64,000 bases of DNA from the NCBI GenBank assembly GCA_001818235.1, contig MHJY01000005.1, positions 19,277 through 83,276 of the forward strand. Reading direction: 5' to 3'. Below are positions 1 through 64,000 of the stretch, piece by piece; positions within the stretch are counted from its first letter, which is position 1, and each line of letters begins with the position of its first letter. Source of the stretch: Candidatus Jacksonbacteria bacterium RIFOXYB2_FULL_44_15. GTDB lineage: Bacteria > Patescibacteriota > Patescibacteriia > UBA9629. A program made the translations under genes and the position numbers. The notes below the pieces were generated by a model. The model was not told the origin of the DNA. It ran no database searches and was given only the letters and a program-made list of their open reading frames with translations.

Positions 1-87
1 CAATAATTCGAGCGATTTCTCATCGCCTTTTAGATATTTTTTGATTAATTGGGCGTCACTCGACACATCTGTCGTTACAGTAGACAT
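1..87 (-). CDS. 5' end of a gene running off the left edge. Its N-terminus MSTVTTDVSSDAQLIKKYLKGDEKSLELL resembles the start of sigma-70/ECF-type sigma factors. Partial.
   Basis: ATG at 85-87 on the minus strand, open to the window edge. Only 29 codons are visible. Confidence 0.3.
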   Translation of the reverse strand, partial: MSTVTTDVSSDAQLIKKYLKGDEKSLELL

Positions 88-143
88 AGAGACATAATAT
101 CAATAAACCTCCCGCTATCAATCGTATTCATTATATAATACGC

Positions 144-2426
144 TTATTTTTTAACTGTTGTTTCAAAAGAAAGGCGGGCAAAAAGGTAAGAAATTGTAGA
201 TTCAGCGCCCTGGTTTAGGTTAATAAATTTCTCCCCAATCCCATCATAACAGCCTCCAGTAGTCTGATCATAGACTACTTGCCCAAGAACATTGTCCCCC
301 AGAAACCAGTTAAACGCAATGTTCGCAAATTCTCCGTAATGCTTTTTTTTTGTCACTTGAAACATTAGATTGAGAGCTTCTACGGTGGCGGTGGCGTCTT
401 CCGGTTGCTGGTCAAAATACTGTCTGACCCCTGTCTTGGGAAACCAGCCACTTTGCCCGATAGGAATATACATATTGTTTTTAAAGGTATGCTTAATTAA
501 GAAGTTGAGGGTTATTTCCGACACTTTAAGATATTTTTTTTCGCCGGTTATTTTGTACCCGAGGAGGAGCGCTTCCGGCAGAATAGCATTTGAATATGTT
601 AAATAATGCTCAAACCATTCCCAGTCCGAAGAGTGGCTGTTTTCGTACAATGTGATCAACTGTTCACAACAGTTCCTTAATACAGCGAGATTCTTGGGTT
701 CTTTGTTTACTTCGCCGAAGTTGCTACGAAGGCGAGGCCGTTTTGAAAGCAGGCAATAAAGAGCCTTGATGTAAAAAGCGATTGCCCGCGGCGAGGAGAA
801 AGTAATATTGTTCTGGAAACTTTGTTCAAAAAGAGCATGAGCTTGTTTTCTAAAGTGTTTAGGTAGTTGTTTGGTAGTAGAAACTAAGGCGAGAGCATAG
901 AGCGCCCGGGCGCTGGGATCTTCGGAACTTTCCTGGACATTTTTTTGCTTATCTATATCGCGGTTCGAATTTACATAATTGTCAAAATAACCGTCAGGTT
1001 TAGCGACATGATTTATAAAATTAAAATATATCGAGGCGAGTTTTAGCGCGGTGCGGGTCCTAAATTTTTTGTAATAAAGCGCGACCGCAATTAAAGCACG
1101 GGCATTATCATCTAAAGTATATCCGGAAGATATATCTGGTTCGGTCAGCTTGGCAAACTGAATAATGCCAAAATCATCAGTTAATTTAGCCAAATGTTCA
1201 AGTTTTATCGGTGGAAGTTTTCTTTGTCCCAGAGTCAGCTCCGGCGCGAATCGTGAGAAATATTTTACGTAGGAATTGGCAACATTTTCCCATGTCATAT
1301 GCCTGGTGCGGAAATAAGCGTTTTTGCCCATTTGCAAGCACAATTCATTATTACTTACTAATTTTATGATCGCATCCGTATAAGCCTGTGGGTTTTTTAT
1401 ATCCACCAATAAGCCGACCTCATTGGTAATGTCTTGTTTGGCGTGAGCAAAGGCGGTGGATATAACCGGCCGGCCGCTACCAAGGGCGCAAGATAAAGTG
1501 CCGGAGACAGCTTGGTCAGGATTTATGGAAGTGGAAAGATAAACGTCAGTCGCCTCTAAAAATCGGCGGAGTTTTTTTACGTCAGAATAGGTATTATAAA
1601 AACGAACGTGATTGGTTAAACCAAGCTGGCGTACTTTTTTAATCAGAAAATTACGGTAGATTTCGCCTTCCTGTTCCAGAACAGCCGGATGAGTGATGCC
1701 GGCGATAAAAAATCGAACATTAGGGAATTTTTCTACCACCAAGGGCAGTGCCTCGATTACATATTCAATCCCTTTGCCAGGGCTAAGAAATCCAAAGGTC
1801 GAGAGAATTATGTTGCGAGATATGCCGCGGGCAGACTTGGCGCGCGCGCTGGTTCTATAAGGAACATGATGGATTCCATGTGGAATAACTTGAATTCGGT
1901 CAGGATCTAACCCATAATCCCGCTGGAGAATTTTTTTGGAAAATTCGGTCATGACGATTATTCCTTTCGAATATTTCATTATTTTTTGAACAATGTCGCG
2001 CATTTTTTCGACTGGAGCAGGAAGAACAGTGTGCATGGTAGTAACAACCGGTTTGCGAAGTTTTTCCAAAAAAAGCAGTAAATGTGATCCATATTCCCCG
2101 CCAAAGAGACCGAATTCATGTTGAATGTTGATTAGATGTACCTTTTTGAGCCGATTAAGTTTGTTGGCGGCGTTAACATAGTCTTCTTCGCGCGGCTGGC
2201 TTATCTGGAGAATTACTTTATTAGAATAGGGGAGATGGCTTACTTCCGTACGATTCAGCGCGACAATTTTTGATTTAACCGACTGTCCAAACATTTTATC
2301 AACAGCATTGCTAAGATCAGCGGTAAAGGTAGCGAGACCGCATCGTCTTGGCGGAAAGGTGGAGAGACAAACGATCCAACCTGCCTTGTTAGAAGTTTTT
2401 TTATTTGCTTTTGTTTGTTGAGTCAT
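144..2426 (-). CDS. Two-domain glycosyltransferase: an N-terminal GT4-type (GT-B) domain plus a ~370-aa C-terminal domain that looks like an (alpha/alpha)-toroid glycosidase-like module
   Basis: An STFPPRRCGLATF motif near the N-terminus is typical of GT4 enzymes, followed by a GIEYVIEAL...FFIAG core. The start is ambiguous: the track gives 2468, and Met15 at 2426 is preferred. Confidence 0.6.
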   Translation of the reverse strand: MTQQTKANKKTSNKAGWIVCLSTFPPRRCGLATFTADLSNAVDKMFGQSVKSKIVALNRTEVSHLPYSNKVILQISQPREEDYVNAANKLNRLKKVHLINIQHEFGLFGGEYGSHLLLFLEKLRKPVVTTMHTVLPAPVEKMRDIVQKIMKYSKGIIVMTEFSKKILQRDYGLDPDRIQVIPHGIHHVPYRTSARAKSARGISRNIILSTFGFLSPGKGIEYVIEALPLVVEKFPNVRFFIAGITHPAVLEQEGEIYRNFLIKKVRQLGLTNHVRFYNTYSDVKKLRRFLEATDVYLSTSINPDQAVSGTLSCALGSGRPVISTAFAHAKQDITNEVGLLVDIKNPQAYTDAIIKLVSNNELCLQMGKNAYFRTRHMTWENVANSYVKYFSRFAPELTLGQRKLPPIKLEHLAKLTDDFGIIQFAKLTEPDISSGYTLDDNARALIAVALYYKKFRTRTALKLASIYFNFINHVAKPDGYFDNYVNSNRDIDKQKNVQESSEDPSARALYALALVSTTKQLPKHFRKQAHALFEQSFQNNITFSSPRAIAFYIKALYCLLSKRPRLRSNFGEVNKEPKNLAVLRNCCEQLITLYENSHSSDWEWFEHYLTYSNAILPEALLLGYKITGEKKYLKVSEITLNFLIKHTFKNNMYIPIGQSGWFPKTGVRQYFDQQPEDATATVEALNLMFQVTKKKHYGEFANIAFNWFLGDNVLGQVVYDQTTGGCYDGIGEKFINLNQGAESTISYLFARLSFETTVKK

Positions 2427-3441
2427 AGGGAGCTTTTTTGAGTTCTGCCAACAGTTCGTCGAGATCAACCGATTTGGCGGCGATTAGCTTGTCGGCGGCT
2501 CCATAATAAATGTAAAGTCTTTTATCTTGCACCACTGCTCCGGTAGGAAAGACAACGTTATTAACGACGCCTTTTTTTTCCCAATCAGCTTCCGGGGAAA
2601 ACAGGGGCTCGGTTAATCGCCCTAAAACTTTCAGGGGATTTTTTAGATCAAGCAGGGCCGCGGTGGCATGATAGATTTTTCCGCGAGGGGAATTTTCCAC
2701 CCCGTGATAGATAAAAAGCCAGCCGTCTTTTGTTTCTATAGGCGGACAACCGCCGCCGATGTTATGGCTTTCAAACCAAAAGAGGGGATCAAGCACGATA
2801 AAATCATCTAAATTTTTTAAATGATCGCGCCAGTGATCTTCGGTAAATTCGGAGAAACTGTCAAAGTAAACAATTTGAATTCCCGGCAGAACGCGGTGGA
2901 TAAGAGCGAATTTATTATTGAATTTTTGGGGAAAGAGAGAGGCGTCTTTTTCGAACAGCAAAATATCTTCTCCGGCGCTTTCCTTGTAGATCGTTTCGAA
3001 CGTCGTATATTTATCTATGACTTTTGACTCGCGAAAATTGTCGCCTGCTTCTTGGTAAGAAATTTTCGGCGAGATCAGGCCCTGTTTGGCGAAGTGTGTA
3101 AGATCTTTACTTGTGGCGTAGGCAATCAGAGCGTTTTTGCCGTCATAGGCAGTGTAGAAAAGATAGTACGTTCCCTCTAATAGAGTGATTCTGGGATCTT
3201 CGACGCCCCTTTTTTCGTAATCATATTCCGGGCATAGAATCGGCTTGGTAAGTCTTTTGACAACTTTATCATTTTGGAGCTGGCAGTAGCCGATGGAAGA
3301 AACGTTATTCTGGCTAACTGCCCGATAGAACATATGAGTGATGCCATCTATCTGGATGCAGGCCGGGTTTAAAACGCCCTTATTTTCGAATTCCAGCTCT
3401 GTTTTTTCAATTATTATTCCTTCGTTTTTAACTGCGATCAT
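2401..3441 (-). CDS. GH130-family glycoside phosphorylase / DUF377-type beta-propeller glycosidase
   Basis: The N-terminal GVLNPA and the overall pattern fit GH130. It is co-oriented with the GT4 gene and overlaps it. Confidence 0.6.
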   Translation of the reverse strand: MIAVKNEGIIIEKTELEFENKGVLNPACIQIDGITHMFYRAVSQNNVSSIGYCQLQNDKVVKRLTKPILCPEYDYEKRGVEDPRITLLEGTYYLFYTAYDGKNALIAYATSKDLTHFAKQGLISPKISYQEAGDNFRESKVIDKYTTFETIYKESAGEDILLFEKDASLFPQKFNNKFALIHRVLPGIQIVYFDSFSEFTEDHWRDHLKNLDDFIVLDPLFWFESHNIGGGCPPIETKDGWLFIYHGVENSPRGKIYHATAALLDLKNPLKVLGRLTEPLFSPEADWEKKGVVNNVVFPTGAVVQDKRLYIYYGAADKLIAAKSVDLDELLAELKKAPYDSTNKSK

Positions 3442-3486
3442 GGGTTTGGATTTTTTAAATTAGTGAAACTTTTTTACCTCACCTAA

Positions 3487-3508
3487 TACCCCGCCTTTTG
3501 GGGCGGGG
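3487..3508. other. GC-rich hairpin (CCCCGCC-ttttgg-GGCGGGG) between the Dam-like MTase 3' end and the GH130 start. Possible U-tract-less terminator or island boundary.
   Basis: Perfect 7-bp GC stem seen directly in the sequence. No adjacent T-run on either strand. Confidence 0.3.
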
Positions 3509-3553
3509 GAGTGCGTTACTTTTGGCTGGCGTTTTAAAGTTGGACAGGCTTCT

Positions 3554-4621
3554 TTATTTTACGACCACATAATGCAAATACTCGACCGTTTTTTTTGCTT
3601 TATAATTGCGGTTTTCCGACGTGTCCGCTTTAAAACGATTATACTCTTTTGTAAAATGACCATACTTGCCCCTTAGGCTCATTATTTCCTTGATATCGTC
3701 CAAGGACATTAAGCCCTCATTGTTGTAGCTTAAAAAGATATATTTTACTTTTGCTTTTAAAATTAAATTTGTGAAAGCTTTTTTTACTTTTGTTCTTGAA
3801 CAATAAAGAGATTTTTGCTTTTCATACTCTCGTAACCCCGTTTTACCGTGGATTTTCGGATTGTCATACTTAGCCACTGTTTCTAATAAATGATAATTTG
3901 TTGCATATTGGCGGTGATTATATGGTGGGTCAAGATACAGAATATCGCCAGCGACCTTGCTTGCAAGTTCGTTGATATCCTCGTTGAATACTTGGTGCTT
4001 TTGGTCGTTTATTATCAGCTCTGCCGGTTTTAACACTAAGGGTGTTTGTGCCGTTTTTTTTAATTGTTTCAAAAATGCACCGTAGACCGAGGCGGTGTTT
4101 GCTCGCTTATCAATCGTTTCAATAAGCGTAGCCAAGAGAAAATAATACTCATTATTAGTAATCAACTTTTCTTTTTTCCACTTTTCAATTTCCGTTCTTA
4201 TCGCATCGCACCTTTTTCCATTTTCATCTGAAAAATATTGTCGTTGAAATTCCTTATTTTGCGTTCCACCCAAACAATAATTTTTGAATATAAACCCCTT
4301 TATTCCTTTAAGATTTGAAAGGTAATCACAAATAAAGTTTTTCCTCTCGGCAATTTCAATATTTTTCAGTTTTGGTAAAATTTTTATTAATTGCTGAAAA
4401 TTTAGATGTTCGTGGTTTTCAATGTACTGTTTATTGAGAACGAAACTATAATACTGAATATCGTTGGCAATAACCGTATATCCTTTCTTTTTGAAATAAG
4501 AGCCGACAATACCGGTTCCAGCAAATAAATCGCAAAAAACATGACAGTTTTTATCAATCACTTTACTTATTGATTCATCTAAAAATTCTAATAATGATAA
4601 TTTACTGCCGATATAGTTCAT
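3554..4621 (-). CDS. D12-class (Dam-like) N6-adenine DNA methyltransferase
   Basis: N-terminal MNYIGSK...FAGTG (motif I) and LYLDPPYNHRQY (motif IV, DPPY) in alpha-class order. Confidence 0.8.
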   Translation of the reverse strand: MNYIGSKLSLLEFLDESISKVIDKNCHVFCDLFAGTGIVGSYFKKKGYTVIANDIQYYSFVLNKQYIENHEHLNFQQLIKILPKLKNIEIAERKNFICDYLSNLKGIKGFIFKNYCLGGTQNKEFQRQYFSDENGKRCDAIRTEIEKWKKEKLITNNEYYFLLATLIETIDKRANTASVYGAFLKQLKKTAQTPLVLKPAELIINDQKHQVFNEDINELASKVAGDILYLDPPYNHRQYATNYHLLETVAKYDNPKIHGKTGLREYEKQKSLYCSRTKVKKAFTNLILKAKVKYIFLSYNNEGLMSLDDIKEIMSLRGKYGHFTKEYNRFKADTSENRNYKAKKTVEYLHYVVVK

Positions 4622-4623
4622 AA

Positions 4624-5793
4624 CTAATAATTTATTTTCTCAAAAAATAAATCAGCATTTTCTAAATGGTATTCAATATACTTCAGGCTATTACACCTTC
4701 GGGAATTTCTGGCATTAAAATCGTTGAAAGTATCAACAATCTTTTGATACCTTTCTGTAGTTTTATCATCTATTTTTTTGGAAACCAAATAGGGCTGTAT
4801 GTCACTTTGCCTATTCGGGGTGTAATACTGCTCTATCCAGTCAATATATCTTTGTATCTGCTTTGTATTGCTTATGTCCGCCTCTACCGACTTCAATTCT
4901 ATCGGCAACAAAACTCGTTGACCATTTTGGATGGTTGAGACCATAACATCAATTCGTTGCATACCAACCCCACAAGACACTTCATTGCCAAGCCATTCAA
5001 ATTCTAGATTTTCATCCAAAATGCAATTGTCTAAAGACTGATTTATTCCTTTTCCGATATTTCGTACAATGTATGCTTGTAGGTGCGTCTCGAAAGATGT
5101 ATTTGCACGATATTTAGTAACTAATCTCGGGAGTAAATTTATATTTTCCTTTCTGCCGGTATAGGTTTTCACATTGTCGTTAGTCAAAACAATTTTTTGT
5201 CCATTTTGGTCAAATGATAATTTATGGCCGCCGATGTTTAATTCTTGTCTGTTGTTCCTATCCCTTATCAATTGGCATAATCTTTCCGCTTCATAAATAG
5301 TTATCATAGTATTTCCTCTATTGCCTTTCAGCTTTCGATAAATTAAACTCCAAAGCATTTGATTCGGAGATTGCATATTTTTTATCTCATCTAATGCTTC
5401 CCACTCGGTTACGCCATCCGCATAAACCTTACTTGGTTCAATAAGTGTTCTGAAAGTTAAGGATTTCTCTAGTTCATTTGTCAAGTACTGTCCGTTGTCG
5501 TTGTTGTCTAAAAAAGACCAATCATTTTTGGCTTTGAAAATTCCAAAAAATTTTCCCTCAAATATTTTTTTTGAAAATTCTTGTTGTAGATAGAAAATAA
5601 CCTGATCGCCACTTCGCACTCTACTACCATCAGCTATCATCCCAACTAACATATTTTCTTTTGTGTGGTGTAGAATTGTATTTGAGGAATTATTAAAATC
5701 GATATGATTATTTTGTGCTCCAGTGCCGGCAAAAAGATATTCCAAATGTAGTTTGAAAGTGGTTGCACCAACAATGAATACGTGTGTTGTCAT
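4624..5793 (-). CDS. Putative nuclease: N-terminal PUA/EVE-like fold plus C-terminal PD-(D/E)xK core. Candidate restriction endonuclease (or modification-dependent) partner of the flanking MTases.
   Basis: GDQVIFYLQ resembles the EVE GDxVxFYHS motif. The C-terminus has RIDVMV...LPIELK (D...ExK). The gene is packed 2-3 bp from both MTase genes. Domain calls are by eye only. Confidence 0.45.
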   Translation of the reverse strand: MTTHVFIVGATTFKLHLEYLFAGTGAQNNHIDFNNSSNTILHHTKENMLVGMIADGSRVRSGDQVIFYLQQEFSKKIFEGKFFGIFKAKNDWSFLDNNDNGQYLTNELEKSLTFRTLIEPSKVYADGVTEWEALDEIKNMQSPNQMLWSLIYRKLKGNRGNTMITIYEAERLCQLIRDRNNRQELNIGGHKLSFDQNGQKIVLTNDNVKTYTGRKENINLLPRLVTKYRANTSFETHLQAYIVRNIGKGINQSLDNCILDENLEFEWLGNEVSCGVGMQRIDVMVSTIQNGQRVLLPIELKSVEADISNTKQIQRYIDWIEQYYTPNRQSDIQPYLVSKKIDDKTTERYQKIVDTFNDFNARNSRRCNSLKYIEYHLENADLFFEKINY

Positions 5794-5796
5794 AAT

Positions 5797-6426
5797 TTAG
5801 TTTTTAAAAATTAAAATATATTCGTGTTTAAAAATATAGTAATCGCTTGATAATGCTCTGTATTTCCAAATAGCTTCCTTGTTTTGTTTAGCTCGATTAC
5901 CCTCCATATTCTTAATTATAATACTTTTTAGAGTAAGCCCCAATTTTTGTGCTTCATTCAAACAATAAAATCCCAATGGGATCCATTTCCCTTGTGTATA
6001 TTTGTCGCCTATGACTATCGTCAAATATCTATTCTTCTCTAGCAAATCAAGCGTATTGCTGATTACAAGCGAAAATCCATTGAGAAAATCCCGCAAAGAT
6101 TTTGTGTTAGACAAATCCTTTTCGTGATTACTGAATTTGATAATGTTTGCATATGGTGGGTGTAAAATTGCCAGTTGTATATTTTTCTTTTTTTTGCGGT
6201 TTAGAATTTCGGTGATATTCGAAAAAGTATTTTTATCTGTACTATCACCCGCAACAAGTTCTGCAAAATAATTTTTATTATCTACGTTACTTTTAATGTG
6301 CTTTATCAGTTCTGGCTGAATATCAACTCCGATAAAATGCCTGCTCAAACTCTCCGCCTCATAGGCCGTTGTCCCACTACCTACAAATGGATCAAAAACA
6401 ACATCATTTCTTTTTGTATATCTCAA
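5797..6426 (-). CDS. pfam01555-like N4/N6 DNA methyltransferase with permuted motif order (X-I...IV-VIII); TTG start as tracked
   Basis: DPFVGSGTT (motif I) comes at residues 12-20. NIQLAILHPPY (motif IV) comes about 70 aa later. IIIKNMEGN...EAIWKY lies near the C-terminus. A further 67 in-frame codons upstream (to a stop at 6625-6627) encode the motif-X-like peptide HGNFIPQIPRQLI but contain no ATG/GTG/TTG. Confidence 0.6.
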   Translation of the reverse strand: MRYTKRNDVVFDPFVGSGTTAYEAESLSRHFIGVDIQPELIKHIKSNVDNKNYFAELVAGDSTDKNTFSNITEILNRKKKKNIQLAILHPPYANIIKFSNHEKDLSNTKSLRDFLNGFSLVISNTLDLLEKNRYLTIVIGDKYTQGKWIPLGFYCLNEAQKLGLTLKSIIIKNMEGNRAKQNKEAIWKYRALSSDYYIFKHEYILIFKN

Positions 6427-6842
6427 AATTAATTGTCGTGGAATTTGTGGAATAAAATTACCATGATAAAAACCATCATGCTTTCCAGATTTATCGCGTT
6501 CCGGAATAATCCAAAGACTATCGGTCCAAATTTCTGATTCTTTCCAATTATTTAGATTTAGATCATTAAAAATTGGTATATTTTTTTTAGCTCCAGCAAT
6601 TCTGTCGGGCTGGTTTATTCTTGGTTATTATTTTTTAGGAAAAGCGAAGTAAATCTGCTCTCTTTATTTTCCGTCAGGAGCGGTCATTTTCAAGTGTACG
6701 ATTTTTTCGTACACTTGGCTTCCTTCATTTTTCAATTTCCAGTCTTGCTTTTTTAGCTGCAAACCCGCCTCCAGGAGATTCTAATTTCAGTTGTCCTCCT
6801 TTTTGGGACAACTTGTTTTTTTCAACACAGTCAAAATTTAAG

Positions 6843-6914
6843 TCGGGGTACCGAGAGTCGAACTCGGAACCTCACGCACCCGAAGCGTGCGCCATACCAT
6901 TAGGCCATACCCCG
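6843..6914 (-). tRNA. tRNA-Pro (anticodon CGG)
   Basis: Hand-folded. Acceptor stem CGGGGTA/TACCCCG (7 bp, C1:G72, A73). U8, A14, G18G19, A21. Anticodon stem CACGC/GCGTG with loop UUCGGGU (U33, CGG, G37). 5-nt variable loop. T-arm CCGAG-TTCGACT-CTCGG. No encoded CCA. Confidence 0.85.
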
Positions 6915-6945
6915 ACTCAAACTTTGACAAAATAATTTTCAATTT

Positions 6946-7722
6946 TTACCACACCACCGCATTCCCCCTAAACACCGGCCCGTCGGTGCAAACAGTATGA
7001 TATTTGTCGTCAGCCAGTTTGACTGCACAGCCTAAGCAAATCCCTGTTCCGCAAGCCATTCGTTCTTCCAAAGAAACTTGGCTGGGTAAGTTCAAATTTT
7101 GAGCAACCGCGACTGCCGCTTTCATCATCGGCAAGGGCCCGCAAGCGATTACCTGTTGGATTTGATACTCGCTAATTTTTTTCTGCAAAAGTTCCGTTAT
7201 CAAACCTTTGTACCCAAAACTTCCGTCATCAGTGGCGCAGTCCACGCGCTTGCAATATCGCGCCAGTTCCAGGTGTCCGCATAACAAGTCGTTGCGGCGC
7301 GCGCCGAGAAAGCCGAACAAATTAACATTTTCCGCCCATTTTTTAGCCAGAAACAGAATTGGGCCGATGCCAGTGCCGCCGGCGACAATGGCGACTCGTT
7401 TAACGTCCGGTTCCAGCCAAAAACCATTGCCCAGTGGCCCGGTAATATATATCATAGCACCTTTTTTACTCTCGGCAAGGATTTGGGTGCCGCGGCCGAC
7501 AACTTTAAAAATTAATTCCAGCCGGCCTTTTTTGGGGTTGGCGAAAGAAATGCCTAAAGGACGGGGTAAAAGGGGATTTAAGCTGTGATCAACTTTAAGC
7601 TGAACAAACTGGCCGGGGATTGCCGTCTCGGCGATTTTCGGCGCCTCAAGCGTTAATTTAAAATTATCCGTGGCGATTTTTCGAATACTTAAAATTTTAG
7701 CGGATTCTAAGTGCTTAGCCAT
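6946..7722 (-). CDS. pyrK: Dihydroorotate dehydrogenase electron-transfer subunit (PyrK-like FAD/[2Fe-2S] oxidoreductase)
   Basis: FNR-like fold with the C-terminal cluster motif LEERMACGTGICLGCAV. Start taken at MAKHLESAKILSIRKIA to avoid overlap with the divergent pyrC. Confidence 0.7.
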   Translation of the reverse strand: MAKHLESAKILSIRKIATDNFKLTLEAPKIAETAIPGQFVQLKVDHSLNPLLPRPLGISFANPKKGRLELIFKVVGRGTQILAESKKGAMIYITGPLGNGFWLEPDVKRVAIVAGGTGIGPILFLAKKWAENVNLFGFLGARRNDLLCGHLELARYCKRVDCATDDGSFGYKGLITELLQKKISEYQIQQVIACGPLPMMKAAVAVAQNLNLPSQVSLEERMACGTGICLGCAVKLADDKYHTVCTDGPVFRGNAVVW

Positions 7723-7790
7723 AAATATATGGTTATCATAGCGGATTTTACTTGGGCGGGCAAGATGTGGTATATTGGAAATGTCAAAAT

Positions 7791-9107
7791 ATGTCATCAC
7801 TTCTTATTAAAAACGCCACATTAGCCAGCGGCCAAATCGTCAACATCTTTATCAAAGACGGGTTGATTTATGATATCGGTAACAAGTCGCCGTTGTGTGA
7901 TCAAAAAATCGATGCCCAAGGGCAATCAATAATTCCTGGGGTGATTGATCCACACGTTCATTTTCGCGTGCCAGGGGCTGAATATAAAGAAGATTGGCAA
8001 ACCGGCTCAAAAGCGGCGGTGGCTGGCGGTGTCACCACTGTTCTGGATATGCCAAATAACCAGCCAGCCATCACAACTCAAAAAACCTTAGATCAAAAAC
8101 GTCGTTTAATCAAAAATCAAAGTTACGTTAATTATGGTTTGTATCTTGGCGCGACTGCGTCAAATTTAAATGAACTCAAAACGGTTTCAGGCATCGCTGG
8201 AGTTAAAGTTTATTTAGGCAGTACGACCGGTGATTTGTTGGTCACAGATTACCAAATAGTTGAGGAAATTTTAGCTGAGACAAATCAAATAATCGCTTTT
8301 CATAGCGAGGACGAAGAGTGCATCAAGCAATTTTCAATTTTCCCACCAAGAAGGCGGGCAGGCAATTTTCAATTTTCAAACATAGCGAAGCGGCACAATC
8401 AACTACGTCCAGAAGAGTGTGCGGAAAAATCAACCGGCAAAATCATTGAGTTAGTAAAAAAAACCAAAAAGCGCGCTTATATTTGCCATGTTTCCGGTCA
8501 AAAAGAAATCGAGCTGATTAGGCAAGCCAAAGATCAAAAGTTACCGATATACGCGGAAGCTTCGCCGCATTATTTATTTTTAAATACGCAGTCAGCCATT
8601 GATTTAGGCAATTTCGCCAAAGTTAATCCGCCGATTCGTTCGGAAGTGTCCCAGCAAGCTCTCCAGCTGAGTCTTTCAAGCGGCTTAATTGATACCATTG
8701 GCTCTGATCACGCGCCGCATACCAGGGAAGAAAAAGAGGTTGATTACGCCCAAGCGCCGGCTGGCGTCCCAGGGGTTGAGACATCATTGTCCTTGATGCT
8801 AAATCTGGTCAATCAGGGGGCGATTACTTTGGCCAGACTGGTCGAGTTGATGTGTTCCACACCGGCGGATATTTTTAAAATAAGCAAGCGCGGAAAAATT
8901 GAACCCGGTTATTTTGCGGATTTGGTTTTAGTTGATCTTAAGTTGACTTATGAGGTTAAAAACAGTAAACTGTATAGTAAATGCGGGTGGTCGCCGTTTT
9001 CCGGCAGGCATTTAAAAGGCGTTCCGATGGCGGTGATTGTCGGTGGCCGATTAGTTTATCAAAAAGGGAAAATATTTGGGCCGCCCGGCGGATGCGAGGT
9101 TTTTTGA
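7791..9107 (+). CDS. pyrC: Dihydroorotase (amidohydrolase superfamily)
   Basis: DPHVHFRVPG metal-binding motif, ...CHVSG..., DHAPH. Start taken at MSSLLIKNATLASG (ATG 7791). Confidence 0.8.
   Translation: MSSLLIKNATLASGQIVNIFIKDGLIYDIGNKSPLCDQKIDAQGQSIIPGVIDPHVHFRVPGAEYKEDWQTGSKAAVAGGVTTVLDMPNNQPAITTQKTLDQKRRLIKNQSYVNYGLYLGATASNLNELKTVSGIAGVKVYLGSTTGDLLVTDYQIVEEILAETNQIIAFHSEDEECIKQFSIFPPRRRAGNFQFSNIAKRHNQLRPEECAEKSTGKIIELVKKTKKRAYICHVSGQKEIELIRQAKDQKLPIYAEASPHYLFLNTQSAIDLGNFAKVNPPIRSEVSQQALQLSLSSGLIDTIGSDHAPHTREEKEVDYAQAPAGVPGVETSLSLMLNLVNQGAITLARLVELMCSTPADIFKISKRGKIEPGYFADLVLVDLKLTYEVKNSKLYSKCGWSPFSGRHLKGVPMAVIVGGRLVYQKGKIFGPPGGCEVF
8327..8377. repeat. 16-bp perfect direct repeat GCAATTTTCAATTTTC x2 flanking the GC-rich core CCACCAAGAAGGCGGGCAG, embedded in frame in pyrC
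   Basis: Seen directly. It encodes the atypical pyrC segment FSIFPPRRRAGNFQFS. The core shares GGCGGGCAGGC with elements at 45611-45657 and 44941-44971. Confidence 0.45.
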
Positions 9108-9178
9108 TCTAAATTTTTCAAGTAAAATTTGCGGAAGCAGGGGACTGGCAACCGTGGCTTTTGTAAATTAATTTTTTT

Positions 9179-9553
9179 ATGATGAAAAAAATTTTAATCG
9201 TCGAGGACGAGCAAAGCCTGTTAAAATTGCTGGAGTTGAATTTTAAGAGTAGCGGTTACGAGGTATTTAAAGCGATCAACGGTGAAGAAGCCTTTGCCGT
9301 GGCGATGCGCGAGCAACCCAATTTAATCCTCTTGGATATTCTTCTCCCCGGCGAAAGCGGGATTAACGTTTTGGAGCGTCTAAAGAAAAACGAGAAGACA
9401 AAAGCCATTCCGGTCGTAATGCTTACCAATTTTAACGAGCCGGAAAGGATCGAACAGGCGAGAAAGAAAGGGGCGGTTGATTATTTAGTTAAAAGCAGTA
9501 ATGATCCATCAACGGTTCTGGAAAAAGTTAAGAAATATTTGGAAGAAGAATAA
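9179..9553 (+). CDS. Stand-alone response-regulator receiver domain (CheY-like)
   Basis: KILIVEDE...LILLDILLPGESG...PVVMLT, with the conserved Asp and Lys positions. 124 aa with no output domain. Confidence 0.8.
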   Translation: MMKKILIVEDEQSLLKLLELNFKSSGYEVFKAINGEEAFAVAMREQPNLILLDILLPGESGINVLERLKKNEKTKAIPVVMLTNFNEPERIEQARKKGAVDYLVKSSNDPSTVLEKVKKYLEEE

Positions 9554-9555
9554 TT

Positions 9556-9954
9556 ATGAAGGACAATTGGTATGTGGTTTTACTATGGCTTTCCGGTGCG
9601 ATCAGTTGGTTGCTTTTTGGCGCAGTGGTAATTTTTATCGGACCGGACGAATTGGGCATTTGGAGCAGATTTTTATTTTTGGTTACCAGCACCTTGGCAA
9701 ATTTTACTTTTTGGCTTATAATCCTTTATTATTTACGCGTTAAACTGCTCCGCTTCCAACCGGTTTTTCGACAATTTCATATCATTTTTCGGGAAAGTAT
9801 TTTGCTGGCCGGGTTATTTGCGGCAAGTTTATGGCTTTCACATTATGGTCGAATGAGTTTTTTTTATTTTTTGCTGATGTTTTTAATTATAGCGGGGATT
9901 GATCTGTTTTTTATTCTTTCTTATGACCAGCGACGTTATAAAAAAATTAAATAA
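9556..9954 (+). CDS. Small integral membrane protein (about 4 TM helices), unknown function
   Basis: Hydrophobic segments. Starts 3 nt after the receiver gene. Confidence 0.4.
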   Translation: MKDNWYVVLLWLSGAISWLLFGAVVIFIGPDELGIWSRFLFLVTSTLANFTFWLIILYYLRVKLLRFQPVFRQFHIIFRESILLAGLFAASLWLSHYGRMSFFYFLLMFLIIAGIDLFFILSYDQRRYKKIK

Positions 9955-10981
9955 AATTTACGCTGAAGCACTGGAAGAGGTGGGTAAAGGCAAGTTGTAT
10001 GCGCAGCGTAGAGTAGAATTGGAAATCAAATACCTTGGCCGAAAGGGTAAACTTAATGATGTCTTCAAAGAGATGGCGGTTTTAAGTGATAGCGCCAGAA
10101 AAGAAGTAGGCGTTTTGGCCAATAAATTAAAAAGTGATTTAAAATTGCAGTTGGGGCAGGCGCAGTTGCAGAACAAAAAAAGTGCCACGACTATAACTTT
10201 TGACGAGACAATCCCCGGCGCTCGGCCAAAGATCGGCAGTTTGCATCCGATAACGCAATTTTTGGAACGGATCATGGCTGTTTTTAGCACGCTCGGTTTT
10301 GAAATCGTCGAAGATCGCGAGGTGGAAACGACTGTTTATAACTTTGATAAATTAAATATTGCCTTCGACCACCCGGCCCGCGATATGTGGGATACGTTTT
10401 ATATAAAAATAAAAAATAAAAAAGAAAAAATAAAAAATAAGGAAGAATCATCTCTGGTTTTGCGGACGCATACTTCGCCGGTGCAAATTAGGGCGATGGA
10501 AAAACGCCGGCCGCCGGTTCGCTTGGTGGTGCCCGGGCGCGTTTACCGCCACGAAGCCACAGACGCTTCCCACGAGACTAATTTTTATCAATTAGAAGGA
10601 CTGGTAATTGACCGCAATATCTCGGTTGCGAACATGATATATGTTTTACACACGGTGTTGAAGCAATTATTTGGAGATAAAGTCAAGATTCGCATTCGAC
10701 CAAGTTTTTTCCCTTTTGTTGAGCCAGGCCATGAGGTGGATATGAGTTGTATTATTTGTGAACAAAAAGGTTGTTCGGTTTGTAGCGGCACTGGTTGGCT
10801 GGAAATGCTGGGCGCTGGCATGGTTCACCCGGTAGTTTTAAAGAATATGAAAGTCGATCCTGATAAATATTCTGGCTTTGCTTTTGGCATGGGCGTTGAT
10901 CGGCTAATAATGCTATATCACGGGATTAACGACATTCGATTGTCGTATTCCGGTGATTTGCGTTTTCTCAAACAGTTTTAA
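9923..10981 (+). CDS. pheS: Phenylalanine--tRNA ligase alpha subunit
   Basis: FDHPARDMWDTFY, RTHTSPVQIRAM, class II motifs. Start at MTSDVIKKLNK. Contains a 14-aa K-rich insertion encoded by an (AAAAAT)n tract. Confidence 0.9.
   Translation: MTSDVIKKLNKIYAEALEEVGKGKLYAQRRVELEIKYLGRKGKLNDVFKEMAVLSDSARKEVGVLANKLKSDLKLQLGQAQLQNKKSATTITFDETIPGARPKIGSLHPITQFLERIMAVFSTLGFEIVEDREVETTVYNFDKLNIAFDHPARDMWDTFYIKIKNKKEKIKNKEESSLVLRTHTSPVQIRAMEKRRPPVRLVVPGRVYRHEATDASHETNFYQLEGLVIDRNISVANMIYVLHTVLKQLFGDKVKIRIRPSFFPFVEPGHEVDMSCIICEQKGCSVCSGTGWLEMLGAGMVHPVVLKNMKVDPDKYSGFAFGMGVDRLIMLYHGINDIRLSYSGDLRFLKQF
10403..10440. repeat. (AAAAAT)n hexanucleotide tract inside pheS, encoding KIKNKKEKIKNK
   Basis: Seen directly. 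In-frame low-complexity insertion between the TFY and LRTHTS motifs. Confidence 0.6.
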
Positions 10982-10998
10982 ATCAATTTTGTTATTTT

Positions 10999-13368
10999 AT
11001 GAAGCTTTCATTAAATTGGTTAAAAGATTACATTAATTTAAACATTTCGCCCTCAGAGTTGGCGGAGAAATTAACGTTGTCTGGGACAGCTGTTGAGAGC
11101 ATTGAGCAATGCGGCAATCCTTATCAGCAAGTTATAGTCGGGGAAATTGTTGAAATAAAGCCGCATCCCAAAGCGGATCGTTTAAAGCTGGTGGAAGTAA
11201 ATGACGGCGCGCGTGAACGGACGATTGTCTGCGGTGCTTCTAACATCATGGCCGGACAAAAAGTTCCGCTCGCATTGCCGGGAGCCGAGTTGCCAAGTGG
11301 GGTAATTATTAAAACCGCGGAAATTAGGGGGCAGGTATCAGAGGGAATGCTATGTAGTAAAAAAGAGCTTGGTCTAGGCGAAGACCACACTGGCATATAT
11401 ATTTTACCAAATAAGGCACGGGTTGGTTGTCCTTTGGCCGAAGTCCTTGGAGTCGGCGAGCTGGATACAGTTTTTGATTTAGATTTAACGCCTAATCGAG
11501 GCGACTGTTTTAGTGTTCGCGGAATTGCCCGTGAAGTAGCCGCCATCACTAATACTAAAATTAGAAAGAAATTGGATAAACTCCAACTTAAGGCTAAAAA
11601 AAATTCACTTAAGGGTTTATTGAAAATTAAGGTGGAAGATCAAAAATTGTGCCCTAAATATTGCGCTCTAATTATTCGAAACGTTAAAATTAGCGAATCG
11701 CCTGACTGGCTAAAACGCCGTCTGGAAGCGGTTGGAATTAGGCCAATTAACAATATCGTCGACATCACCAATTATGTAATGATGGATTTGGGCCAGCCTT
11801 TGCACGCATTTGATTTGTCAAAAATTAAAAAAAATAAACAGGTTTCTGCAACAATTGGCGTGCGCCCTGCTATAACAGGAGAAAGTATTATCACTTTAGA
11901 CGGTCAAAATAGAAAGTTAGAGCCAGGAATGGTCGTTATTACTGACGGAGTAGAGCCGATCGCCGTTGCCGGTGTAATGGGCGGCGCATCCACCGAAGTC
12001 GGGCCTGATACCAAGACAATTGTTTTGGAAGCGGCTATCTTTGAACCTTCTGCCATCCGCCTTAGCTACCGAAATTTAGGATTACGAACCGAAGCGGCCA
12101 TCCGGTTTGAAAAGGGGATTGACTGGTCTTTGCCGGAACAAGCTCTGGCCATGGCCGGGCAGTTGCTGAGTGAGCTTAAAGCAGGCACTGTGAGTTCGCC
12201 GATTATCGTGCAAGCTACCCCCGAGAAAGCGCCTTCAGCAATAAAAGTCAGAGTTGATTATCTTAATCGGCTATTGGGAACAGATTTTAGCCGTGAGCAA
12301 ATTAGCCGCTCTTTGGCACGTTTAGACATCAAAAGCAGTCCGGCCAAGAGCGATAAAGGCTCAGTTCTTGATGTCGTACCCCCTTCTTGGCGGAAAGATT
12401 TAACAATTGCCGCTGATATTGCCGAAGAAATCGGGCGATTGCATGATTACAATAAAATTATTCCGCTTCCAATTTGCGCTGAAGTTTGCCAACCGGCGGC
12501 TAATCAACCGTATCAACAGAAATATGAGGCAAAACAGATTCTTAAATTTATCGGTTACAGCGAGATTTACACTTATTCTTTTTACGGAGAAGACGAAGCT
12601 TCTTTTCTGCCGGACGTTGGACATTTGGAGGTCTTAAATCCAATCAGTCCAGCGCAGAAATATTTGCGCTATTCTTTGTTGCCTTTGATATTGCGAAAAG
12701 CTTCAAAAAATTTGCGGCAATTGGAAAGCATCAAAATTTTTGAATTAGGCACGATTTTTAAAGATGCGCGCGACGCTATCTTGCCTCGGGAAGAGACTTA
12801 TCTTGCCGGGGCGGTTGCCGATAAAACAAAAGACATAAAAACTTTATTTCGAAGGCTTAAGGGTGATTTAGAAATATTATTTGATGAGTTTGGCGTTAAA
12901 CAAATTAGCTACGAAAAAACTGATAATTACGTTGATTTAATGATCGGCAATAATTGGTTAGGCCAGATCAAAATTCTCGGAGAAAGAGAAAAGGTCATTT
13001 TTAAAATTAAACAAGACATGCTGTTATTTAATTTAAATTTTGGGATAATAAGCAGTTTAATTGATGAACAAAAAAAATATACAGTCTTGCCGGCTTATCC
13101 GAGCGTTACCAGAGATCTGAGTTTTTTGGTTCCAGAAGACCTTAAATATAAAGATTTAATAAAAAGCATTTTAACCGGGGCAACTAGCATTTCCCATGTC
13201 GATTTAGTGGATGAATATTATTTGCCGGACCGCAGTCGCAGTTTAACTTTAAGGTTTATTTATCAAAGCCAGAGTCAAACTTTGCAAGGAGAAGAAGTCG
13301 ACAAAATTGAGAAATCGATTATTGCTAACTTAGTGAATAAATGGGGTGTTAAAATGCGCAACGCATAA
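10999..13368 (+). CDS. pheT: Phenylalanine--tRNA ligase beta subunit
   Basis: Follows pheS. N-terminal tRNA-binding/B3-4 pattern (MKLSLNWLKDY...), 789 aa. Confidence 0.9.
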   Translation: MKLSLNWLKDYINLNISPSELAEKLTLSGTAVESIEQCGNPYQQVIVGEIVEIKPHPKADRLKLVEVNDGARERTIVCGASNIMAGQKVPLALPGAELPSGVIIKTAEIRGQVSEGMLCSKKELGLGEDHTGIYILPNKARVGCPLAEVLGVGELDTVFDLDLTPNRGDCFSVRGIAREVAAITNTKIRKKLDKLQLKAKKNSLKGLLKIKVEDQKLCPKYCALIIRNVKISESPDWLKRRLEAVGIRPINNIVDITNYVMMDLGQPLHAFDLSKIKKNKQVSATIGVRPAITGESIITLDGQNRKLEPGMVVITDGVEPIAVAGVMGGASTEVGPDTKTIVLEAAIFEPSAIRLSYRNLGLRTEAAIRFEKGIDWSLPEQALAMAGQLLSELKAGTVSSPIIVQATPEKAPSAIKVRVDYLNRLLGTDFSREQISRSLARLDIKSSPAKSDKGSVLDVVPPSWRKDLTIAADIAEEIGRLHDYNKIIPLPICAEVCQPAANQPYQQKYEAKQILKFIGYSEIYTYSFYGEDEASFLPDVGHLEVLNPISPAQKYLRYSLLPLILRKASKNLRQLESIKIFELGTIFKDARDAILPREETYLAGAVADKTKDIKTLFRRLKGDLEILFDEFGVKQISYEKTDNYVDLMIGNNWLGQIKILGEREKVIFKIKQDMLLFNLNFGIISSLIDEQKKYTVLPAYPSVTRDLSFLVPEDLKYKDLIKSILTGATSISHVDLVDEYYLPDRSRSLTLRFIYQSQSQTLQGEEVDKIEKSIIANLVNKWGVKMRNA

Positions 13369-13384
13369 CTTTCGATAAATTTTT

Positions 13385-15496
13385 ATGGCGGAAGTAATTT
13401 CTGAAAGCAAGGCTCGATTAGAACGTCTTAAGAAAATTAAAGAACAGGGGATTAATCCTTACCCGGCTTCGACTTGTCGGACTCACCAGATCGCTGAGGC
13501 AGTGGCGAGTTTTGAACACTTGCTGGCGGCCGGGAACGAACTGGTTTTAGCTGGCCGGCTTTTAGCTTTACGGGATCATGGCGGTTCGACATTTGCTGAT
13601 TTAAATGATGGCAGTGGGCGTATACAGCTGTATTTAAAAAAGGATGAGATTGCCGGGGGGTTAAATTATCAGGATTTTTTAGATTTGATTGATCTGGGTG
13701 ATTTTGTCGAGGTCAAAGGTATTTTGTTTGTTACCAAAAAACAAGAGAAAACGCTTTTGGTAAAATCTTGGCGCTTGCTTTGTAAGGCTTTGCGGCCATT
13801 GCCTTCCCAGTGGTATGGTTTAAAGGACGCGGAAACCCGCTATCGGCATCGCTATTTAGATTTTTTGTTAAATCCGGAACTTAAAGAAGTATTTAACCGA
13901 AAGATGTTGTTCTGGAACAGTATGCGAAATTTTTTGATTGAACGCGGTTTTGTCGAGGTTTATACTCCGATATTGGAAAATACGACCGGCGGGGCAGACG
14001 CTCGGCCATTTGTTACTCATCACAATGCTTTAGGCGTTGATGTTTATTTGCGAATTTCGATGGGTGAATTATGGCAAAAGCGGCTGATGGTGGCTGGTTA
14101 CCCGAAAACTTTTGAAATCGGCCGGCAATTTAGAAACGAGGGCATTGATGCAGATCATTTGCAGGACTATTTGCAAATGGAGTATTATTGGGCTTATGCT
14201 GATTATATTCAAGGCATGCAGTTGACTACAGATTTGATTCGCCAGGTCGCACTTGCAACATTCAAAACATTGGTTTTTAATATCAATGGACAAGAAGTTG
14301 ATCTGGGACAAGACTGGCAAAAAATTGATTTTTACGCGGAGATTAAAAGGCAGACTGGTTTAGATCTTCGTACTGCCGCAACTGCGGAGATTCAAGCAAA
14401 ATTACGGGAATTAAATCTTGATTTCGAAGACACTGCCGAGCCGAGCCGACTGTGGGATCAATTATGGAAATATTGCCGCCGGCAAATTGTCGGACCGGCT
14501 TATTTAATCAATATTCCTGTTTTGATTTCGCCGTTGGCTAAACGCAGTGAATCAGATCCCGACGTAACGCAAAGGTTTCAACTAATTTTGGCTGGCAGTG
14601 AATTGTGCAACGGTTACAGCGAGCTGAACGATTCCCTGGATCAGCGCGAGCGATTTTTGGAGCAAGCTAAATTGCGAGCCGCCGGCGATGAAGAAGCCCA
14701 GATGAATGACGAGGAATTTATCGAAGCTTTGGAGTATGGAATGCCGCCAGTTTGCGGGCTGGGTATCTCGGAGCGATTGTTTAGTTATTTGGAAGGCAAG
14801 TCAATCCGCGAATGCGTGATGTTTCCTTTGTTGCGTCCAGTGGGATCAAATATCGAACCACCGGCATTAATTAACCCCAAAGTAACGTCAAAAAGCGCTC
14901 CCGGTGATATCGGCGTAACCCGCGAGCAGGCGCTGGCGCTATTGCGTTCTAACATCAAGAGTGCTAGTTTAATAAAACATCATTTAGCGGCTGAGGCGCA
15001 AATGGCGGCGTTAGCCAGACATTTTTTAACTACCGAGAAACATCATCAGGAGTTTATCGATCCAGAGGCCTGGGCGATGGTCGGTCTTTTACATGACATT
15101 GATTGGGAGTTAACGGCAAAAAAACCCAAAGAACATAGCCTAGCTGCCGCTCAGATTTTGCAAGAAAATAACTTTCGGCCTGATCTTGTCCGAGCAATTC
15201 GGTTGCATAATCATCTGCATGGCGAAGAGCCCCAAACTTTGCTGGAAAAAGCACTTTTCTGCGCGGAAGAATTAACCGGTTTAGTGGCGGCGGCGGCGTT
15301 AGTTCAGCCTGATCGGAAATTAGCAACAGTAACCGTTGAGTCGGTGTTAAAAAAGTTTAAAGACGCATCTTTCGCGCGGGGCGTAAATCGGGAAATAATT
15401 TTAAGATGCCAAGCGTATTTAGAGTTGGATGTACGTCAATTAATCGATTTGACGATTAGGGCAATGCAATCGATTGCTGGCGTGTTGGGACTTTAA
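13385..15496 (+). CDS. lysS: Lysine--tRNA ligase (class II) fused to a ~200-aa C-terminal HD-domain phosphohydrolase-like module
   Basis: FRNEGIDADHLQDYLQMEYYWAYADY (class II motif 2 region) and the ...CGLGISERL...MFPLLRP end of the LysRS core. Then HHLAAEAQ...VGLLHDIDWE (H...HD motif). Confidence 0.85.
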   Translation: MAEVISESKARLERLKKIKEQGINPYPASTCRTHQIAEAVASFEHLLAAGNELVLAGRLLALRDHGGSTFADLNDGSGRIQLYLKKDEIAGGLNYQDFLDLIDLGDFVEVKGILFVTKKQEKTLLVKSWRLLCKALRPLPSQWYGLKDAETRYRHRYLDFLLNPELKEVFNRKMLFWNSMRNFLIERGFVEVYTPILENTTGGADARPFVTHHNALGVDVYLRISMGELWQKRLMVAGYPKTFEIGRQFRNEGIDADHLQDYLQMEYYWAYADYIQGMQLTTDLIRQVALATFKTLVFNINGQEVDLGQDWQKIDFYAEIKRQTGLDLRTAATAEIQAKLRELNLDFEDTAEPSRLWDQLWKYCRRQIVGPAYLINIPVLISPLAKRSESDPDVTQRFQLILAGSELCNGYSELNDSLDQRERFLEQAKLRAAGDEEAQMNDEEFIEALEYGMPPVCGLGISERLFSYLEGKSIRECVMFPLLRPVGSNIEPPALINPKVTSKSAPGDIGVTREQALALLRSNIKSASLIKHHLAAEAQMAALARHFLTTEKHHQEFIDPEAWAMVGLLHDIDWELTAKKPKEHSLAAAQILQENNFRPDLVRAIRLHNHLHGEEPQTLLEKALFCAEELTGLVAAAALVQPDRKLATVTVESVLKKFKDASFARGVNREIILRCQAYLELDVRQLIDLTIRAMQSIAGVLGL

Positions 15497-15572
15497 TTTT
15501 TATCACAATACTTAATTACCAAAAATTCTGGTGCTACTTCTGACTTAATCAAGTTGGATAACGGCAGAGTTT

Positions 15573-15833
15573 ATGGTCAAAAAAATGAAGAAGATTCTTA
15601 CTCTCGCAGCTATCACTTTATTGTTAACTGCTTGTACCGCGACGGTACCAAAAACAGACGATGCTAATCCAACGTCAGAGCAAACTGGGGAAGTGGTGAA
15701 TCCGGAAACTGCTGATACTTTACCAGTAGTGGAAGAAGCGCCAGTCGGCACAGGCGAAGAGGTAATCGAACCGGCCATTCCGACAGAAGAAACCAATTCT
15801 TTAGAAAGTCCAACCGGTGAAGTAACGCCGTAA
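15573..15833 (+). CDS. Small secreted lipoprotein, Thr/Glu/Pro-rich
   Basis: Signal peptide with lipobox LLTAC. Confidence 0.4.
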   Translation: MVKKMKKILTLAAITLLLTACTATVPKTDDANPTSEQTGEVVNPETADTLPVVEEAPVGTGEEVIEPAIPTEETNSLESPTGEVTP

Positions 15834-15881
15834 AAGTTTATAAGGGTAAGAAATTAGCAACGTTTAATAAAGATTCTTAAA

Positions 15882-16553
15882 ATGAAAAAATTAATTGTCT
15901 TATTTTTTTGTATTATGTTACTAACTGCTTGCGCCAAAACTTTGCCTGAGTCCAGTTCTTCGACTCCGCAAGATAACTTGGCCACCGGGGAACGGGCAGT
16001 GCCGGCAATTACACCTCCGAGCGCGGAAGTTTTGTTGCCGCCGACCCCCGAAGACGTTGCCGCCTTGCCAAAGCAAGTCAATGTGACTTTAGTTACCAAT
16101 CAAGGCAATATCGAGATTCAATTGTTGCCGGAAAAGTCGCCCTTAGCTGTTGCAAATTTTTTAAAGCTTGCGAACAGTAGATTTTATGACGGAGTTAAGT
16201 TTCATCGGGTAATTCCGGATTTTATGATTCAAACCGGCGACCCGAATTCTAAAGATCGGGACCCGGCCAACGACGGCAGGGGGGGGCCAGGTTATCAATT
16301 TCCAGACGAAGTAACCGCTGATGACCAATTGGTTCGCGGTACGGTGGCGATGGCGAATGCAGGTCCAAATACTAATGGTAGCCAATTTTTTATCGTTACT
16401 GCCGAAAGCACACCTTTGTTAAACGGACAGTATACTATTTTTGGCAAAGTTACCTCTGGCCAAGATGTAGCGGAAAAAATTTCCCAAGTGGAGCGCAACG
16501 AACAAGACCGGCCAGCGCAGGATATCGTGATTTCGCAGATAGTGGTAAAATAA
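15882..16553 (+). CDS. Cyclophilin-type peptidyl-prolyl cis-trans isomerase, lipoprotein
   Basis: Lipobox LLTACAK. FHRVIPDFMIQTGDP and the GSQFFI cyclophilin signature. Confidence 0.85.
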   Translation: MKKLIVLFFCIMLLTACAKTLPESSSSTPQDNLATGERAVPAITPPSAEVLLPPTPEDVAALPKQVNVTLVTNQGNIEIQLLPEKSPLAVANFLKLANSRFYDGVKFHRVIPDFMIQTGDPNSKDRDPANDGRGGPGYQFPDEVTADDQLVRGTVAMANAGPNTNGSQFFIVTAESTPLLNGQYTIFGKVTSGQDVAEKISQVERNEQDRPAQDIVISQIVVK

Positions 16554-16590
16554 GTTAGTGAGTAATCAAAAACTAAACCCGATATACGGT

Positions 16591-17376
16591 ATGTTTGGTA
16601 TAGCCAAGTCGGTAATTATTATCATGGTAGTAGCAAGCCTGTCAGCTTGCTCCTTGCCTTTTTTGAAAAAGGCACCACCAGAAGCTTCTGGGGCAGAGTA
16701 TTTCCCGCCAACCAAAGAAGAAGTCGCGGCTTTAGATCAATTCGAAGAAATTAGAGCGACTATTCGGGTAATGGATCTGGGAAGTATTACTGTCCAATTG
16801 ATGCCAGAAAAAGCTCCAGTGGCCGTTGCCAATTTTATCAAGTTGGCAAAAGCGAACTTTTATAACGGGATAAAGTTTCACCGAGTTATTAAGGGTTTTA
16901 TGATTCAGACAGGGGACCCTAATTCCAAAGACAGCGATTCAACGGACGATGGTTTAGGCGGTCCTGGGTATACGTTTCCCGCGGAAATTATTCCAGAAGA
17001 AAGCGTGGTTCGCGGCACTTTGGCGATGTCCAGCGACAGCGCATCAACAAATAACGGTAGCCAATTTTTTATTATTTTAACCGAAAGTGCGCCTTGGCTA
17101 GAAGGACGCTATACGGTCTTCGGCCGGGTGACGCAGGGATTTCAGGCGGCCGATAATGTCGCCATGGTGCCGACTGATGGGAGCGGCCGTCCGCTTTCGG
17201 ACGTGGTGATTTCTTCGATCGTTATTGATGCGGTTGATGCGAATAAGTGGCAAGACAAGGTTGGGGAAGATCTCAAGAATTTGGAAAAAAATCCCGCGTC
17301 AAAAAATGCTACAGGCACTACAAACCAAACAACTCCCAAAAAGAATCCTCTATTTGATTTCGGCGGTATAAAATAA
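16591..17376 (+). CDS. Second cyclophilin-type PPIase lipoprotein (tandem paralog)
   Basis: FHRVIKGFMIQTGDPNSKD and GSQFFI. Lipobox SLSACS. Start set at MFGIAKS (ATG 16591), whereas the track begins at GTG 16558. Confidence 0.8.
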   Translation: MFGIAKSVIIIMVVASLSACSLPFLKKAPPEASGAEYFPPTKEEVAALDQFEEIRATIRVMDLGSITVQLMPEKAPVAVANFIKLAKANFYNGIKFHRVIKGFMIQTGDPNSKDSDSTDDGLGGPGYTFPAEIIPEESVVRGTLAMSSDSASTNNGSQFFIILTESAPWLEGRYTVFGRVTQGFQAADNVAMVPTDGSGRPLSDVVISSIVIDAVDANKWQDKVGEDLKNLEKNPASKNATGTTNQTTPKKNPLFDFGGIK

Positions 17377-17394
17377 AAGAGGATAACAAAATTT

Positions 17395-18744
17395 ATGCTA
17401 GACATTACTTTTATTCGCCAACATCCTGATTTGATCGCCAAGAATAATCAGATTCGCCATTGTCAAGTGCCAGTGGGCGATGTTATTAAATTAGATGACA
17501 AGCGGCGCCAGTTGATTCAAGATTTAGATGAGCGCCGCGCTTTGCGCAACCGCGAGTCGCAACATGGCGGCAAGGTCAGCGCGGAAAAAGTCACGGAATT
17601 GCAGGCAGTCAAAGCGGAGATCAAATCGATTGAAGGTGTTCTAAAAGAAGTGGAGCAGAAACTGGACGGATTATTAGTACAGTTGCCTAATTTGACTCAC
17701 GAATCCGTACCGATTGGTGCTGGTGAAAGGGATAACGTGATCCATAAAAAATGGAGCCCCGACGACCCACAGAGCGGGGAAGTAAAGAATCTGCCGTTTA
17801 AAGCCAAATTACACGCCGAGCTCGGCAAAGAATTAGATTTGATTGACGAAGCCAGAGGAGCAAAAATTGCGGGCGCTCGTTTTTGGTATTTAAAGCGCGA
17901 GTTGGTTTATTTGGAATTTGCCATTATTCATTATGCTTTAGATTGTTTGCGGAAAGAGGGTTTTGTGCCGATGTTGCCGCCGATGGTTGTTCGTGAGCGA
18001 GCGATGTACGGCACCGGTTTTTTTCCGGCCGACGAAAACGAAATTTATCGTCTAAGTAATCCAGCCGAGATAAGCGCCAAGGGCAGTGAGGCGCCAGAAG
18101 TTCGTTCCTCTGGTGTGATTCCATCTTGGGATCAAGGCGACCAATACTTGATTGGCACGGCAGAAGTGCCTTTAGCCGCCTATCACAGCGATGAGGTAAT
18201 TGACGTTAAAACACCGTTAAAATATTGCGGATTTTCTTCGTGTTTCCGGCGTGAAGCCGGAGCGTATGGCAAGGATCTAAAAGGAATTTTACGCGGTCAT
18301 CAATTTGACAAAATAGAGATGTTTATTTATGCGCGCGAAGGCGAAGCATGGCAAATGCATGAGTATTTGCAGGCGGTTGCCGAGCGTTTTTGGCAATCGC
18401 TCGAGATTCCTTATCAAGTATTATTGATGTGTTCCGGCGATATTGGCGCGCCTAACGCCAAAAAATATGACACAGAAGGATGGTTGCCAGGAGAGCGCCA
18501 GTATCGCGAACTGGGTTCTTGCTCGAATGATACTGATTTTCAAGCGCGGCGTTTAAATATCAAATATGTGGATGAGGAAACAGGTGAGAAACGTTATGTT
18601 CATACGTTAAACAATACTTATTGCGCTTTAGGGAGAACTATCATTGCCATAATGGAAAATTATCAAACGAAAGAGGGGACTATCAAGATACCTAAAGTGT
18701 TAAAACCATATTTATTTGGGATTGAGGAGATTGGCCCACGTTAG
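17395..18744 (+). CDS. serS: Serine--tRNA ligase
   Basis: MLDITFIRQHPDL N-terminus, coiled-coil arm, and class II core (FRREAG..., GERQYREL). Confidence 0.9.
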   Translation: MLDITFIRQHPDLIAKNNQIRHCQVPVGDVIKLDDKRRQLIQDLDERRALRNRESQHGGKVSAEKVTELQAVKAEIKSIEGVLKEVEQKLDGLLVQLPNLTHESVPIGAGERDNVIHKKWSPDDPQSGEVKNLPFKAKLHAELGKELDLIDEARGAKIAGARFWYLKRELVYLEFAIIHYALDCLRKEGFVPMLPPMVVRERAMYGTGFFPADENEIYRLSNPAEISAKGSEAPEVRSSGVIPSWDQGDQYLIGTAEVPLAAYHSDEVIDVKTPLKYCGFSSCFRREAGAYGKDLKGILRGHQFDKIEMFIYAREGEAWQMHEYLQAVAERFWQSLEIPYQVLLMCSGDIGAPNAKKYDTEGWLPGERQYRELGSCSNDTDFQARRLNIKYVDEETGEKRYVHTLNNTYCALGRTIIAIMENYQTKEGTIKIPKVLKPYLFGIEEIGPR

Positions 18745-18850
18745 ACATCGTATCTCATCCAAACGCGAAAGTCCTTTGTCCATGGTTCACACAATGGCTT
18801 AAAAATGGCCATTTGTTTGAATTTTAAGTAGACATTTTAATATATTTGAA

Positions 18851-19849
18851 ATGGCGCGACGCGATTATGCATCAAAAAAATCGCATATTTATAAATCGCC
18901 ACGCCGCGTAATTCGACGCGATAAATTAAGAAGGGAAGTTGCAAAAAAACGCTGGCTGGTTTTGCTCAAATTAATTGTGCTAAGCGGATTTTTTATTTGT
19001 ATTTTTTATTGGCTGTTTTTTTCGCCGCTATTCATGGTTAATAATCGAATTGAAGTTAGGAATAGCGTTGCTGGACAGGGAACGCATGAGGGGCTTAACA
19101 ATGCGATTAGGGAGGCTTTGTCAGGACGGGTATGGAAGGTCGTTCCGCGTGGAAATTTTTTTTTCATTCAGCCAAACCAACTAGCCGTCACTTTGTCGGC
19201 GCGCACTGATTTACGGCCGTTAATTTATAATTTAGCGGTCGTTAAAATTTGGCCTAATAAATTGATTATAACCTATAAAAGTCGTGTCGCGGTTTGGCGG
19301 GTAGAGATGCAGGAGCGGCTACTTGGTGGCCTCAGCGAGCCAGCAGATATTAGCCGGCCGACTAAAAGTCAAGCGGAAAAGGCGTTTATATCAACTGGGC
19401 AAAGTTTTCTAATCGATGCTGAAGGGGTAATGGTTTTAGACGGTAGTTTATCAACAAATGATCAGAAACGCTCAATTAAAATAGTGCCGATTCATTTGGT
19501 TGGGGCTAATATTGACACTAAAGTAAAATGGCAACCTGGCATGACGGTACTGGATAGGGAGTTGGTGAGTAATTTGGCTAAGTTGTTAAATTTTTGGACC
19601 GTTGCCGATAAGCAGGGATTACTGGGCAGAATAGATTATTTCGAAGTTGACTCAAAAATCAAAGACACAGTGGTGGTCGTTGGCCAAGGGAGGCGGGTCT
19701 ATTTTAACCTTGGCAATTCTTTACAAAGGCAGATTAATAATTTATCATTGACTTTAGAGCGAATCGGGACGCGAAAAAATTTGTTACAATACATAGATTT
19801 GCGTATTGATAGTCGTTCTTACGCGTGCTGTAATTTAGGCGTTTTTTAA
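18851..19849 (+). CDS. FtsQ/DivIB-like cell-division protein (cytoplasmic basic N-terminus, one TM, POTRA-like region)
   Basis: Basic N-terminus, TM LVLLKLIVLSGFFICIF, then FxVxNxIEVRN. Weak and by eye. Confidence 0.4.
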   Translation: MARRDYASKKSHIYKSPRRVIRRDKLRREVAKKRWLVLLKLIVLSGFFICIFYWLFFSPLFMVNNRIEVRNSVAGQGTHEGLNNAIREALSGRVWKVVPRGNFFFIQPNQLAVTLSARTDLRPLIYNLAVVKIWPNKLIITYKSRVAVWRVEMQERLLGGLSEPADISRPTKSQAEKAFISTGQSFLIDAEGVMVLDGSLSTNDQKRSIKIVPIHLVGANIDTKVKWQPGMTVLDRELVSNLAKLLNFWTVADKQGLLGRIDYFEVDSKIKDTVVVVGQGRRVYFNLGNSLQRQINNLSLTLERIGTRKNLLQYIDLRIDSRSYACCNLGVF

Positions 19850-19948
19850 ATGTTTTGAAATCATACGTTAATCCTTACTTTTGAGTTTTTATAATTTCAC
19901 ACAATATTTGCGAAGTTATAAAGCACTCAAAGGGCAGGTATTTAGTTT

Positions 19949-20209
19949 ATGCTTAATAAATTAATTATCACGATCGTCTTATTGATTCTCGGTTTTACTA
20001 CAATTATATTAGTGGGAATGGGGGAGGAGTTTGCCGAAAAGTATTTACCGCTGGCGGTTGTAGGAATAGTTATTATCTACCTCTTCTCCAGCTGGTATTT
20101 AGGATACTTTATTGCTACCCAAAAACCGCCGTTGACACTTATCTATTTAGGTTTGGCCGGTATCATTATTAGTTTTTTCAGCGGTTTTTTTATGGGCAGT
20201 AAAAAATAA
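19949..20209 (+). CDS. Small membrane protein (2-3 TM helices), unknown function
   Basis: Hydrophobic 86-aa ORF. Confidence 0.35.
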   Translation: MLNKLIITIVLLILGFTTIILVGMGEEFAEKYLPLAVVGIVIIYLFSSWYLGYFIATQKPPLTLIYLGLAGIIISFFSGFFMGSKK

Positions 20210-20314
20210 TTTTGTCAAGGGTTTAGGTTTAGGGAGGGGGCGTGTCTTAACGTCGCTTTACATAGATAAATCGACGTATGAATAAAAAAGAGTTTAATTT
20301 CAGCGCTTTTTTTA

Positions 20315-21298
20315 ATGCGTACTTTATCAAACAATCTTCAGCAAACGGTTAGGGAATCCATTACTAATTTTTTAGAATATTGTGAAATCGAAAAAGGCCT
20401 CTCGCCTAACACTGTTAAGAACTACCACCTCTATTTAAAAAATTTTACCGCCTGGCTGGCTGGCGTAAATTTAGCCAAATTAAAACCGCTGGATTTAACT
20501 AAACAACATATTTGGGATTATCGGCTTTATTTATCGCGTAAAAATAGCCATAAAACCAGCGTTAATTTAAACAAAGATACGCAATATCGTTATTTATCGG
20601 CATTACGGTCTTTATTTAAATATTTTGCTCATCAAGGCGTTCCTTGTTCACTGGCTTCTGATGATGTTGATTTACCTAAAACCTCTAAAGATGGCGCGAC
20701 GATTAAGTTTTTAGCGGTCGATCAGTTACAAAAATTTTTAGCTATGCCGGCTCCGGTTAACTTGCCAGGTTTGCGAGATAAGGCTATTATCGAAGTTTTG
20801 TTTTCTACTGGAATGCGCGTCGGCGAATTAGTCGGCCTAAACCGTAAACAGTTTAATTTAGATTATTTAAAGAAACAAGGAATAAAACATTTAGAGCTTT
20901 CTGTCAAGGGCAAGGGCGGTCGGGTACGAAATATATATTTTTCCCAGCGGGCGCTTAACTGGCTCACAAAGTATTTAACGGCCCGCAATGATAACAGCGC
21001 GGCTTTATTTATAAGTTTAAGCCGTAATCAAGGCGATAAGCTGGCGCAGCGGCGTTTGTCTATTAGGTCGGTTGAAAGGTTAATCGAAAAATACCGGCTA
21101 ATGTCCGGTATTCCGATAGAAATTACGCCGCATGTGTTGCGGCATAGCTACGCGACTTTTTTACTCGGTAAGGGCGCTGATTTACGCACAGTGCAAGAAC
21201 TTTTGGGCCATGTTGATGTTTCTACAACTCAAGTCTACACGCACGTTACCAATCCCCAACTTCGCGAGGTGCATCGGAAGCTGATGAATCCTGAATAA
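20315..21298 (+). CDS. Tyrosine site-specific recombinase XerC/XerD family
   Basis: The C-terminus [39 protein letters not shown] carries the R...HxxR...Y catalytic signature. N-terminal core-binding domain. Confidence 0.85.
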
Positions 21299-21325
21299 AT
21301 CGCGGCGGTATGTGGCGCGACTGCA

Positions 21326-21358
21326 AAATAAAAATGACCGCTGAAGACGGTCATTTTT
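21326..21358. terminator. Bidirectional rho-independent terminator between convergent genes
   Basis: AAAAATGACCG-ctgaaga-CGGTCATTTTT: a hairpin with an A-tract on one side and a T-tract on the other. Confidence 0.55.
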
Positions 21359-21372
21359 GGGTCAAATTAACT

Positions 21373-22233
21373 TTAATTATTATGGCATTTATCCAAAAGA
21401 GGTTGTAAGTATGCTGGTTCTAAATTAATGGCGGCTCGGCGGTATGCAATCGGTGTGATCCAGTCTTTTTCGTCGTCTACGATAAATAAATGCGACCAAT
21501 GATTTTTCAAGGCAATTTCATTTGCTTTTTTTTCCGCATCAGAAAATGCCGTTGGCCGACCGAGAAACGCACGATTATCAATGTTGATGGTGACGCCTGG
21601 TACGGTTGTTTGAATGTCATTTATCCTGTCATTTTCAAAATTTGTTTGCGCATTCACGCCTAATTCTTGATACATAATTTTCTCGGCTTCTGGTGAGAAG
21701 GGCTCGGCCGCGGAAATTTTCCACGGACTTTCTTTTTTGTAATTATCCGCTGTTCCTCCGCACGCGGGCCACCAGCCAGTGGCGGGATCCTGAAGATTTT
21801 TTTTATCGGAGTTTAAAAAGATTGGTATTTCTGTGCGGAGTTTGGGGTGCGGGACCCATCTTTTTGCATCAAAACTCGACCCGGCCGGATTTACATAATT
21901 CAACATATCAGGAATTTTCGGAACGCGTAGTTCTTGATCTTGGATAATTTCATTTAACTGATCGTAAATTTTTTTAAAATATTTGGTATACTCTTCACCT
22001 AAATGAGTTTGTAGGCGTTCTATAATTGCAATATCTTTATCTAATCCAGCTTCTCGCAGTTTCGTTTTAATTGAATACAGTTTTTCTAATAGCAGTTCTT
22101 GAGGCGATGATTCTTTTTTTTCCGGTGTTGCAGTTTCTACCGGAATTTCCTCCTGCGGAATTTTTCCCTGCTCTGTTGGTGATTTAGAATGCCTTTTAAA
22201 ATTTTCGTCGACTGGATTTTGGTTTTCTCGCAT
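21373..22233 (-). CDS. Hypothetical protein (286 aa), no recognisable domain
   Basis: Long ORF with coding-like composition and an acidic N-terminus. Confidence 0.4.
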   Translation of the reverse strand: MRENQNPVDENFKRHSKSPTEQGKIPQEEIPVETATPEKKESSPQELLLEKLYSIKTKLREAGLDKDIAIIERLQTHLGEEYTKYFKKIYDQLNEIIQDQELRVPKIPDMLNYVNPAGSSFDAKRWVPHPKLRTEIPIFLNSDKKNLQDPATGWWPACGGTADNYKKESPWKISAAEPFSPEAEKIMYQELGVNAQTNFENDRINDIQTTVPGVTINIDNRAFLGRPTAFSDAEKKANEIALKNHWSHLFIVDDEKDWITPIAYRRAAINLEPAYLQPLLDKCHNN

Positions 22234-22339
22234 AAAAAATGATCACACATACAAGCCAGTGGAGTTTACTAAAAGTTTAGCTCGTAGAGTGATTGATTTA
22301 GATAATTGTAAAAAGTCGCGGTTACGCATAAGATATAAT

Positions 22340-24226
22340 TCAATTATCGAGCTTGATATGTGCCTCTTTGAGTTGCTTTTCCTCGACTTCCGACGGCGCG
22401 TTCATCATTAAATCTTCGGCTTTTTGCGATTTTGGAAAAGCCATCATTTCACGGATGTTTGGCTCGCCGGCGAGAATCATGGCAATCCGATCAATGCCAG
22501 GAGCAATACCGCCGTGCGGCGGGGCGCCGTATTGAAAAGCAGTCAACATGTGGACGAATTCTTGCTTTTTATTTTCGTCAAAACCGATTAAGCTAAAGAT
22601 TTTTTCTTGCAAACGCGGATCATGAATTCTAATTGAGCCGCCGCCAACCTCTAAACCATTAATGACCAAGTCATATTGCCAGGATTTAACTTTGCCTGGG
22701 TCTGAGTCCAGTAGCGGCAAATCAGCCGGATTGGGCGCGGTAAACATATGGTGTGATGGCGCAAAGTGGCCATTTTCCGGTTCGCGTTCAAATAGTGGAA
22801 AATCAATGATCCAACAAATTGCCAGCTCATTAGGGTCAATTAACTTTAATTTTTTGCCTAATTCAAGCCGCAAAGCTCCAAGCGCGGCTTCCACAATTTT
22901 CCGTTCCCCGGCGCCAAAAAAGATTACATCTCCGGCGCTGGCCTCGGTAGTCGTCAAAATTGCCTTAAGTTCATCATCACTTAAGAATTTAATGATCGGT
23001 GAATTTAACAGTAATTTTGTTTGCGCAAGCAAAATAAGTTTTTTGCTGGCCGCATCGCTTGTCACGTCACCATTTTCGGCTGATTCTACTCGGATATAAG
23101 CTAAACCTTTGGCGCCATGTTCTTTGACTAAAACCGTTAATTTGTCAATTTCACCCCGTGATAATACTTTATCAGAGGCTTTGGCGTTAATTGTTCTAAT
23201 TACACCGTTTTTTTCTTTCATCGCTTGACTAAACACTTGAAAATTTGAGTTTTGTAGTTTGGCCGATAATTCTTTAATTTCCAATCCAAAACGAATATCA
23301 GGCCGATCAACGCCATACTTGACCATTGCTTCTTCAAATGGTATTTTAATCCATGATTTTTCAAGTTCAATTTTTTTGTTCAACAAACCATCACTAATTA
23401 AGCGCTTAAATACTGACTTGAACAAATTTTCTGTAAGGCTGATAATATCATCTCTTTCCACGAAAGACATTTCCATGTCCAGTTGAGTAAATTCTGATTG
23501 GCGATCCCCTCTTTGATCCTCATCGCGAAAACAACGGGCGACTTGATAGTAGCGATCAACGCCAGCAAGCATCAGTAATTGCTTATATTGTTGAGGCGAT
23601 TGGGGTAGCGCAAAAAATTTACCTGGATGTAGACGAGAAGGTACAATATAGTCGCGCGCTCCTTCGGGCGTGCTTTTTGTCAAAATTGGCGTTTCAATCT
23701 CTAAAAAATTTTCTTTATTTAGATATTCCCGAATATAATTAATCAGCTTGTGCCGTAAGGTGAGATTAGTAATCATGCGTTCGGTGCGCAGGTCCAAATA
23801 GCGGTATTTAAGTCGCAGTTCCTCGGTTACTGGGCTTCCACCAGAAGGCTCTCCAGTCGTAGCTGTTTTTTTAGGGCGCCATTCAACGATAAAAGGCGGA
23901 GTCTCGGAGTGGCTCAATATTTCTATCTTCTCTGCAATAATTTCGATTGAGCCGGTTTTCAAATTTGGGTTTACCATTTCCGGCGGGCGCGCTGTTACGG
24001 TTCCTTTAATTTTAACGACAAATTCCGGCCGGACGGTTTCGGCTATTTTCCAAGCAGGGTTTGCTTTTTCTGGATTAAAAGTGCACTGCGTCAGTCCGAA
24101 ACGATCACGTAAGTCAATAAAAATTAAGCCACCGTGATCACGGGTGGAATTGACCCAACCAGCTAGCTCGACTACTTGATCGATATGTTTGGTGGTTAAT
24201 TCGCCGCAGGTATGTGATCTAAACAT
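22340..24226 (-). CDS. aspS: Aspartate--tRNA ligase
   Basis: MFRSHTCGELT...GWV...RDHGGLIFIDLRD N-terminal anticodon-binding/OB fold. Class II core with FRDEDQRGDRQSEFTQLDMEMSF. GGGSIRIH near the C-terminus. Confidence 0.9.
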   Translation of the reverse strand: MFRSHTCGELTTKHIDQVVELAGWVNSTRDHGGLIFIDLRDRFGLTQCTFNPEKANPAWKIAETVRPEFVVKIKGTVTARPPEMVNPNLKTGSIEIIAEKIEILSHSETPPFIVEWRPKKTATTGEPSGGSPVTEELRLKYRYLDLRTERMITNLTLRHKLINYIREYLNKENFLEIETPILTKSTPEGARDYIVPSRLHPGKFFALPQSPQQYKQLLMLAGVDRYYQVARCFRDEDQRGDRQSEFTQLDMEMSFVERDDIISLTENLFKSVFKRLISDGLLNKKIELEKSWIKIPFEEAMVKYGVDRPDIRFGLEIKELSAKLQNSNFQVFSQAMKEKNGVIRTINAKASDKVLSRGEIDKLTVLVKEHGAKGLAYIRVESAENGDVTSDAASKKLILLAQTKLLLNSPIIKFLSDDELKAILTTTEASAGDVIFFGAGERKIVEAALGALRLELGKKLKLIDPNELAICWIIDFPLFEREPENGHFAPSHHMFTAPNPADLPLLDSDPGKVKSWQYDLVINGLEVGGGSIRIHDPRLQEKIFSLIGFDENKKQEFVHMLTAFQYGAPPHGGIAPGIDRIAMILAGEPNIREMMAFPKSQKAEDLMMNAPSEVEEKQLKEAHIKLDN

Positions 24227-24301
24227 GATAGAAGTGAAAAGTTAGATATGACATTAATAGTCTAGCAAAAAATGCTTATTTTAGCAACAAAACCCCATTT
24301 G

Positions 24302-27300
24302 CTAAATAGCGCTATCAGGGCAAATATTTTTAAAATCGCAAAATTGACAGACGTGCCGATTCGGGGTGGCCTTAAAATCGCGCTGTTTGATTTTTTGCGC
24401 GGCGACGATTAATTTATTTTTAACTTTTTCCATTTCATTCTCGGTACCGATAAAAGAGACACTCCCCTGTTGTAGGTGGTTCAGGTGATAAAAAGTCAAT
24501 TTTTTTGGTGGCGGATTATGATGAGCTAAGGCAATTTGATAAAGCAAGAGTTGTATTTTATCAGCCAGAACCGGTTTGGGATTTAATTTTCCGGTTTTAT
24601 AATCGATAATTTCAATCCCAGAAGCGTCAGGCAGTAAATCGATCCGATCGATCCGGCCCTTGAAGGCAAACTGGTCTAATTTAACGCGAAAATCTTCTTC
24701 CAGATAACGCGGTCGCGGCCAGTTAGCATGGTGCTGATTATAAAATTCTCGCAGAATTTTTTTTCCGGCCGCTAAGTAATCTTGTTTTTGCTGCGCTGTT
24801 TCAAACCAATCATCCTGCCAATTTTTAGCGTATATATTCATAATTTCCGCCAGCGTGATCAACTCCTGATCTTTCGGCGCGACTCCAGTTGCCCCAAATA
24901 AAGAGCTTTGGCTGGCATGGCAACGCATGTTAGTTAGTCGAAATATGGCTAACATCGTCTGGTGCATGGTGCGGCCAAAAGATAGCGTGGCTTTGCCTTT
25001 GTCCTGCGGAATTTTCAGAATGAATTGGTATTTATACTGTAAAGGGCATTTTTCATAAGCCGCGATCTGCGAATAGCTGAATTCCTTAGGTAAAGGGTAA
25101 ATAAATGGCTGGACAGTCGTGTCAGTCTCCAAAGCGGGTCGCAGAAATCCGGCTAAACCGTCATCCTGCCTTAGTTGATCGCCGGACTTTAAAATTTGCG
25201 TTTCAAACAAGAATAGAGATGGCTTAGTTTGACGACGGCCGCCATAATCGAGCGCGCAGGTTAAAAACAGACCGCGTTTGGCCCGGGTCAGCCCGACATA
25301 AAACAAACGGCGCTCTTCTTCAAGGTGTTCATCGCCTTCCGGCAAAATCTCCTTTTCTTTTATTAAGTCAGTCGGCAATTCAATCGCGTCTCCGCGGTTA
25401 ATTGTCGGAAAACGGAGATGGGCTAATCCCGGAATAAAAACATATTTGAATTCCAGTCCTTTAGCGCTGTGGATAGTCATAATTTTAAGCGCTTCCGGAC
25501 CAATATCCTCGACATTATAATTTAAGGCGCCAGTATCGCCAGCTTCCCGCACTAAATTGATGTGCTCAATAAAACCTTTGAGCGAGCGGTCATCATATAT
25601 TTGGCTGTATTCAACGCATTTTTTTAAAAATTGTTTTATAAGCTGGCACTGGGCGCGAGCCTTGGCCGGGGCGGTTTGTTCTAGCGCTAGGATGTGCTCG
25701 CGGTAGCGCGTATCGTGCAGAATTTTAACTAACATTTCAGTCGCGGCTAAGTTTTGACAGACTTTAGCATTGGCGACTAATTGGCTCATGATTTGTTCAA
25801 TCTTTGTTACCGCGTCAACCGTCATCTCTGGTATGGCGCGAACGTTATCCAGAGACTCTTGAAAAGTCCATTTTTTACGGTTGTGCCAGTAATTCAATTT
25901 GAGCAGATCAGCTTCCGGCAAATCAAAACCCGGAATAGCTAAAACTCGGGCCAAAGAAATTGAATCGGCCGGATCTAAGAGCGCGCGGCAATAGGCAAGC
26001 AGATCATTAATCACCGGCTGCAAAAACAAGCCCTGGCTAGCGACAAATAAATATGACATTTTGGCCTGTTCCAGCGCGTTTTTAAACAGGTCAGCTTGGC
26101 GGTTAGCGCGAAGTAAGATGGCGAAATCATTTAAGTTAGTTTCCCTGTCCGACAACAAGCAAGACTGAATTTTGGCGATGATAAAGCTAACTTCGGCCAG
26201 TTCATCGCGACAGAGTTTGAATTCGATTTGGCCTGCCAAGCTGGCGGGCAGGCCGGCGTCGGGAGTGGCGGCGAATAGTTTTTTATCTATTTTTTCAGTT
26301 TTTAAGCCAACCGCCTGACTATAATATTTATCCGGATGATTCAGCTGAAATTCCAGACGATCCGGATTATTATGCTGGATAAAATTATACGCCAGATCAA
26401 GGATATTCTGGCTGGAGCGGTAATTCGCAGTCAGCACGATTTTTTTGGCCGCCGGAAAATCGCGCTTGAAGTTTAAAATATTGCTGACCGAAGCGCCGCG
26501 GAATTTAAAAATCGATTGATCATCGTCGCCAACCACAGTCAGATTGCTCTGGGGATTAGTAAGACATTTAATTAATTGATACTGCGCCAAATTAGTATCC
26601 TGAAATTCATCAATCAAAATATATTTGAACTGTTGCTGATAATTGGCCAAAATATTTGGTCGGTCAGCGAACAGTTTGTTGGTGTAATAAATCAGATCGC
26701 CAAAATCCAATAAATTATTATCAACGAGCAATTGTTGATACTGAAAATAAGCGCTGGCTGTTTCCATAATTTGTTTAGCTCCGAGCGTTGCCGGAGTGTC
26801 GCCAGCCATCGTATTATCCTGATTAGCAGTTAGATTTTCCGCGTAGCGTAAATATTCAGCCGGAGTAATACCTTCGTCTTTGAGGCGCGAGAATAATTTG
26901 ATTAAAGCGTGAATAAATTTAGTCGGATTACCCAGCGGCCGGTAATAATCAAGATTAAATTTATGAAGATTTTTTCGAATGAGTAGCCAGCTGTCAGTGG
27001 TGGCGAGTAAACGGAAGTCCGGCGTCAGGCCGATATCCAAGGCGTGGAGCTCCAGAATCCGCTGGCCAAAGCTGTGAAAAGTGGAAATCCACAGGTCAAA
27101 TAAGCCATAAGGCACAAGTTTATCCACTCGCTCCTCCATCTCAGTCGCGGCTTTGTCGGTAAACGTCAACGCCAAAATTTCAGTCGGTTTAGCCAAACTC
27201 TGTTCAATCAGCCAGGCGATTTTATGCGTAATGACCGTGGTTTTACCAGTGCCAGCGCCGGCGATGATTAACAATGGGCCATTAGTATAAGTAACAGCTT

Positions 27301-27346
27301 TATGTTGTTCTTGGTTGAGTGATTGGAGAAGAGATGTACTTGACAT
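24302..27346 (-). CDS. UvrD/PcrA-family SF1 helicase fused to a C-terminal RecB/Cas4-like PD-(D/E)xK nuclease with a 4-Cys (Fe-S-type) signature
   Basis: GAGTGKTTV (Walker A). The C-terminus has IDRID...IDYKTGK...LLLYQ nuclease motifs, plus Cys in CPLQY and CQFCDFKNIC (C-x2-C-x5-C). Confidence 0.8.
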   Translation of the reverse strand: MSSTSLLQSLNQEQHKAVTYTNGPLLIIAGAGTGKTTVITHKIAWLIEQSLAKPTEILALTFTDKAATEMEERVDKLVPYGLFDLWISTFHSFGQRILELHALDIGLTPDFRLLATTDSWLLIRKNLHKFNLDYYRPLGNPTKFIHALIKLFSRLKDEGITPAEYLRYAENLTANQDNTMAGDTPATLGAKQIMETASAYFQYQQLLVDNNLLDFGDLIYYTNKLFADRPNILANYQQQFKYILIDEFQDTNLAQYQLIKCLTNPQSNLTVVGDDDQSIFKFRGASVSNILNFKRDFPAAKKIVLTANYRSSQNILDLAYNFIQHNNPDRLEFQLNHPDKYYSQAVGLKTEKIDKKLFAATPDAGLPASLAGQIEFKLCRDELAEVSFIIAKIQSCLLSDRETNLNDFAILLRANRQADLFKNALEQAKMSYLFVASQGLFLQPVINDLLAYCRALLDPADSISLARVLAIPGFDLPEADLLKLNYWHNRKKWTFQESLDNVRAIPEMTVDAVTKIEQIMSQLVANAKVCQNLAATEMLVKILHDTRYREHILALEQTAPAKARAQCQLIKQFLKKCVEYSQIYDDRSLKGFIEHINLVREAGDTGALNYNVEDIGPEALKIMTIHSAKGLEFKYVFIPGLAHLRFPTINRGDAIELPTDLIKEKEILPEGDEHLEEERRLFYVGLTRAKRGLFLTCALDYGGRRQTKPSLFLFETQILKSGDQLRQDDGLAGFLRPALETDTTVQPFIYPLPKEFSYSQIAAYEKCPLQYKYQFILKIPQDKGKATLSFGRTMHQTMLAIFRLTNMRCHASQSSLFGATGVAPKDQELITLAEIMNIYAKNWQDDWFETAQQKQDYLAAGKKILREFYNQHHANWPRPRYLEEDFRVKLDQFAFKGRIDRIDLLPDASGIEIIDYKTGKLNPKPVLADKIQLLLYQIALAHHNPPPKKLTFYHLNHLQQGSVSFIGTENEMEKVKNKLIVAAQKIKQRDFKATPNRHVCQFCDFKNICPDSAI

Positions 27347-27364
27347 GGATTATTTTGTCAATCC

Positions 27365-27390
27365 TTGACATATTATTATTATGGTAAAAT
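27365..27390 (+). promoter_or_regulatory. Candidate promoter (TTGACA with a short 14-nt spacer, and an extended -10 TGgTAAAAT) in the divergent region
   Basis: Sequence motifs only. A TGTCAAtccTTGACA palindrome lies at 27356-27370. Confidence 0.3.
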
Positions 27391-27533
27391 TTGACGGTCA
27401 AAAATAGTTACTGCCAATCGTGCCTGTTTTTTGCTAACTCTAGCTCAAAATGAGCCAATTGTTGTTCTGACGAAAGTGTCGGGCCATTAGTTGGGATTGT
27501 TGCGATATGATTCTCTAATCTCTTAGCCTATTT

Positions 27534-28076
27534 ATGCGTGGGTTGAGAGATTGGAGAAGCTATCCTACCAGCTTTTTCGATGCACTAAAAATTTATGGTG
27601 GGGACTATAAGGAGGGCATTATAATGTTCGGACGAAGAAAGAAAGAAATGCAAAAATTTTTAAATGAGCATAATATGGAAATTGTGGAAGATCTGGAGCA
27701 GGGGTCTCCTGTGCCTGTTGGCAAAACTACACTCATTTCCCTTTTGGAAAGGGGTGAGGAATCGGTAAATGGCAAGGTTATGTTTGAATGGGCACGCCAA
27801 AAATGCGCTAATGCAGGAGGTATTAGGCAGGCATTTAGAGACAAGAAAGAAATCGCCCATATCTACAATGAGGATAACTATTCCGCGCATATTCTCTATG
27901 AGGATCGCGATTATATCCGGATTTATCCTGCGACGGTTTTACGCGAACGTGGCGACGAGTCTGACGACCGTTATTTTATAACTCTACACATGCCCGCATG
28001 CAAGTGGCAACTGAACATTAAGAGAATCGAACGCAACTGGTTCGACTTCCAATATCGTGCGGTCGGCCGCAAGTAA
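27534..28076 (+). CDS. Hypothetical protein (start possibly at MFGRRKK, 27615)
   Basis: ORF followed by a strong terminator. No recognisable domain. Confidence 0.4.
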   Translation: MRGLRDWRSYPTSFFDALKIYGGDYKEGIIMFGRRKKEMQKFLNEHNMEIVEDLEQGSPVPVGKTTLISLLERGEESVNGKVMFEWARQKCANAGGIRQAFRDKKEIAHIYNEDNYSAHILYEDRDYIRIYPATVLRERGDESDDRYFITLHMPACKWQLNIKRIERNWFDFQYRAVGRK

Positions 28077-28098
28077 TTGGGGTTGTAAGTCAAGTTCG

Positions 28099-28139
28099 CA
28101 GTCACGTAGTATTACTTGCATACTACGTGACTCTTTTTT
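28099..28139 (+). terminator. Rho-independent terminator
   Basis: AGTCACGTAGTAT-tacttgc-ATACTACGTGACT followed by CTTTTTTT. Confidence 0.7.
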
Positions 28140-28249
28140 TAGTCCAACTTCAAACTCCTGACCGCCCTTCCCCCCCGCCCTTTACAGCCGCAGTTAATTC
28201 TGCTAACATAAAGGGTAGTTAATAGGCATTGACCTAATTTATTTATTTT

Positions 28250-28522
28250 ATGGCTCATAAAAAAGCAGGCGGTTCAACTCGATTAGGGCGTGATTCCAAA
28301 CCACAATATTTGGGAGTAAAAATTTATGGTGGGGAGGCGATTAAAGCCGGTAATATAATTGTCAGACAACGTGGAACGAAATTTCATTCAAGCACAAATG
28401 TCGGAATCGGACGCGACGACACTTTATTTGCGACTAAAGATGGAGTTGTTTTATTTAAGACTAGGAAAGTCAAGTGCTTTACCGGAAGTTTAAAAAAGCG
28501 AACTTTTGTCAGTGTTGTTTAA
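28250..28522 (+). CDS. rpmA: 50S ribosomal protein L27
   Basis: [24 protein letters not shown]... Confidence 0.9.
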
Positions 28523-28547
28523 AGAATCCGTCAAAAGGACCGGCATC

Positions 28548-28928
28548 TTAGTTATGTTTTCTTTTTAAATAGGCTTCTAGAATTAACATCGCCGCTAAAT
28601 CGTGGCGGTGTTTTTTTGTTTGCGGCTTGATTGCGCGAATCGCTTCGGAAGTTAATAATTCGTCTTCGCAGTCGATAGGCAGATTAAGGCGCTGGGTCAG
28701 TTCCTGTTTAAACTGTATGAGTTGCTCGTTATTTTTAGTATTTTTTTTGTATAGAGATTCGCCTAAAACGATTTTTTCTACGCCTTCAGTGGAGACAATT
28801 TTTTCCAGGTTTCGCAACAATTGGCGATCATTAGTTAAAACAGAATGGGGAAAGGCGATTGTTTCATTCTGATTTGATACGGCTAAACCGATATTTTTTT
28901 GTCCAAAATCAATGGCTAATATTTTCAC
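28548..28928 (-). CDS. ruvX: Holliday-junction resolvase-like RNase H-fold protein YqgF/RuvX
   Basis: MKILAIDFGQKNIGLAVS... Confidence 0.85.
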   Translation of the reverse strand: MKILAIDFGQKNIGLAVSNQNETIAFPHSVLTNDRQLLRNLEKIVSTEGVEKIVLGESLYKKNTKNNEQLIQFKQELTQRLNLPIDCEDELLTSEAIRAIKPQTKKHRHDLAAMLILEAYLKRKHN

Positions 28929-28933
28929 ATCAG

Positions 28934-29713
28934 TTATTGCGTTAAAATTAAAGTACCTGTTTTGGTTACGGCCACGGTATGTTCAAAGTGCGCTGACCAG
29001 GATTTATCCTGCGTGGCCGCGGCATAACCGTCTCGGCCGCGTTTAACGCGCGCCGAACCGGCGGCGACCATCGGCTCAATTGCCAAGGTCATTCCGTCTT
29101 TTATTTTCGCGCCGCGATTTTTTGGCCGCGTCTCGTCTATAGGGAAGAAGTTCGGCACTGACGGATCTTCGTGCACTTGGCGGCCGACCCCATGGCCGAC
29201 TAAAGAACGAATGACGGAAAAGTTTTGAGCCTCGACGTATTTTTGAATAGCCTCGCCAATGTCTCCAATGCAATTTCCCAATCGGCAACGGCTAATACCA
29301 ATTCGCAACGCTTCGCGTGTTACGTTGATTAGTTTTTGAGCTTCTGGAGATATTTCGCCGCAACCCACGGTAATGGCGGCATCAACACAAAGTCCGCCGT
29401 ACCATATGCCGCAGTCCAATCCGACCAGATCCCCTTTTTGGAAAATTTTGTTTTTTGCGGGCAATCCGTGCACCACTTCTTCGTTAACCGACACGCACAA
29501 CGCTGCCGGATATTTTCCCAAAAAACCGGTTTGATAATTTAAAAAAGCGGCCTTGGCGCCGGTTTTTGTTATTTCTTGATGGGCCGCTAATTCTAAAGTT
29601 TCTGCCGATAATCCCGGCTTAACAAGCGAGCCCAATTTTTTTAAAATGATGGCTAATTTTTGACCCCCTTGTCGCATTATTTCTATCTCGGCCGGAGTTT
29701 TATAAATTATCAT
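28934..29713 (-). CDS. map: Methionine aminopeptidase, type I
   Basis: MIIYKTPAEIEIMRQGG...; metal-ligand pattern D...D...H...E...E. Confidence 0.9.
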   Translation of the reverse strand: MIIYKTPAEIEIMRQGGQKLAIILKKLGSLVKPGLSAETLELAAHQEITKTGAKAAFLNYQTGFLGKYPAALCVSVNEEVVHGLPAKNKIFQKGDLVGLDCGIWYGGLCVDAAITVGCGEISPEAQKLINVTREALRIGISRCRLGNCIGDIGEAIQKYVEAQNFSVIRSLVGHGVGRQVHEDPSVPNFFPIDETRPKNRGAKIKDGMTLAIEPMVAAGSARVKRGRDGYAAATQDKSWSAHFEHTVAVTKTGTLILTQ

Positions 29714-29739
29714 ATTAAAGGTTATAAGAAGCTTTGCGT

Positions 29740-30402
29740 TTAGCTTGCCTTGTCGTGAATAACTAATTTTTTTTCAATTTCTTGATATACTTGCGGTATT
29801 GGCGGGTTGCCATCAATATCTATGATCTGCACAGCCGGTTGCCTACGGTAGTAATCAATTAATGGTTCAGTCTCTTGGTGGTAAATGGAAAGCCTTTGTT
29901 TGATGGCTTGAGCGGTTTCGTCGGAGCGGCGGAACAGCGGCAATCCATCAACATCGCAAAAACCATTTTTTTGCGGTGGCGCAAAGTGCAGATGGTAGGA
30001 ATGGCCGTTATCGCACATTAAGCGGTCGCTCAGCCTTTTGACTCCTTCTTCATCACTTAGATTTATTACTAATAAAATAGTAATTTGAGAGGTTTTACTT
30101 AAAAATTCAGCTTGGTTTTTGTTTCTGGGATAACCGTCTAAAATAAAACCAGCTTTACAGTCCGGTTTTTCAAGACGTACGGCGATCAATTTATTAGTTA
30201 ATTCATCCGGAACCAGTTCTCCCCGATCTAAATAATGCGTGATATCTTTGGCAAGCCGCGAATCATCATTTTGTATTTTACGCAAAATCGCCCCCATCGA
30301 GATATGGGGAATATGGAGTGACTTAGATATTAATTGCGCTTGAGTGCCTTTGCCCGAACCTTGGGGGCCAAATATTAATAAGCGCGGTTTAGATGCCTTC
30401 AT
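29740..30402 (-). CDS. adk: Adenylate kinase (with Zn-finger-like LID)
   Basis: LLIFGPQGSGKGTQA P-loop. LID with CDNGHSYH...CDVDG. Confidence 0.9.
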   Translation of the reverse strand: MKASKPRLLIFGPQGSGKGTQAQLISKSLHIPHISMGAILRKIQNDDSRLAKDITHYLDRGELVPDELTNKLIAVRLEKPDCKAGFILDGYPRNKNQAEFLSKTSQITILLVINLSDEEGVKRLSDRLMCDNGHSYHLHFAPPQKNGFCDVDGLPLFRRSDETAQAIKQRLSIYHQETEPLIDYYRRQPAVQIIDIDGNPPIPQVYQEIEKKLVIHDKAS

Positions 30403-31678
30403 AGTGGCGCATGATTAATTGGGAGTCGATTTGCTTGACGATTTCAATAACGACGCCAACTACGATAATCATGGATGCTCCACCGATCACTAAACTAAAG
30501 CCACCGGCTTTTTGCATCATCAGTGGTAAGAGAGCGATAATTCCTAAAAATAAAGCGCCAGCCAGAACAATTCGATTCATGGTGTGATTAAGATATTCCG
30601 CAGTTTCCCGTCCGGGCCGGATTCCGGGTATAAAACCGCCTTGCTTTTGCACGTTTTCGGCAATTTGTGTGGGTTGAAATATCACTGCGGTATAAAAATA
30701 TGTAAAGCCAACGACTAGGAGAAAGTAGACAATGCCGTAAAATGCTTGGTTTTTAAATAGTTCAACTGTAAATTGTGCGGCTGACGCGAGCCACGCAGAC
30801 TTGGCGCCGACTAAGAATTGCGCTAAAACCGTTGGAAATAGAATGACCGCAATCGCAAAAATAATTGGGATCATGCCGGATGGATTTACCCGAAGCGGTA
30901 ACATTGTTTTGGAACCGCCGTAAATGCGGGAACCCACTACTTGTCTGGCATAAGAGATAGGTATTTGCCTTTGTCCTTCGGTGATAAAAATTACCGCGGC
31001 AATTGTTATGAGCGCGATCAGTACAAAAAAAATGTACTGAGTGATGGCCCCGGGATTTGTCGTTAAGTCGGTCCATGCCTGAATTACTGATTGCGGCAAC
31101 TCTGCGACTATGCCGGCAAAAATTAATATTGATATGCCGTTGCCTAATTTACGTTCAGAAATTAACTCTCCTAGCCACATTAAAAAAATTGTTCCGGCAG
31201 TCACGCTCAGGATCGCCACTACCAATTGAAGGGAATTTTGCTGTTGCAGAATATTTACGCTGCCACCTCCGCTTTTAGATAAGAAAACAATGGTGGCATA
31301 AGCTTGGATAATAGCGAGTGGCACGGTTGCGTAACGTGTCCACTGGTTAATTTTTTGTCGTCCGCGTTCTCCTTCTTTCGAAAGCTCCTCAATTTTGGGA
31401 ACGACCATAGTGAGCAGTTGAAAAATAATCGAAGAAGTGATGTATGGGCCCAGTCCTAGCATAACGATGGAAAAATTTCGCAATCCCCCGCCGGTAAAGA
31501 TATTTAAAAGTCCTAAAATTTGATTGCCGGCCAGATAATTTTTTAGAGCGGCGAGGTCAACGCCCGGAACAGGTATATGAGCTAAAACGCGAAATACAAG
31601 CAAAAGCGCTAAAATAAAAATTACATCCCTGCGGAGGTCTTTTGCTTGCCATAGTTGTTTTAGTTTATTTAACTGCAT
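30389..31678 (-). CDS. secY: Preprotein translocase subunit SecY
   Basis: 10-TM pattern and operon position after L15. Confidence 0.9.
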   Translation of the reverse strand: MQLNKLKQLWQAKDLRRDVIFILALLLVFRVLAHIPVPGVDLAALKNYLAGNQILGLLNIFTGGGLRNFSIVMLGLGPYITSSIIFQLLTMVVPKIEELSKEGERGRQKINQWTRYATVPLAIIQAYATIVFLSKSGGGSVNILQQQNSLQLVVAILSVTAGTIFLMWLGELISERKLGNGISILIFAGIVAELPQSVIQAWTDLTTNPGAITQYIFFVLIALITIAAVIFITEGQRQIPISYARQVVGSRIYGGSKTMLPLRVNPSGMIPIIFAIAVILFPTVLAQFLVGAKSAWLASAAQFTVELFKNQAFYGIVYFLLVVGFTYFYTAVIFQPTQIAENVQKQGGFIPGIRPGRETAEYLNHTMNRIVLAGALFLGIIALLPLMMQKAGGFSLVIGGASMIIVVGVVIEIVKQIDSQLIMRHYEGI

Positions 31679-31686
31679 TGGGCTAA

Positions 31687-32130
31687 CTAATTGGTCAGTG
31701 AGCCACCAAGAGCCTTAATTTTTTCTGCGGCTCCTGCGGAGGTGGGAATATTTTTGATCGTCAATTTTTTTGTTAAAGTTCCGCCGTCGACAATCTTAGC
31801 ACTATGTTCGCGTTTGGTCAGTATTTTTTTTTCGATGAGCGTCTCTATGGTCACCAATTCTCCAATAGCATAGTTTTTTTCCAATAAACCCAATGTTAAT
31901 GTCAGGGGTCGTTTTTTTAATGATTTAAAACCGCCCAGTTTAGGTATTTTTTTTAGCAATTGGCGCATTGCCGATCGCCTTAAAAGCCCGCTGGCCCCGC
32001 CTGAGCGCGAGCGCTGCCCTTTAGAACCGCGTCCGGAAAAAGTACCCCGGCCGCTAGCATTGCCTCGCCCGACACGTTTACGGGGTTTAATTTTTTTTAG
32101 GGTCTGTAAATTGTGTAAACCGCTGGTCAT
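31687..32130 (-). CDS. rplO: 50S ribosomal protein L15
   Basis: GRGNASGRGTFSGRGSKGQRSRSGG. Confidence 0.9.
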   Translation of the reverse strand: MTSGLHNLQTLKKIKPRKRVGRGNASGRGTFSGRGSKGQRSRSGGASGLLRRSAMRQLLKKIPKLGGFKSLKKRPLTLTLGLLEKNYAIGELVTIETLIEKKILTKREHSAKIVDGGTLTKKLTIKNIPTSAGAAEKIKALGGSLTN

Positions 32131-32139
32131 AATTATTTA

Positions 32140-32619
32140 TTAATGTTTAAATTCAGAAAAGGCGTTGATTAACGCTTGTGAATTGCAAATTTTATTATTA
32201 GAGCCTAAAATTTTAGCCGAAATGTTTTCTATTCCAACTAAATCGCATAAAGTGCGAATTACACCGCCTGCTTTAAGGCCGGTTCCGGCCGGAGCGGGTT
32301 TTAACAGAATTAGACTAGCTTTATATTTAGTAGTTACGTTGTGCGGGATGCTTTTGTCCTCGGTAATTTTTATTTGGATGACATTTTTCCGAGCACGGCG
32401 AGTGGCTTTTTCGACGGCCATGGAAACATCGGCGCCTTTAGCAATGCCGATGCCGATTGTGCCTTTTTTATTTCCCAACCCGACTGTAACGCGAAACCTC
32501 AGTCTTTTGCCTCCGCGCTGAACGCGCGTTACTCTGGCCAAGTCCAATATTACCGACTGAAAATCATCATCCGGTCGAGGTGGTGCATTGTTTCTATTTG
32601 TTTTTTTCGAGTATATCAT
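32140..32619 (-). CDS. rpsE: 30S ribosomal protein S5
   Basis: ...RVTRVQRGGKRLRFRVTVGLGNKKGTIGIG...; directly abuts L15 with no L30 gene. Confidence 0.9.
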   Translation of the reverse strand: MIYSKKTNRNNAPPRPDDDFQSVILDLARVTRVQRGGKRLRFRVTVGLGNKKGTIGIGIAKGADVSMAVEKATRRARKNVIQIKITEDKSIPHNVTTKYKASLILLKPAPAGTGLKAGGVIRTLCDLVGIENISAKILGSNNKICNSQALINAFSEFKH

Positions 32620-32640
32620 ATAAAAAATTGCGGATTAGTT

Positions 32641-32976
32641 TTAAAAATTCAAACCCCCGTCTCTCAAGCCTTCAGCTAAAGCTTTAATTCGGCCATGATA
32701 CTTGTACCCGCCTCGATCGAAAACTATTTGTTTAATGTTTTTGCCTTGAGCCGCTTGCGCAATAAACTTGCCCAGCTGTTTTGCCTGGTCAATTTTATTG
32801 GAATATTTTTTAAGCTGTTTGTGGCTCCCGGCAAGCAGTGTTTTTTTTTGTTGATCGTCAATAAGCTGAACCCATAATCCAATCAAACTTCGATAAACCG
32901 AAAGCCTAGGCCGTTCAGCGGTGCCCTTAATTTTATATCTAATGCGGTTATGTCTAAACTGTCTATCCATAATCAT
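32641..32976 (-). CDS. rplR: 50S ribosomal protein L18
   Basis: RIRYKIKGTAERPRLSVYRS... Confidence 0.9.
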   Translation of the reverse strand: MIMDRQFRHNRIRYKIKGTAERPRLSVYRSLIGLWVQLIDDQQKKTLLAGSHKQLKKYSNKIDQAKQLGKFIAQAAQGKNIKQIVFDRGGYKYHGRIKALAEGLRDGGLNF

Positions 32977-32990
32977 TGTTGCTAGGCTAA

Positions 32991-33542
32991 TTAACGAGAC
33001 GCCGTTGCCGCTTGTTTGCCAGCCTTGCGACGAATCACTTCGCCTGCGTAGCTAATGCCTTTACCTTTATAAGGCTCTGGTTTGCGGTATGAACGGATTT
33101 TAGCGGCGGCTTGCCCAACGACTTGCTTGTCAATGCCAGAGATAACAATTACATTATTACCTTCAGTTTTTATTTCTAAATCATCGGGAATTAAAAAATC
33201 TATTTTGTGTGAATATCCCAACTCCAATACTAATTTTTTGCCCTCAATATTGGCGCGATATCCAACACCCGTGATATTCAGGCGTCTCGAAAAGCCGTCG
33301 GTTACGCCTTTGATATTGTTAACGATTAATCTTTGGATTGTCCCCCACAAGGCGTTTAATGATTTAACTTCCGGATTAGACACCCGAACCGTTAAGATGT
33401 TTTTTTCTCTGCCAATACTAACCGATGCCGGTATAATTAACTGTAATGTGCCCTTGGGTCCTTTGACGGTGACTAAATTAGGTTCCAATTTAAGATCAAC
33501 GTTTTCTGGGATATTAATTTCTTGTTTGCCGATTCTGCTCAT
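32991..33542 (-). CDS. rplF: 50S ribosomal protein L6
   Basis: MSRIGKQEINIP...; two-domain L6 pattern. Confidence 0.9.
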   Translation of the reverse strand: MSRIGKQEINIPENVDLKLEPNLVTVKGPKGTLQLIIPASVSIGREKNILTVRVSNPEVKSLNALWGTIQRLIVNNIKGVTDGFSRRLNITGVGYRANIEGKKLVLELGYSHKIDFLIPDDLEIKTEGNNVIVISGIDKQVVGQAAAKIRSYRKPEPYKGKGISYAGEVIRRKAGKQAATASR

Positions 33543-33545
33543 ATT

Positions 33546-33935
33546 TTAATAAATTTCACAGATGATTTCTCCGCCAACTTTTGCACGGCGGGCTTCCTTG
33601 TTCGTAATCAGTCCTCGGTCAGTGGAAATAACTGCGATTCCTAAATTATTTAATACTTTTGGTAACGTATTTGCCGAACAGTAAAGCCTACGGCCCGGTT
33701 TGCTGATTTTTTTTATGTGTTTGATCCGCGGCCGACCGTTTTTATCATAAGCCAATTGGACCGTAATGCTACGCTCTTGGCTGTTTATTGTAAAATTTTT
33801 AAGATAATCATAATTTTTCAGTAAAGTTAAAACAGCTATGCTTAATTTAGATAGCGGCACTTCTACTTCAGCTTTTTTGACAGCCAAAGAGTTTTGTATT
33901 CGATTTAACATATCAGCGATTGGATCGGAATGCAT
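33546..33935 (-). CDS. rpsH: 30S ribosomal protein S8
   Basis: DPIADMLNRIQNSLAVKKAEVEVP... Confidence 0.9.
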   Translation of the reverse strand: MHSDPIADMLNRIQNSLAVKKAEVEVPLSKLSIAVLTLLKNYDYLKNFTINSQERSITVQLAYDKNGRPRIKHIKKISKPGRRLYCSANTLPKVLNNLGIAVISTDRGLITNKEARRAKVGGEIICEIY

Positions 33936-33971
33936 AAGTTGTGTGATACTTAGTTAAAAGTCCTAAAAATT

Positions 33972-34157
33972 CTACCAAGAAGATTTACGTACTCCCGGTA
34001 AATTACCTTTTTCGGCCATTTCGCGTACGCAAATTCGGCACATCTGAAAATATCTTAAATACCCACGATTTCGACCGCAACGCCAACACCGATTAACAAC
34101 ACGAGTCGAGAATTTTGGTTTTCTTTTTGATTTTGCAACTTTCGATTTTTTGGCCAT
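33972..34157 (-). CDS. rpsZ: 30S ribosomal protein S14 type Z (zinc-binding)
   Basis: 61 aa, [10 protein letters not shown]...CRIC. Confidence 0.9.
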
Positions 34158-34160
34158 AAA

Positions 34161-34772
34161 TTATTTAGGTGTTTTTTTGTTTTTTTTGTTTCCAGTCCGT
34201 TTTTTGGTTGATTCCGGGCCTGTTTTGAAAGGAAATTTCAGCAATTGGAATAAGGCCATTCCTTCGTCTCGTGATTTCGCATTAGAAACAATCGAAATTT
34301 CCAGTCCATGGATTGTACTTGATTTTTCCGGGTTGATTTCCGAAAAAACTGTATTTTCTTTAAAACCTAAAGTTAAATTTCCTCGAGAATCGATGGAACT
34401 TTTTTCCAATCCTTGAAAGTCGCGCACGCGAGGTAAAACGCTGTCGATTATTTTACTTACTAAATCATACATTCTTTTACCGCGCAAAGTAACTTTAGCG
34501 CCCACCACTAAACCTTCTCGTATACCGAATCCGGCAATGGACAGTTTTGATTTAGTTAAAACTGGTTTTTGGCCGGTTATCACCATTAGATTTTCGACAA
34601 TATTTTGTTGAAACTGTTTATCTTTTTGACTCGCGCTTAATCCAACATTAACCACAGCTTTAATAAGTTTGGGTGTAGCCAATGCATTTTTGTAGCCAAA
34701 TTTGTCTTTTAGCTGAGGAACTATGTTGTTTAAGTAAAATTCCTTTAGAATCATATTTTGTTTAAGCTTCAA
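34161..34772 (-). CDS. rplE: 50S ribosomal protein L5 (with basic C-terminal tail)
   Basis: Operon position and L5 core. K-rich C-terminal extension. Confidence 0.85.
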   Translation of the reverse strand: MKLKQNMILKEFYLNNIVPQLKDKFGYKNALATPKLIKAVVNVGLSASQKDKQFQQNIVENLMVITGQKPVLTKSKLSIAGFGIREGLVVGAKVTLRGKRMYDLVSKIIDSVLPRVRDFQGLEKSSIDSRGNLTLGFKENTVFSEINPEKSSTIHGLEISIVSNAKSRDEGMALFQLLKFPFKTGPESTKKRTGNKKNKKTPK

Positions 34773-35076
34773 TCAGCTCTTGACATTTTTTACATTGCCG
34801 AATTTTTTTATTATCGGCAATTTTTTTAAATCCAACACGAGTATTTTTCCCGCATTTCGGACAGACTAGCGCCAGATTGGATAGATGCACCGGGGCGGGA
34901 AAATTAATCCGTTGGCCTTTTTCGCCTCCCCGACGCGATTTTAAATTTTTTGTCCGCAGGTTAATACCCTCAACGCTAGCTCGATCAATTTTAGGCAACA
35001 CTTGCAATACTTTGCCGGTTTTTCCGCGGCTGGCGCCAGCTAATATTCTTACCGTATCATTAGTTTTTATTTTCAT
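34762..35076 (-). CDS. rplX: 50S ribosomal protein L24 (KOW) with C-terminal Cys4 zinc-ribbon-like motif
   Basis: MKIKTNDTVRILAGASRGKTGKVLQV. The C-terminus has CPKCGKNTRVGF...CKKC. Start set at Met12 of the tracked ORF. Confidence 0.85.
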   Translation of the reverse strand: MKIKTNDTVRILAGASRGKTGKVLQVLPKIDRASVEGINLRTKNLKSRRGGEKGQRINFPAPVHLSNLALVCPKCGKNTRVGFKKIADNKKIRQCKKCQELIEA

Positions 35077-35139
35077 TTTGATAAAAGAACAAACGTCGCT
35101 TCCTGGCATTAATCAATCGCGCTCGCTTGCCCTTAGCAT

Positions 35140-35511
35140 TTATAATACTTCCGGAGCAAGAGAAATTATTTTTTTGTAACCTAAATCGCGCAGTTCTCGA
35201 GGAATAGGACCGAATATCCGGCTACCCTTTGGTTCTTTGGTTTTCCTGTCTATAATTACGCCTGCATTTTCACTGAATCGTAAACATATACCGGACGGCC
35301 GTTTCATTTCTTTTCTGGTTCTGACGATAACGCAGTGGACGACTTCGCCTTTCTTGACGAGCGATCGCGGCAGGGCTTCTTTTATTGAGCAAGTAACAAT
35401 ATCGCCGATTCGCGCGTACCTTTTCTTATATCCGCCCAATACCTTAAAAACAGCGATTCTTTTAGCGCCCGAATTGTCAGCCGATTTGATTATGGAACGT
35501 GCTTGTAACAT
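35140..35511 (-). CDS. rplN: 50S ribosomal protein L14
   Basis: [27 protein letters not shown]. Confidence 0.9.
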
Positions 35512-35539
35512 AGTAATGCAGATCGATGATTGTTAAATC

Positions 35540-35797
35540 CTAACTTACTGCTTTCACTTTTTTTACCACCGACCATTTTTTATCTTTTGACATTGGTCGG
35601 CAGGCTTCAATCATAACTTGCTCGCCTATTCGGCAGGAATTGGTTTCGTCATGTGCCTTGTATTTCGCGGAAACTGCAAAAATTTTATGATATTTAGAAT
35701 GTTTCTTTACGCGGCTCACTTCTATTACCACAGTTTTATTCATTTTGTTGGAAGTGACGACACCCTTTAGTTGTCGACAATAAGTTTGCTTTTTCAT
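35540..35797 (-). CDS. rpsQ: 30S ribosomal protein S17
   Basis: [17 protein letters not shown]... Confidence 0.9.
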
Positions 35798-35810
35798 GGT
35801 TCTAATAATT

Positions 35811-36008
35811 TTAATTTGATAAAATACCGAGAATTTGGGCGATCGCTATTTTAGTCACCCTAATTTTTCGGATATCTTTTAATTGCCGTTGTCCGGCTTT
35901 AAACCGCATTTTGCGTAATTCCTCTTTCTGTTCATTAAGCAGAAGGTGCAAGTCGCTGGGAGTCATCTTTTTAAGTGCTGTCATTTCCATACTTGGTATA
36001 TTTGACAA
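35811..36008 (-). CDS. rpmC: 50S ribosomal protein L29
   Basis: 65 aa, [16 protein letters not shown]; operon position. Confidence 0.85.
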
Positions 36009-36079
36009 TTAATTTTTGGCCCTGATAATTTTGATAATAAATGGATTGTATTATCCAGCCAAGTATCAAATGTCAAATA

Positions 36080-36502
36080 TTAATAGGTGATTTTAGAAAC
36101 GAACTTAGTTCTAACCGGCAATTTTGCTCCGCCAAGACGTGCAGCTTCTTCGGCCAGTTTTTTAGTTACGCCGTCAATTTCCAGAATAATCGTGCCTGGC
36201 TTAACATTCGTAACAAATCGATCAATATTCCCCTTGCCGCCTCCCATTGGAATTTCGTTGCCTTTTGCCGTGACTGGTTTGTCTGGGAAAATGCGTAGCC
36301 AAATTTTGCCGCCTTTTTGAAGGGATCTTCGAACGGCGCGACGGGTGGCCTCGATTTGCCGAGAATTTACCCAGCTTTCAGTCGTTGCTTTTAAGCCAAA
36401 ATTACCAAATGCCAGACTATTGGTACGAGTCGCGACTTTCCCACCGCTCATTCCAGAGTGTCGATGCCATTTTCGATGTTTTAACTTTTTTGGAAGTAAC
36501 AT
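36080..36502 (-). CDS. rplP: 50S ribosomal protein L16
   Basis: MLLPKKLKHRKWHR... Confidence 0.9.
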   Translation of the reverse strand: MLLPKKLKHRKWHRHSGMSGGKVATRTNSLAFGNFGLKATTESWVNSRQIEATRRAVRRSLQKGGKIWLRIFPDKPVTAKGNEIPMGGGKGNIDRFVTNVKPGTIILEIDGVTKKLAEEAARLGGAKLPVRTKFVSKITY

Positions 36503-36512
36503 ATCCTTTTAT

Positions 36513-37184
36513 TTAAACCGCGGTTTCGTCTTTATCGAACACTTGACCTTTGTAAACCCAAACCTTAATTCCAATGGCGCCCCATTTAGTATGTGCCGCC
36601 AATCTAGCATAATCAATATTAGCTCTCAAATTCTGAAGAGGCATTTGCCCGGTCGACGCTTTTTCGTCTCGAGCAATTTCCGCTCCGTTTAAACGTCCAG
36701 CCACCGTGATTTTAACTCCGTCAGCACCGTCTTTTTTCGCTAAAGCCACAATATTTTTCATCACTTTTCTAAAAGGCATTCTTTTTTCGATGAGTCTCCG
36801 GGCTTCCTGAGCCAATACCTCGGAGCACAAATTTGGTTTGGGTATTTCTTTGATCGTTAATTTTAACTTGTGCTCGCGATCAATCACTTTAATCAATTGT
36901 TTTTTCAATTTATCGCTTTTTTCGCCGCCGCGACCGATTATCACTCCCGGTTTAGCCACTTTAATAATAACTTCGACAACATTTTTTCCTGACCGCTCAA
37001 TCGATATTTTATCTAAGCCGACATCACCGACGTTTGCTTTCACCAGCCGTCTAATCCGTTCGTCTTCTTGAAGATATTTGGCAAAGTTGGCGCCGCCGCG
37101 AACAATCCAACGCGAATTCCAGGTAATAGCGGAATTTTTAATGTTGGAAATTCGTAATATGATTGGATTTACTTTTTTACCCAT
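36513..37184 (-). CDS. rpsC: 30S ribosomal protein S3
   Basis: MGKKVNPIILRI...; KH domain pattern. Confidence 0.9.
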   Translation of the reverse strand: MGKKVNPIILRISNIKNSAITWNSRWIVRGGANFAKYLQEDERIRRLVKANVGDVGLDKISIERSGKNVVEVIIKVAKPGVIIGRGGEKSDKLKKQLIKVIDREHKLKLTIKEIPKPNLCSEVLAQEARRLIEKRMPFRKVMKNIVALAKKDGADGVKITVAGRLNGAEIARDEKASTGQMPLQNLRANIDYARLAAHTKWGAIGIKVWVYKGQVFDKDETAV

Positions 37185-37209
37185 AGAATATCATTAAGCA
37201 CTTATCTGA

Positions 37210-37758
37210 TTAGCCGGCTTTGCGATTAAAAATTTTTGGCACAAACCCTTTTTTGGTTGCTTGATGTTTTTTTATTTCTTGATTGCCCGTTTTTTCGTCG
37301 CGAATTGCGCTTTTCTGCTCTTTTTTTAAATCCGTTAAACTCCGTACGGTTTTTATATTCTTTTTATTATCGGCAATCTTTTTTTTGTTGCGACTGGTTC
37401 GCTGATTGGATTTTTTTAAATTGACATTTTTTTCATCAAGAATAACAGTAACATGACTAGTTCTTTTTCTGATTGGGGCCGCTCGTCCAAAAGCCCGTGC
37501 GCGCGATCGTTTTAAGGTCGGCCCGCCATCAACAGTAATTATTTTAATAAATAAGTTATCGCGTTTTAAAGAATAGTTATGGATAGCGTTAGCGACAGCG
37601 GATTGAATCAATTTCGTTAAGGGCAGAGCGACGCGCTTGCCGCTAAATTTAAGCTGCCGAAGCGCGGTTTCGGTATCCAATCCACGAACCAGTTTGGCCA
37701 CTAGACCTACCTTTCTTGGCGCTTGGCGATAATTATTTAATTTAGCGATTACTTCCAT
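37210..37758 (-). CDS. rplV: 50S ribosomal protein L22 (with long basic C-terminal extension)
   Basis: MEVIAKLNNYRQAPRKV...; the ~70-aa K-rich tail is extra. Confidence 0.85.
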   Translation of the reverse strand: MEVIAKLNNYRQAPRKVGLVAKLVRGLDTETALRQLKFSGKRVALPLTKLIQSAVANAIHNYSLKRDNLFIKIITVDGGPTLKRSRARAFGRAAPIRKRTSHVTVILDEKNVNLKKSNQRTSRNKKKIADNKKNIKTVRSLTDLKKEQKSAIRDEKTGNQEIKKHQATKKGFVPKIFNRKAG

Positions 37759-37770
37759 AAATTATAAGGA

Positions 37771-38112
37771 TTATTTTGGCACTTGCGATTCGGCAGTGGC
37801 GGCTTTTTTAGTCGCGGCGGCGGCCGTAGCTACTTTTTGTTCCATGTCTTTTTGCATCCGACCGCCATGTCTGACAAATTTGCGAGTCGGTGAAAATTCT
37901 CCGAGCTTATGCCCGACCATATCCTCGGCAACAAAAACAGGTACATGCACTTTTCCATTATGCACGCCAATAGTGTAACCTATCATATCAGGAGTAATTA
38001 GGCAAGCGCGATCCCATGTTTTAAGCGCGGTTTTTGAATCTTTCTTAACGACCGCCAATTTTTTTAGCAGTTTTTTGTTAAGGTAAGGTCCTTTTTTAAG
38101 TGATCTTGACAT
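37771..38112 (-). CDS. rpsS: 30S ribosomal protein S19
   Basis: [16 protein letters not shown]...HNGK.HVPV.. Confidence 0.9.
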
Positions 38113-38132
38113 AAGTGTTGGCGATTTTAGCT

Positions 38133-38978
38133 CTATTTTTTCCGGCGATTTTTACGGCGCTGTAGTATTAGTTTATCGGAATATTTACGTTTTCTGTTTT
38201 TTACGCCAAGAGCTGGTTTCCCCCACGGCGTTTTGGGGTGTTTTAAACCAATTGGCTGATGCCCTTCTCCGCCGCCATGCGGGTGATCAACCGGGTTCAT
38301 TGATTTGCCCAAGACGGTCGGTCTGAATCCTAAATGTCGACGGCGTCCGGCTTTGCCCAGACGAATATTACTGTGATCTGCGTTGCTGACATCCCCGATC
38401 GTCGCTAAGCAATTTTTTTTAATTAAACGGATTTCGCCTGACGGCATTTTTATTTGCGCATAACCGCCCTCAGCCGCTTGGATAAGACACGACATGCCGG
38501 CACTTCTGGCGATTTCACCGCCTTTACCCGGCGTTAATTCGATGTTGTGAATCAGTATTCCGGAAGGAATTTTTTCCAGCGGTAACGCGTTGCCCGGTTT
38601 GATTTCGATATTTTGCGTAATAGAAGATAAAACAGAGTCTCCTTTTTTTAAACCTTTAGGCGCTAAAATATACTTTTTTTCTCCGCCGGAATATTCGATT
38701 AAAGCGATGTGCGCAGACCGGTTTGGGTCATACTCTAAAGAAATAACTGTTCCTGGAATATCAAAATTGTTTCGTTTAAAGTCGATTATCCGGTAATAGC
38801 GCTTGGCTCCCCCACCGCGGTGACGCACGGTAATTTTTCCCTGATTATTGCGACCCGCTTGTTTTTTTAAAGCGATAACTAATGAAGAAGCCGGACGTTT
38901 TTTATCCAAATAAGAGGTGTCCACTACGCTGGCGCCGCGTCGGCCTGGTGTTGTAGGTTGATAATACTTGATAGCCAT
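38133..38978 (-). CDS. rplB: 50S ribosomal protein L2
   Basis: [14 protein letters not shown]...; GGG..R at the C-terminus. Confidence 0.9.
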
Positions 38979-38981
38979 ATT

Positions 38982-39482
38982 TTAAATGCCCTCGTAAATA
39001 TCAAGAGTCTTACCAGTCGGCAAAGTGACGATTGCTTTCTTCCAATTTTTTCGTTTGCCCTTAATGCGTCCAAAGTGCGTGCTTTTTCCTTGACTGGTAA
39101 TAATGTTAATTTTTGTTGGTTTGATATTATAAATTGCAAAAATTGCTTTGGCGATTTCGATTTTATTCGCCTGGGGATGAATTTTGAAAACGTACTTATT
39201 TTCTTTAGTGAAGTGGGTGCTTTTTTCGGTAATATGTGGCGCAAGTAAAATTTCGGCATACTTCGCCGCCTTGGCAATGTTGGTTTTGTCCGCGACTGGT
39301 TTTCCAGCTGGTTTCTTACCGGTGTTTTTGGCGGATGATTTCGCGGCCGCCTTGCGTTGTGGCTTTTGTGGCTTGGTTTCCGCGGCAACGCCATTTTTTT
39401 TCGCGGCTGTTTTATTAACAGTTGCGGAAGGCTGGTTTGATTTATCGGTTAATTTTTTTGTAAATTTTTCGAATAACGCCAT
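38982..39482 (-). CDS. rplW: 50S ribosomal protein L23 with ~75-aa Ala/Lys-rich N-terminal extension
   Basis: C-terminal core LAPHITEKSTHFTKENKYVFKIHPQANKIEIAKAIFAIYNIKPTKINII. Confidence 0.85.
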   Translation of the reverse strand: MALFEKFTKKLTDKSNQPSATVNKTAAKKNGVAAETKPQKPQRKAAAKSSAKNTGKKPAGKPVADKTNIAKAAKYAEILLAPHITEKSTHFTKENKYVFKIHPQANKIEIAKAIFAIYNIKPTKINIITSQGKSTHFGRIKGKRKNWKKAIVTLPTGKTLDIYEGI

Positions 39483-39491
39483 ATTATTTTA

Positions 39492-40145
39492 TTAATTTTT
39501 TTGCGTTGCGCCCGTGTTCGCGGCGTGAGTTTTTTCGATTCTTTCGACACCCTTAACCGTGGTTAGTAAAGTGTCCGCCCAAAGCAATTCGCGCACATTT
39601 AAGCTGTCCGCCGCGGTTAGCTTAATTTTTTTGATTTGGCGGGCGGATTTAACGATCTTATCATCTTTGACCGGTAAACTGAGTAATATTTTTTTATCAT
39701 TAATTTTAAGATTTTTAAATAAATCAACAATATTTTTGGTTTTAATAACATCAAAAGACAATTGTTCCAAAATTATCAGCGCCTTTTCGTTCACTTTTTC
39801 GCTTAAGGCCATCATCAAAGCTTGCGTTTTAACCTTTTGATTGACTTTTATCTTAAAATTACGCGTATTAAGCGGCCCAAACGTAATGCCTCCACCGCGC
39901 CATAGCGGCGAGCGAATTGAACCATGACGCGCGCGGCCGGTGCCTTTTTGCTTCCATGGTTTCTTGCCGCCACCGCGCACTTCCCCGCGTGTTTTAGTAT
40001 GAGCGACATTAACGCGGCTATTGGCTTGTTGCGCGACGATGACTTGATGCAAGATCCAAGATTTCGTTTTAACTCCAAAAATTTTCGGATTTAACGATAT
40101 TTTCCCAGTTTCATGCCCCTCAATGTTGTAAATAGGTAAATTCAT
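39492..40145 (-). CDS. rplD: 50S ribosomal protein L4
   Basis: Operon position. ...RGGGKKPWKQKGTGRARHGSIRSP.. Confidence 0.9.
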   Translation of the reverse strand: MNLPIYNIEGHETGKISLNPKIFGVKTKSWILHQVIVAQQANSRVNVAHTKTRGEVRGGGKKPWKQKGTGRARHGSIRSPLWRGGGITFGPLNTRNFKIKVNQKVKTQALMMALSEKVNEKALIILEQLSFDVIKTKNIVDLFKNLKINDKKILLSLPVKDDKIVKSARQIKKIKLTAADSLNVRELLWADTLLTTVKGVERIEKTHAANTGATQKN

Positions 40146-40169
40146 TTTAATTTTCTTGCGGAAAGTGCA

Positions 40170-40796
40170 TTAAACGCTATTTTTAATCTTTAATAAAGTT
40201 CCGCGCGGACCGGCGATCGCTCCTTTTAAAAAAAGCTCATTTTTTTCCGGCTCAATTTTAATAATTTCTAAATTTTGCACTGTTATTTGGGTAAATCCCA
40301 TGTGCCCGCCCATGCGTTTTCCGAGAAAAACGCGTTGGGCATCGGTTGCGCCGATAGAGCCAGGCATCCGCGACTGATCTTTATGCCCATGCGTAGCCGG
40401 ATGGCCGTGAAAACCATGACGTCGAACCACACCCTGAAAACCTTTGCCTTTTGAGACGCTGGTTACTTTAACTTTTTCTCCGGCAATAAACATGTCCACG
40501 GTAATTTTTTCTCCAACCTGAAATGCTTGCTCTTTAATCCCTTTGGGAATTCGAAATTCGCGCAAAGTATTTAAATTTTTGCTGCATTTTTTTAAATGAC
40601 CGCGTTCGGGTTTACTTATGCGAGTGGCCGCAGTCTCCCCAAAACCCAGCTGAATTGCCTGGTAACCTTCTTTAGCTGAAGACTTTATTTGCGTTACATA
40701 ACACGGGCCAGCTTGAACTCGCGTTATCGGGATTAGCCGTCCGGTGGGGCTGAATATTTGGGTCATATTAAGTTTTTTGCCTAAAATGTATTTCAT
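40170..40796 (-). CDS. rplC: 50S ribosomal protein L3
   Basis: MKYILGKKLNMTQIFSPTGRLIPITRVQ.. Confidence 0.9.
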   Translation of the reverse strand: MKYILGKKLNMTQIFSPTGRLIPITRVQAGPCYVTQIKSSAKEGYQAIQLGFGETAATRISKPERGHLKKCSKNLNTLREFRIPKGIKEQAFQVGEKITVDMFIAGEKVKVTSVSKGKGFQGVVRRHGFHGHPATHGHKDQSRMPGSIGATDAQRVFLGKRMGGHMGFTQITVQNLEIIKIEPEKNELFLKGAIAGPRGTLLKIKNSV

Positions 40797-40801
40797 GCCG
40801 A

Positions 40802-41356
40802 TTACATTTTAATTTCGATATCGACGCCGGCTGGTAAGTTTAAATTTTGCATATCTTCCATAGTTTTGGCCGTCGGTTCGTAAATGTCAATTAAGCGTTT
40901 ATGCGTTCTGATTTCGTATTGGTCGCGCGCGTCCTTATGAACAAAAGTGGAGCGGAGGACAGTAAATTTTTTTATGTCCATCGGCAAAGGAATCGGTCCG
41001 ACTACTTCCGCGCCGCTGCGCCTGGCTGTATCGATAATCGTTTTTGTTGATTTATCGATAACTTTATGATCGTAAGCCATTATTTTAATCCGAATTCTAG
41101 TTTTTGCTTTTTCTTCCTTTTCTTTGCGAGCGGGAGCGGGCTTCTTGTGGCTTTTCAAGTTTTCTTTTGGTTTTGAATCAGCCGGAATTTTTTCGTTATC
41201 ATCGGCAACAACTGGAGCGGCAACCGCGATTGCGCTATTTTTTTTGATATTTTTAACTTTGGGCTTACGCGCGCTAGTAACTTTTTCGGGCATAGCTTCG
41301 GCGGTGGTAGGTTCCGTTGTAGTTGTATTAGTAGAAGTGGTTTTTTTATCTGCCAT
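40802..41356 (-). CDS. rpsJ: 30S ribosomal protein S10 with ~85-aa low-complexity basic N-terminal extension
   Basis: C-terminal core [38 protein letters not shown]. Start ambiguous (MADKK chosen). Confidence 0.85.
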
Positions 41357-41412
41357 AGTTCTTCTTCTCATAATCACTCCGCGTAAATAATTTAAGGGAG
41401 TGATAAAATAAG

Positions 41413-41448
41413 GAGCCCCGGTTAAAAAGAGTCGGGGCTCTTTATTTT
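41413..41448. terminator. Hairpin terminator/attenuator between tuf and rpsJ
   Basis: GAGCCCCGG-ttaaaaaga-GTCGGGGCTC with a T-tract on the plus side and UUAUUUUAU on the minus side. Confidence 0.5.
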
Positions 41449-41459
41449 AAGTCTCAAGA

Positions 41460-42653
41460 TTATTTGATAATTTTCGTTACCACGCCACAGCCTACTGTCC
41501 GGCCACCTTCACGAATGGCATAGCGCATTTTTTCTTCCAAAGCTACCGGCATCAGCAATTTTATTTTTAAGCTGACGGTATCTCCAGGCATTACCATTTC
41601 GGTGCCCTCTGGCAATTCGACTTCTCCAGTTACGTCTGTGGTGCGAATGTAAAACTGCGGTTTGTAACCTTTAAAAAACGGAGTATGCCGGCCGCCTTCC
41701 TCTTTGGATAAGACATAAACTTCTGCTTCGAATTCAGTGTGAGGAGTAATTGAGCCGGGTTTAGCGAGTACCATGCCGCGAGAGACTTCATCTTTTTTGG
41801 TGCCGCGCAACAACAAACCAGCATTGTCTCCGGCGCGTCCTTCATCCAGTTGTTTATTAAACATTTCGATGCCGGTTACCACTGTTTTAAAGCTTTTTTC
41901 TCGCATACCAACTATTTCCATTTCTTCGTTTACTTTAACAATACCGCGATCAATTCTGCCGGTTACCACTGTACCGCGACCCTCGATGCTAAATATGTCT
42001 TCTATAGGCATCAGGAAAGGTTTGTCAACGTCTCTCTCCGGTACAGGAATGTATTCATCCATCTGTTTGATTAATTCCAAGATCGGTTTTATTTTTTCCG
42101 CGTCAGTGGGGTTTTGCAGAGCCTGTAAAGCGGAACCGCGGATAATCGGAGTTTTATCACCCGGAAATTCATACTTATTGAGCAAATCGCGAATTTCTTC
42201 CTCCACTAAATCAATTAATTCCGGATCTTCCACTTGGTCAACTTTATTTAAGAAGACGATGATGTAAGGGACGCCGACTTGCCTGGCCAACACAATATGC
42301 TCGCGGGTTTGAGGCATCGGGCCGTCGGCCGCAGACACAACCAAAACCGCTCCGTCCATTTGGGCGGCGCCAGTGATCATGTTTTTTACGTAATCAGCGT
42401 GTCCTGGACAATCAACGTGGGCATAATGCCTTTTATCGGATTCGTATTCAACGTGAGCAGTGGCAATGGTGATTCCGCGTTCGCGCTCTTCTGGAGCATT
42501 ATCTATTTGATCAATTGATTTATCTTGTGCATTTTTCCCTTGTCCGCGTAAAACTTGCAAAATAGCTGCTGTTAATGTGGTTTTGCCATGATCAACGTGT
42601 CCGATTGTTCCGACGTTGACATGGGGTTTTGTACGTTCAAATTTTTCCGCCAT
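41460..42653 (-). CDS. tuf: Elongation factor Tu
   Basis: [26 protein letters not shown]. Confidence 0.95.
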
Positions 42654-42770
42654 GATTTACATTTTTACGAAATAACCCCTCCGAATTCATCGCGGAGAGT
42701 TTTACCCAGTTATTTCGCGTATAATTTTAATTATTAAATAAGTGGTTTAAAAATAAGAAAAAAACAATTT

Positions 42771-43184
42771 TTATTCTTCGATTGTTTCCAGATAAAAATT
42801 ATCTTCCTCGTTTGTTGCTTCTTTGTCAAGATCGAAATCGGCTTCTCCATGTTTCGAGTCCTGACAATTGTTTGTCAAAAGAAAACTATTATCCAGCTCA
42901 GGATTAGTTTCTGCCAAATTCCATTGTGCAATATCAAAATTGATTTTAGCTAAAAGTTCATCGCTTGTCAAGTTTTGGGGTGCCTGGGCAATTGCGGAGC
43001 CCCTTGTTTCTAGCTGGTTAATGTTTTCTGGCGAGCTATCGTCACCACTTTTCCGCCTTAATTTTTGGTATGCGCCGTAAGTCATGAGTACGCTTTGCGG
43101 GGCACCTTCTTGGTCGACGATGATTATTTTTTCGCCATCCTCCAGCGGGGAAAGCAATTTAATTGTTTGTATTTGATTTTTCAT
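42771..43184 (-). CDS. Phd/YefM-like antitoxin-fold N-terminal domain with long acidic C-terminal tail; orphan (no toxin partner seen)
   Basis: IKLLSPLEDGEKIIIVDQEGAPQSVLMTYGAYQKL resembles the Phd/YefM fold. Overlaps the pheA 3' end by 26 nt. Confidence 0.35.
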   Translation of the reverse strand: MKNQIQTIKLLSPLEDGEKIIIVDQEGAPQSVLMTYGAYQKLRRKSGDDSSPENINQLETRGSAIAQAPQNLTSDELLAKINFDIAQWNLAETNPELDNSFLLTNNCQDSKHGEADFDLDKEATNEEDNFYLETIEE

Positions 43185-44463
43185 ATTTTTTTTGCGGCGC
43201 CAAGGTAATCGCCAAAGTATCGAGGTAATCTATATAATATCGCAGATCATCGATATTATAATTCGCCAGATCGCGTACCGACACTTCTTTATTTTTTAGA
43301 AGTTTGATGACTATGGCTTGCAGTTGGCGCGACATTTTAAACATTTGTTGATAAGGCTTTACGAGCCCGCTAAAAGGTTTGATTTTGGCCAGCAGTGTCG
43401 CTTCTCTGGATTGATCAAGAATTTGTTGCTGGTGATTAAATTTGTATAAAGCCACTGCCGGGATCAAAAGCGCTCTGGTTAATAGAATTTTTTTGGTGGC
43501 CGGTGAACTGGCGGGCTGGCGGAGAATTTGTTTTTTTAATAATTCCAGCTGTGCCCGGACAAGCGGATGTTGCTGGTTTGCCTTAAAGATTTGTTCGATT
43601 CGTTTAACGTTATAAGTAATGATTGCTTGTCGGTTATAAGTGCCAAGCTGGGGATAACTGCCGAGAACAGTAACTTGCGGATGGATTTTTTTGAGGCGGT
43701 TGAAAAGTTTTTTGGCCAACGGATCCGCGGCATCAACCAATAAATCAATAAAAAAGCCGTATTTCCACGGTTGATGCAGAAGCGGCCGCGATTGGATAGA
43801 GGTTAGGCTGATGGCGTTTTCGGCGAAAGCTTCGAGCAGGTGTTGCAAAGCGCCGACTCGATCATGGATAACCAAATAAAGGCTTGTTTTGGTGGGCAAG
43901 GCATAAGGCGCGATTCCATGCATGGAGGCTTGATTTTGGCCGACCACCCAAAAGCGAGTTAGGTTGTTTTTACTATTGCTGATATTTTTGGCCATTATGG
44001 ACAGCCCGTAAATTTTGGCGGCCGCGCTGGACGCGATCGCGGCGCTTTTCGGCTCATGAGTGGCGATAACAACGGCTTGGGAAGTGGATCCGGTTTCTCT
44101 TTGCGCTACCCCGGGTAAATTGGTTTTCAGCCATTTGCTGGTTTGGGCCAGCGCATGGGGGTGAGAATAAATCACTTTTATTTTATCGAGGCTTGTTTCT
44201 TTGGAGAGCAAGTTTTGAATTACCGGCAGATTAAGCTCAGCGATTACTTTTAATTTTTTTTCCAAAATAAAATCAAGCGTGCGAATAACCATGCCTTCAA
44301 GGGAATTTTCGACTGGCACAATGCCCAAGTTCCCTGGGTTAGCCTGAACCGCCTCCAAAACCTCTTCGATATTATTTTCCGAGATCAGTTGGCTGGGGGC
44401 AAAAAATTGTAGGCCGGCTTGGTGGGTAAAAGAAGCGCCTGGCCCTAAATAATAGACTTGCAT
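43159..44463 (-). CDS. pheA: Prephenate dehydratase (PDT + ACT domains) with ~150-aa C-terminal extension
   Basis: YYLGPGASFTHQA...VPVENSLEGMV (PDT) and SLYLVIHDRVGALQHLLEAF (ACT). Confidence 0.7.
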   Translation of the reverse strand: MQVYYLGPGASFTHQAGLQFFAPSQLISENNIEEVLEAVQANPGNLGIVPVENSLEGMVIRTLDFILEKKLKVIAELNLPVIQNLLSKETSLDKIKVIYSHPHALAQTSKWLKTNLPGVAQRETGSTSQAVVIATHEPKSAAIASSAAAKIYGLSIMAKNISNSKNNLTRFWVVGQNQASMHGIAPYALPTKTSLYLVIHDRVGALQHLLEAFAENAISLTSIQSRPLLHQPWKYGFFIDLLVDAADPLAKKLFNRLKKIHPQVTVLGSYPQLGTYNRQAIITYNVKRIEQIFKANQQHPLVRAQLELLKKQILRQPASSPATKKILLTRALLIPAVALYKFNHQQQILDQSREATLLAKIKPFSGLVKPYQQMFKMSRQLQAIVIKLLKNKEVSVRDLANYNIDDLRYYIDYLDTLAITLAPQKKYEKSNTNN

Positions 44464-44523
44464 ATGTAGTGATTAAAGCATATGATAATTTAGTAATTTA
44501 GTCAAAGTAAATGAGTCAAATTT

Positions 44524-45609
44524 ATGAGCATTAATACCGATATGGCGCAAAAGCCAAAATTGGTTGTTATTCTTGGGCCCACGGCTTCGGGCAAAACGAG
44601 CTTGGCACAGGCGTTGTGTCAAAAATTTTCCGGTTTTATTATTTCCGCTGATTCGCGGCAGGTTTATCGGTATTTGGATATTGGGACAGCAAAAGTAGAG
44701 ACGCCAGCTGATTTACAGTTTTTACGCCGGCAACGGCAAGAAAACTTGGCTGATGGTCGAATTTCCGCGGCAGAATATCTGATCGAGATGCGCGGAATCA
44801 ACAATTATATGATTGATCTGGTAGAGCCGAGTCAGGATTATAATGTGGCGCTGTATCAGAAGGATGTTTATAGCATTTTAATTTCTAATTTTCAATTTCT
44901 AATTTCTAATCAAATTTCAAATTTCAAATTTCAAATGCCTACCTTGCCAACTGGCAGGCGGCAGGCAGGTCAAAAGTCAAATATCTTTTTGGTGGGAGGG
45001 ACGGGTCTCTATATAGATGCGATTGTGGATAACTGGATGTTGCCGGCTGGTGAGCCAGATCTGAAGTTGCGCGAAGTGCTGGAGCGTGAGCTGGAACGCG
45101 ATGGACTTGAGACTCTCTATAATCGCTTGATTAAACTTGATCCAGATTGCGCGTCATTCATTCAAACTAAAAACCCGCGGCGAGTGGTGCGGGCTTTGGA
45201 ATATGTGCTTGCCACTGGAGGCAAATTTTCCGCTGGTCGAGGCAGATCAGAACGTCAATTTAATGTTTTAAAAATCGGTTTTGATTGGCCGAGGCAGGAA
45301 TTGTATCAGCGAATTGATGCCAGCGTGGAGGCGCGAATTAAACTTGGGATGATTGAAGAAGTCGAAGAACTGTTGAAAATGGATGGTTTGAGTTTTGAAC
45401 GTTTACAACAGTTTGGTTTGGAATATCGAGTGATATCAAATTATCTGATAGGAAAAAGCGGATCTTTAGCCGAGCTGATTCAACGGCTCAAATGGGACTC
45501 CCATGCTTATGCCCGTCGCCAGCTCACCTGGTTTCGGCGGGATAAGGAGATTCAGTGGGTCAAAAATGCGGCGGAAGCTGAGAAGTTAGTGGCGGAGTTT
45601 ATTAAATAG
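44524..45609 (+). CDS. miaA: tRNA dimethylallyltransferase
   Basis: LVVILGPTASGKTSLA...IISADSRQVYRYLDIGTAKV...VGGTGLYIDAIV. Contains a ~35-aa repeat-encoded insertion. Confidence 0.85.
   Translation: MSINTDMAQKPKLVVILGPTASGKTSLAQALCQKFSGFIISADSRQVYRYLDIGTAKVETPADLQFLRRQRQENLADGRISAAEYLIEMRGINNYMIDLVEPSQDYNVALYQKDVYSILISNFQFLISNQISNFKFQMPTLPTGRRQAGQKSNIFLVGGTGLYIDAIVDNWMLPAGEPDLKLREVLERELERDGLETLYNRLIKLDPDCASFIQTKNPRRVVRALEYVLATGGKFSAGRGRSERQFNVLKIGFDWPRQELYQRIDASVEARIKLGMIEEVEELLKMDGLSFERLQQFGLEYRVISNYLIGKSGSLAELIQRLKWDSHAYARRQLTWFRRDKEIQWVKNAAEAEKLVAEFIK
44876..44981. repeat. Heptanucleotide AATTTCN / ATTTCAA tandem tracts followed by a GC-rich GGCAGGCGGCAGGCAGG core, inside miaA
   Basis: Seen directly. 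Encodes ILISNFQFLISNQISNFKFQMPTLPTGRRQAGQKS between conserved MiaA blocks. Confidence 0.55.
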
Positions 45610-45610
45610 T

Positions 45611-45657
45611 GGCAAGTATCCCGCCTACGCAAAGGCTTCGGCGGGCAGGCAAGTATC
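45611..45657. repeat. Short element: direct repeats GGCAAGTATC x2 flanking the palindromic GC core CCGCC-tacgcaaaggcttcg-GCGGG, between convergent miaA and tatD
   Basis: Seen directly. Shares the AAGGCTTCGG core with 46332-46393 and 52322-52383, and GGCGGGCAGGC with the pyrC insert. Confidence 0.5.
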
Positions 45658-45666
45658 AAGAACTGG

Positions 45667-46596
45667 TTAATCTTTAATCAAGAAGAATTTTTCCCCATTT
45701 TTTTGCGTCATCTCAATAACTTCAGCCACGCTGATTTTTTTTATGGTAGCAATTTTTTCGGCGACATACTCTACATACAATGGTTCGTTGCGCTGGCCGC
45801 GAAAAGGTTCTGGACTTAAATACGGGCAATCGGTTTCGATCATTAACCGGTCAAGCGGAATTTGGCGGATCGCGTCAATCAAATAGTCGTTAACATTTTT
45901 ATAAGTGATAACGCCGGTTACAGAAATGTAAAAACCAATGTCCAGAAATTTTTGAATGTGCTCAAAGTCGGCTAAACAGCAATGGAGAACGCCGCGAATT
46001 CCGTCATTGCGAGGAATGAGCGAAGCGAATGACGAAGCAATCTCTGATTTTGGGATTGCTTCGCTACGCCTTTCGAACTCCGCTCGCAATGACCGTAACA
46101 AATCATCGTAAGCATCAAACGTATCACCCGTCGGACGGCAGTGAATGACTAAGGGTTTGTTAAGTTCATTAGCCAATTTAACGTGTTCGAGAAATAATTC
46201 GCGTTGAGCGTCATGGTTGTCAGCAACTCTATAATAATCAAGCCCAGTCTCCCCGATCGCCACGACTTTAGGATCACCGGCTAACTCTTTAAATTTTTGA
46301 TAGTCCCAAATGTGAGCCGGATTATTATTTGCATAGATTCCTGCTTTCCCTCCTTCGCACAAGGCTTCGGAAGGGCGCGGCGCAGGAATGACAGAGAGAT
46401 GTGTTGGATGCAAACCGACGGTCGCGAAAATCGGGTCATGTTTAAATTCTTGAGCGATGTCGACAGCTCGCTTCGACGTCGCAAACTCAGTTCCAACCAA
46501 ATTTAAAAACATCCCTTTGGCGAGGGATTTGGTTATTATTTTATGGTAATCTTGGGCGAAGGCTTTAAAGTTTAAATGAGCGTGGGTGTCGTACAT
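45667..46596 (-). CDS. tatD: TatD-family metal-dependent DNase/hydrolase carrying an in-frame 21-aa repeat-element insertion
   Basis: MYDTHAHLNF; ...VAIGETGLDYY. The insertion SVIPAPRPSEALCEGGKAGIY lies between the HP and VVAIGE blocks. Confidence 0.85.
   Translation of the reverse strand: MYDTHAHLNFKAFAQDYHKIITKSLAKGMFLNLVGTEFATSKRAVDIAQEFKHDPIFATVGLHPTHLSVIPAPRPSEALCEGGKAGIYANNNPAHIWDYQKFKELAGDPKVVAIGETGLDYYRVADNHDAQRELFLEHVKLANELNKPLVIHCRPTGDTFDAYDDLLRSLRAEFERRSEAIPKSEIASSFASLIPRNDGIRGVLHCCLADFEHIQKFLDIGFYISVTGVITYKNVNDYLIDAIRQIPLDRLMIETDCPYLSPEPFRGQRNEPLYVEYVAEKIATIKKISVAEVIEMTQKNGEKFFLIKD
46332..46393. repeat. 62-bp palindromic repeat element (copy A) inside the tatD CDS, in frame
   Basis: CATAGATTCCTGC...AAGGCTTCGGAAGGG...GCAGGAATGACA, with terminal inverted repeats. 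About 55/62 identical to copy C at 52322-52383. Confidence 0.65.
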
Positions 46597-46597
46597 T

Positions 46598-47095
46598 TTA
46601 TATCCCCGGTATCGCTATACTTATATATTTTCCGAGCCAAATGAAGAATGGGACTAATCGCGATTCAGATAGTAATTTTGGAAGTTCCGAAGACCATGCG
46701 TAAGCCTGAAAAAAATAAAAGAAAACCGCCATAACCACTATTGAACCGAAAAAAGCGACCAATCCCCCGCCCAAACGATTGACTGTTTTTAAAAGCGGTA
46801 AGTTGAAAATTTTGTTGGCGATTTCCACTGCCAGCGACAAAAACAGCGAAACGAACCAGTAAACGACCACAAAAGCCGCAACTTTCCCGAGCGCGTTATT
46901 ATTAAGAAGATAAGGCGCAAATAGCGGCGCCAATATTTTGGAAAATATTCCGGCCAGAAAGATGCTGACGATAATCGTCGCCAAATTTCCCACCACCCGG
47001 ATAGCGCCGAAAAAGAAACCTAAGCACGTGGCGAAGATCAAAAAAAATATTATCAGAAAATCAAAAATTGAAAGTGAAGTAAATAATTGAGACAT
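46598..47095 (-). CDS. CvpA-family small membrane protein
   Basis: 4 TM helices. MSQLFTSLSIFDFLIIFFLIFATCLG pattern. Confidence 0.5.
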   Translation of the reverse strand: MSQLFTSLSIFDFLIIFFLIFATCLGFFFGAIRVVGNLATIIVSIFLAGIFSKILAPLFAPYLLNNNALGKVAAFVVVYWFVSLFLSLAVEIANKIFNLPLLKTVNRLGGGLVAFFGSIVVMAVFFYFFQAYAWSSELPKLLSESRLVPFFIWLGKYISIAIPGI

Positions 47096-47097
47096 AG

Positions 47098-48108
47098 TTA
47101 TTCATTGTCCGTTACCGGGCAGAATTTTTTGATTTGGCTGGCCTCCATGGATTTAACTGTTTTTACCAGGCCGTCCTCAATCGGCGTGATGGGTAGCCAA
47201 CCTAAGCGTTCTTTGATCAAAGTTATGTCAGGAATCGGTTCTGGGTCGCGGTACGGCAAGGGCGGTTCGAACGTAATTCGGGAGCGGGAATCAATAATAT
47301 TAATAACCGCTTGGGCGATGTCTTTGAGTTTGTAGAGGTATTCCCCGCCGATGTTAAACGGGCCGCTTTCGCCGGAGCGCATCATGGCGATTAAGCCGTC
47401 CACCATATCTCCGACGTAGCAGAAAGTGTTGGTTGCCGTTTCGCCGCCGTAAATTATAACGTCCTCGTGTTTAATCGCCTGGTCAACAAAGTCTGGCACG
47501 ATCCGGCCGTCACCAACTCGCATGCGCGGACCGTAGGTGTTAAATAGTCGGGCGATTTTGGTGGGAAAGTTGTACTCAGCTCCGTAATAAACCACTAAGT
47601 TTTCGGCAAAACGCTTGCCGTCGATATAGCAGGCGCGCGGGCCCAGGGTTTCGACAATGCCCCAAGCCGTTTCTTTGACCGGTTGCAGATTATCGGCGAC
47701 GCGGCCATAAACTGCGCTGGACGAAGTAAAAAGAAATTTGGAGTGATACTGACGCGCGATTTCCAAAGCGTTACGCGTAGCGTGAGAATTAGCCAAGCAG
47801 GTTTGGAGCGGCAGGCGGTCGTAATCTTTAGGAGAGGTTGGGCAGGCTAAGTGATAAATCTCTTCTATGCCGTAGACCTGTACTTTAAATTTATGCAGTT
47901 CATCAAATTTATCCAGAAAAATCGGTTCGATTAAATCGTATTTAATAAACTCAAAATTAGGCAGGCGCAAAAATTCCTCGATATTATAAAAATCACTGCT
48001 GATAAAATTATCAATGGCGATAACATTGTTATCTTTGGATTGGGTCAGATGACTTACCAAATGGGAGCCGATAAAACCGGCGCCGCCGGTAATAAGGATA
48101 TTCTTCAT
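47098..48108 (-). CDS. NAD-dependent sugar-nucleotide epimerase/dehydratase, UDP-glucuronate decarboxylase (UXS)-like
   Basis: MKNILITGGAGFIGSHLV; YxxxK region; YIDGKRFAENL. Confidence 0.75.
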   Translation of the reverse strand: MKNILITGGAGFIGSHLVSHLTQSKDNNVIAIDNFISSDFYNIEEFLRLPNFEFIKYDLIEPIFLDKFDELHKFKVQVYGIEEIYHLACPTSPKDYDRLPLQTCLANSHATRNALEIARQYHSKFLFTSSSAVYGRVADNLQPVKETAWGIVETLGPRACYIDGKRFAENLVVYYGAEYNFPTKIARLFNTYGPRMRVGDGRIVPDFVDQAIKHEDVIIYGGETATNTFCYVGDMVDGLIAMMRSGESGPFNIGGEYLYKLKDIAQAVINIIDSRSRITFEPPLPYRDPEPIPDITLIKERLGWLPITPIEDGLVKTVKSMEASQIKKFCPVTDNE

Positions 48109-48126
48109 AATAGTGAACGGCTGGCA

Positions 48127-48906
48127 TTAATCAATTCGTAAAAAGCGTTCGCCGCTTTCTATCCCGATCGTTCCGGTTGCCGTTTGTAATTTTAAAGTAT
48201 AACGTTTTAGACCAAGACCGCAGTTTTTGAAAATGAGCGTGGGGGCAAAAGTGGCAGTCGCCCCATTTTTTATTTGATCCTCTTGGGGCCTGATTGCTCC
48301 GGCGATTTTAAGGCAAGGGTCGGTTGTTTCCAATTTAAGCGCTAAATTTTTTTTCTGCCAACTGCCGGCTGAATTGTTTTTGATTTTAATTGACGCGGTA
48401 ATCTGCCGCCATTTAGATAAAACCGCGACCGGCAGTTTTGTTTCCGTTAAAACCGCTAAGTGAACTGGTTTGACTTCAATAGTTTTATAAAGAGCGCCGC
48501 CTTTGATCGGTTGATTTTTGTAGGTCAATATAAATTTTACATCATAAAGGCCGGAATGGCTAGGGGCGTGGATAACATCGCTAAAGTTTGCGATTTGGCT
48601 GGGTTCGACCGTCGAGATTTCGTGATAATCGATTTCCGCCGGATTAAAGCCAAGCGGATTCCCTTGGCGATCGGTGATTTTTATTTTCAGATAAGTCGAC
48701 TCCCAGCTGATAATGCCCTTATTTTTAAAACTGATCTTAACGCTCAAGAAATTGTTGGGATATGCCCGGGTGTCAATTTTATCGCTAAACCATAAAGCCG
48801 CGCTGTCGCCGGCGAGTTTTAAAAGTTCGATCGGATCTTGGGGCGCAAAATTAGCCGGAGCAGCTGCTTTCAGGGCGCGGCGGCTGTTGATCAGGCCGGC
48901 GCCCAT
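48127..48906 (-). CDS. C-terminal portion of the S8 protease (end of catalytic domain GAGLINSRRALKAA plus beta-rich C-terminal domains), separated from the upstream part by a frameshift
   Basis: Starts 2 nt after the S8 ORF stop, in a different frame. The N-terminus matches the canonical subtilisin GxGxxN...A segment. Confidence 0.55.
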   Translation of the reverse strand: MGAGLINSRRALKAAAPANFAPQDPIELLKLAGDSAALWFSDKIDTRAYPNNFLSVKISFKNKGIISWESTYLKIKITDRQGNPLGFNPAEIDYHEISTVEPSQIANFSDVIHAPSHSGLYDVKFILTYKNQPIKGGALYKTIEVKPVHLAVLTETKLPVAVLSKWRQITASIKIKNNSAGSWQKKNLALKLETTDPCLKIAGAIRPQEDQIKNGATATFAPTLIFKNCGLGLKRYTLKLQTATGTIGIESGERFLRID

Positions 48907-48908
48907 TT

Positions 48909-49988
48909 TTAGAGCGAGATCAGGATTTTGGGCGTCAAGGAATCGGCAGTGTCGGCAATAATCGCGGCGATTTGTTTATTGCTGTAGTTACCGTTAAATG
49001 ATTTGATGAGTGCCGCTAAACCGCTCACTTGGGGCGCCGCAAACGATGTCCCATTCCACAGGCCGCTGTAGGCGGCGTTAAAAGGCTCGCCTAATTTAGG
49101 ATTCATTGTCTGGGTGCTAACCATATCCACGCCTGGCGCGTTGATATCCAAACAAGTCAAACCAAAATTGGAAAAGTCAGCTTTGCTTTTATTTTTATCA
49201 ACCGCGCCGACGCCGATTACCCAGTCGTCTTGAGTGTCACGATAACAGGCCGGATATACTGGCACAGTATCTAAATCGCCGCCGTCGGAAGTGGACAAAG
49301 TGCCGAGCGCGTCATTGCCGACTGCGGCCACGATGACGATGCCTTGTTGATAGGCGTATTTAATGGCTTCCTGTAGTTCGGTGGTATTACTGCGGCCGAC
49401 AAAACTTAAATTGATGATGTCGGCGCCTTCTTTTACGGCGTAACGAATGGCCTGGGCGGCATCACCGGTATAACCTTCGCCGATACTATTTAAAGCGCGC
49501 AGGGCCATGATTTTTGATCGCCAACTGATGCCGGCGATTCCCAGGCCATTATTGCCGCTCCCAGCGATAACGCCGGCGACGAGCGTACCGTGGCTCACCC
49601 CTTCGGTGGAATAATTTTTAAATTGCGGATTTGGGTCATTGTTGTTATCAACAAAATTCCATCCGTAAACATCATCAATATAACCGTTATTATCATCATC
49701 CCTGCCATTATCAGCTATTTCGTCTTGATTTATCCAGATATTGTCTTTTAAATCCGGATGATCCAAATCAACTCCGCTGTCAATTACCGCTATCACTACG
49801 TCCGGCGAACCGACCGAATAGCCCCAAGCTTGGTCGACTTGGGTCATTCCAATATAATATTGCGTATCAAAATGAGGATCGTTAGGAGTAACGGTTAGAG
49901 CTTGGGCAACGGTGGGAATCAATAGAGCTAGTAATAACATCATTCCCAAAGAGGCAGTTCGAGTTTTAGACAAGGTATTAAAAATCAT
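48909..49988 (-). CDS. Subtilisin-like serine protease (peptidase S8), secreted; catalytic domain N-terminal part
   Basis: Signal peptide. VIAVIDSGVDLDHPDL (Asp), HGTLVAGVIAG (His), GTSFAAPQVSGLAALI (Ser). Confidence 0.8.
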   Translation of the reverse strand: MIFNTLSKTRTASLGMMLLLALLIPTVAQALTVTPNDPHFDTQYYIGMTQVDQAWGYSVGSPDVVIAVIDSGVDLDHPDLKDNIWINQDEIADNGRDDDNNGYIDDVYGWNFVDNNNDPNPQFKNYSTEGVSHGTLVAGVIAGSGNNGLGIAGISWRSKIMALRALNSIGEGYTGDAAQAIRYAVKEGADIINLSFVGRSNTTELQEAIKYAYQQGIVIVAAVGNDALGTLSTSDGGDLDTVPVYPACYRDTQDDWVIGVGAVDKNKSKADFSNFGLTCLDINAPGVDMVSTQTMNPKLGEPFNAAYSGLWNGTSFAAPQVSGLAALIKSFNGNYSNKQIAAIIADTADSLTPKILISL

Positions 49989-50003
49989 GATTCATGAATT
50001 TTG

Positions 50004-51296
50004 TTACTCCTCTATTCGCTTGATTCCAGCACCGAGTTCATTCAGACGGACTTCCAGGCGTTCGTAACCGCGGTCGATAGTATTTTCGACGTCATTAATC
50101 ATAGTTTCGCCGTCAGCGACCAGGCCCGCGATTACAAACATGCCGCCGCCGCGAATGTTGGGGCTTTTGAGTTCATACGACGAAAGTGGTGTGGGGCCGG
50201 TAATTATTGAGCGGTGAGGGTCACAAACAAGCGCGCTTGCGCCCATGCGGACAAGTTCCGGAATGTGCCGCATTCGGTCTTCGAACAATGGATCGTGAAT
50301 TAAGCTGGCGCCCTGACATTGGGTGGCGAGCAAAGAAAATGGTTCTTGCAGATCAGTCGGAAAACCGGGATACGGTAGAGCCTGAACTTTAAAAGGTTTA
50401 AGGTTGTGGCTTCGTTTAATTTTTAAGGACCAAGTACACTCACCAGTTTGTCCAACAGTAATATCAGCGCCGATTTCTTTTAATTTTAATAAAACAATGT
50501 CCAAATGATTAACGTCTAAGTCGCAGATTGTGAGTTCGTCTCCAAGGAGCGTTCCAGCTACTGCCATGGTCCCTGCTTCCAGCATATCCGGAATTATTTT
50601 GTGAGTAGCGCCGTTTAATTTTTGGACGCCATTGACGGTAATTTGATTATTCGGTTCGATTTTGATTTGAGCGCCGGCACTGTTTAAAAATTTGATTAAA
50701 TCTTGGACGTGCGGTTCCTGGGCGGCTAACTTTATGGTTGTGTTCCCATTGGCTAACACTGCCAGCATAATGGCATTTTCCGTCGCGGTCACGGAGAATT
50801 CCGGTAGGGTGATTGCGGCGCCGTTTAATTTATCAAGCGTAATTTTTAAATTGGTTTTGCCTTGTTCGTCTTTTTGGGAATTGATGTTTGCTCCAAATTG
50901 TTGCAAGATCGCCAGGTGGGTGTCCAATGGGCGGTTGCCCAAAAAACAACCTCCGGGTTCCGGCAGTTCGACCCCGCCAAACCTCGAAAGCAACGGACCG
51001 ATTAAAAGTACCGAGGAGCGCATGGTTTTGATCAATTGATCATTAAGATTTTGCAGAGTTGTTGGTTCGGTATTGATCGTTACCTGATGGTCGCCGGTCC
51101 ACTGGATTTGCGCTCCCAGGGACATCAATAAATCGAGCATTTTGTAGACGTCGGAAACCCGCGGCACATTATCCAAAACGCAAGGGTGCTTAACCAAAAG
51201 ACAAGCGGCGATTATCGGCGTGGCCGCGTTTTTTGAACCGTTTACTTTAAATTCTCCGGTAAGCGTTTTAGGACCGGTAATGATAAATTTAGACAT
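50004..51296 (-). CDS. murA: UDP-N-acetylglucosamine 1-carboxyvinyltransferase
   Basis: MSKFIITGPKTLTGEFKVNGSKNAATPIIAACLL. Start set at Met31 of the tracked ORF. Confidence 0.9.
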   Translation of the reverse strand: MSKFIITGPKTLTGEFKVNGSKNAATPIIAACLLVKHPCVLDNVPRVSDVYKMLDLLMSLGAQIQWTGDHQVTINTEPTTLQNLNDQLIKTMRSSVLLIGPLLSRFGGVELPEPGGCFLGNRPLDTHLAILQQFGANINSQKDEQGKTNLKITLDKLNGAAITLPEFSVTATENAIMLAVLANGNTTIKLAAQEPHVQDLIKFLNSAGAQIKIEPNNQITVNGVQKLNGATHKIIPDMLEAGTMAVAGTLLGDELTICDLDVNHLDIVLLKLKEIGADITVGQTGECTWSLKIKRSHNLKPFKVQALPYPGFPTDLQEPFSLLATQCQGASLIHDPLFEDRMRHIPELVRMGASALVCDPHRSIITGPTPLSSYELKSPNIRGGGMFVIAGLVADGETMINDVENTIDRGYERLEVRLNELGAGIKRIEE

Positions 51297-51696
51297 TCTT
51301 TTTTTTGCGAAACAAACTTCGTCGTTTAGTGTACCAACGCATTCTTTCAGTACAATCCAGTTGATTTTTTTTACGGCAAGCGGCAACCGGATATTTTTTA
51401 GCTAAAATTTTGATTTTTTCTTGAAGCGTGGTGCTAAGGTCGATTTTTAAAATGTCTGACATAGCAAGGACGCCGTATAAAACGTCAACCAACTCGTGAT
51501 GGACTTCCTTGGCAATCAACGGGTCATGCAGATATGCATCTTCGTCCCAGACAAAATGGTCCAATAGCTCGCCGGCTTCGACTGCGATGTCTTTGGCAAA
51601 AGTTGCGGCCGAGGCTTTCTGCCAGTTACGTTCCAAGCGAAATTTTTGGCAGAGTTCGCGCAGTTCGGATATGGTTGTTTTTTGGTCAGAGAACAT
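51289..51696 (-). CDS. MazG-like nucleoside triphosphate pyrophosphohydrolase (small single-domain)
   Basis: TISELRELCQKFRLERNWQK...AVEAGELLDHFVWDE... The EExxE/D pattern fits MazG. Start at MFSDQ. Confidence 0.6.
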   Translation of the reverse strand: MFSDQKTTISELRELCQKFRLERNWQKASAATFAKDIAVEAGELLDHFVWDEDAYLHDPLIAKEVHHELVDVLYGVLAMSDILKIDLSTTLQEKIKILAKKYPVAACRKKNQLDCTERMRWYTKRRSLFRKKKNV

Positions 51697-51723
51697 AACG
51701 GAATTACTATTATATGGATTCCT

Positions 51724-51751
51724 GCTTTCGCAGGAATGACAATCAAGTGTA
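51724..51751. repeat. Minimal copy (B) of the palindromic element: only the terminal inverted repeats remain (GGATTCCTGC-tttc-GCAGGAATGACA)
   Basis: Seen directly in the intergenic gap between the lipoprotein gene and the MazG-like gene. Confidence 0.5.
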
Positions 51752-51758
51752 ATGATTA

Positions 51759-52229
51759 CTATCGTTTCAAGACGTCCGAGGCAAACTGCCATTCAATTAA
51801 ATCCCCGGCTTTTAGGCGATAAGAGGATGCTCCGACTGGCGCGTAATTTCCATTAATAAAATATTGCCAGAATTTACCATCTTGGCCGTTAGGATAATCG
51901 CCGATTTGGGTCACTAATACTCCGAGTCCGCCATAACTTTGAGACTTCAAATAAATCTGGCGATCATCCAGAATTTTTTTCATCACCGGCCAGAGCAATT
52001 CTTCTTTTCCTGCGGTTAAGGAGTAATTCGCAATTATTTTATCATTACCGAGATCGATTTGCAAGGTGACGGTAGCGGTGCTGGGGACGGTATTTGGCTC
52101 AATCGCTGTTGGTATTTGATCGTCAGTCGGCGTTGGCGCTTGACGATCGATCAAAGTGCAGGCGCCGAGAGTCAGACTTACAACTCCAAAAACTAGCAAT
52201 GTCAAAATCAAAAATCTGAGTCGTTTCAT
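51759..52229 (-). CDS. Secreted lipoprotein, unknown function
   Basis: Signal peptide with lipobox LTLGAC. Confidence 0.4.
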   Translation of the reverse strand: MKRLRFLILTLLVFGVVSLTLGACTLIDRQAPTPTDDQIPTAIEPNTVPSTATVTLQIDLGNDKIIANYSLTAGKEELLWPVMKKILDDRQIYLKSQSYGGLGVLVTQIGDYPNGQDGKFWQYFINGNYAPVGASSYRLKAGDLIEWQFASDVLKR

Positions 52230-52271
52230 AAATTATAGGACTTATGTGTTTAATGAGTAGACATATAATTT

Positions 52272-52297
52272 TGTCATTCCCGCGCAGGCGGGAATCC
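52272..52297. repeat. Minimal inverted copy (C') of the palindromic element (TGTCATTCCCGC-gcag-GCGGGAATCC)
   Basis: Seen directly. 24 bp upstream of the full copy C. Confidence 0.5.
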
Positions 52298-52321
52298 AGT
52301 ATTTAATTTATCTATATAAGT

Positions 52322-52383
52322 CATAGATTCCCGCTTTCCCTCTTACGCTCAAGGCTTCGGAAGGGCATGGCGCGGGAATGACA
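52322..52383. repeat. 62-bp palindromic repeat element (copy C), intergenic
   Basis: CATAGATTCCCGC...AAGGCTTCGGAAGGG...GCGGGAATGACA. About 55/62 identical to copy A. Confidence 0.65.
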
Positions 52384-52423
52384 AAATACGTTAAAATCGA
52401 ATTTTGCGATATGCTCTTGGAAT

Positions 52424-53206
52424 TTAGTTAACAGCATCGCGCGCGGCGTGGATTTGCAAGATTTCTTGCGCCAACTCGTGGTAAGCTAACGCTCCAGCGG
52501 AAGTCGCGTCGTAATTTAAAATCGGTTGCCCGTATGAAGGCGCTTCGGCCAGGCGGATGCTTCGCGGGATCACGGATTTTAATATTTTATCGGGAAAATA
52601 TTTTTGAAGTTCAGCCAAAACTTCCCGCGCCAGCAATGTCCGCTTATCATACATTGTAATTAAGGCGCCAAGAATATTCAAATCAGGTTTCAAATGTTCT
52701 TTGATTAAATTAATCGTTTCCAGTAGCTGGCCTAAACCTTCCAAAGCGTAATACTCCGCCTGGATCGGGATCAAAATTTCCTCGGCAGCCACTAGTCCGT
52801 TGATCGTTAAAAGGCCAAGCGAGGGCGGACAATCAATAATAATGTAATCGTAACCTGAAAGCGTTTGAATTAAAGATTTTAGCCGGAACTCGCGCTCCGG
52901 ATGGTCAACCAGCTCGATATTGGCGCCGGCTAACGCACTGCCGGAGGGCGCCAAGTGGAGCCGGTCTTCGGCACCGCCCAGAATAATTTTATCAACCGGC
53001 GTTTGGGCAATGATGGCGTGATAAATATTTTGATCCAATTGCTTGTGGTTTATGCCTAAACCGCTGGTGGCATTAGCCTGCGGATCAATATCCACGAGTA
53101 AAGTTTTTTGATTAAAATAAGCCAAATAACTGGCAAGATTAATTGCCGTCGTGGTTTTTCCGACGCCGCCTTTTTGGTTAACAACGGAAATTATTTTAGT
53201 TGGCAT
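52424..53206 (-). CDS. ParA/Soj-family partition ATPase (no adjacent parB)
   Basis: KIISVVNQKGGVGKTTTAINLASYLA, the deviant Walker A. Confidence 0.8.
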   Translation of the reverse strand: MPTKIISVVNQKGGVGKTTTAINLASYLAYFNQKTLLVDIDPQANATSGLGINHKQLDQNIYHAIIAQTPVDKIILGGAEDRLHLAPSGSALAGANIELVDHPEREFRLKSLIQTLSGYDYIIIDCPPSLGLLTINGLVAAEEILIPIQAEYYALEGLGQLLETINLIKEHLKPDLNILGALITMYDKRTLLAREVLAELQKYFPDKILKSVIPRSIRLAEAPSYGQPILNYDATSAGALAYHELAQEILQIHAARDAVN

Positions 53207-53343
53207 ATGATGCTTAAATTTCATCAACCTCAATTGCACTTTATCACATCTAATTGGCTCTCACAAGGGATTGGGCGATTTCAAAAAAAGCCCCCCGAAT
53301 TAATGTGGAGGGTCTTTTAATTAAGTAAACTTATATTAAATAT

Positions 53344-54126
53344 TTATTTAACCAAGTAACTAACGTTTACTTCGACGATCAGTTCTTGTGAGCCGTTCGG
53401 CACAATCGGACTGCCAACCGCGCTACCGCCTCCCATGCCGGTACTTTTATAATAGGCCATGTCGTTGTACTCCGGTGAGGCGACAACATTTTCCCACCAG
53501 CCAACGATTTTTCCGAATTTTACGCCTAGGGCGCCGGCAAGCTCAGTACTCTTTTTCCGAGCGTCAGTGATGGCGTTAAGGCGCGCTTCTTGTTTGAGTT
53601 CGTTTAATTTGGAAGTGGTAAAGGTGACGCCGTTAATTTGATTCGAGCCAGCCGCCCCGGCTGCGGCGATAATTTTGGCGATGTTGTCGGCGTTTTCCGT
53701 AATGTCTCTAACTTTGACAATGATAGTTTGATTAGCATTGTAGCCGCCCAATTTCTGGACGCTGTCAACGTAGTCATATTGTGGTGAGAGCGTGTAACTT
53801 TGAGTTTGAATATCCTCTTTGGGGATGCCGGCCTTGACGATGGCGTCATAAACCTTGTTCATTTTATCATTCAACTGACGCAGGGCATCTTCAGGTTTCG
53901 GGGCTTTGTCGACCTGGACGCCTAAACTAACATTAGCTTCATCAGGCTGATAAGATATTTTTCCTTGGCCGGTAACGCTAACTTGGTACTGTCCGGGGTT
54001 GACTATCCGGTCACGGATAATGGCCGTGGTTACTACGCCGGCAATCAAAATCATGCCGACAATTGCCGCGGCTGTCTTGCCGCCGGAAGTGCAACAAACG
54101 TGGCCATCAGAATTAGGTTGGTTCAT
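53344..54126 (-). CDS. SIMPL/DUF541-domain periplasmic protein
   Basis: N-terminal TM, then YQVSVTGQGKISYQPDEANVSLGVQ..., typical of SIMPL/DUF541. Confidence 0.6.
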   Translation of the reverse strand: MNQPNSDGHVCCTSGGKTAAAIVGMILIAGVVTTAIIRDRIVNPGQYQVSVTGQGKISYQPDEANVSLGVQVDKAPKPEDALRQLNDKMNKVYDAIVKAGIPKEDIQTQSYTLSPQYDYVDSVQKLGGYNANQTIIVKVRDITENADNIAKIIAAAGAAGSNQINGVTFTTSKLNELKQEARLNAITDARKKSTELAGALGVKFGKIVGWWENVVASPEYNDMAYYKSTGMGGGSAVGSPIVPNGSQELIVEVNVSYLVK

Positions 54127-54226
54127 AAATAAGAGAGACTGCCGTTGCAGTCAAAAAACACAAACCACAACAGCTAGTCGTTTAAATAGTTTGCGCATTT
54201 TAGCATACTTTATCGGGCACTGCAAA

Positions 54227-54649
54227 TCATAACTGCAAGTCACCTAAATAGTATTTACTAAGAAGGTCACGAGCTTTTGGTGAATGTGGCGTGCCAGAAC
54301 CCATGGGCCGTGTTTCGAACAGCGTCGTCGCGTCTTGGCCGCAATTAGGCACGATTCTATTAGCCCCACCTGGATGTGATGCAATAAACTTGGTGACATC
54401 ATAGACCTTGCCGTCAATTACCAGCCAGCAGTTATCGGCTTTTTGGTGTTTGATGATTTCGCGCATGGTCAACGGTAATTGCGTGGGCGCTGGTTTAGTC
54501 AAATTTGCGCTGGCAGTAGAAGGCGCAATCGACGCGGGCGCGGTACCTGTAGCCGGATTTGTCGTGTCGGCGCTTGGCTGGCTGTTTGATACTGCCGAAC
54601 AAGCGCTTAGTGTTAGTGTGAACATAAAAGCAATGATTATTTTTTTCAT
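54227..54649 (-). CDS. Lipoprotein with cytochrome b5-like heme-binding domain
   Basis: Lipobox LTLSAC. KHQKADNCWLVIDGKVYDVTKFIASHPGG. Confidence 0.65.
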   Translation of the reverse strand: MKKIIIAFMFTLTLSACSAVSNSQPSADTTNPATGTAPASIAPSTASANLTKPAPTQLPLTMREIIKHQKADNCWLVIDGKVYDVTKFIASHPGGANRIVPNCGQDATTLFETRPMGSGTPHSPKARDLLSKYYLGDLQL

Positions 54650-54651
54650 AG

Positions 54652-55476
54652 TTATATTTTTAAAACGTTTTTTTGATAATACTCTTTAAATAATTTTTGC
54701 AATTTTTTGGTTTGCGGAAAACTTGAAGCGATTTCGACCTCGTCAATCTGGCGGATCGGCAAAACATTTTGCGAAGTGCTGGTGATAAAGAGTTCGTCAT
54801 AATTTTTGATTGTATTTAAAGCGATATCTTTTTCTTCGATTTTAAAATGCCCGGCTGTCACCCCCAATAATATTTTACGCGTGATGCCGGATAAAATTTT
54901 CACGGTTGGCGGCGAAATTATGGTATTCGCTTTGATCGCGAAAAAGTTACTGCGGCTGCCTTCGCGGATATTGCCGTCATGATCAATCAACAGCGCCTCG
55001 ATTGCTCCCCTTTTTTTAGCTTCGCGCAGAGCGAGGAAACCTAGCAGTAGATTTTTACTTTTACATTGCGGTAAAGACCGCTCGCCATGGTAAGTTATTA
55101 CTTTAACGCCTTGGCTGTAATAAGTGTTTGGATAATAAGTCAGTCCGGTAACTTGGATGATATAAAGTTGAGCATCCTGATTTTTATCAACATCACCGAT
55201 TAAAACTATCCGCAACAAGGCGTCGGCGGTTTGATTTTTTGTAACGAGCAGTTCCAGCCAGTTCAAAATTTGTTCTTTGGTGAACGAATGTCCCAGATCC
55301 ATCAGCTGGGCTGATTCTATCAATCTGTCTACATGATATTCCGGGAAAAAGATTTTGCCTTGCACTGTCTTGAGCGAATCATAAACCGCGAAATCAAAAA
55401 AATAACCCTGATTTTTGATCGAGATATTGGCCTGGGATTCATCAATTAGATTTCCATTGTAGATGGCAAAGGGCAT
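54652..55476 (-). CDS. PLP fold-type IV aminotransferase (branched-chain/D-amino-acid aminotransferase or ADC lyase-like)
   Basis: Class IV pattern: ...FDFAVYDSLKT..., EYHVDRL, and a catalytic Lys region. Confidence 0.7.
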   Translation of the reverse strand: MPFAIYNGNLIDESQANISIKNQGYFFDFAVYDSLKTVQGKIFFPEYHVDRLIESAQLMDLGHSFTKEQILNWLELLVTKNQTADALLRIVLIGDVDKNQDAQLYIIQVTGLTYYPNTYYSQGVKVITYHGERSLPQCKSKNLLLGFLALREAKKRGAIEALLIDHDGNIREGSRSNFFAIKANTIISPPTVKILSGITRKILLGVTAGHFKIEEKDIALNTIKNYDELFITSTSQNVLPIRQIDEVEIASSFPQTKKLQKLFKEYYQKNVLKI

Positions 55477-55550
55477 GGTGATAAAAATTTCAATTTAAAC
55501 TAGGTTTGTCATCCCGAGCTTGTCGAGGGATCTCTTACTTGAGCCATTGT

Positions 55551-56015
55551 TTATGAAAGGGATTCCTCGCTAACGCTCGGAATGACAGTTTTGAGATGAC
55601 CGCACTTAATCTTCGATAGATCCGAATTAATAATCACCGGCTTGACCGCCTCGATTTCTGATTTGTAATATTCAATTTTCGGTATCGGATTCAACAAAAA
55701 GATTTTTTTATATAAAATATGGGCAAAGCCGATTTCCATTAATGTATTTCCGCCGATGTAATTTTTGATGCCTCGCCGGTCGTAATTTAAAACCAAGATG
55801 GCGTCGGACTTTTTTATTTCCTTATAAAATTCACGAATCGCGTCTTTTTCGTTTTTGTGATAGACGGTCAGTTTTTCCTTTTCCTTGGTGCTTTTGTCGA
55901 TATAAGCTGGCGCGAAAGAGGAAACAACCGCGCTATGCCCCAGTTTTTCCAATTCTTTTTTTATTTCCAGCATTTTTTCGGTAAAAACCATGCTGGCGCA
56001 AATGGCGATTTTCAT
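55551..56015 (-). CDS. Nucleoside 2-deoxyribosyltransferase / DNPH1-like Rossmann-fold protein
   Basis: MKIAICASMVF...LGH... and GGNTLMEIGFA resemble the PF05014 family G.T..E.G.A motif. The last ~10 codons overlap repeat copy D. Confidence 0.5.
   Translation of the reverse strand: MKIAICASMVFTEKMLEIKKELEKLGHSAVVSSFAPAYIDKSTKEKEKLTVYHKNEKDAIREFYKEIKKSDAILVLNYDRRGIKNYIGGNTLMEIGFAHILYKKIFLLNPIPKIEYYKSEIEAVKPVIINSDLSKIKCGHLKTVIPSVSEESLS
55560..55587. repeat. Short copy (D) of the palindromic element (GGATTCCTCGC-taacgc-TCGGAATGACA)
   Basis: Seen directly. It forms the 3' end of the preceding CDS. Confidence 0.4.
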
Positions 56016-56022
56016 AATTTAG

Positions 56023-56871
56023 CTATAATGATTTAGATTTTTTTGTCTGCAATCTTTTTTTATCTATGCGTTCCAATTGTTTTATTTCTTTTTTGACCGC
56101 TCTAATGTGTTTTTCTGCCGGTATATTTTCTGGTGTTATCCCGCCAATTTCTTTAATGGTTTGTCTTACTTTACCGCCAACCATAAAATGAGTTTGCGAA
56201 GCTGAATAGTCTCCTTGTATTTTATTTTTTCTTAATTTTTCATCAGTCTGTGTAATACGAAACAAATTTGCCGCCAATTCGGTAGAGCCAGCTCTGTCTA
56301 ATAACTCGCCTTTCTTTATTCCTTTTTTTTGCTCAATATCTGTCAATGGCATTCCGTAAAGACCTTTATAGCCAGCATTATTAAACAAACCAAACTTTGT
56401 TACGCCAGCTTGTTTAGCTGTTGAAAAAAGCTTTTTGTTGTGGTTGGATACCTCGTTGCGGATGAATAGTCTTTTTGAAGTATCTGGCAATTGCTCATAA
56501 ATCTCCTGTTTTCTTGTTTGGATGGCAAAATATGTTTGCGCCAGAGCTATTTCCGGTTTATTAGGGTCTCCATTTTGGGCTATCAAATAGCAAGCATATC
56601 GGTCTAATTTGTAATTTTTGATCTCTCTGATCGTATTTGAGCCAATTTCGACCATTTTAACCGTTCGGTTAAAATGGTTATCCACAGCCTGACCGCTATT
56701 TATACAGGCGCGAGCCGCTCTCGCAATCACTTCTTCTGCCTTTTGCCAATTTCCATATCCCAATAAAGGCATTAGTTCACGCGCCTCCCAATACTCAATC
56801 CCGTTTTCATCAATTTTTTTAATGCCCTCAAAATTTTTATGAGGAGCAGAGGGTATTATTGCTTTAGTCAT
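56023..56871 (-). CDS. dinD: DinD-like (DNA-damage-inducible protein D family) protein
   Basis: ENGIEYWEARELMPLLGYGNWQKAEEVIARAARAC...RYACYLIAQNGDPNKPEIALAQTYFAIQTRKQE matches my recollection of the DinD family. Start at MTKAII. Confidence 0.55.
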   Translation of the reverse strand: MTKAIIPSAPHKNFEGIKKIDENGIEYWEARELMPLLGYGNWQKAEEVIARAARACINSGQAVDNHFNRTVKMVEIGSNTIREIKNYKLDRYACYLIAQNGDPNKPEIALAQTYFAIQTRKQEIYEQLPDTSKRLFIRNEVSNHNKKLFSTAKQAGVTKFGLFNNAGYKGLYGMPLTDIEQKKGIKKGELLDRAGSTELAANLFRITQTDEKLRKNKIQGDYSASQTHFMVGGKVRQTIKEIGGITPENIPAEKHIRAVKKEIKQLERIDKKRLQTKKSKSL

Positions 56872-57051
56872 AATTTTTATTTTACACATTAAACAAAAGA
56901 AAGGCAAATTAACGCGCACCATTGCTCATAATATCGTTACAAAAAAACGACGCGGGGATTTGAATGGACAAAAAAAGTGGCTGATGTTTTTATCATAGCT
57001 ATAAACTAAGATAGAAACAAAAGCCACAACATTTTTCACAATCCGTATAAA

Positions 57052-58938
57052 CTACGTCGGAGAGACCTTGCCGTCTCTTTGCGACATGTTATAACGCTCT
57101 AGCAACGCACGGCGGTATTGCGTCGTTTCCTCGGCAGTGAACGCATCACCATTGATCACTGACGAAAAGACCGTCCATAGCTCTGGCGCCGCCTCGATTT
57201 TGTGCGACAACCGACTCGCCATCCGCCGCCCAAATGGTGTGCCAGGTAGAGGACTGGTACAGAAAAGCGAGAAGTTAACGCGCGTTTTACTACCGCGAGT
57301 AATTTTGTACAGCACTTCCAGATTTTGCTCCAGTCTGGCGCGATTTACCGCCGATTCCTCGGGCGCGCCAATCATAACCGCTAGATTCAGAAACGGTATC
57401 TCTGTTTCTAACAAATGTTTGATTATATTTGACGCTTCGGGTGTATGCAAGCGATCAAGTTTCGTTAAACGACTTTCTCGTAAAAGAGAATCTTCTAAAG
57501 GTAGTAACAACCGATGCGCACCGGAAAAACATATTTCATCATGAGAGTTCCAAAAAAGTGCTTCGAACAACTCTTTTTTTACCTTTCCGTTACGATCAGT
57601 TAACCGTTGTGTTTCCAAACCCACCGGGAACTCCCACGCGACATTTTGATCACGCATGTAGTTGAATATCGCAATCAACTCTGATGGCCGACGTAACAGT
57701 AAATTATCATCGCTGATCATAAAGAGTTGGCAACCTGCTTGAATATAATGATCGAAGTGTCGAATAACTTCCGAAACTGGCAATCGCCAGAGCTGTGTAT
57801 TTGCCTCGGTACAATATTCACACACACCGCTACAGCCGCGGGACGTTTCAAAGTATGCCGCAAATCCATTTTTTGATATGATTCCTGAAACAATTGGACC
57901 GCCGCCACTTTCAGTATAGCGGGTCTGATCAAAGCCGATCAGCTTGAAATCGAATAATTGTGGTCGGAAAGTACGGTTAATTCCGCCAAGAATTTTTCGA
58001 TCATTCGGTTGGATACCTCTACTTAGAGCAGAAAAAAAATTTGACAGTGCTACATCTCCATCACCTATACCGATATAGTCGGCGCCAGCCTTGAAGTAAA
58101 ATTTATGCCGCTCTGGGGTGCCAGCATCACGACCGCCGACAAGAATTAAAGCAGTAGGATGCGATTTTTTGATAATCCGCATCACTGTTGCAATACTATT
58201 TGCTTCGGCCGTGAAATTCGCGGTCAAAACAAATACATTTGCATCAGTGTTCATGATTCGCGTGGAGTAATCGCCAACAAGGTGGCGAGTTAACATCATC
58301 TCACCGTACTTGATTGGCGGCAAATATTCATCACCAATCTGGTCTCGCCATTTAGTTGAATCATCGAGACTTCGTAAATCGAGTAACTTGACTTTAAAGT
58401 CCTCCTGCAAGCAAGACGCTAACGCAACCTGACTTTGCGGCCAGGTATTAGTTCGAACAGGATTAAATGGCACATTGCCATTCAATAAAACTGGACATGG
58501 TTGAACGACCAACGCGATCCTCAGTTTTTTATTGTCCAGTCTGATAATTGCACACATAGTCCAGCTTTCGTGCCCGATGGCTTGAAAATTTACCGATCCC
58601 TTTGCAGAAATTGGTTTATTTTCGGTAGCCATCTGTTTGACAATATCAGGAGTTTGTGTAATCCACCAATTTTCTCGTTGCATCCGAGGGTCAACGATAA
58701 AATGAAATTTATGATCTTTTGGATTATATTCCAAACAATCGTCAAAATCATTGTAATGCCAGTTAGGCACTGGCGGATTGATATTAACTAGAAACAAAAA
58801 CAAAATAAGCAATACTATCACTATTCGCTTCATGCTGATCCTCCTGTTAAAATTGCAGTTTTTTTGACAAAGACCTAGAGTTAATAAGATACCATAAAAT
58901 ATATAAAAAATCAATAGAAACAGGTAATGTGCAGACAC
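57052..58938 (-). CDS. B12-binding (class B) radical SAM enzyme with N-terminal membrane anchor
   Basis: RGCSGVCEYC (CxxxCxxC). B12-binding domain ILVGGRDAG...GIGDGDV. N-terminal TM MKRIVIVLLILFLFLV. Confidence 0.7.
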   Translation of the reverse strand: MSAHYLFLLIFYIFYGILLTLGLCQKNCNFNRRISMKRIVIVLLILFLFLVNINPPVPNWHYNDFDDCLEYNPKDHKFHFIVDPRMQRENWWITQTPDIVKQMATENKPISAKGSVNFQAIGHESWTMCAIIRLDNKKLRIALVVQPCPVLLNGNVPFNPVRTNTWPQSQVALASCLQEDFKVKLLDLRSLDDSTKWRDQIGDEYLPPIKYGEMMLTRHLVGDYSTRIMNTDANVFVLTANFTAEANSIATVMRIIKKSHPTALILVGGRDAGTPERHKFYFKAGADYIGIGDGDVALSNFFSALSRGIQPNDRKILGGINRTFRPQLFDFKLIGFDQTRYTESGGGPIVSGIISKNGFAAYFETSRGCSGVCEYCTEANTQLWRLPVSEVIRHFDHYIQAGCQLFMISDDNLLLRRPSELIAIFNYMRDQNVAWEFPVGLETQRLTDRNGKVKKELFEALFWNSHDEICFSGAHRLLLPLEDSLLRESRLTKLDRLHTPEASNIIKHLLETEIPFLNLAVMIGAPEESAVNRARLEQNLEVLYKITRGSKTRVNFSLFCTSPLPGTPFGRRMASRLSHKIEAAPELWTVFSSVINGDAFTAEETTQYRRALLERYNMSQRDGKVSPT

Positions 58939-58983
58939 ATATGGCGGTTTTTGCTTAAATTGCCTCGCAGACTAGCTATTTTA

Positions 58984-60243
58984 CTAGCAACTATTCCCAG
59001 CGACGAAGCCGGTGGTCCAGCAAAGCTGTAAGCTGTAGCCGCCAGAAGGCCGGTCAATATTCAAAACATCGCCGACGAGATACAGATTTGGTATGAGGCG
59101 AGATTGCATAGTTTTAAAATTGATTTCTTCCAGCTCGACGCCGCCTGAGGAAGCGATCGCTTTGTCTGCCCCGAGCAGTCCTTTTACGTGCAGAGGAATT
59201 TCTTTAAAGAGCGTGATTAATTTTTTCCGGTCAACACTTGGCACACTGTGATTCGGCGTGTCGCCATTCACTTTTGCAAGTGTGAGTAATTCGTGCACCA
59301 AGGCAGTAGGCATAAGTTTAGCGAGTGTATTGGCTAATTTTTTATTACTGTCATCAACGAAAAGATTTTGAAGTTTAATTTTTAACGCACCATGATCAAA
59401 ATTCGGAAACAGATCAAGGGCGATAGTAACCTCGCCGTTTTTTAACAATTCACCGATTTCTTTGCTCATATTAAGCACGGTCGGTCCGCTAATGCCGAAA
59501 TGGGTGAACAGCAGGCTGCCTTTGTAAATTTTTTGTTTTTTATTGTTTTGAAAAGTAGTTAGTTTAACATCATCCAGTGTCACTCCGCTGATTTTTTTTG
59601 TCCACGCATCTGCCAATTCTATCGGCACCAGCGCGACATCAGTATCAATTATCAAGTGTCCTAATTTGCGGAGCCACAGAAATGCTTCGCCGGTTGAACC
59701 GGTTTCCGGATGTGAATTGCCGCCAGTAGCTAGGATGCAGGCGCGCGTTTCCAGCGCTTGGCCGTCAGCCAACTTGATAGTGATATGTGCAGAAGCCGCA
59801 GAACTAAATATACCGGCAACTGTTTGGCCGGATTGTAGCTCAACATTTCCTTCTTTTAAATAATCAACTAACACCTCAAGAATTGATTGCGCTTTATCCG
59901 AAACCGGGAAAACTCTACCTTCGTCTTCAATTTTTGTCGCCAAGCCGCGCTTATTAAAGAAATCAAGCGTATCTTTAACATTAAACTGCGCGAAAGCGGA
60001 AAAAAGAAACTTGTCGCTGTCTTTATACCGAGCGAGCATGGTCCGCGTTTCCGGACAATTGTTCGTCACGTTACAGCGTCCGCCGCCGGTCAGCAGAAGT
60101 TTTTTGCCAAGGGTCGGATTCTTTTCGAGCAGTAAAACTTTTTTCCCTCGCTCCCCGGCTCTCCCAGCGGCCATCATCCCAGCCGGGCCTGCGCCGATAA
60201 CAACAACGTCCCAGAGCATTTTTTTTTGTTGGTTAGCTTTCAT
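58984..60243 (-). CDS. HI0933/YhiN-family FAD-dependent oxidoreductase
   Basis: VVVIGAGPAGMMAAGRAGERGKKVLLLEKNPTLGKKLLLTGGGRCNVTN. Confidence 0.75.
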   Translation of the reverse strand: MKANQQKKMLWDVVVIGAGPAGMMAAGRAGERGKKVLLLEKNPTLGKKLLLTGGGRCNVTNNCPETRTMLARYKDSDKFLFSAFAQFNVKDTLDFFNKRGLATKIEDEGRVFPVSDKAQSILEVLVDYLKEGNVELQSGQTVAGIFSSAASAHITIKLADGQALETRACILATGGNSHPETGSTGEAFLWLRKLGHLIIDTDVALVPIELADAWTKKISGVTLDDVKLTTFQNNKKQKIYKGSLLFTHFGISGPTVLNMSKEIGELLKNGEVTIALDLFPNFDHGALKIKLQNLFVDDSNKKLANTLAKLMPTALVHELLTLAKVNGDTPNHSVPSVDRKKLITLFKEIPLHVKGLLGADKAIASSGGVELEEINFKTMQSRLIPNLYLVGDVLNIDRPSGGYSLQLCWTTGFVAGNSC

Positions 60244-60244
60244 A

Positions 60245-60814
60245 CTAAAAAATCATTTCGTCCAGCAAGGCCGTTACCCCGATTTTCTTTTTCGCGGAAT
60301 AAGGAATAACCAGATGCCCGCCGATCACCTCTTGAATGTTCTCCAGCTGGCTTTCGTACTCTGATTTTTTGATTTTGTCTATTTTATTCGCGACGACAAT
60401 AATATTTTTTTTATATTTTTCCAAGCAACGGAGTATTTCCAAGTCATTTTCTTGCGGGCCGATGTGTGCATCAATAATCAATACTATTTTTTCCTGGATG
60501 TACGGCGAGGTGAACAAGTACCAGTTAATCAATTGTTCTAATCTGTCACGCAAGGCTTTCGATGTCCTGGTAAATCCATATCCCGGCAGATCGACTAAGT
60601 AGAACGAGTTATTTATTAAAAAAAGGTTAATTTCCTGCGTGCGCCCGGGAAAGGAACTGGTGCGAGCCAAAGCCTTTCGCTCCACCAAAGAATTGATGAC
60701 CGAAGACTTGCCGACATTGGAACGCCCGATAAAAGCAATCTGCGGTTTGCCGTCATCAAGGATCTCGTTAGTTCCGACGACGCCTTTTATAAATTTTGCC
60801 GAGGATATTTTCAT
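60245..60814 (-). CDS. engB: Ribosome-biogenesis GTPase EngB/YsxC
   Basis: IAFIGRSNVGKSSVINSL (G1), DLPGYG (G3), NKID (G4). Confidence 0.85.
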   Translation of the reverse strand: MKISSAKFIKGVVGTNEILDDGKPQIAFIGRSNVGKSSVINSLVERKALARTSSFPGRTQEINLFLINNSFYLVDLPGYGFTRTSKALRDRLEQLINWYLFTSPYIQEKIVLIIDAHIGPQENDLEILRCLEKYKKNIIVVANKIDKIKKSEYESQLENIQEVIGGHLVIPYSAKKKIGVTALLDEMIF

Positions 60815-60834
60815 AAATTTTTTTGAATGTTTGA

Positions 60835-62304
60835 TTACAGCGCGCCTAAATCAATAATATCATCAATCTGAATTTTAGAAACAAAATCAGGAATATGGCT
60901 GACGAGAATCAGCGCGCCTTTGTACGCGTCGAGTGCTGACGCGATCACCGGCAAATGGCGGAAATTGATGTGATTTGTCGGCTCATCAAGAATTATCAAG
61001 CCTGGTTTCATCAAGACTAAGCGCGCGAAAGCCAGCAGTCCTTTTTGACCTTCGGATAACATTTTGATTTTGCTCGCCAGCGTTTTTCCGTCGAGCAGAA
61101 ATCCGGCGGCCACTGACCGGAGCTGTTGTTCGTCTTTCTCGGCCATGACTTCTTCCAGGCTGTTATAGGCTGTTTGCTCAAAATCCAGCATCGAGAAATC
61201 TTGTCGATAATAACCAGTCTTGATGTCCGGGCCAATTGTCGCCCCAGTCGCTTTGCCGGCAACGATCTTCTCGAGTAAAGTACTTTTTCCGATACCGTTC
61301 GGCCCGGCGATTAAAAGATGCGATCCCCGGCGCAAAACTAAATTGACGTCCTTGGTAACCGGCTGGCCGTTTTTAATAATGCCAACTTGCGGCAGGGAAA
61401 TTACCGTGCCGTTGAAACTGGCCGGAAATTCCTGAACCGGAATGTCGAAACTGCGAATCGTTTTGTCCTCGCGGCGCACGTCAACTCTGCTTTCTTCCAT
61501 ATCATCCGCGGCATATTCACGCATACGTTTGGCGACCGCGCGTAACTTGCCGCCCTTATGCGCGAACACTTCTGCCTGCGCTTTCTTTTTTTTGATTTCC
61601 GTTTCTGCCCGGGCGTTCTGCTGGCGCTCGCGCTCGATCCGATCGGCAATTTCCGCAACAACATCAAGATAATTACCAATATATTTTTCAATTTTATGCG
61701 TATGAACATCAAGATATAAGACGGTGTCGGTAAAACAATTAAGGAATTCCGCGTCATGGGAGATGATGATCAGGGTTTTATCATATTCCAAAAGATAGCC
61801 CATCAGGTGATTGATGCCGGTTTCGTCAAGGTTATTAGTCGGTTCATCCAGCAAAAGAATATCAGGATCCTGAATCAGCGCGTAGGCCAGTAATAATCGC
61901 GCCTGTTGGCCGCCGGAATGCGCGCTGACTTTTTTTGTCAAAACCGTTGTTACGTTGACGGCATTAAGGACATCATTGATGCGCTTATCAAGATTGTACG
62001 GTTTTTCCGCGAACGTCGTGGCAAACCAGTCGCGGACAGTCAGCTCCATTTGTTCCGGCGGGATGACTTGCTTGGCGATGCCGATGGTCGCGTCAGACGG
62101 TGTAACGAAGATGCCGCCTTTATTTAATTTGACTTCACCTAAGATCAATTTAAAGAGCGTTGACTTGCCTGCTCCGTTTTGGCCCATGAGCGCGACTTTC
62201 GCGCCGTTGCGTACGCCAAAACTAACCTCATCTAAGACAGGCTTACTTTCGACATAACTAAATTTCGCGTCGCTAAAACGCAATACAATGGTATCGTTCG
62301 CCAT
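60835..62304 (-). CDS. ABC-F family ATPase (two tandem ABC domains, no TM domain)
   Basis: Two Walker A sites (GQNGAGKST and GPNGIGKST) and two LSGGQ-like signatures. 489 aa. Confidence 0.8.
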   Translation of the reverse strand: MANDTIVLRFSDAKFSYVESKPVLDEVSFGVRNGAKVALMGQNGAGKSTLFKLILGEVKLNKGGIFVTPSDATIGIAKQVIPPEQMELTVRDWFATTFAEKPYNLDKRINDVLNAVNVTTVLTKKVSAHSGGQQARLLLAYALIQDPDILLLDEPTNNLDETGINHLMGYLLEYDKTLIIISHDAEFLNCFTDTVLYLDVHTHKIEKYIGNYLDVVAEIADRIERERQQNARAETEIKKKKAQAEVFAHKGGKLRAVAKRMREYAADDMEESRVDVRREDKTIRSFDIPVQEFPASFNGTVISLPQVGIIKNGQPVTKDVNLVLRRGSHLLIAGPNGIGKSTLLEKIVAGKATGATIGPDIKTGYYRQDFSMLDFEQTAYNSLEEVMAEKDEQQLRSVAAGFLLDGKTLASKIKMLSEGQKGLLAFARLVLMKPGLIILDEPTNHINFRHLPVIASALDAYKGALILVSHIPDFVSKIQIDDIIDLGAL

Positions 62305-62436
62305 TACTCATCAGCTTACTCGATAATGGCGGATTTGACAATGGGGAGGATGGCGCATTACTCGCCTCACCGCTTGACATTATCAGTTATATATTTTGAA
62401 TAAAGCGAGCTTTGGTGATTGTGGATAAGGCTACTT

Positions 62437-62465
62437 TTGATTTTCGGTGGATTTTCGGGTATAAT
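62437..62465 (+). promoter_or_regulatory. Sigma-70-like promoter (TTGATT-17 nt-TATAAT) for the lexA-MTase gene. The spacer contains a direct repeat GATTTTCGG x2. The palindrome TAACTT-acta-AAGTTA at 62504-62519 is a candidate operator.
   Basis: Sequence motifs only. Confidence 0.4.
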
Positions 62466-62526
62466 AAATTCAATATATCATTACTATTTTTTTAGTCAAT
62501 AAATAACTTACTAAAGTTACCCACAT

Positions 62527-64000
62527 ATGCACACACCCACTAAAAAACAAAAACAAATTTTAGATTTCATCACCTCTTACATAAACAAGCATGGCATATC
62601 CCCTACCATAGAGGAAATGTCTAAACACTTCAAACGTGCAGTTGGTACGATTCATGAACACGTAGAAGAATGCGTAAAAAAAGGATGCATTAAAAAAAAT
62701 AGTAATTCTTCGCGCGGCATTGAATTATACAAACAATTCGAAATGATAAAAATTCCGTTGTTGGGCACTATTACCGCCGGCCAACCCATCGAAGCAGTAC
62801 AGGAAAAAGAAACAATCGCCATCGCTAAAGATCGATTGCCGCATTCTGGCAGCTTTTTTGCTTTAAAAGTTACTGGCGATAGTATGATTGAAGAAAATAT
62901 TGCAGATGGTGATTATGTAATTGTAAAACAACAAACAACGGCCGAAAATGGGCAAAAGATTGTGGCACTTATAAACGATAATGATGCAACTTTAAAAAAA
63001 TTTTATAGAGAAAATAACAATATACGATTACAACCTGCAAATCAAAAATTTCAGCCTATTTTTGTTAAACCAGAAAATTTTAAAATCCAGGGTGTCGTTG
63101 TAGATATAATTAAAAACACAAAATTTCAACCAAATGTTATTTTTAAAAAGGAAGAAACCACAGCAACCAAAACCAAAGGGTCCTATAATTTTGAGGATAT
63201 CAAAAGGCTACTAGGCAAACCATATTTTGAAACAGACAATTGTTTTATTTATAACGTGGATTGTTTAAGTGCGATGAAGAAAATTGAAAGAGAAGCCATC
63301 GACCTAACAGTTACAAGTCCTCCGTATAATATCGGAAAGGAATATGAAACCGATAAACCTATACAAGAATATATAGATTGGTGCAAACAATGGATGAATG
63401 AAGTATACGGAATCACAAAACAAAATGGCTCGTTCTGGCTAAATTTAGGTTATTTTGAATTTCCTCAAAAAGCAAAAGCCCTCCCCATTACCTATCTATT
63501 ATGGGATAAAACTCCATTTTATTTAATTCAAGAAGTTGTCTGGAATTATGGCGCCGGAGTGGCAGCGAAGAAATTTTTATCTCCACGCAATGAAAAATTT
63601 CTTTGGTACGTGAAAAATCGAGAAAATTATTTATTTAATCTTGATAATATAAGAGATAAAAATGTTAAATATCCCAACCAAAAGAAAAATGGCAGACTAA
63701 GATGTAATCCGCTTGGCAAAAATCCCTCAGATGTGTGGCAGATACAAAAAGTTACATCTGGTAAAGATAGGAGCTCAAAAGAAAGAACTGAACACCCAGC
63801 ACAGTTTCCCGAGGCTTTAATTGATAGGATCATTTTAGCATCGAGTAACAAAAAAGAAGTCATATTAGACCCCTTCTTAGGTTCTGGCACTTCTGCCATC
63901 TCTGCTTTAAAGAATGAAAGAAAGATTATTGGCTTTGAAATTTCAAAAAAATATTGTGGGATCGCCGAACAAAGAATAATAAAGTTACTAGAAAATCAGA
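62527..64000 (+). CDS. LexA-like repressor (wHTH + S24 autopeptidase) fused in frame to a pfam01555-type SPPY (likely N4-cytosine) DNA methyltransferase; 3'-partial (runs off window)
   Basis: ATG 62527. No stop through 64000 (491 codons, checked by hand). It is absent from the ORF track because it is open-ended. The LexA NTD is QKQILDFI...HGISPTIEEM...SRGIELY, with cleavage site LLGTITAGQPI and catalytic VTGDSM...ATLKKF. The MTase has TVTSPPYNIG (motif IV) and ILDPFLGSGTSA (motif I). Confidence 0.75.
   Translation, partial: MHTPTKKQKQILDFITSYINKHGISPTIEEMSKHFKRAVGTIHEHVEECVKKGCIKKNSNSSRGIELYKQFEMIKIPLLGTITAGQPIEAVQEKETIAIAKDRLPHSGSFFALKVTGDSMIEENIADGDYVIVKQQTTAENGQKIVALINDNDATLKKFYRENNNIRLQPANQKFQPIFVKPENFKIQGVVVDIIKNTKFQPNVIFKKEETTATKTKGSYNFEDIKRLLGKPYFETDNCFIYNVDCLSAMKKIEREAIDLTVTSPPYNIGKEYETDKPIQEYIDWCKQWMNEVYGITKQNGSFWLNLGYFEFPQKAKALPITYLLWDKTPFYLIQEVVWNYGAGVAAKKFLSPRNEKFLWYVKNRENYLFNLDNIRDKNVKYPNQKKNGRLRCNPLGKNPSDVWQIQKVTSGKDRSSKERTEHPAQFPEALIDRIILASSNKKEVILDPFLGSGTSAISALKNERKIIGFEISKKYCGIAEQRIIKLLENQ

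What the first reader, a model, noticed from the sequence alone, without database searches (positions are those of the whole stretch)
62437..64000. Complete LexA repressor fused in frame to an SPPY-type DNA methyltransferase
Seen in sequence. The ORF runs from ATG 62527 to the window end with no stop (491 codons, translated by hand). It is not in the supplied track because it is open-ended, and the 63627-63899 minus ORF is antisense to it. Residues 1-200 make a textbook LexA. The winged-HTH N-terminus is ...QILDFITSYINKHGISPTIEEMSKHF...SRGIELY. The Ala-Gly self-cleavage site is LLGTITAGQPI. The S24 catalytic Ser is in VTGDSM and the Lys in ATLKKF. After a Lys/Thr-rich linker of about 35 aa comes a beta-class MTase. 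It has motif IV TVTSPPYNIG, then FPEALIDRIILASS, then motif I VILDPFLGSGTSA. Established knowledge. LexA autocleaves at A-G on RecA* activation. SPPY is characteristic of N4-cytosine MTases. The pfam01555 order is IV before I. Inference. This could be an SOS-coupled DNA methyltransferase, for example a modification or R-M module whose activity or targeting changes when LexA is cleaved. It could also be an MTase autoregulated through a LexA-type HTH. The gene is clearly more AT-rich than the ABC-F gene before it, which suggests acquisition. The upstream region has a sigma-70-like promoter (TTGATT-17-TATAAT, 62437-62465). It also has a direct repeat GATTTTCGG x2 and a Cheo-box-like palindrome TAACTT-N4-AAGTTA (62504-62519), either of which could serve as operator. 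A DinD-like gene lies 6 kb upstream at 56023-56871, and DinD is SOS-regulated in E. coli.
Basis: partly seen in the sequence, partly recalled or inferred. Interest (0 to 1): 0.85.

Follow-up and report, generated by a model that had tools for sequence, protein, structure and literature searches.

The report
LexA repressor fused to restriction-modification methylase
A complete DNA-damage sensor protein (LexA) is fused to the protective methylase of a ScaI-type restriction-modification system, and the same design recurs in many candidate-phyla-radiation (CPR, also called Patescibacteria) bacteria, which suggests these defence systems sense DNA breaks and adjust self-protection.

Summary
Window 62527-64000 is one open frame of 491 codons, and it ends 7 codons beyond the window (498 aa). 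It encodes a full LexA joined by a ~22-aa linker to a beta-class SPPY DNA methyltransferase. LexA scores 185.8 bits on TIGR00498 against a cutoff of 110.95, with the A84-G85 cleavage site, Ser119 and Lys157 intact. The DNA is identical in two public Candidatus Jacksonbacteria assemblies, whose annotation calls only the methylase half. Five orthologues (62-85% identity) have the same architecture. The gene belongs to a low-GC mobile Type II cassette: LexA-M, then a convergent C-protein gene and a ScaI-family endonuclease gene. The fusion is not unique. Of the 80 best LexA-like loci in species-representative genomes, 76 are LexA-methylase fusions covering all methylase classes, and many have a recognisable restriction endonuclease next door. 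Their promoters share an 11-bp-period tandem repeat over the -35/spacer (78/83 against 9/1498 background). The repeat sequence co-varies with the LexA recognition helix. In the window it is GATTTTCGG x2 (62439-62458). Best reading: an autorepressed methylase that is induced through RecA-triggered LexA cleavage. I found no description of this in the literature I could reach. The function is inferred, not shown.

The parts
62390..62436 (+). Left edge of the conserved low-GC R-M cassette. It contains a perfect DnaA-box 9-mer TGTGGATAA (62420-62428) and a C-box-half-like TTTGAATAA (62395-62403).
   Evidence: Similarity to orthologue L008 starts at L001 9252, which equals window 62390. The DnaA-box 9-mer occurs in 54/83 related promoters against 4/1498 background segments.
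62437..62465 (+). Forward promoter of the fusion gene: TTGATT (-35), 17-nt spacer, TATAAT (-10).
   Evidence: Promoter scan gives 10 of 12 matches. The same geometry is seen across the family.
62439..62458 (+). Putative LexA operator: tandem direct repeat GATTTTCGG-tg-GATTTTCGG with an 11-bp period, overlapping the -35 hexamer and the spacer.
   Evidence: It is the only perfect copy in the 64-kb window. Equivalent repeats occur in 78/83 promoters against 9/1498 background, with the period sharply peaked at 11. The repeat class co-varies with recognition-helix residues.
62472..62499 (-). Reverse promoter facing the forward one: TTGACT (62499-62494), 16-nt spacer, TG, TATATT (62477-62472).
   Evidence: Promoter scan gives 10 of 12 matches plus an extended-10 TG. 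A reverse TTGAC-N17-20-TAnnnT occurs in 56/83 related promoters against 4/1487 background.
62504..62519 (+). Palindrome TAACTT-ACTA-AAGTTA in the 5' leader. No role could be assigned.
   Evidence: Present in the window. Only partly kept in L008 (TAACT-N6-AGTTA) and absent elsewhere.
62527..64000 (+). LexA-MTase fusion ORF, 491 of its 498 codons. The stop codon lies 24 nt beyond the window end.
62533..62718 (+). LexA winged-HTH DNA-binding domain (aa 3-64), with recognition helix AVGTIHEHVEECVKKG.
   Evidence: PF01726, E=1e-10. Helix classes are tabulated.
62755..63102 (+). S24 autopeptidase and dimerisation domain (aa 77-192). Cleavage bond A84|G85 is at 62776-62781, Ser119 at 62881-62883, Lys157 at 62995-62997.
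   Evidence: PF00717, E=2.4e-31. These residues are invariant in the 6 orthologues and in the 76 other fusions.
63118..63183 (+). Variable Lys/Thr-rich linker (aa 198-219), which is the fusion junction.
   Evidence: It is the only poorly conserved stretch in alignment A1. Unfused homologues P0007 and P0015 start at the equivalent of aa ~220. The L094/L056 breakpoint lies exactly here.
63184..64000 (+). Beta-class DNA methyltransferase (aa 220-491 in the window). Motif IV SPPY is at 63316-63327 and motif I FLGSGT at 63874-63891.
   Evidence: PF01555, E=2.7e-57, covering 1-220 of 221 model positions. About 70% identical to unfused MTases of ScaI-type cassettes.

Best explanation
The gene encodes a bifunctional protein: the modification methylase of a mobile, C-protein-controlled, ScaI-family Type II restriction-modification cassette, carrying a complete host-type LexA repressor at its N-terminus. 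The proposed mechanism has three steps. (1) As a dimer held by the S24 domain, the protein binds the tandem GATTTTCGG repeats over the -35/spacer of its own promoter. This sets a low, self-limiting methylase level after an initial unrepressed burst on entering a naive cell. (2) When single-stranded DNA and RecA filaments form, LexA-type self-cleavage at A84|G85 removes the DNA-binding domain. Such filaments would arise, for example, after the cassette's own endonuclease cuts under-methylated chromosomal sites. (3) The promoter is then derepressed and the methylase-to-endonuclease ratio rises, which would act as a Type II form of damage-induced restriction alleviation. What is shown here: the fusion itself, the R-M context, the family-wide recurrence, operator conservation and position, helix-operator co-variation, and invariance of the catalytic residues. 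What is inferred: DNA binding, RecA-stimulated cleavage, derepression, the fate of the S24-MTase fragment, and m4C methylation of AGTACT.
For: Domains and catalytic residues are intact. The same LexA-M -> <- R(ScaI)-C cassette sits in six unrelated chromosomal contexts. The unfused ancestor-type cassette has the same layout. R is a full-length RE_ScaI match (4.9e-72), and C-boxes lie upstream of C. 76 of the 80 best LexA-like loci in species representatives are LexA-MTase fusions: N6_N4 64, D12 10, C5 9, Eco57I/TaqI-like 2. A85-G86, S120 and K157 are invariant in all of them. In 56 of 69 loci the downstream gene is convergent, and many of these genes are recognisable REases such as TaqI, Tsp45I, HindIII, BglII, MamI, Bsp6I, MutH-like and HNH. 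The period-11 tandem repeat abuts the -10 in 78/83 promoters against 9/1498 background. Repeat class partitions with the recognition helix: CGG with ST[IV]H[QE]H in 41/41, TTCTA with STAH[FY]H in 28/28. The same operator precedes genuine host lexA genes, including one heading a lexA-rhuM-uvrA string. Direct-repeat LexA boxes with 11-bp spacing are established for Alphaproteobacteria (GTTC-N7-GTTC, PMC8565304). MTases that autorepress through an N-terminal HTH, and SOS induction by R-M imbalance, are both established (PMC3874152).
Against: There is no experimental evidence of any kind. Helix-operator co-variation could partly reflect shared ancestry of clades. Whether this genome has recA, another lexA or further operators could not be examined. 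After cleavage the S24-MTase fragment might be degraded instead of persisting, which would reverse the physiological outcome. In this genome an IS sits between C and R, so R may be silent and the feedback loop moot here. An unfused lexA with the identical module exists (L094), so physical fusion is not strictly required for regulation. AGTACT is not clearly avoided in the window (3 observed against 4.4 expected).
Confidence: 0.6

Rival explanations
1. The fusion protein also acts as the cell's SOS repressor, either as the sole LexA or as a co-repressor. A mobile R-M cassette would then control, or become entangled with, the host DNA-damage regulon. Losing the cassette would derepress SOS, which adds a layer of addiction. 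This reading is compatible with the best explanation.
For: Fused LexA domains are interleaved with stand-alone CPR LexAs and are up to 84-100% identical to them. They share operator classes with genuine host lexA genes. Some genomes hold two fusions (L030/L056, L078/L079, L069/L075). No second LexA lies in the 64-kb window.
Against: Only one perfect operator copy exists in the 64 kb held. No operators were seen near other genes in 638 kb of related loci. Stand-alone lexA genes in repair neighbourhoods do exist in CPR. The rest of this genome was not available.
Confidence: 0.2
2. The LexA module serves only as a DNA-binding and dimerisation domain for constitutive autorepression of M, like the N-terminal HTH of M.SsoII or M.EcoRII. 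Self-cleavage would play no physiological role.
For: HTH-MTase autorepression is a known solution to the problem of establishing an R-M system in a new cell (PMC3874152). Operator position fits simple autorepression.
Against: The Ala-Gly bond and the Ser/Lys dyad are strictly invariant in 82 fusions whose LexA halves have diverged to about 50% identity. That is hard to explain without selection for cleavage.
Confidence: 0.1
3. Cleavage destabilises the methylase, because the S24-MTase fragment is degraded as LexA fragments are in E. coli. DNA damage or phage attack would then tip the balance towards the endonuclease and kill the cell, giving an abortive-infection or suicide outcome.
For: The predicted N-terminal fragment ends in ...TITA (IAA in most relatives), which resembles the ClpX-recognised VAA end of cleaved E. 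coli LexA (recalled knowledge). Two cassettes sit beside CBASS genes in defence islands.
Against: Cleavage simultaneously derepresses synthesis of new full-length protein. Nothing indicates a degradation signal on the C-terminal fragment. A stable methylation mark outlasts loss of the enzyme.
Confidence: 0.08
4. The fusion is an assembly or annotation artefact and is really two genes.
For: The public records annotate only a 294-aa methylase starting from an ATT codon.
Against: The DNA is identical in two assemblies with no stop or frameshift. An uninterrupted frame is kept in 5 orthologues and 76 further fusions.
Confidence: 0.01

Closest known systems
LexA SOS repressor (TIGR00498; PF01726 + PF00717), e.g. 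Thermotoga maritima LexA 3k2z and E. coli LexA 1jhh
   Same: Full-length match above the equivalog cutoff. It has the winged HTH, the Ala-Gly cleavage bond, the Ser/Lys dyad, and an operator in its own promoter.
   Different: It carries a ~300-aa DNA methyltransferase after the S24 domain. It sits on a mobile R-M cassette and not in a repair locus.
Alphaproteobacterial direct-repeat LexA box GTTC-N7-GTTC (PMC8565304 introduction)
   Same: A tandem, not palindromic, half-site arrangement with an 11-bp period. Orthologues L006 and L010 literally carry GTTC-N7-GTTC.
   Different: The lineage is Patescibacteria. The half-site varies (TTTCGG, TTCTA, TTCGA) and tracks the recognition helix. In the window it is TTTC-N7-TTTC within GATTTTCGG.
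Methyltransferases that autorepress through an N-terminal HTH: M.EcoRII, M.SsoII, M.Ecl18kI, M.ScrFI (PMC3874152)
   Same: An N-terminal DNA-binding domain on the R-M methylase binds an operator overlapping the M promoter and limits M synthesis.
   Different: Those are short HTH extensions on C5 MTases with no protease or sensor domain. Here a whole self-cleaving LexA is fused, and it is attached to every MTase class.
C-protein-controlled Type II R-M systems, and the ScaI system (PF09569 endonuclease family)
   Same: The R side of the cassette is standard: a small HTH_3 C gene with palindromic C-boxes directly upstream of a ScaI-family endonuclease gene, convergent with M. The unfused cassette (L011) is the same.
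   Different: M control has been taken over by a fused LexA. In this genome an IS separates C from R.
Damage-induced restriction alleviation of Type I systems, i.e. ClpXP degradation of HsdR (PMC4231737, PMC12707154)
   Same: The proposed physiological logic is the same: lower self-restriction when DNA damage or repair creates unmodified sites.
   Different: The mechanism is entirely different (proteolysis of R against induction of M). It is described only for Type I systems, and the 2025 review never mentions LexA.
Convergent promoter loop of EcoRI (PM against PREV0) (PMC3874152)
   Same: The forward M promoter faces a reverse promoter, which could allow mutual interference.
   Different: Here the reverse -35 lies just upstream of the start codon and the two -10 boxes are a few nucleotides apart. 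No transcript data exist.

Membership tests
LexA (TIGR00498) | N-terminal winged-HTH LexA DNA-binding domain | tested here: met
   PF01726 over residues 3-64, E=1e-10. TIGR00498 scores 185.8 bits against a cutoff of 110.95.
LexA (TIGR00498) | S24 domain with an Ala-Gly scissile bond and a Ser/Lys catalytic dyad | tested here: met
   PF00717 over residues 77-192, E=2.4e-31. A84-G85, S119 and K157 are present and invariant in all 82 fusions.
LexA (TIGR00498) | Autoregulatory operator in its own promoter | tested here: met
   Met by comparative inference only. A tandem repeat overlaps the -35/spacer, is enriched 78/83 against 9/1498, co-varies with the recognition helix, and is shared with host lexA genes. 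No binding assay was done.
LexA (TIGR00498) | RecA*-stimulated self-cleavage and control of a DNA-damage regulon | not testable with these tools
   This needs biochemistry or genetics. The rest of the genome was not available for a regulon scan.
Beta-class N6/N4 DNA methyltransferase (PF01555) | Motif IV (D/S)PPY placed before motif I FxGxG, with full domain coverage | tested here: met
   SPPY at aa 264-267 and FLGSGT at aa 450-455. PF01555 covers 1-220 of 221 model positions, E=2.7e-57. M.RsrI and M.MboIIA are the structural relatives.
Beta-class N6/N4 DNA methyltransferase (PF01555) | Target base (m4C or m6A) and target sequence | not testable with these tools
   SPPY and the ScaI-family partner suggest m4C in AGTACT. 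However, the best sequence relatives include m6A enzymes, and NCBIfam adenine-MTase models score below their cutoffs.
Type II R-M system with C protein (ScaI type) | Cognate restriction endonuclease gene adjacent to M | tested here: met
   RE_ScaI PF09569, 4.9e-72, 1-192 of 192 positions. It is convergent and overlaps the M 3' end by 12 bp (L001 10874-11470). The same is true in all six fusion loci.
Type II R-M system with C protein (ScaI type) | Controller protein gene with C-box operators upstream of R | tested here: met
   An HTH_3 protein of 73 aa (7.5e-12). The palindrome ATATTCAAACTTTGAATAT plus TTGAATAT lies upstream of C. In this genome an IS separates C from R.
SsoII/EcoRII-type HTH-methyltransferases | Homologous short N-terminal HTH on a C5 MTase | tested here: not met
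   The N-terminal module is a complete LexA and the MTase is beta-class. The resemblance is one of logic, not of family membership.

The most novel reading that the evidence does not exclude
In Patescibacteria the SOS repressor, together with its promoter, tandem operator, DnaA box and reverse promoter, has become a portable sensor module. Type II R-M systems of every methylase class have captured it repeatedly. The R-M systems then read RecA-coated ssDNA, including breaks they cause themselves, and tune modification accordingly. In some small genomes these fusion proteins may be the only LexA, which would put the host DNA-damage response under the control of mobile defence cassettes.
Probability: 0.25. 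Interest if true: 0.9.

Novelty: new variant of a known kind. Interest (0 to 1): 0.72.

Why it matters
How Type II R-M systems avoid killing their own host after DNA damage, repair synthesis or transfer to a new cell is an old problem. Damage-induced restriction alleviation is understood only for Type I systems. A methylase physically fused to the universal RecA-filament sensor would be a direct, host-independent answer, and it would link two textbook systems, SOS and R-M. The fusion recurs with all methylase classes in at least 76 species-level CPR genomes. These organisms mostly lack CRISPR (recalled knowledge, not tested here) and appear to rely on R-M, so the fusion looks like a major regulatory strategy and not a curiosity. 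Public annotation hides it, with names such as 'modification methylase' and 'LexA, partial'. The idea is readily testable in E. coli by cleavage, EMSA, reporter and methylome assays. The helix-operator co-variation also offers a natural series for studying LexA specificity.

Tried and rejected
(1) An assembly artefact or hidden stop was rejected.
(2) The Cheo-box-like palindrome 62504-62519 as operator was rejected. It is not conserved beyond the closest orthologue and its sequence is unlike CGAAC-N4-GTTCG.
(3) A link to the 'DinD-like' gene was rejected. That gene has only a Bro-N domain and no operator.
(4) I looked for operators near R, C or neighbouring genes in 638 kb of related loci. None were convincing, and the recurrent in-gene hits are the conserved ENGQK coding sequence read on the opposite strand.
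(5) I tested whether a conserved divergent partner gene explains the reverse promoter. There is none: 57 different families, each in at most 2 loci.
(6) AGTACT avoidance in the window is not significant (3 against 4.4 expected).
(7) The operator is not directly upstream of uvrA or uvrB in a host repair locus. It is only at lexA, which heads the string.
(8) Ten full-text literature searches and two R-M reviews yielded no description of LexA-MTase fusions.
(9) The key Patescibacteria SOS paper (Sanchez-Osuna et al. 2017, pmid 28618189) is not held and could not be read.
(10) Structure prediction was not run, because the sequence-level evidence for both domains is already decisive.
Full report
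**Observation**

Window 62527-64000 is a single open frame of 491 codons. The window is part of Candidatus Jacksonbacteria contig MHKA01000047.1 (locus L001, where window coordinate = L001 coordinate + 53138). There the frame ends 7 codons later, giving a 498-aa protein. The DNA is base-for-base identical in a second assembly, MHJZ01000037.1.

The domain evidence is strong:
- Pfam finds LexA_DNA_bind (aa 3-64), Peptidase_S24 (77-192) and N6_N4_Mtase (258-481, 2.7e-57).
- The NCBIfam LexA equivalog model scores 185.8 bits against a cutoff of 110.95.
- The best solved relatives are T. maritima LexA (1.5e-33) and M.RsrI (about 1e-29).

The public records annotate only a 294-aa 'modification methylase' that starts at an ATT codon (window 63139). 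They leave the LexA half unannotated. That reflects how the gene was called and not a difference in sequence.

**The fusion is real and under selection**

Five further proteins (62-85% identity, 497-508 aa) have the same three-domain architecture. In the alignment, the A84-G85 bond, Ser119 (G-D/N-S-M), Lys157, SPPY and FLGSGT are all invariant. Only residues ~198-219 are variable. Unfused homologues begin at the position matching residue ~220, so this variable stretch is the fusion junction and linker.

**Context**

Just beyond the window end, a ScaI-family restriction endonuclease gene converges on the fusion gene and overlaps it by 12 bp (PF09569, 4.9e-72, full length). An HTH_3 C-protein gene lies upstream of the endonuclease gene and is preceded by palindromic C-boxes.

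The same three-gene cassette occurs in six unrelated chromosomal contexts, two of them beside CBASS genes. An unfused version with the same M -> <- R-C layout exists in Taylorbacteria.

The cassette is a low-GC island, 0.32-0.34 against 0.43-0.48 in the flanks. Its conserved left edge is at about window 62390. In this genome a host-like IS has inserted exactly at the C-R junction. The IS has 18-bp terminal inverted repeats and an ATTATAG target duplication.

**The fusion belongs to a large family**

Searching with the LexA half alone returned CPR LexAs at 50-65% identity, many of them carrying methylase domains. A scan of species-representative genomes with an alignment of LexA halves found at least 536 relatives.
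- Of the best 80 loci, 76 are ORFs of 460-888 aa (a few of them cut by contig ends).
- All 76 combine LexA_DNA_bind and Peptidase_S24 with a DNA methylase. The classes are N6_N4 (64), D12 (10), C5 (9) and Eco57I/TaqI-like (2).
- The Ala-Gly bond, the Ser and the Lys are invariant in all 76.
- The next gene downstream is convergent in 56 of 69 loci. Many of these genes are recognisable restriction endonucleases: TaqI 11, EndoVII/HNH types, Tsp45I, Bsp6I, MutH-like, HindIII, MamI, BglII and PD-(D/E)XK.

Stand-alone CPR LexAs are interleaved with the fused domains and are up to 84-100% identical to them. In one pair (L094 and L056) the DNA is identical through the promoter and LexA and diverges exactly at the LexA C-terminus. 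One continues as a stop codon followed by a new ORF, the other as a linker followed by a C5 MTase. The promoter-plus-LexA unit therefore behaves as a shuffled module.

**Operator**

The 110 nt upstream of 83 such genes are stereotyped.

| Element | Related promoters | Background segments |
|---|---|---|
| Tandem repeat TTC[GT][GA]-N6-TTC[GT][GA], 11-bp period, usually abutting the -10 | 78/83 | 9/1498 |
| Perfect DnaA-box 9-mer TGTGGATAA | 54/83 | 4/1498 |
| Reverse-strand TTGAC-N17-20-TAnnnT | 56/83 | 4/1487 |

Exact 6-mer direct repeats peak sharply at period 11, in 73 promoters.

The repeat class partitions with the LexA recognition helix:
- ...CGG repeats go with ST[IV]H[QE]H (41 of 41).
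- TTCTA repeats go with STAH[FY]H (28 of 28).
- Inverted TCGAAA repeats go with STAHYH or STIHFH (8 loci).

This argues that the LexA domain reads the repeats, with the caveat that the classes may follow clades. Direct-repeat LexA boxes with this spacing are established in Alphaproteobacteria (GTTC-N7-GTTC, PMC8565304), and orthologues L006 and L010 carry exactly that sequence.

In the window the operator is GATTTTCGG-tg-GATTTTCGG (62439-62458). It lies inside TTGATT-17-TATAAT (62437-62465) and is the only perfect copy in the 64 kb. The same operator type precedes genuine host lexA genes, including one that heads a lexA-rhuM-uvrA string next to uvrB. It is therefore most likely the SOS box of this lineage.

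**Other promoter features**

The reverse promoter usually has its -35 placed 4-6 nt before the ATG. In the window it is TTGACT-16-TG-TATATT, running from 62499 to 62472. The upstream neighbour gene is divergent in 61 of 72 loci but belongs to no conserved family. The reverse promoter therefore looks regulatory, comparable to the convergent PM/PREV0 loop of EcoRI (PMC3874152). Its role, and the role of the DnaA box, remain unexplained.

**Mechanism proposed**

The proposal is autorepression of M through the fused LexA, as in the known HTH-MTases (PMC3874152), made sensitive to RecA filaments by the intact self-cleavage module. R-M imbalance and post-segregational killing are known to induce SOS (PMC3874152). 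The circuit would therefore let the cassette sense its own autoimmune breaks and raise modification.

The closest physiological analogue is damage-induced restriction alleviation. That is described only for Type I systems and works by proteolysis or assembly failure (PMC4231737, PMC12707154). The 2025 review contains no mention of LexA.

Carrying its own sensor would make a mobile cassette independent of the host's LexA specificity. All of these steps are inference, and nothing here tests binding, cleavage or methylation.

**Rivals**

- The fusion may also act as the host SOS repressor. This is compatible with the main model and could not be tested without the rest of the genome.
- The LexA module may be only a binding and dimerisation domain. 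This is disfavoured by the invariant catalytic residues.
- Cleavage may destabilise M and cause suicide. This is possible.
- The fusion may be an artefact. This is excluded.

**Novelty**

The components are textbook, and the architecture is visible in databases under misleading names. I found no description of LexA-methylase fusions in ten full-text searches or in two R-M reviews. One relevant paper on the Patescibacteria SOS network (pmid 28618189) could not be read and may already define the operator. I rate this a new variant of a known kind: an HTH-autoregulated R-M methylase, here with a self-cleaving SOS sensor. It is of considerable interest because it is widespread and directly testable.

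Noticed in passing
window 62420-62428: A perfect DnaA-box 9-mer TGTGGATAA lies just upstream of the operator. The same 9-mer occurs in 54/83 LexA or LexA-MTase promoters against 4/1498 background segments. Its position and orientation vary, and it does not co-vary with the LexA helix class, which suggests a separate conserved factor (DnaA?) acts on these promoters.
   Followed up: partly
window 62472-62499 (minus strand): A near-consensus reverse promoter (TTGACT-16-TG-TATATT) faces the forward promoter. This is family-wide (56/83 against 4/1487), with the -35 usually 4-6 nt before the ATG. No Shine-Dalgarno sequence is visible upstream of most fusion genes. Upstream neighbours are divergent in 61/72 loci but unrelated to each other.
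   Followed up: partly
window 63139 onward; L001 9389-10885: GenBank records MHKA01000047 and MHJZ01000037 annotate only a 294-aa methylase starting at an ATT codon and leave the LexA half unannotated. Other family members are named 'transcriptional repressor LexA, partial'. The architecture is systematically hidden by annotation.
   Followed up: yes
L001 11480-12584 (beyond the window end): An IS with a DDE transposase (18-bp inverted repeats, ATTATAG target duplication, GC 0.44 like the host) is inserted exactly between the C gene and the ScaI-family R gene. It probably uncouples R from C control in this genome.
   Followed up: partly
L097 4001-5412: A stand-alone CPR lexA (211 aa, conserved tail KKLNWMK, same DnaA box and TTTCGG tandem operator) is followed 5 nt later by a DpnI-like methyl-directed restriction endonuclease gene. 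This is a second kind of LexA-restriction linkage.
   Followed up: no
L094 against L056, around position 4600: The DNA is identical through the promoter and LexA, then diverges exactly at the LexA C-terminus. One continues as a stop plus a new ORF, the other as a linker plus a C5 methylase. This is direct evidence that the promoter-LexA unit is shuffled as a module.
   Followed up: yes
L095 438-8195: A genuine host lexA heads a lexA-rhuM-uvrA string, with uvrB 1.4 kb upstream. The tandem operator is found only at lexA. A 23-nt perfect palindrome GGAACAGAACAATGTTCTGTTCC lies between lexA and rhuM.
   Followed up: partly
L009 62-1932; L010 712-2419: CBASS genes (SMODS/CD-NTase, Cap15-like) lie directly beside the LexA-M/ScaI cassette in two loci, which suggests defence-island residence.
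   Followed up: no
Its neighbour weakly matches nucleoside 2-deoxyribosyltransferase (9.4e-5, below the cutoff). There is no LexA operator upstream, and a DnaA-box 9-mer lies inside the gene at 56678.
   Followed up: partly
window 6319-6498 (minus strand); window 3840-3859: There is a weak second PF01555-like tblastn match (E=9e-7, 60 aa), and an operator-like site with 3 mismatches (GTTTTACCGTGGATTTTCGG).
   Followed up: no
window 62395-62403; L011 4970-5000: TTTGAATAA at the cassette edge resembles the C-box half TTTGAATAT found upstream of the C gene. In the unfused cassette, the M promoter (TATACTATAGTTATCAA) resembles the C promoter (TATACTACAGTTATCAA). C protein may therefore control M where LexA is absent.
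   Followed up: no
protein P0123: A 262-aa CPR protein combines LexA with a C-terminal UVR domain, which is another LexA fusion architecture.
   Followed up: no
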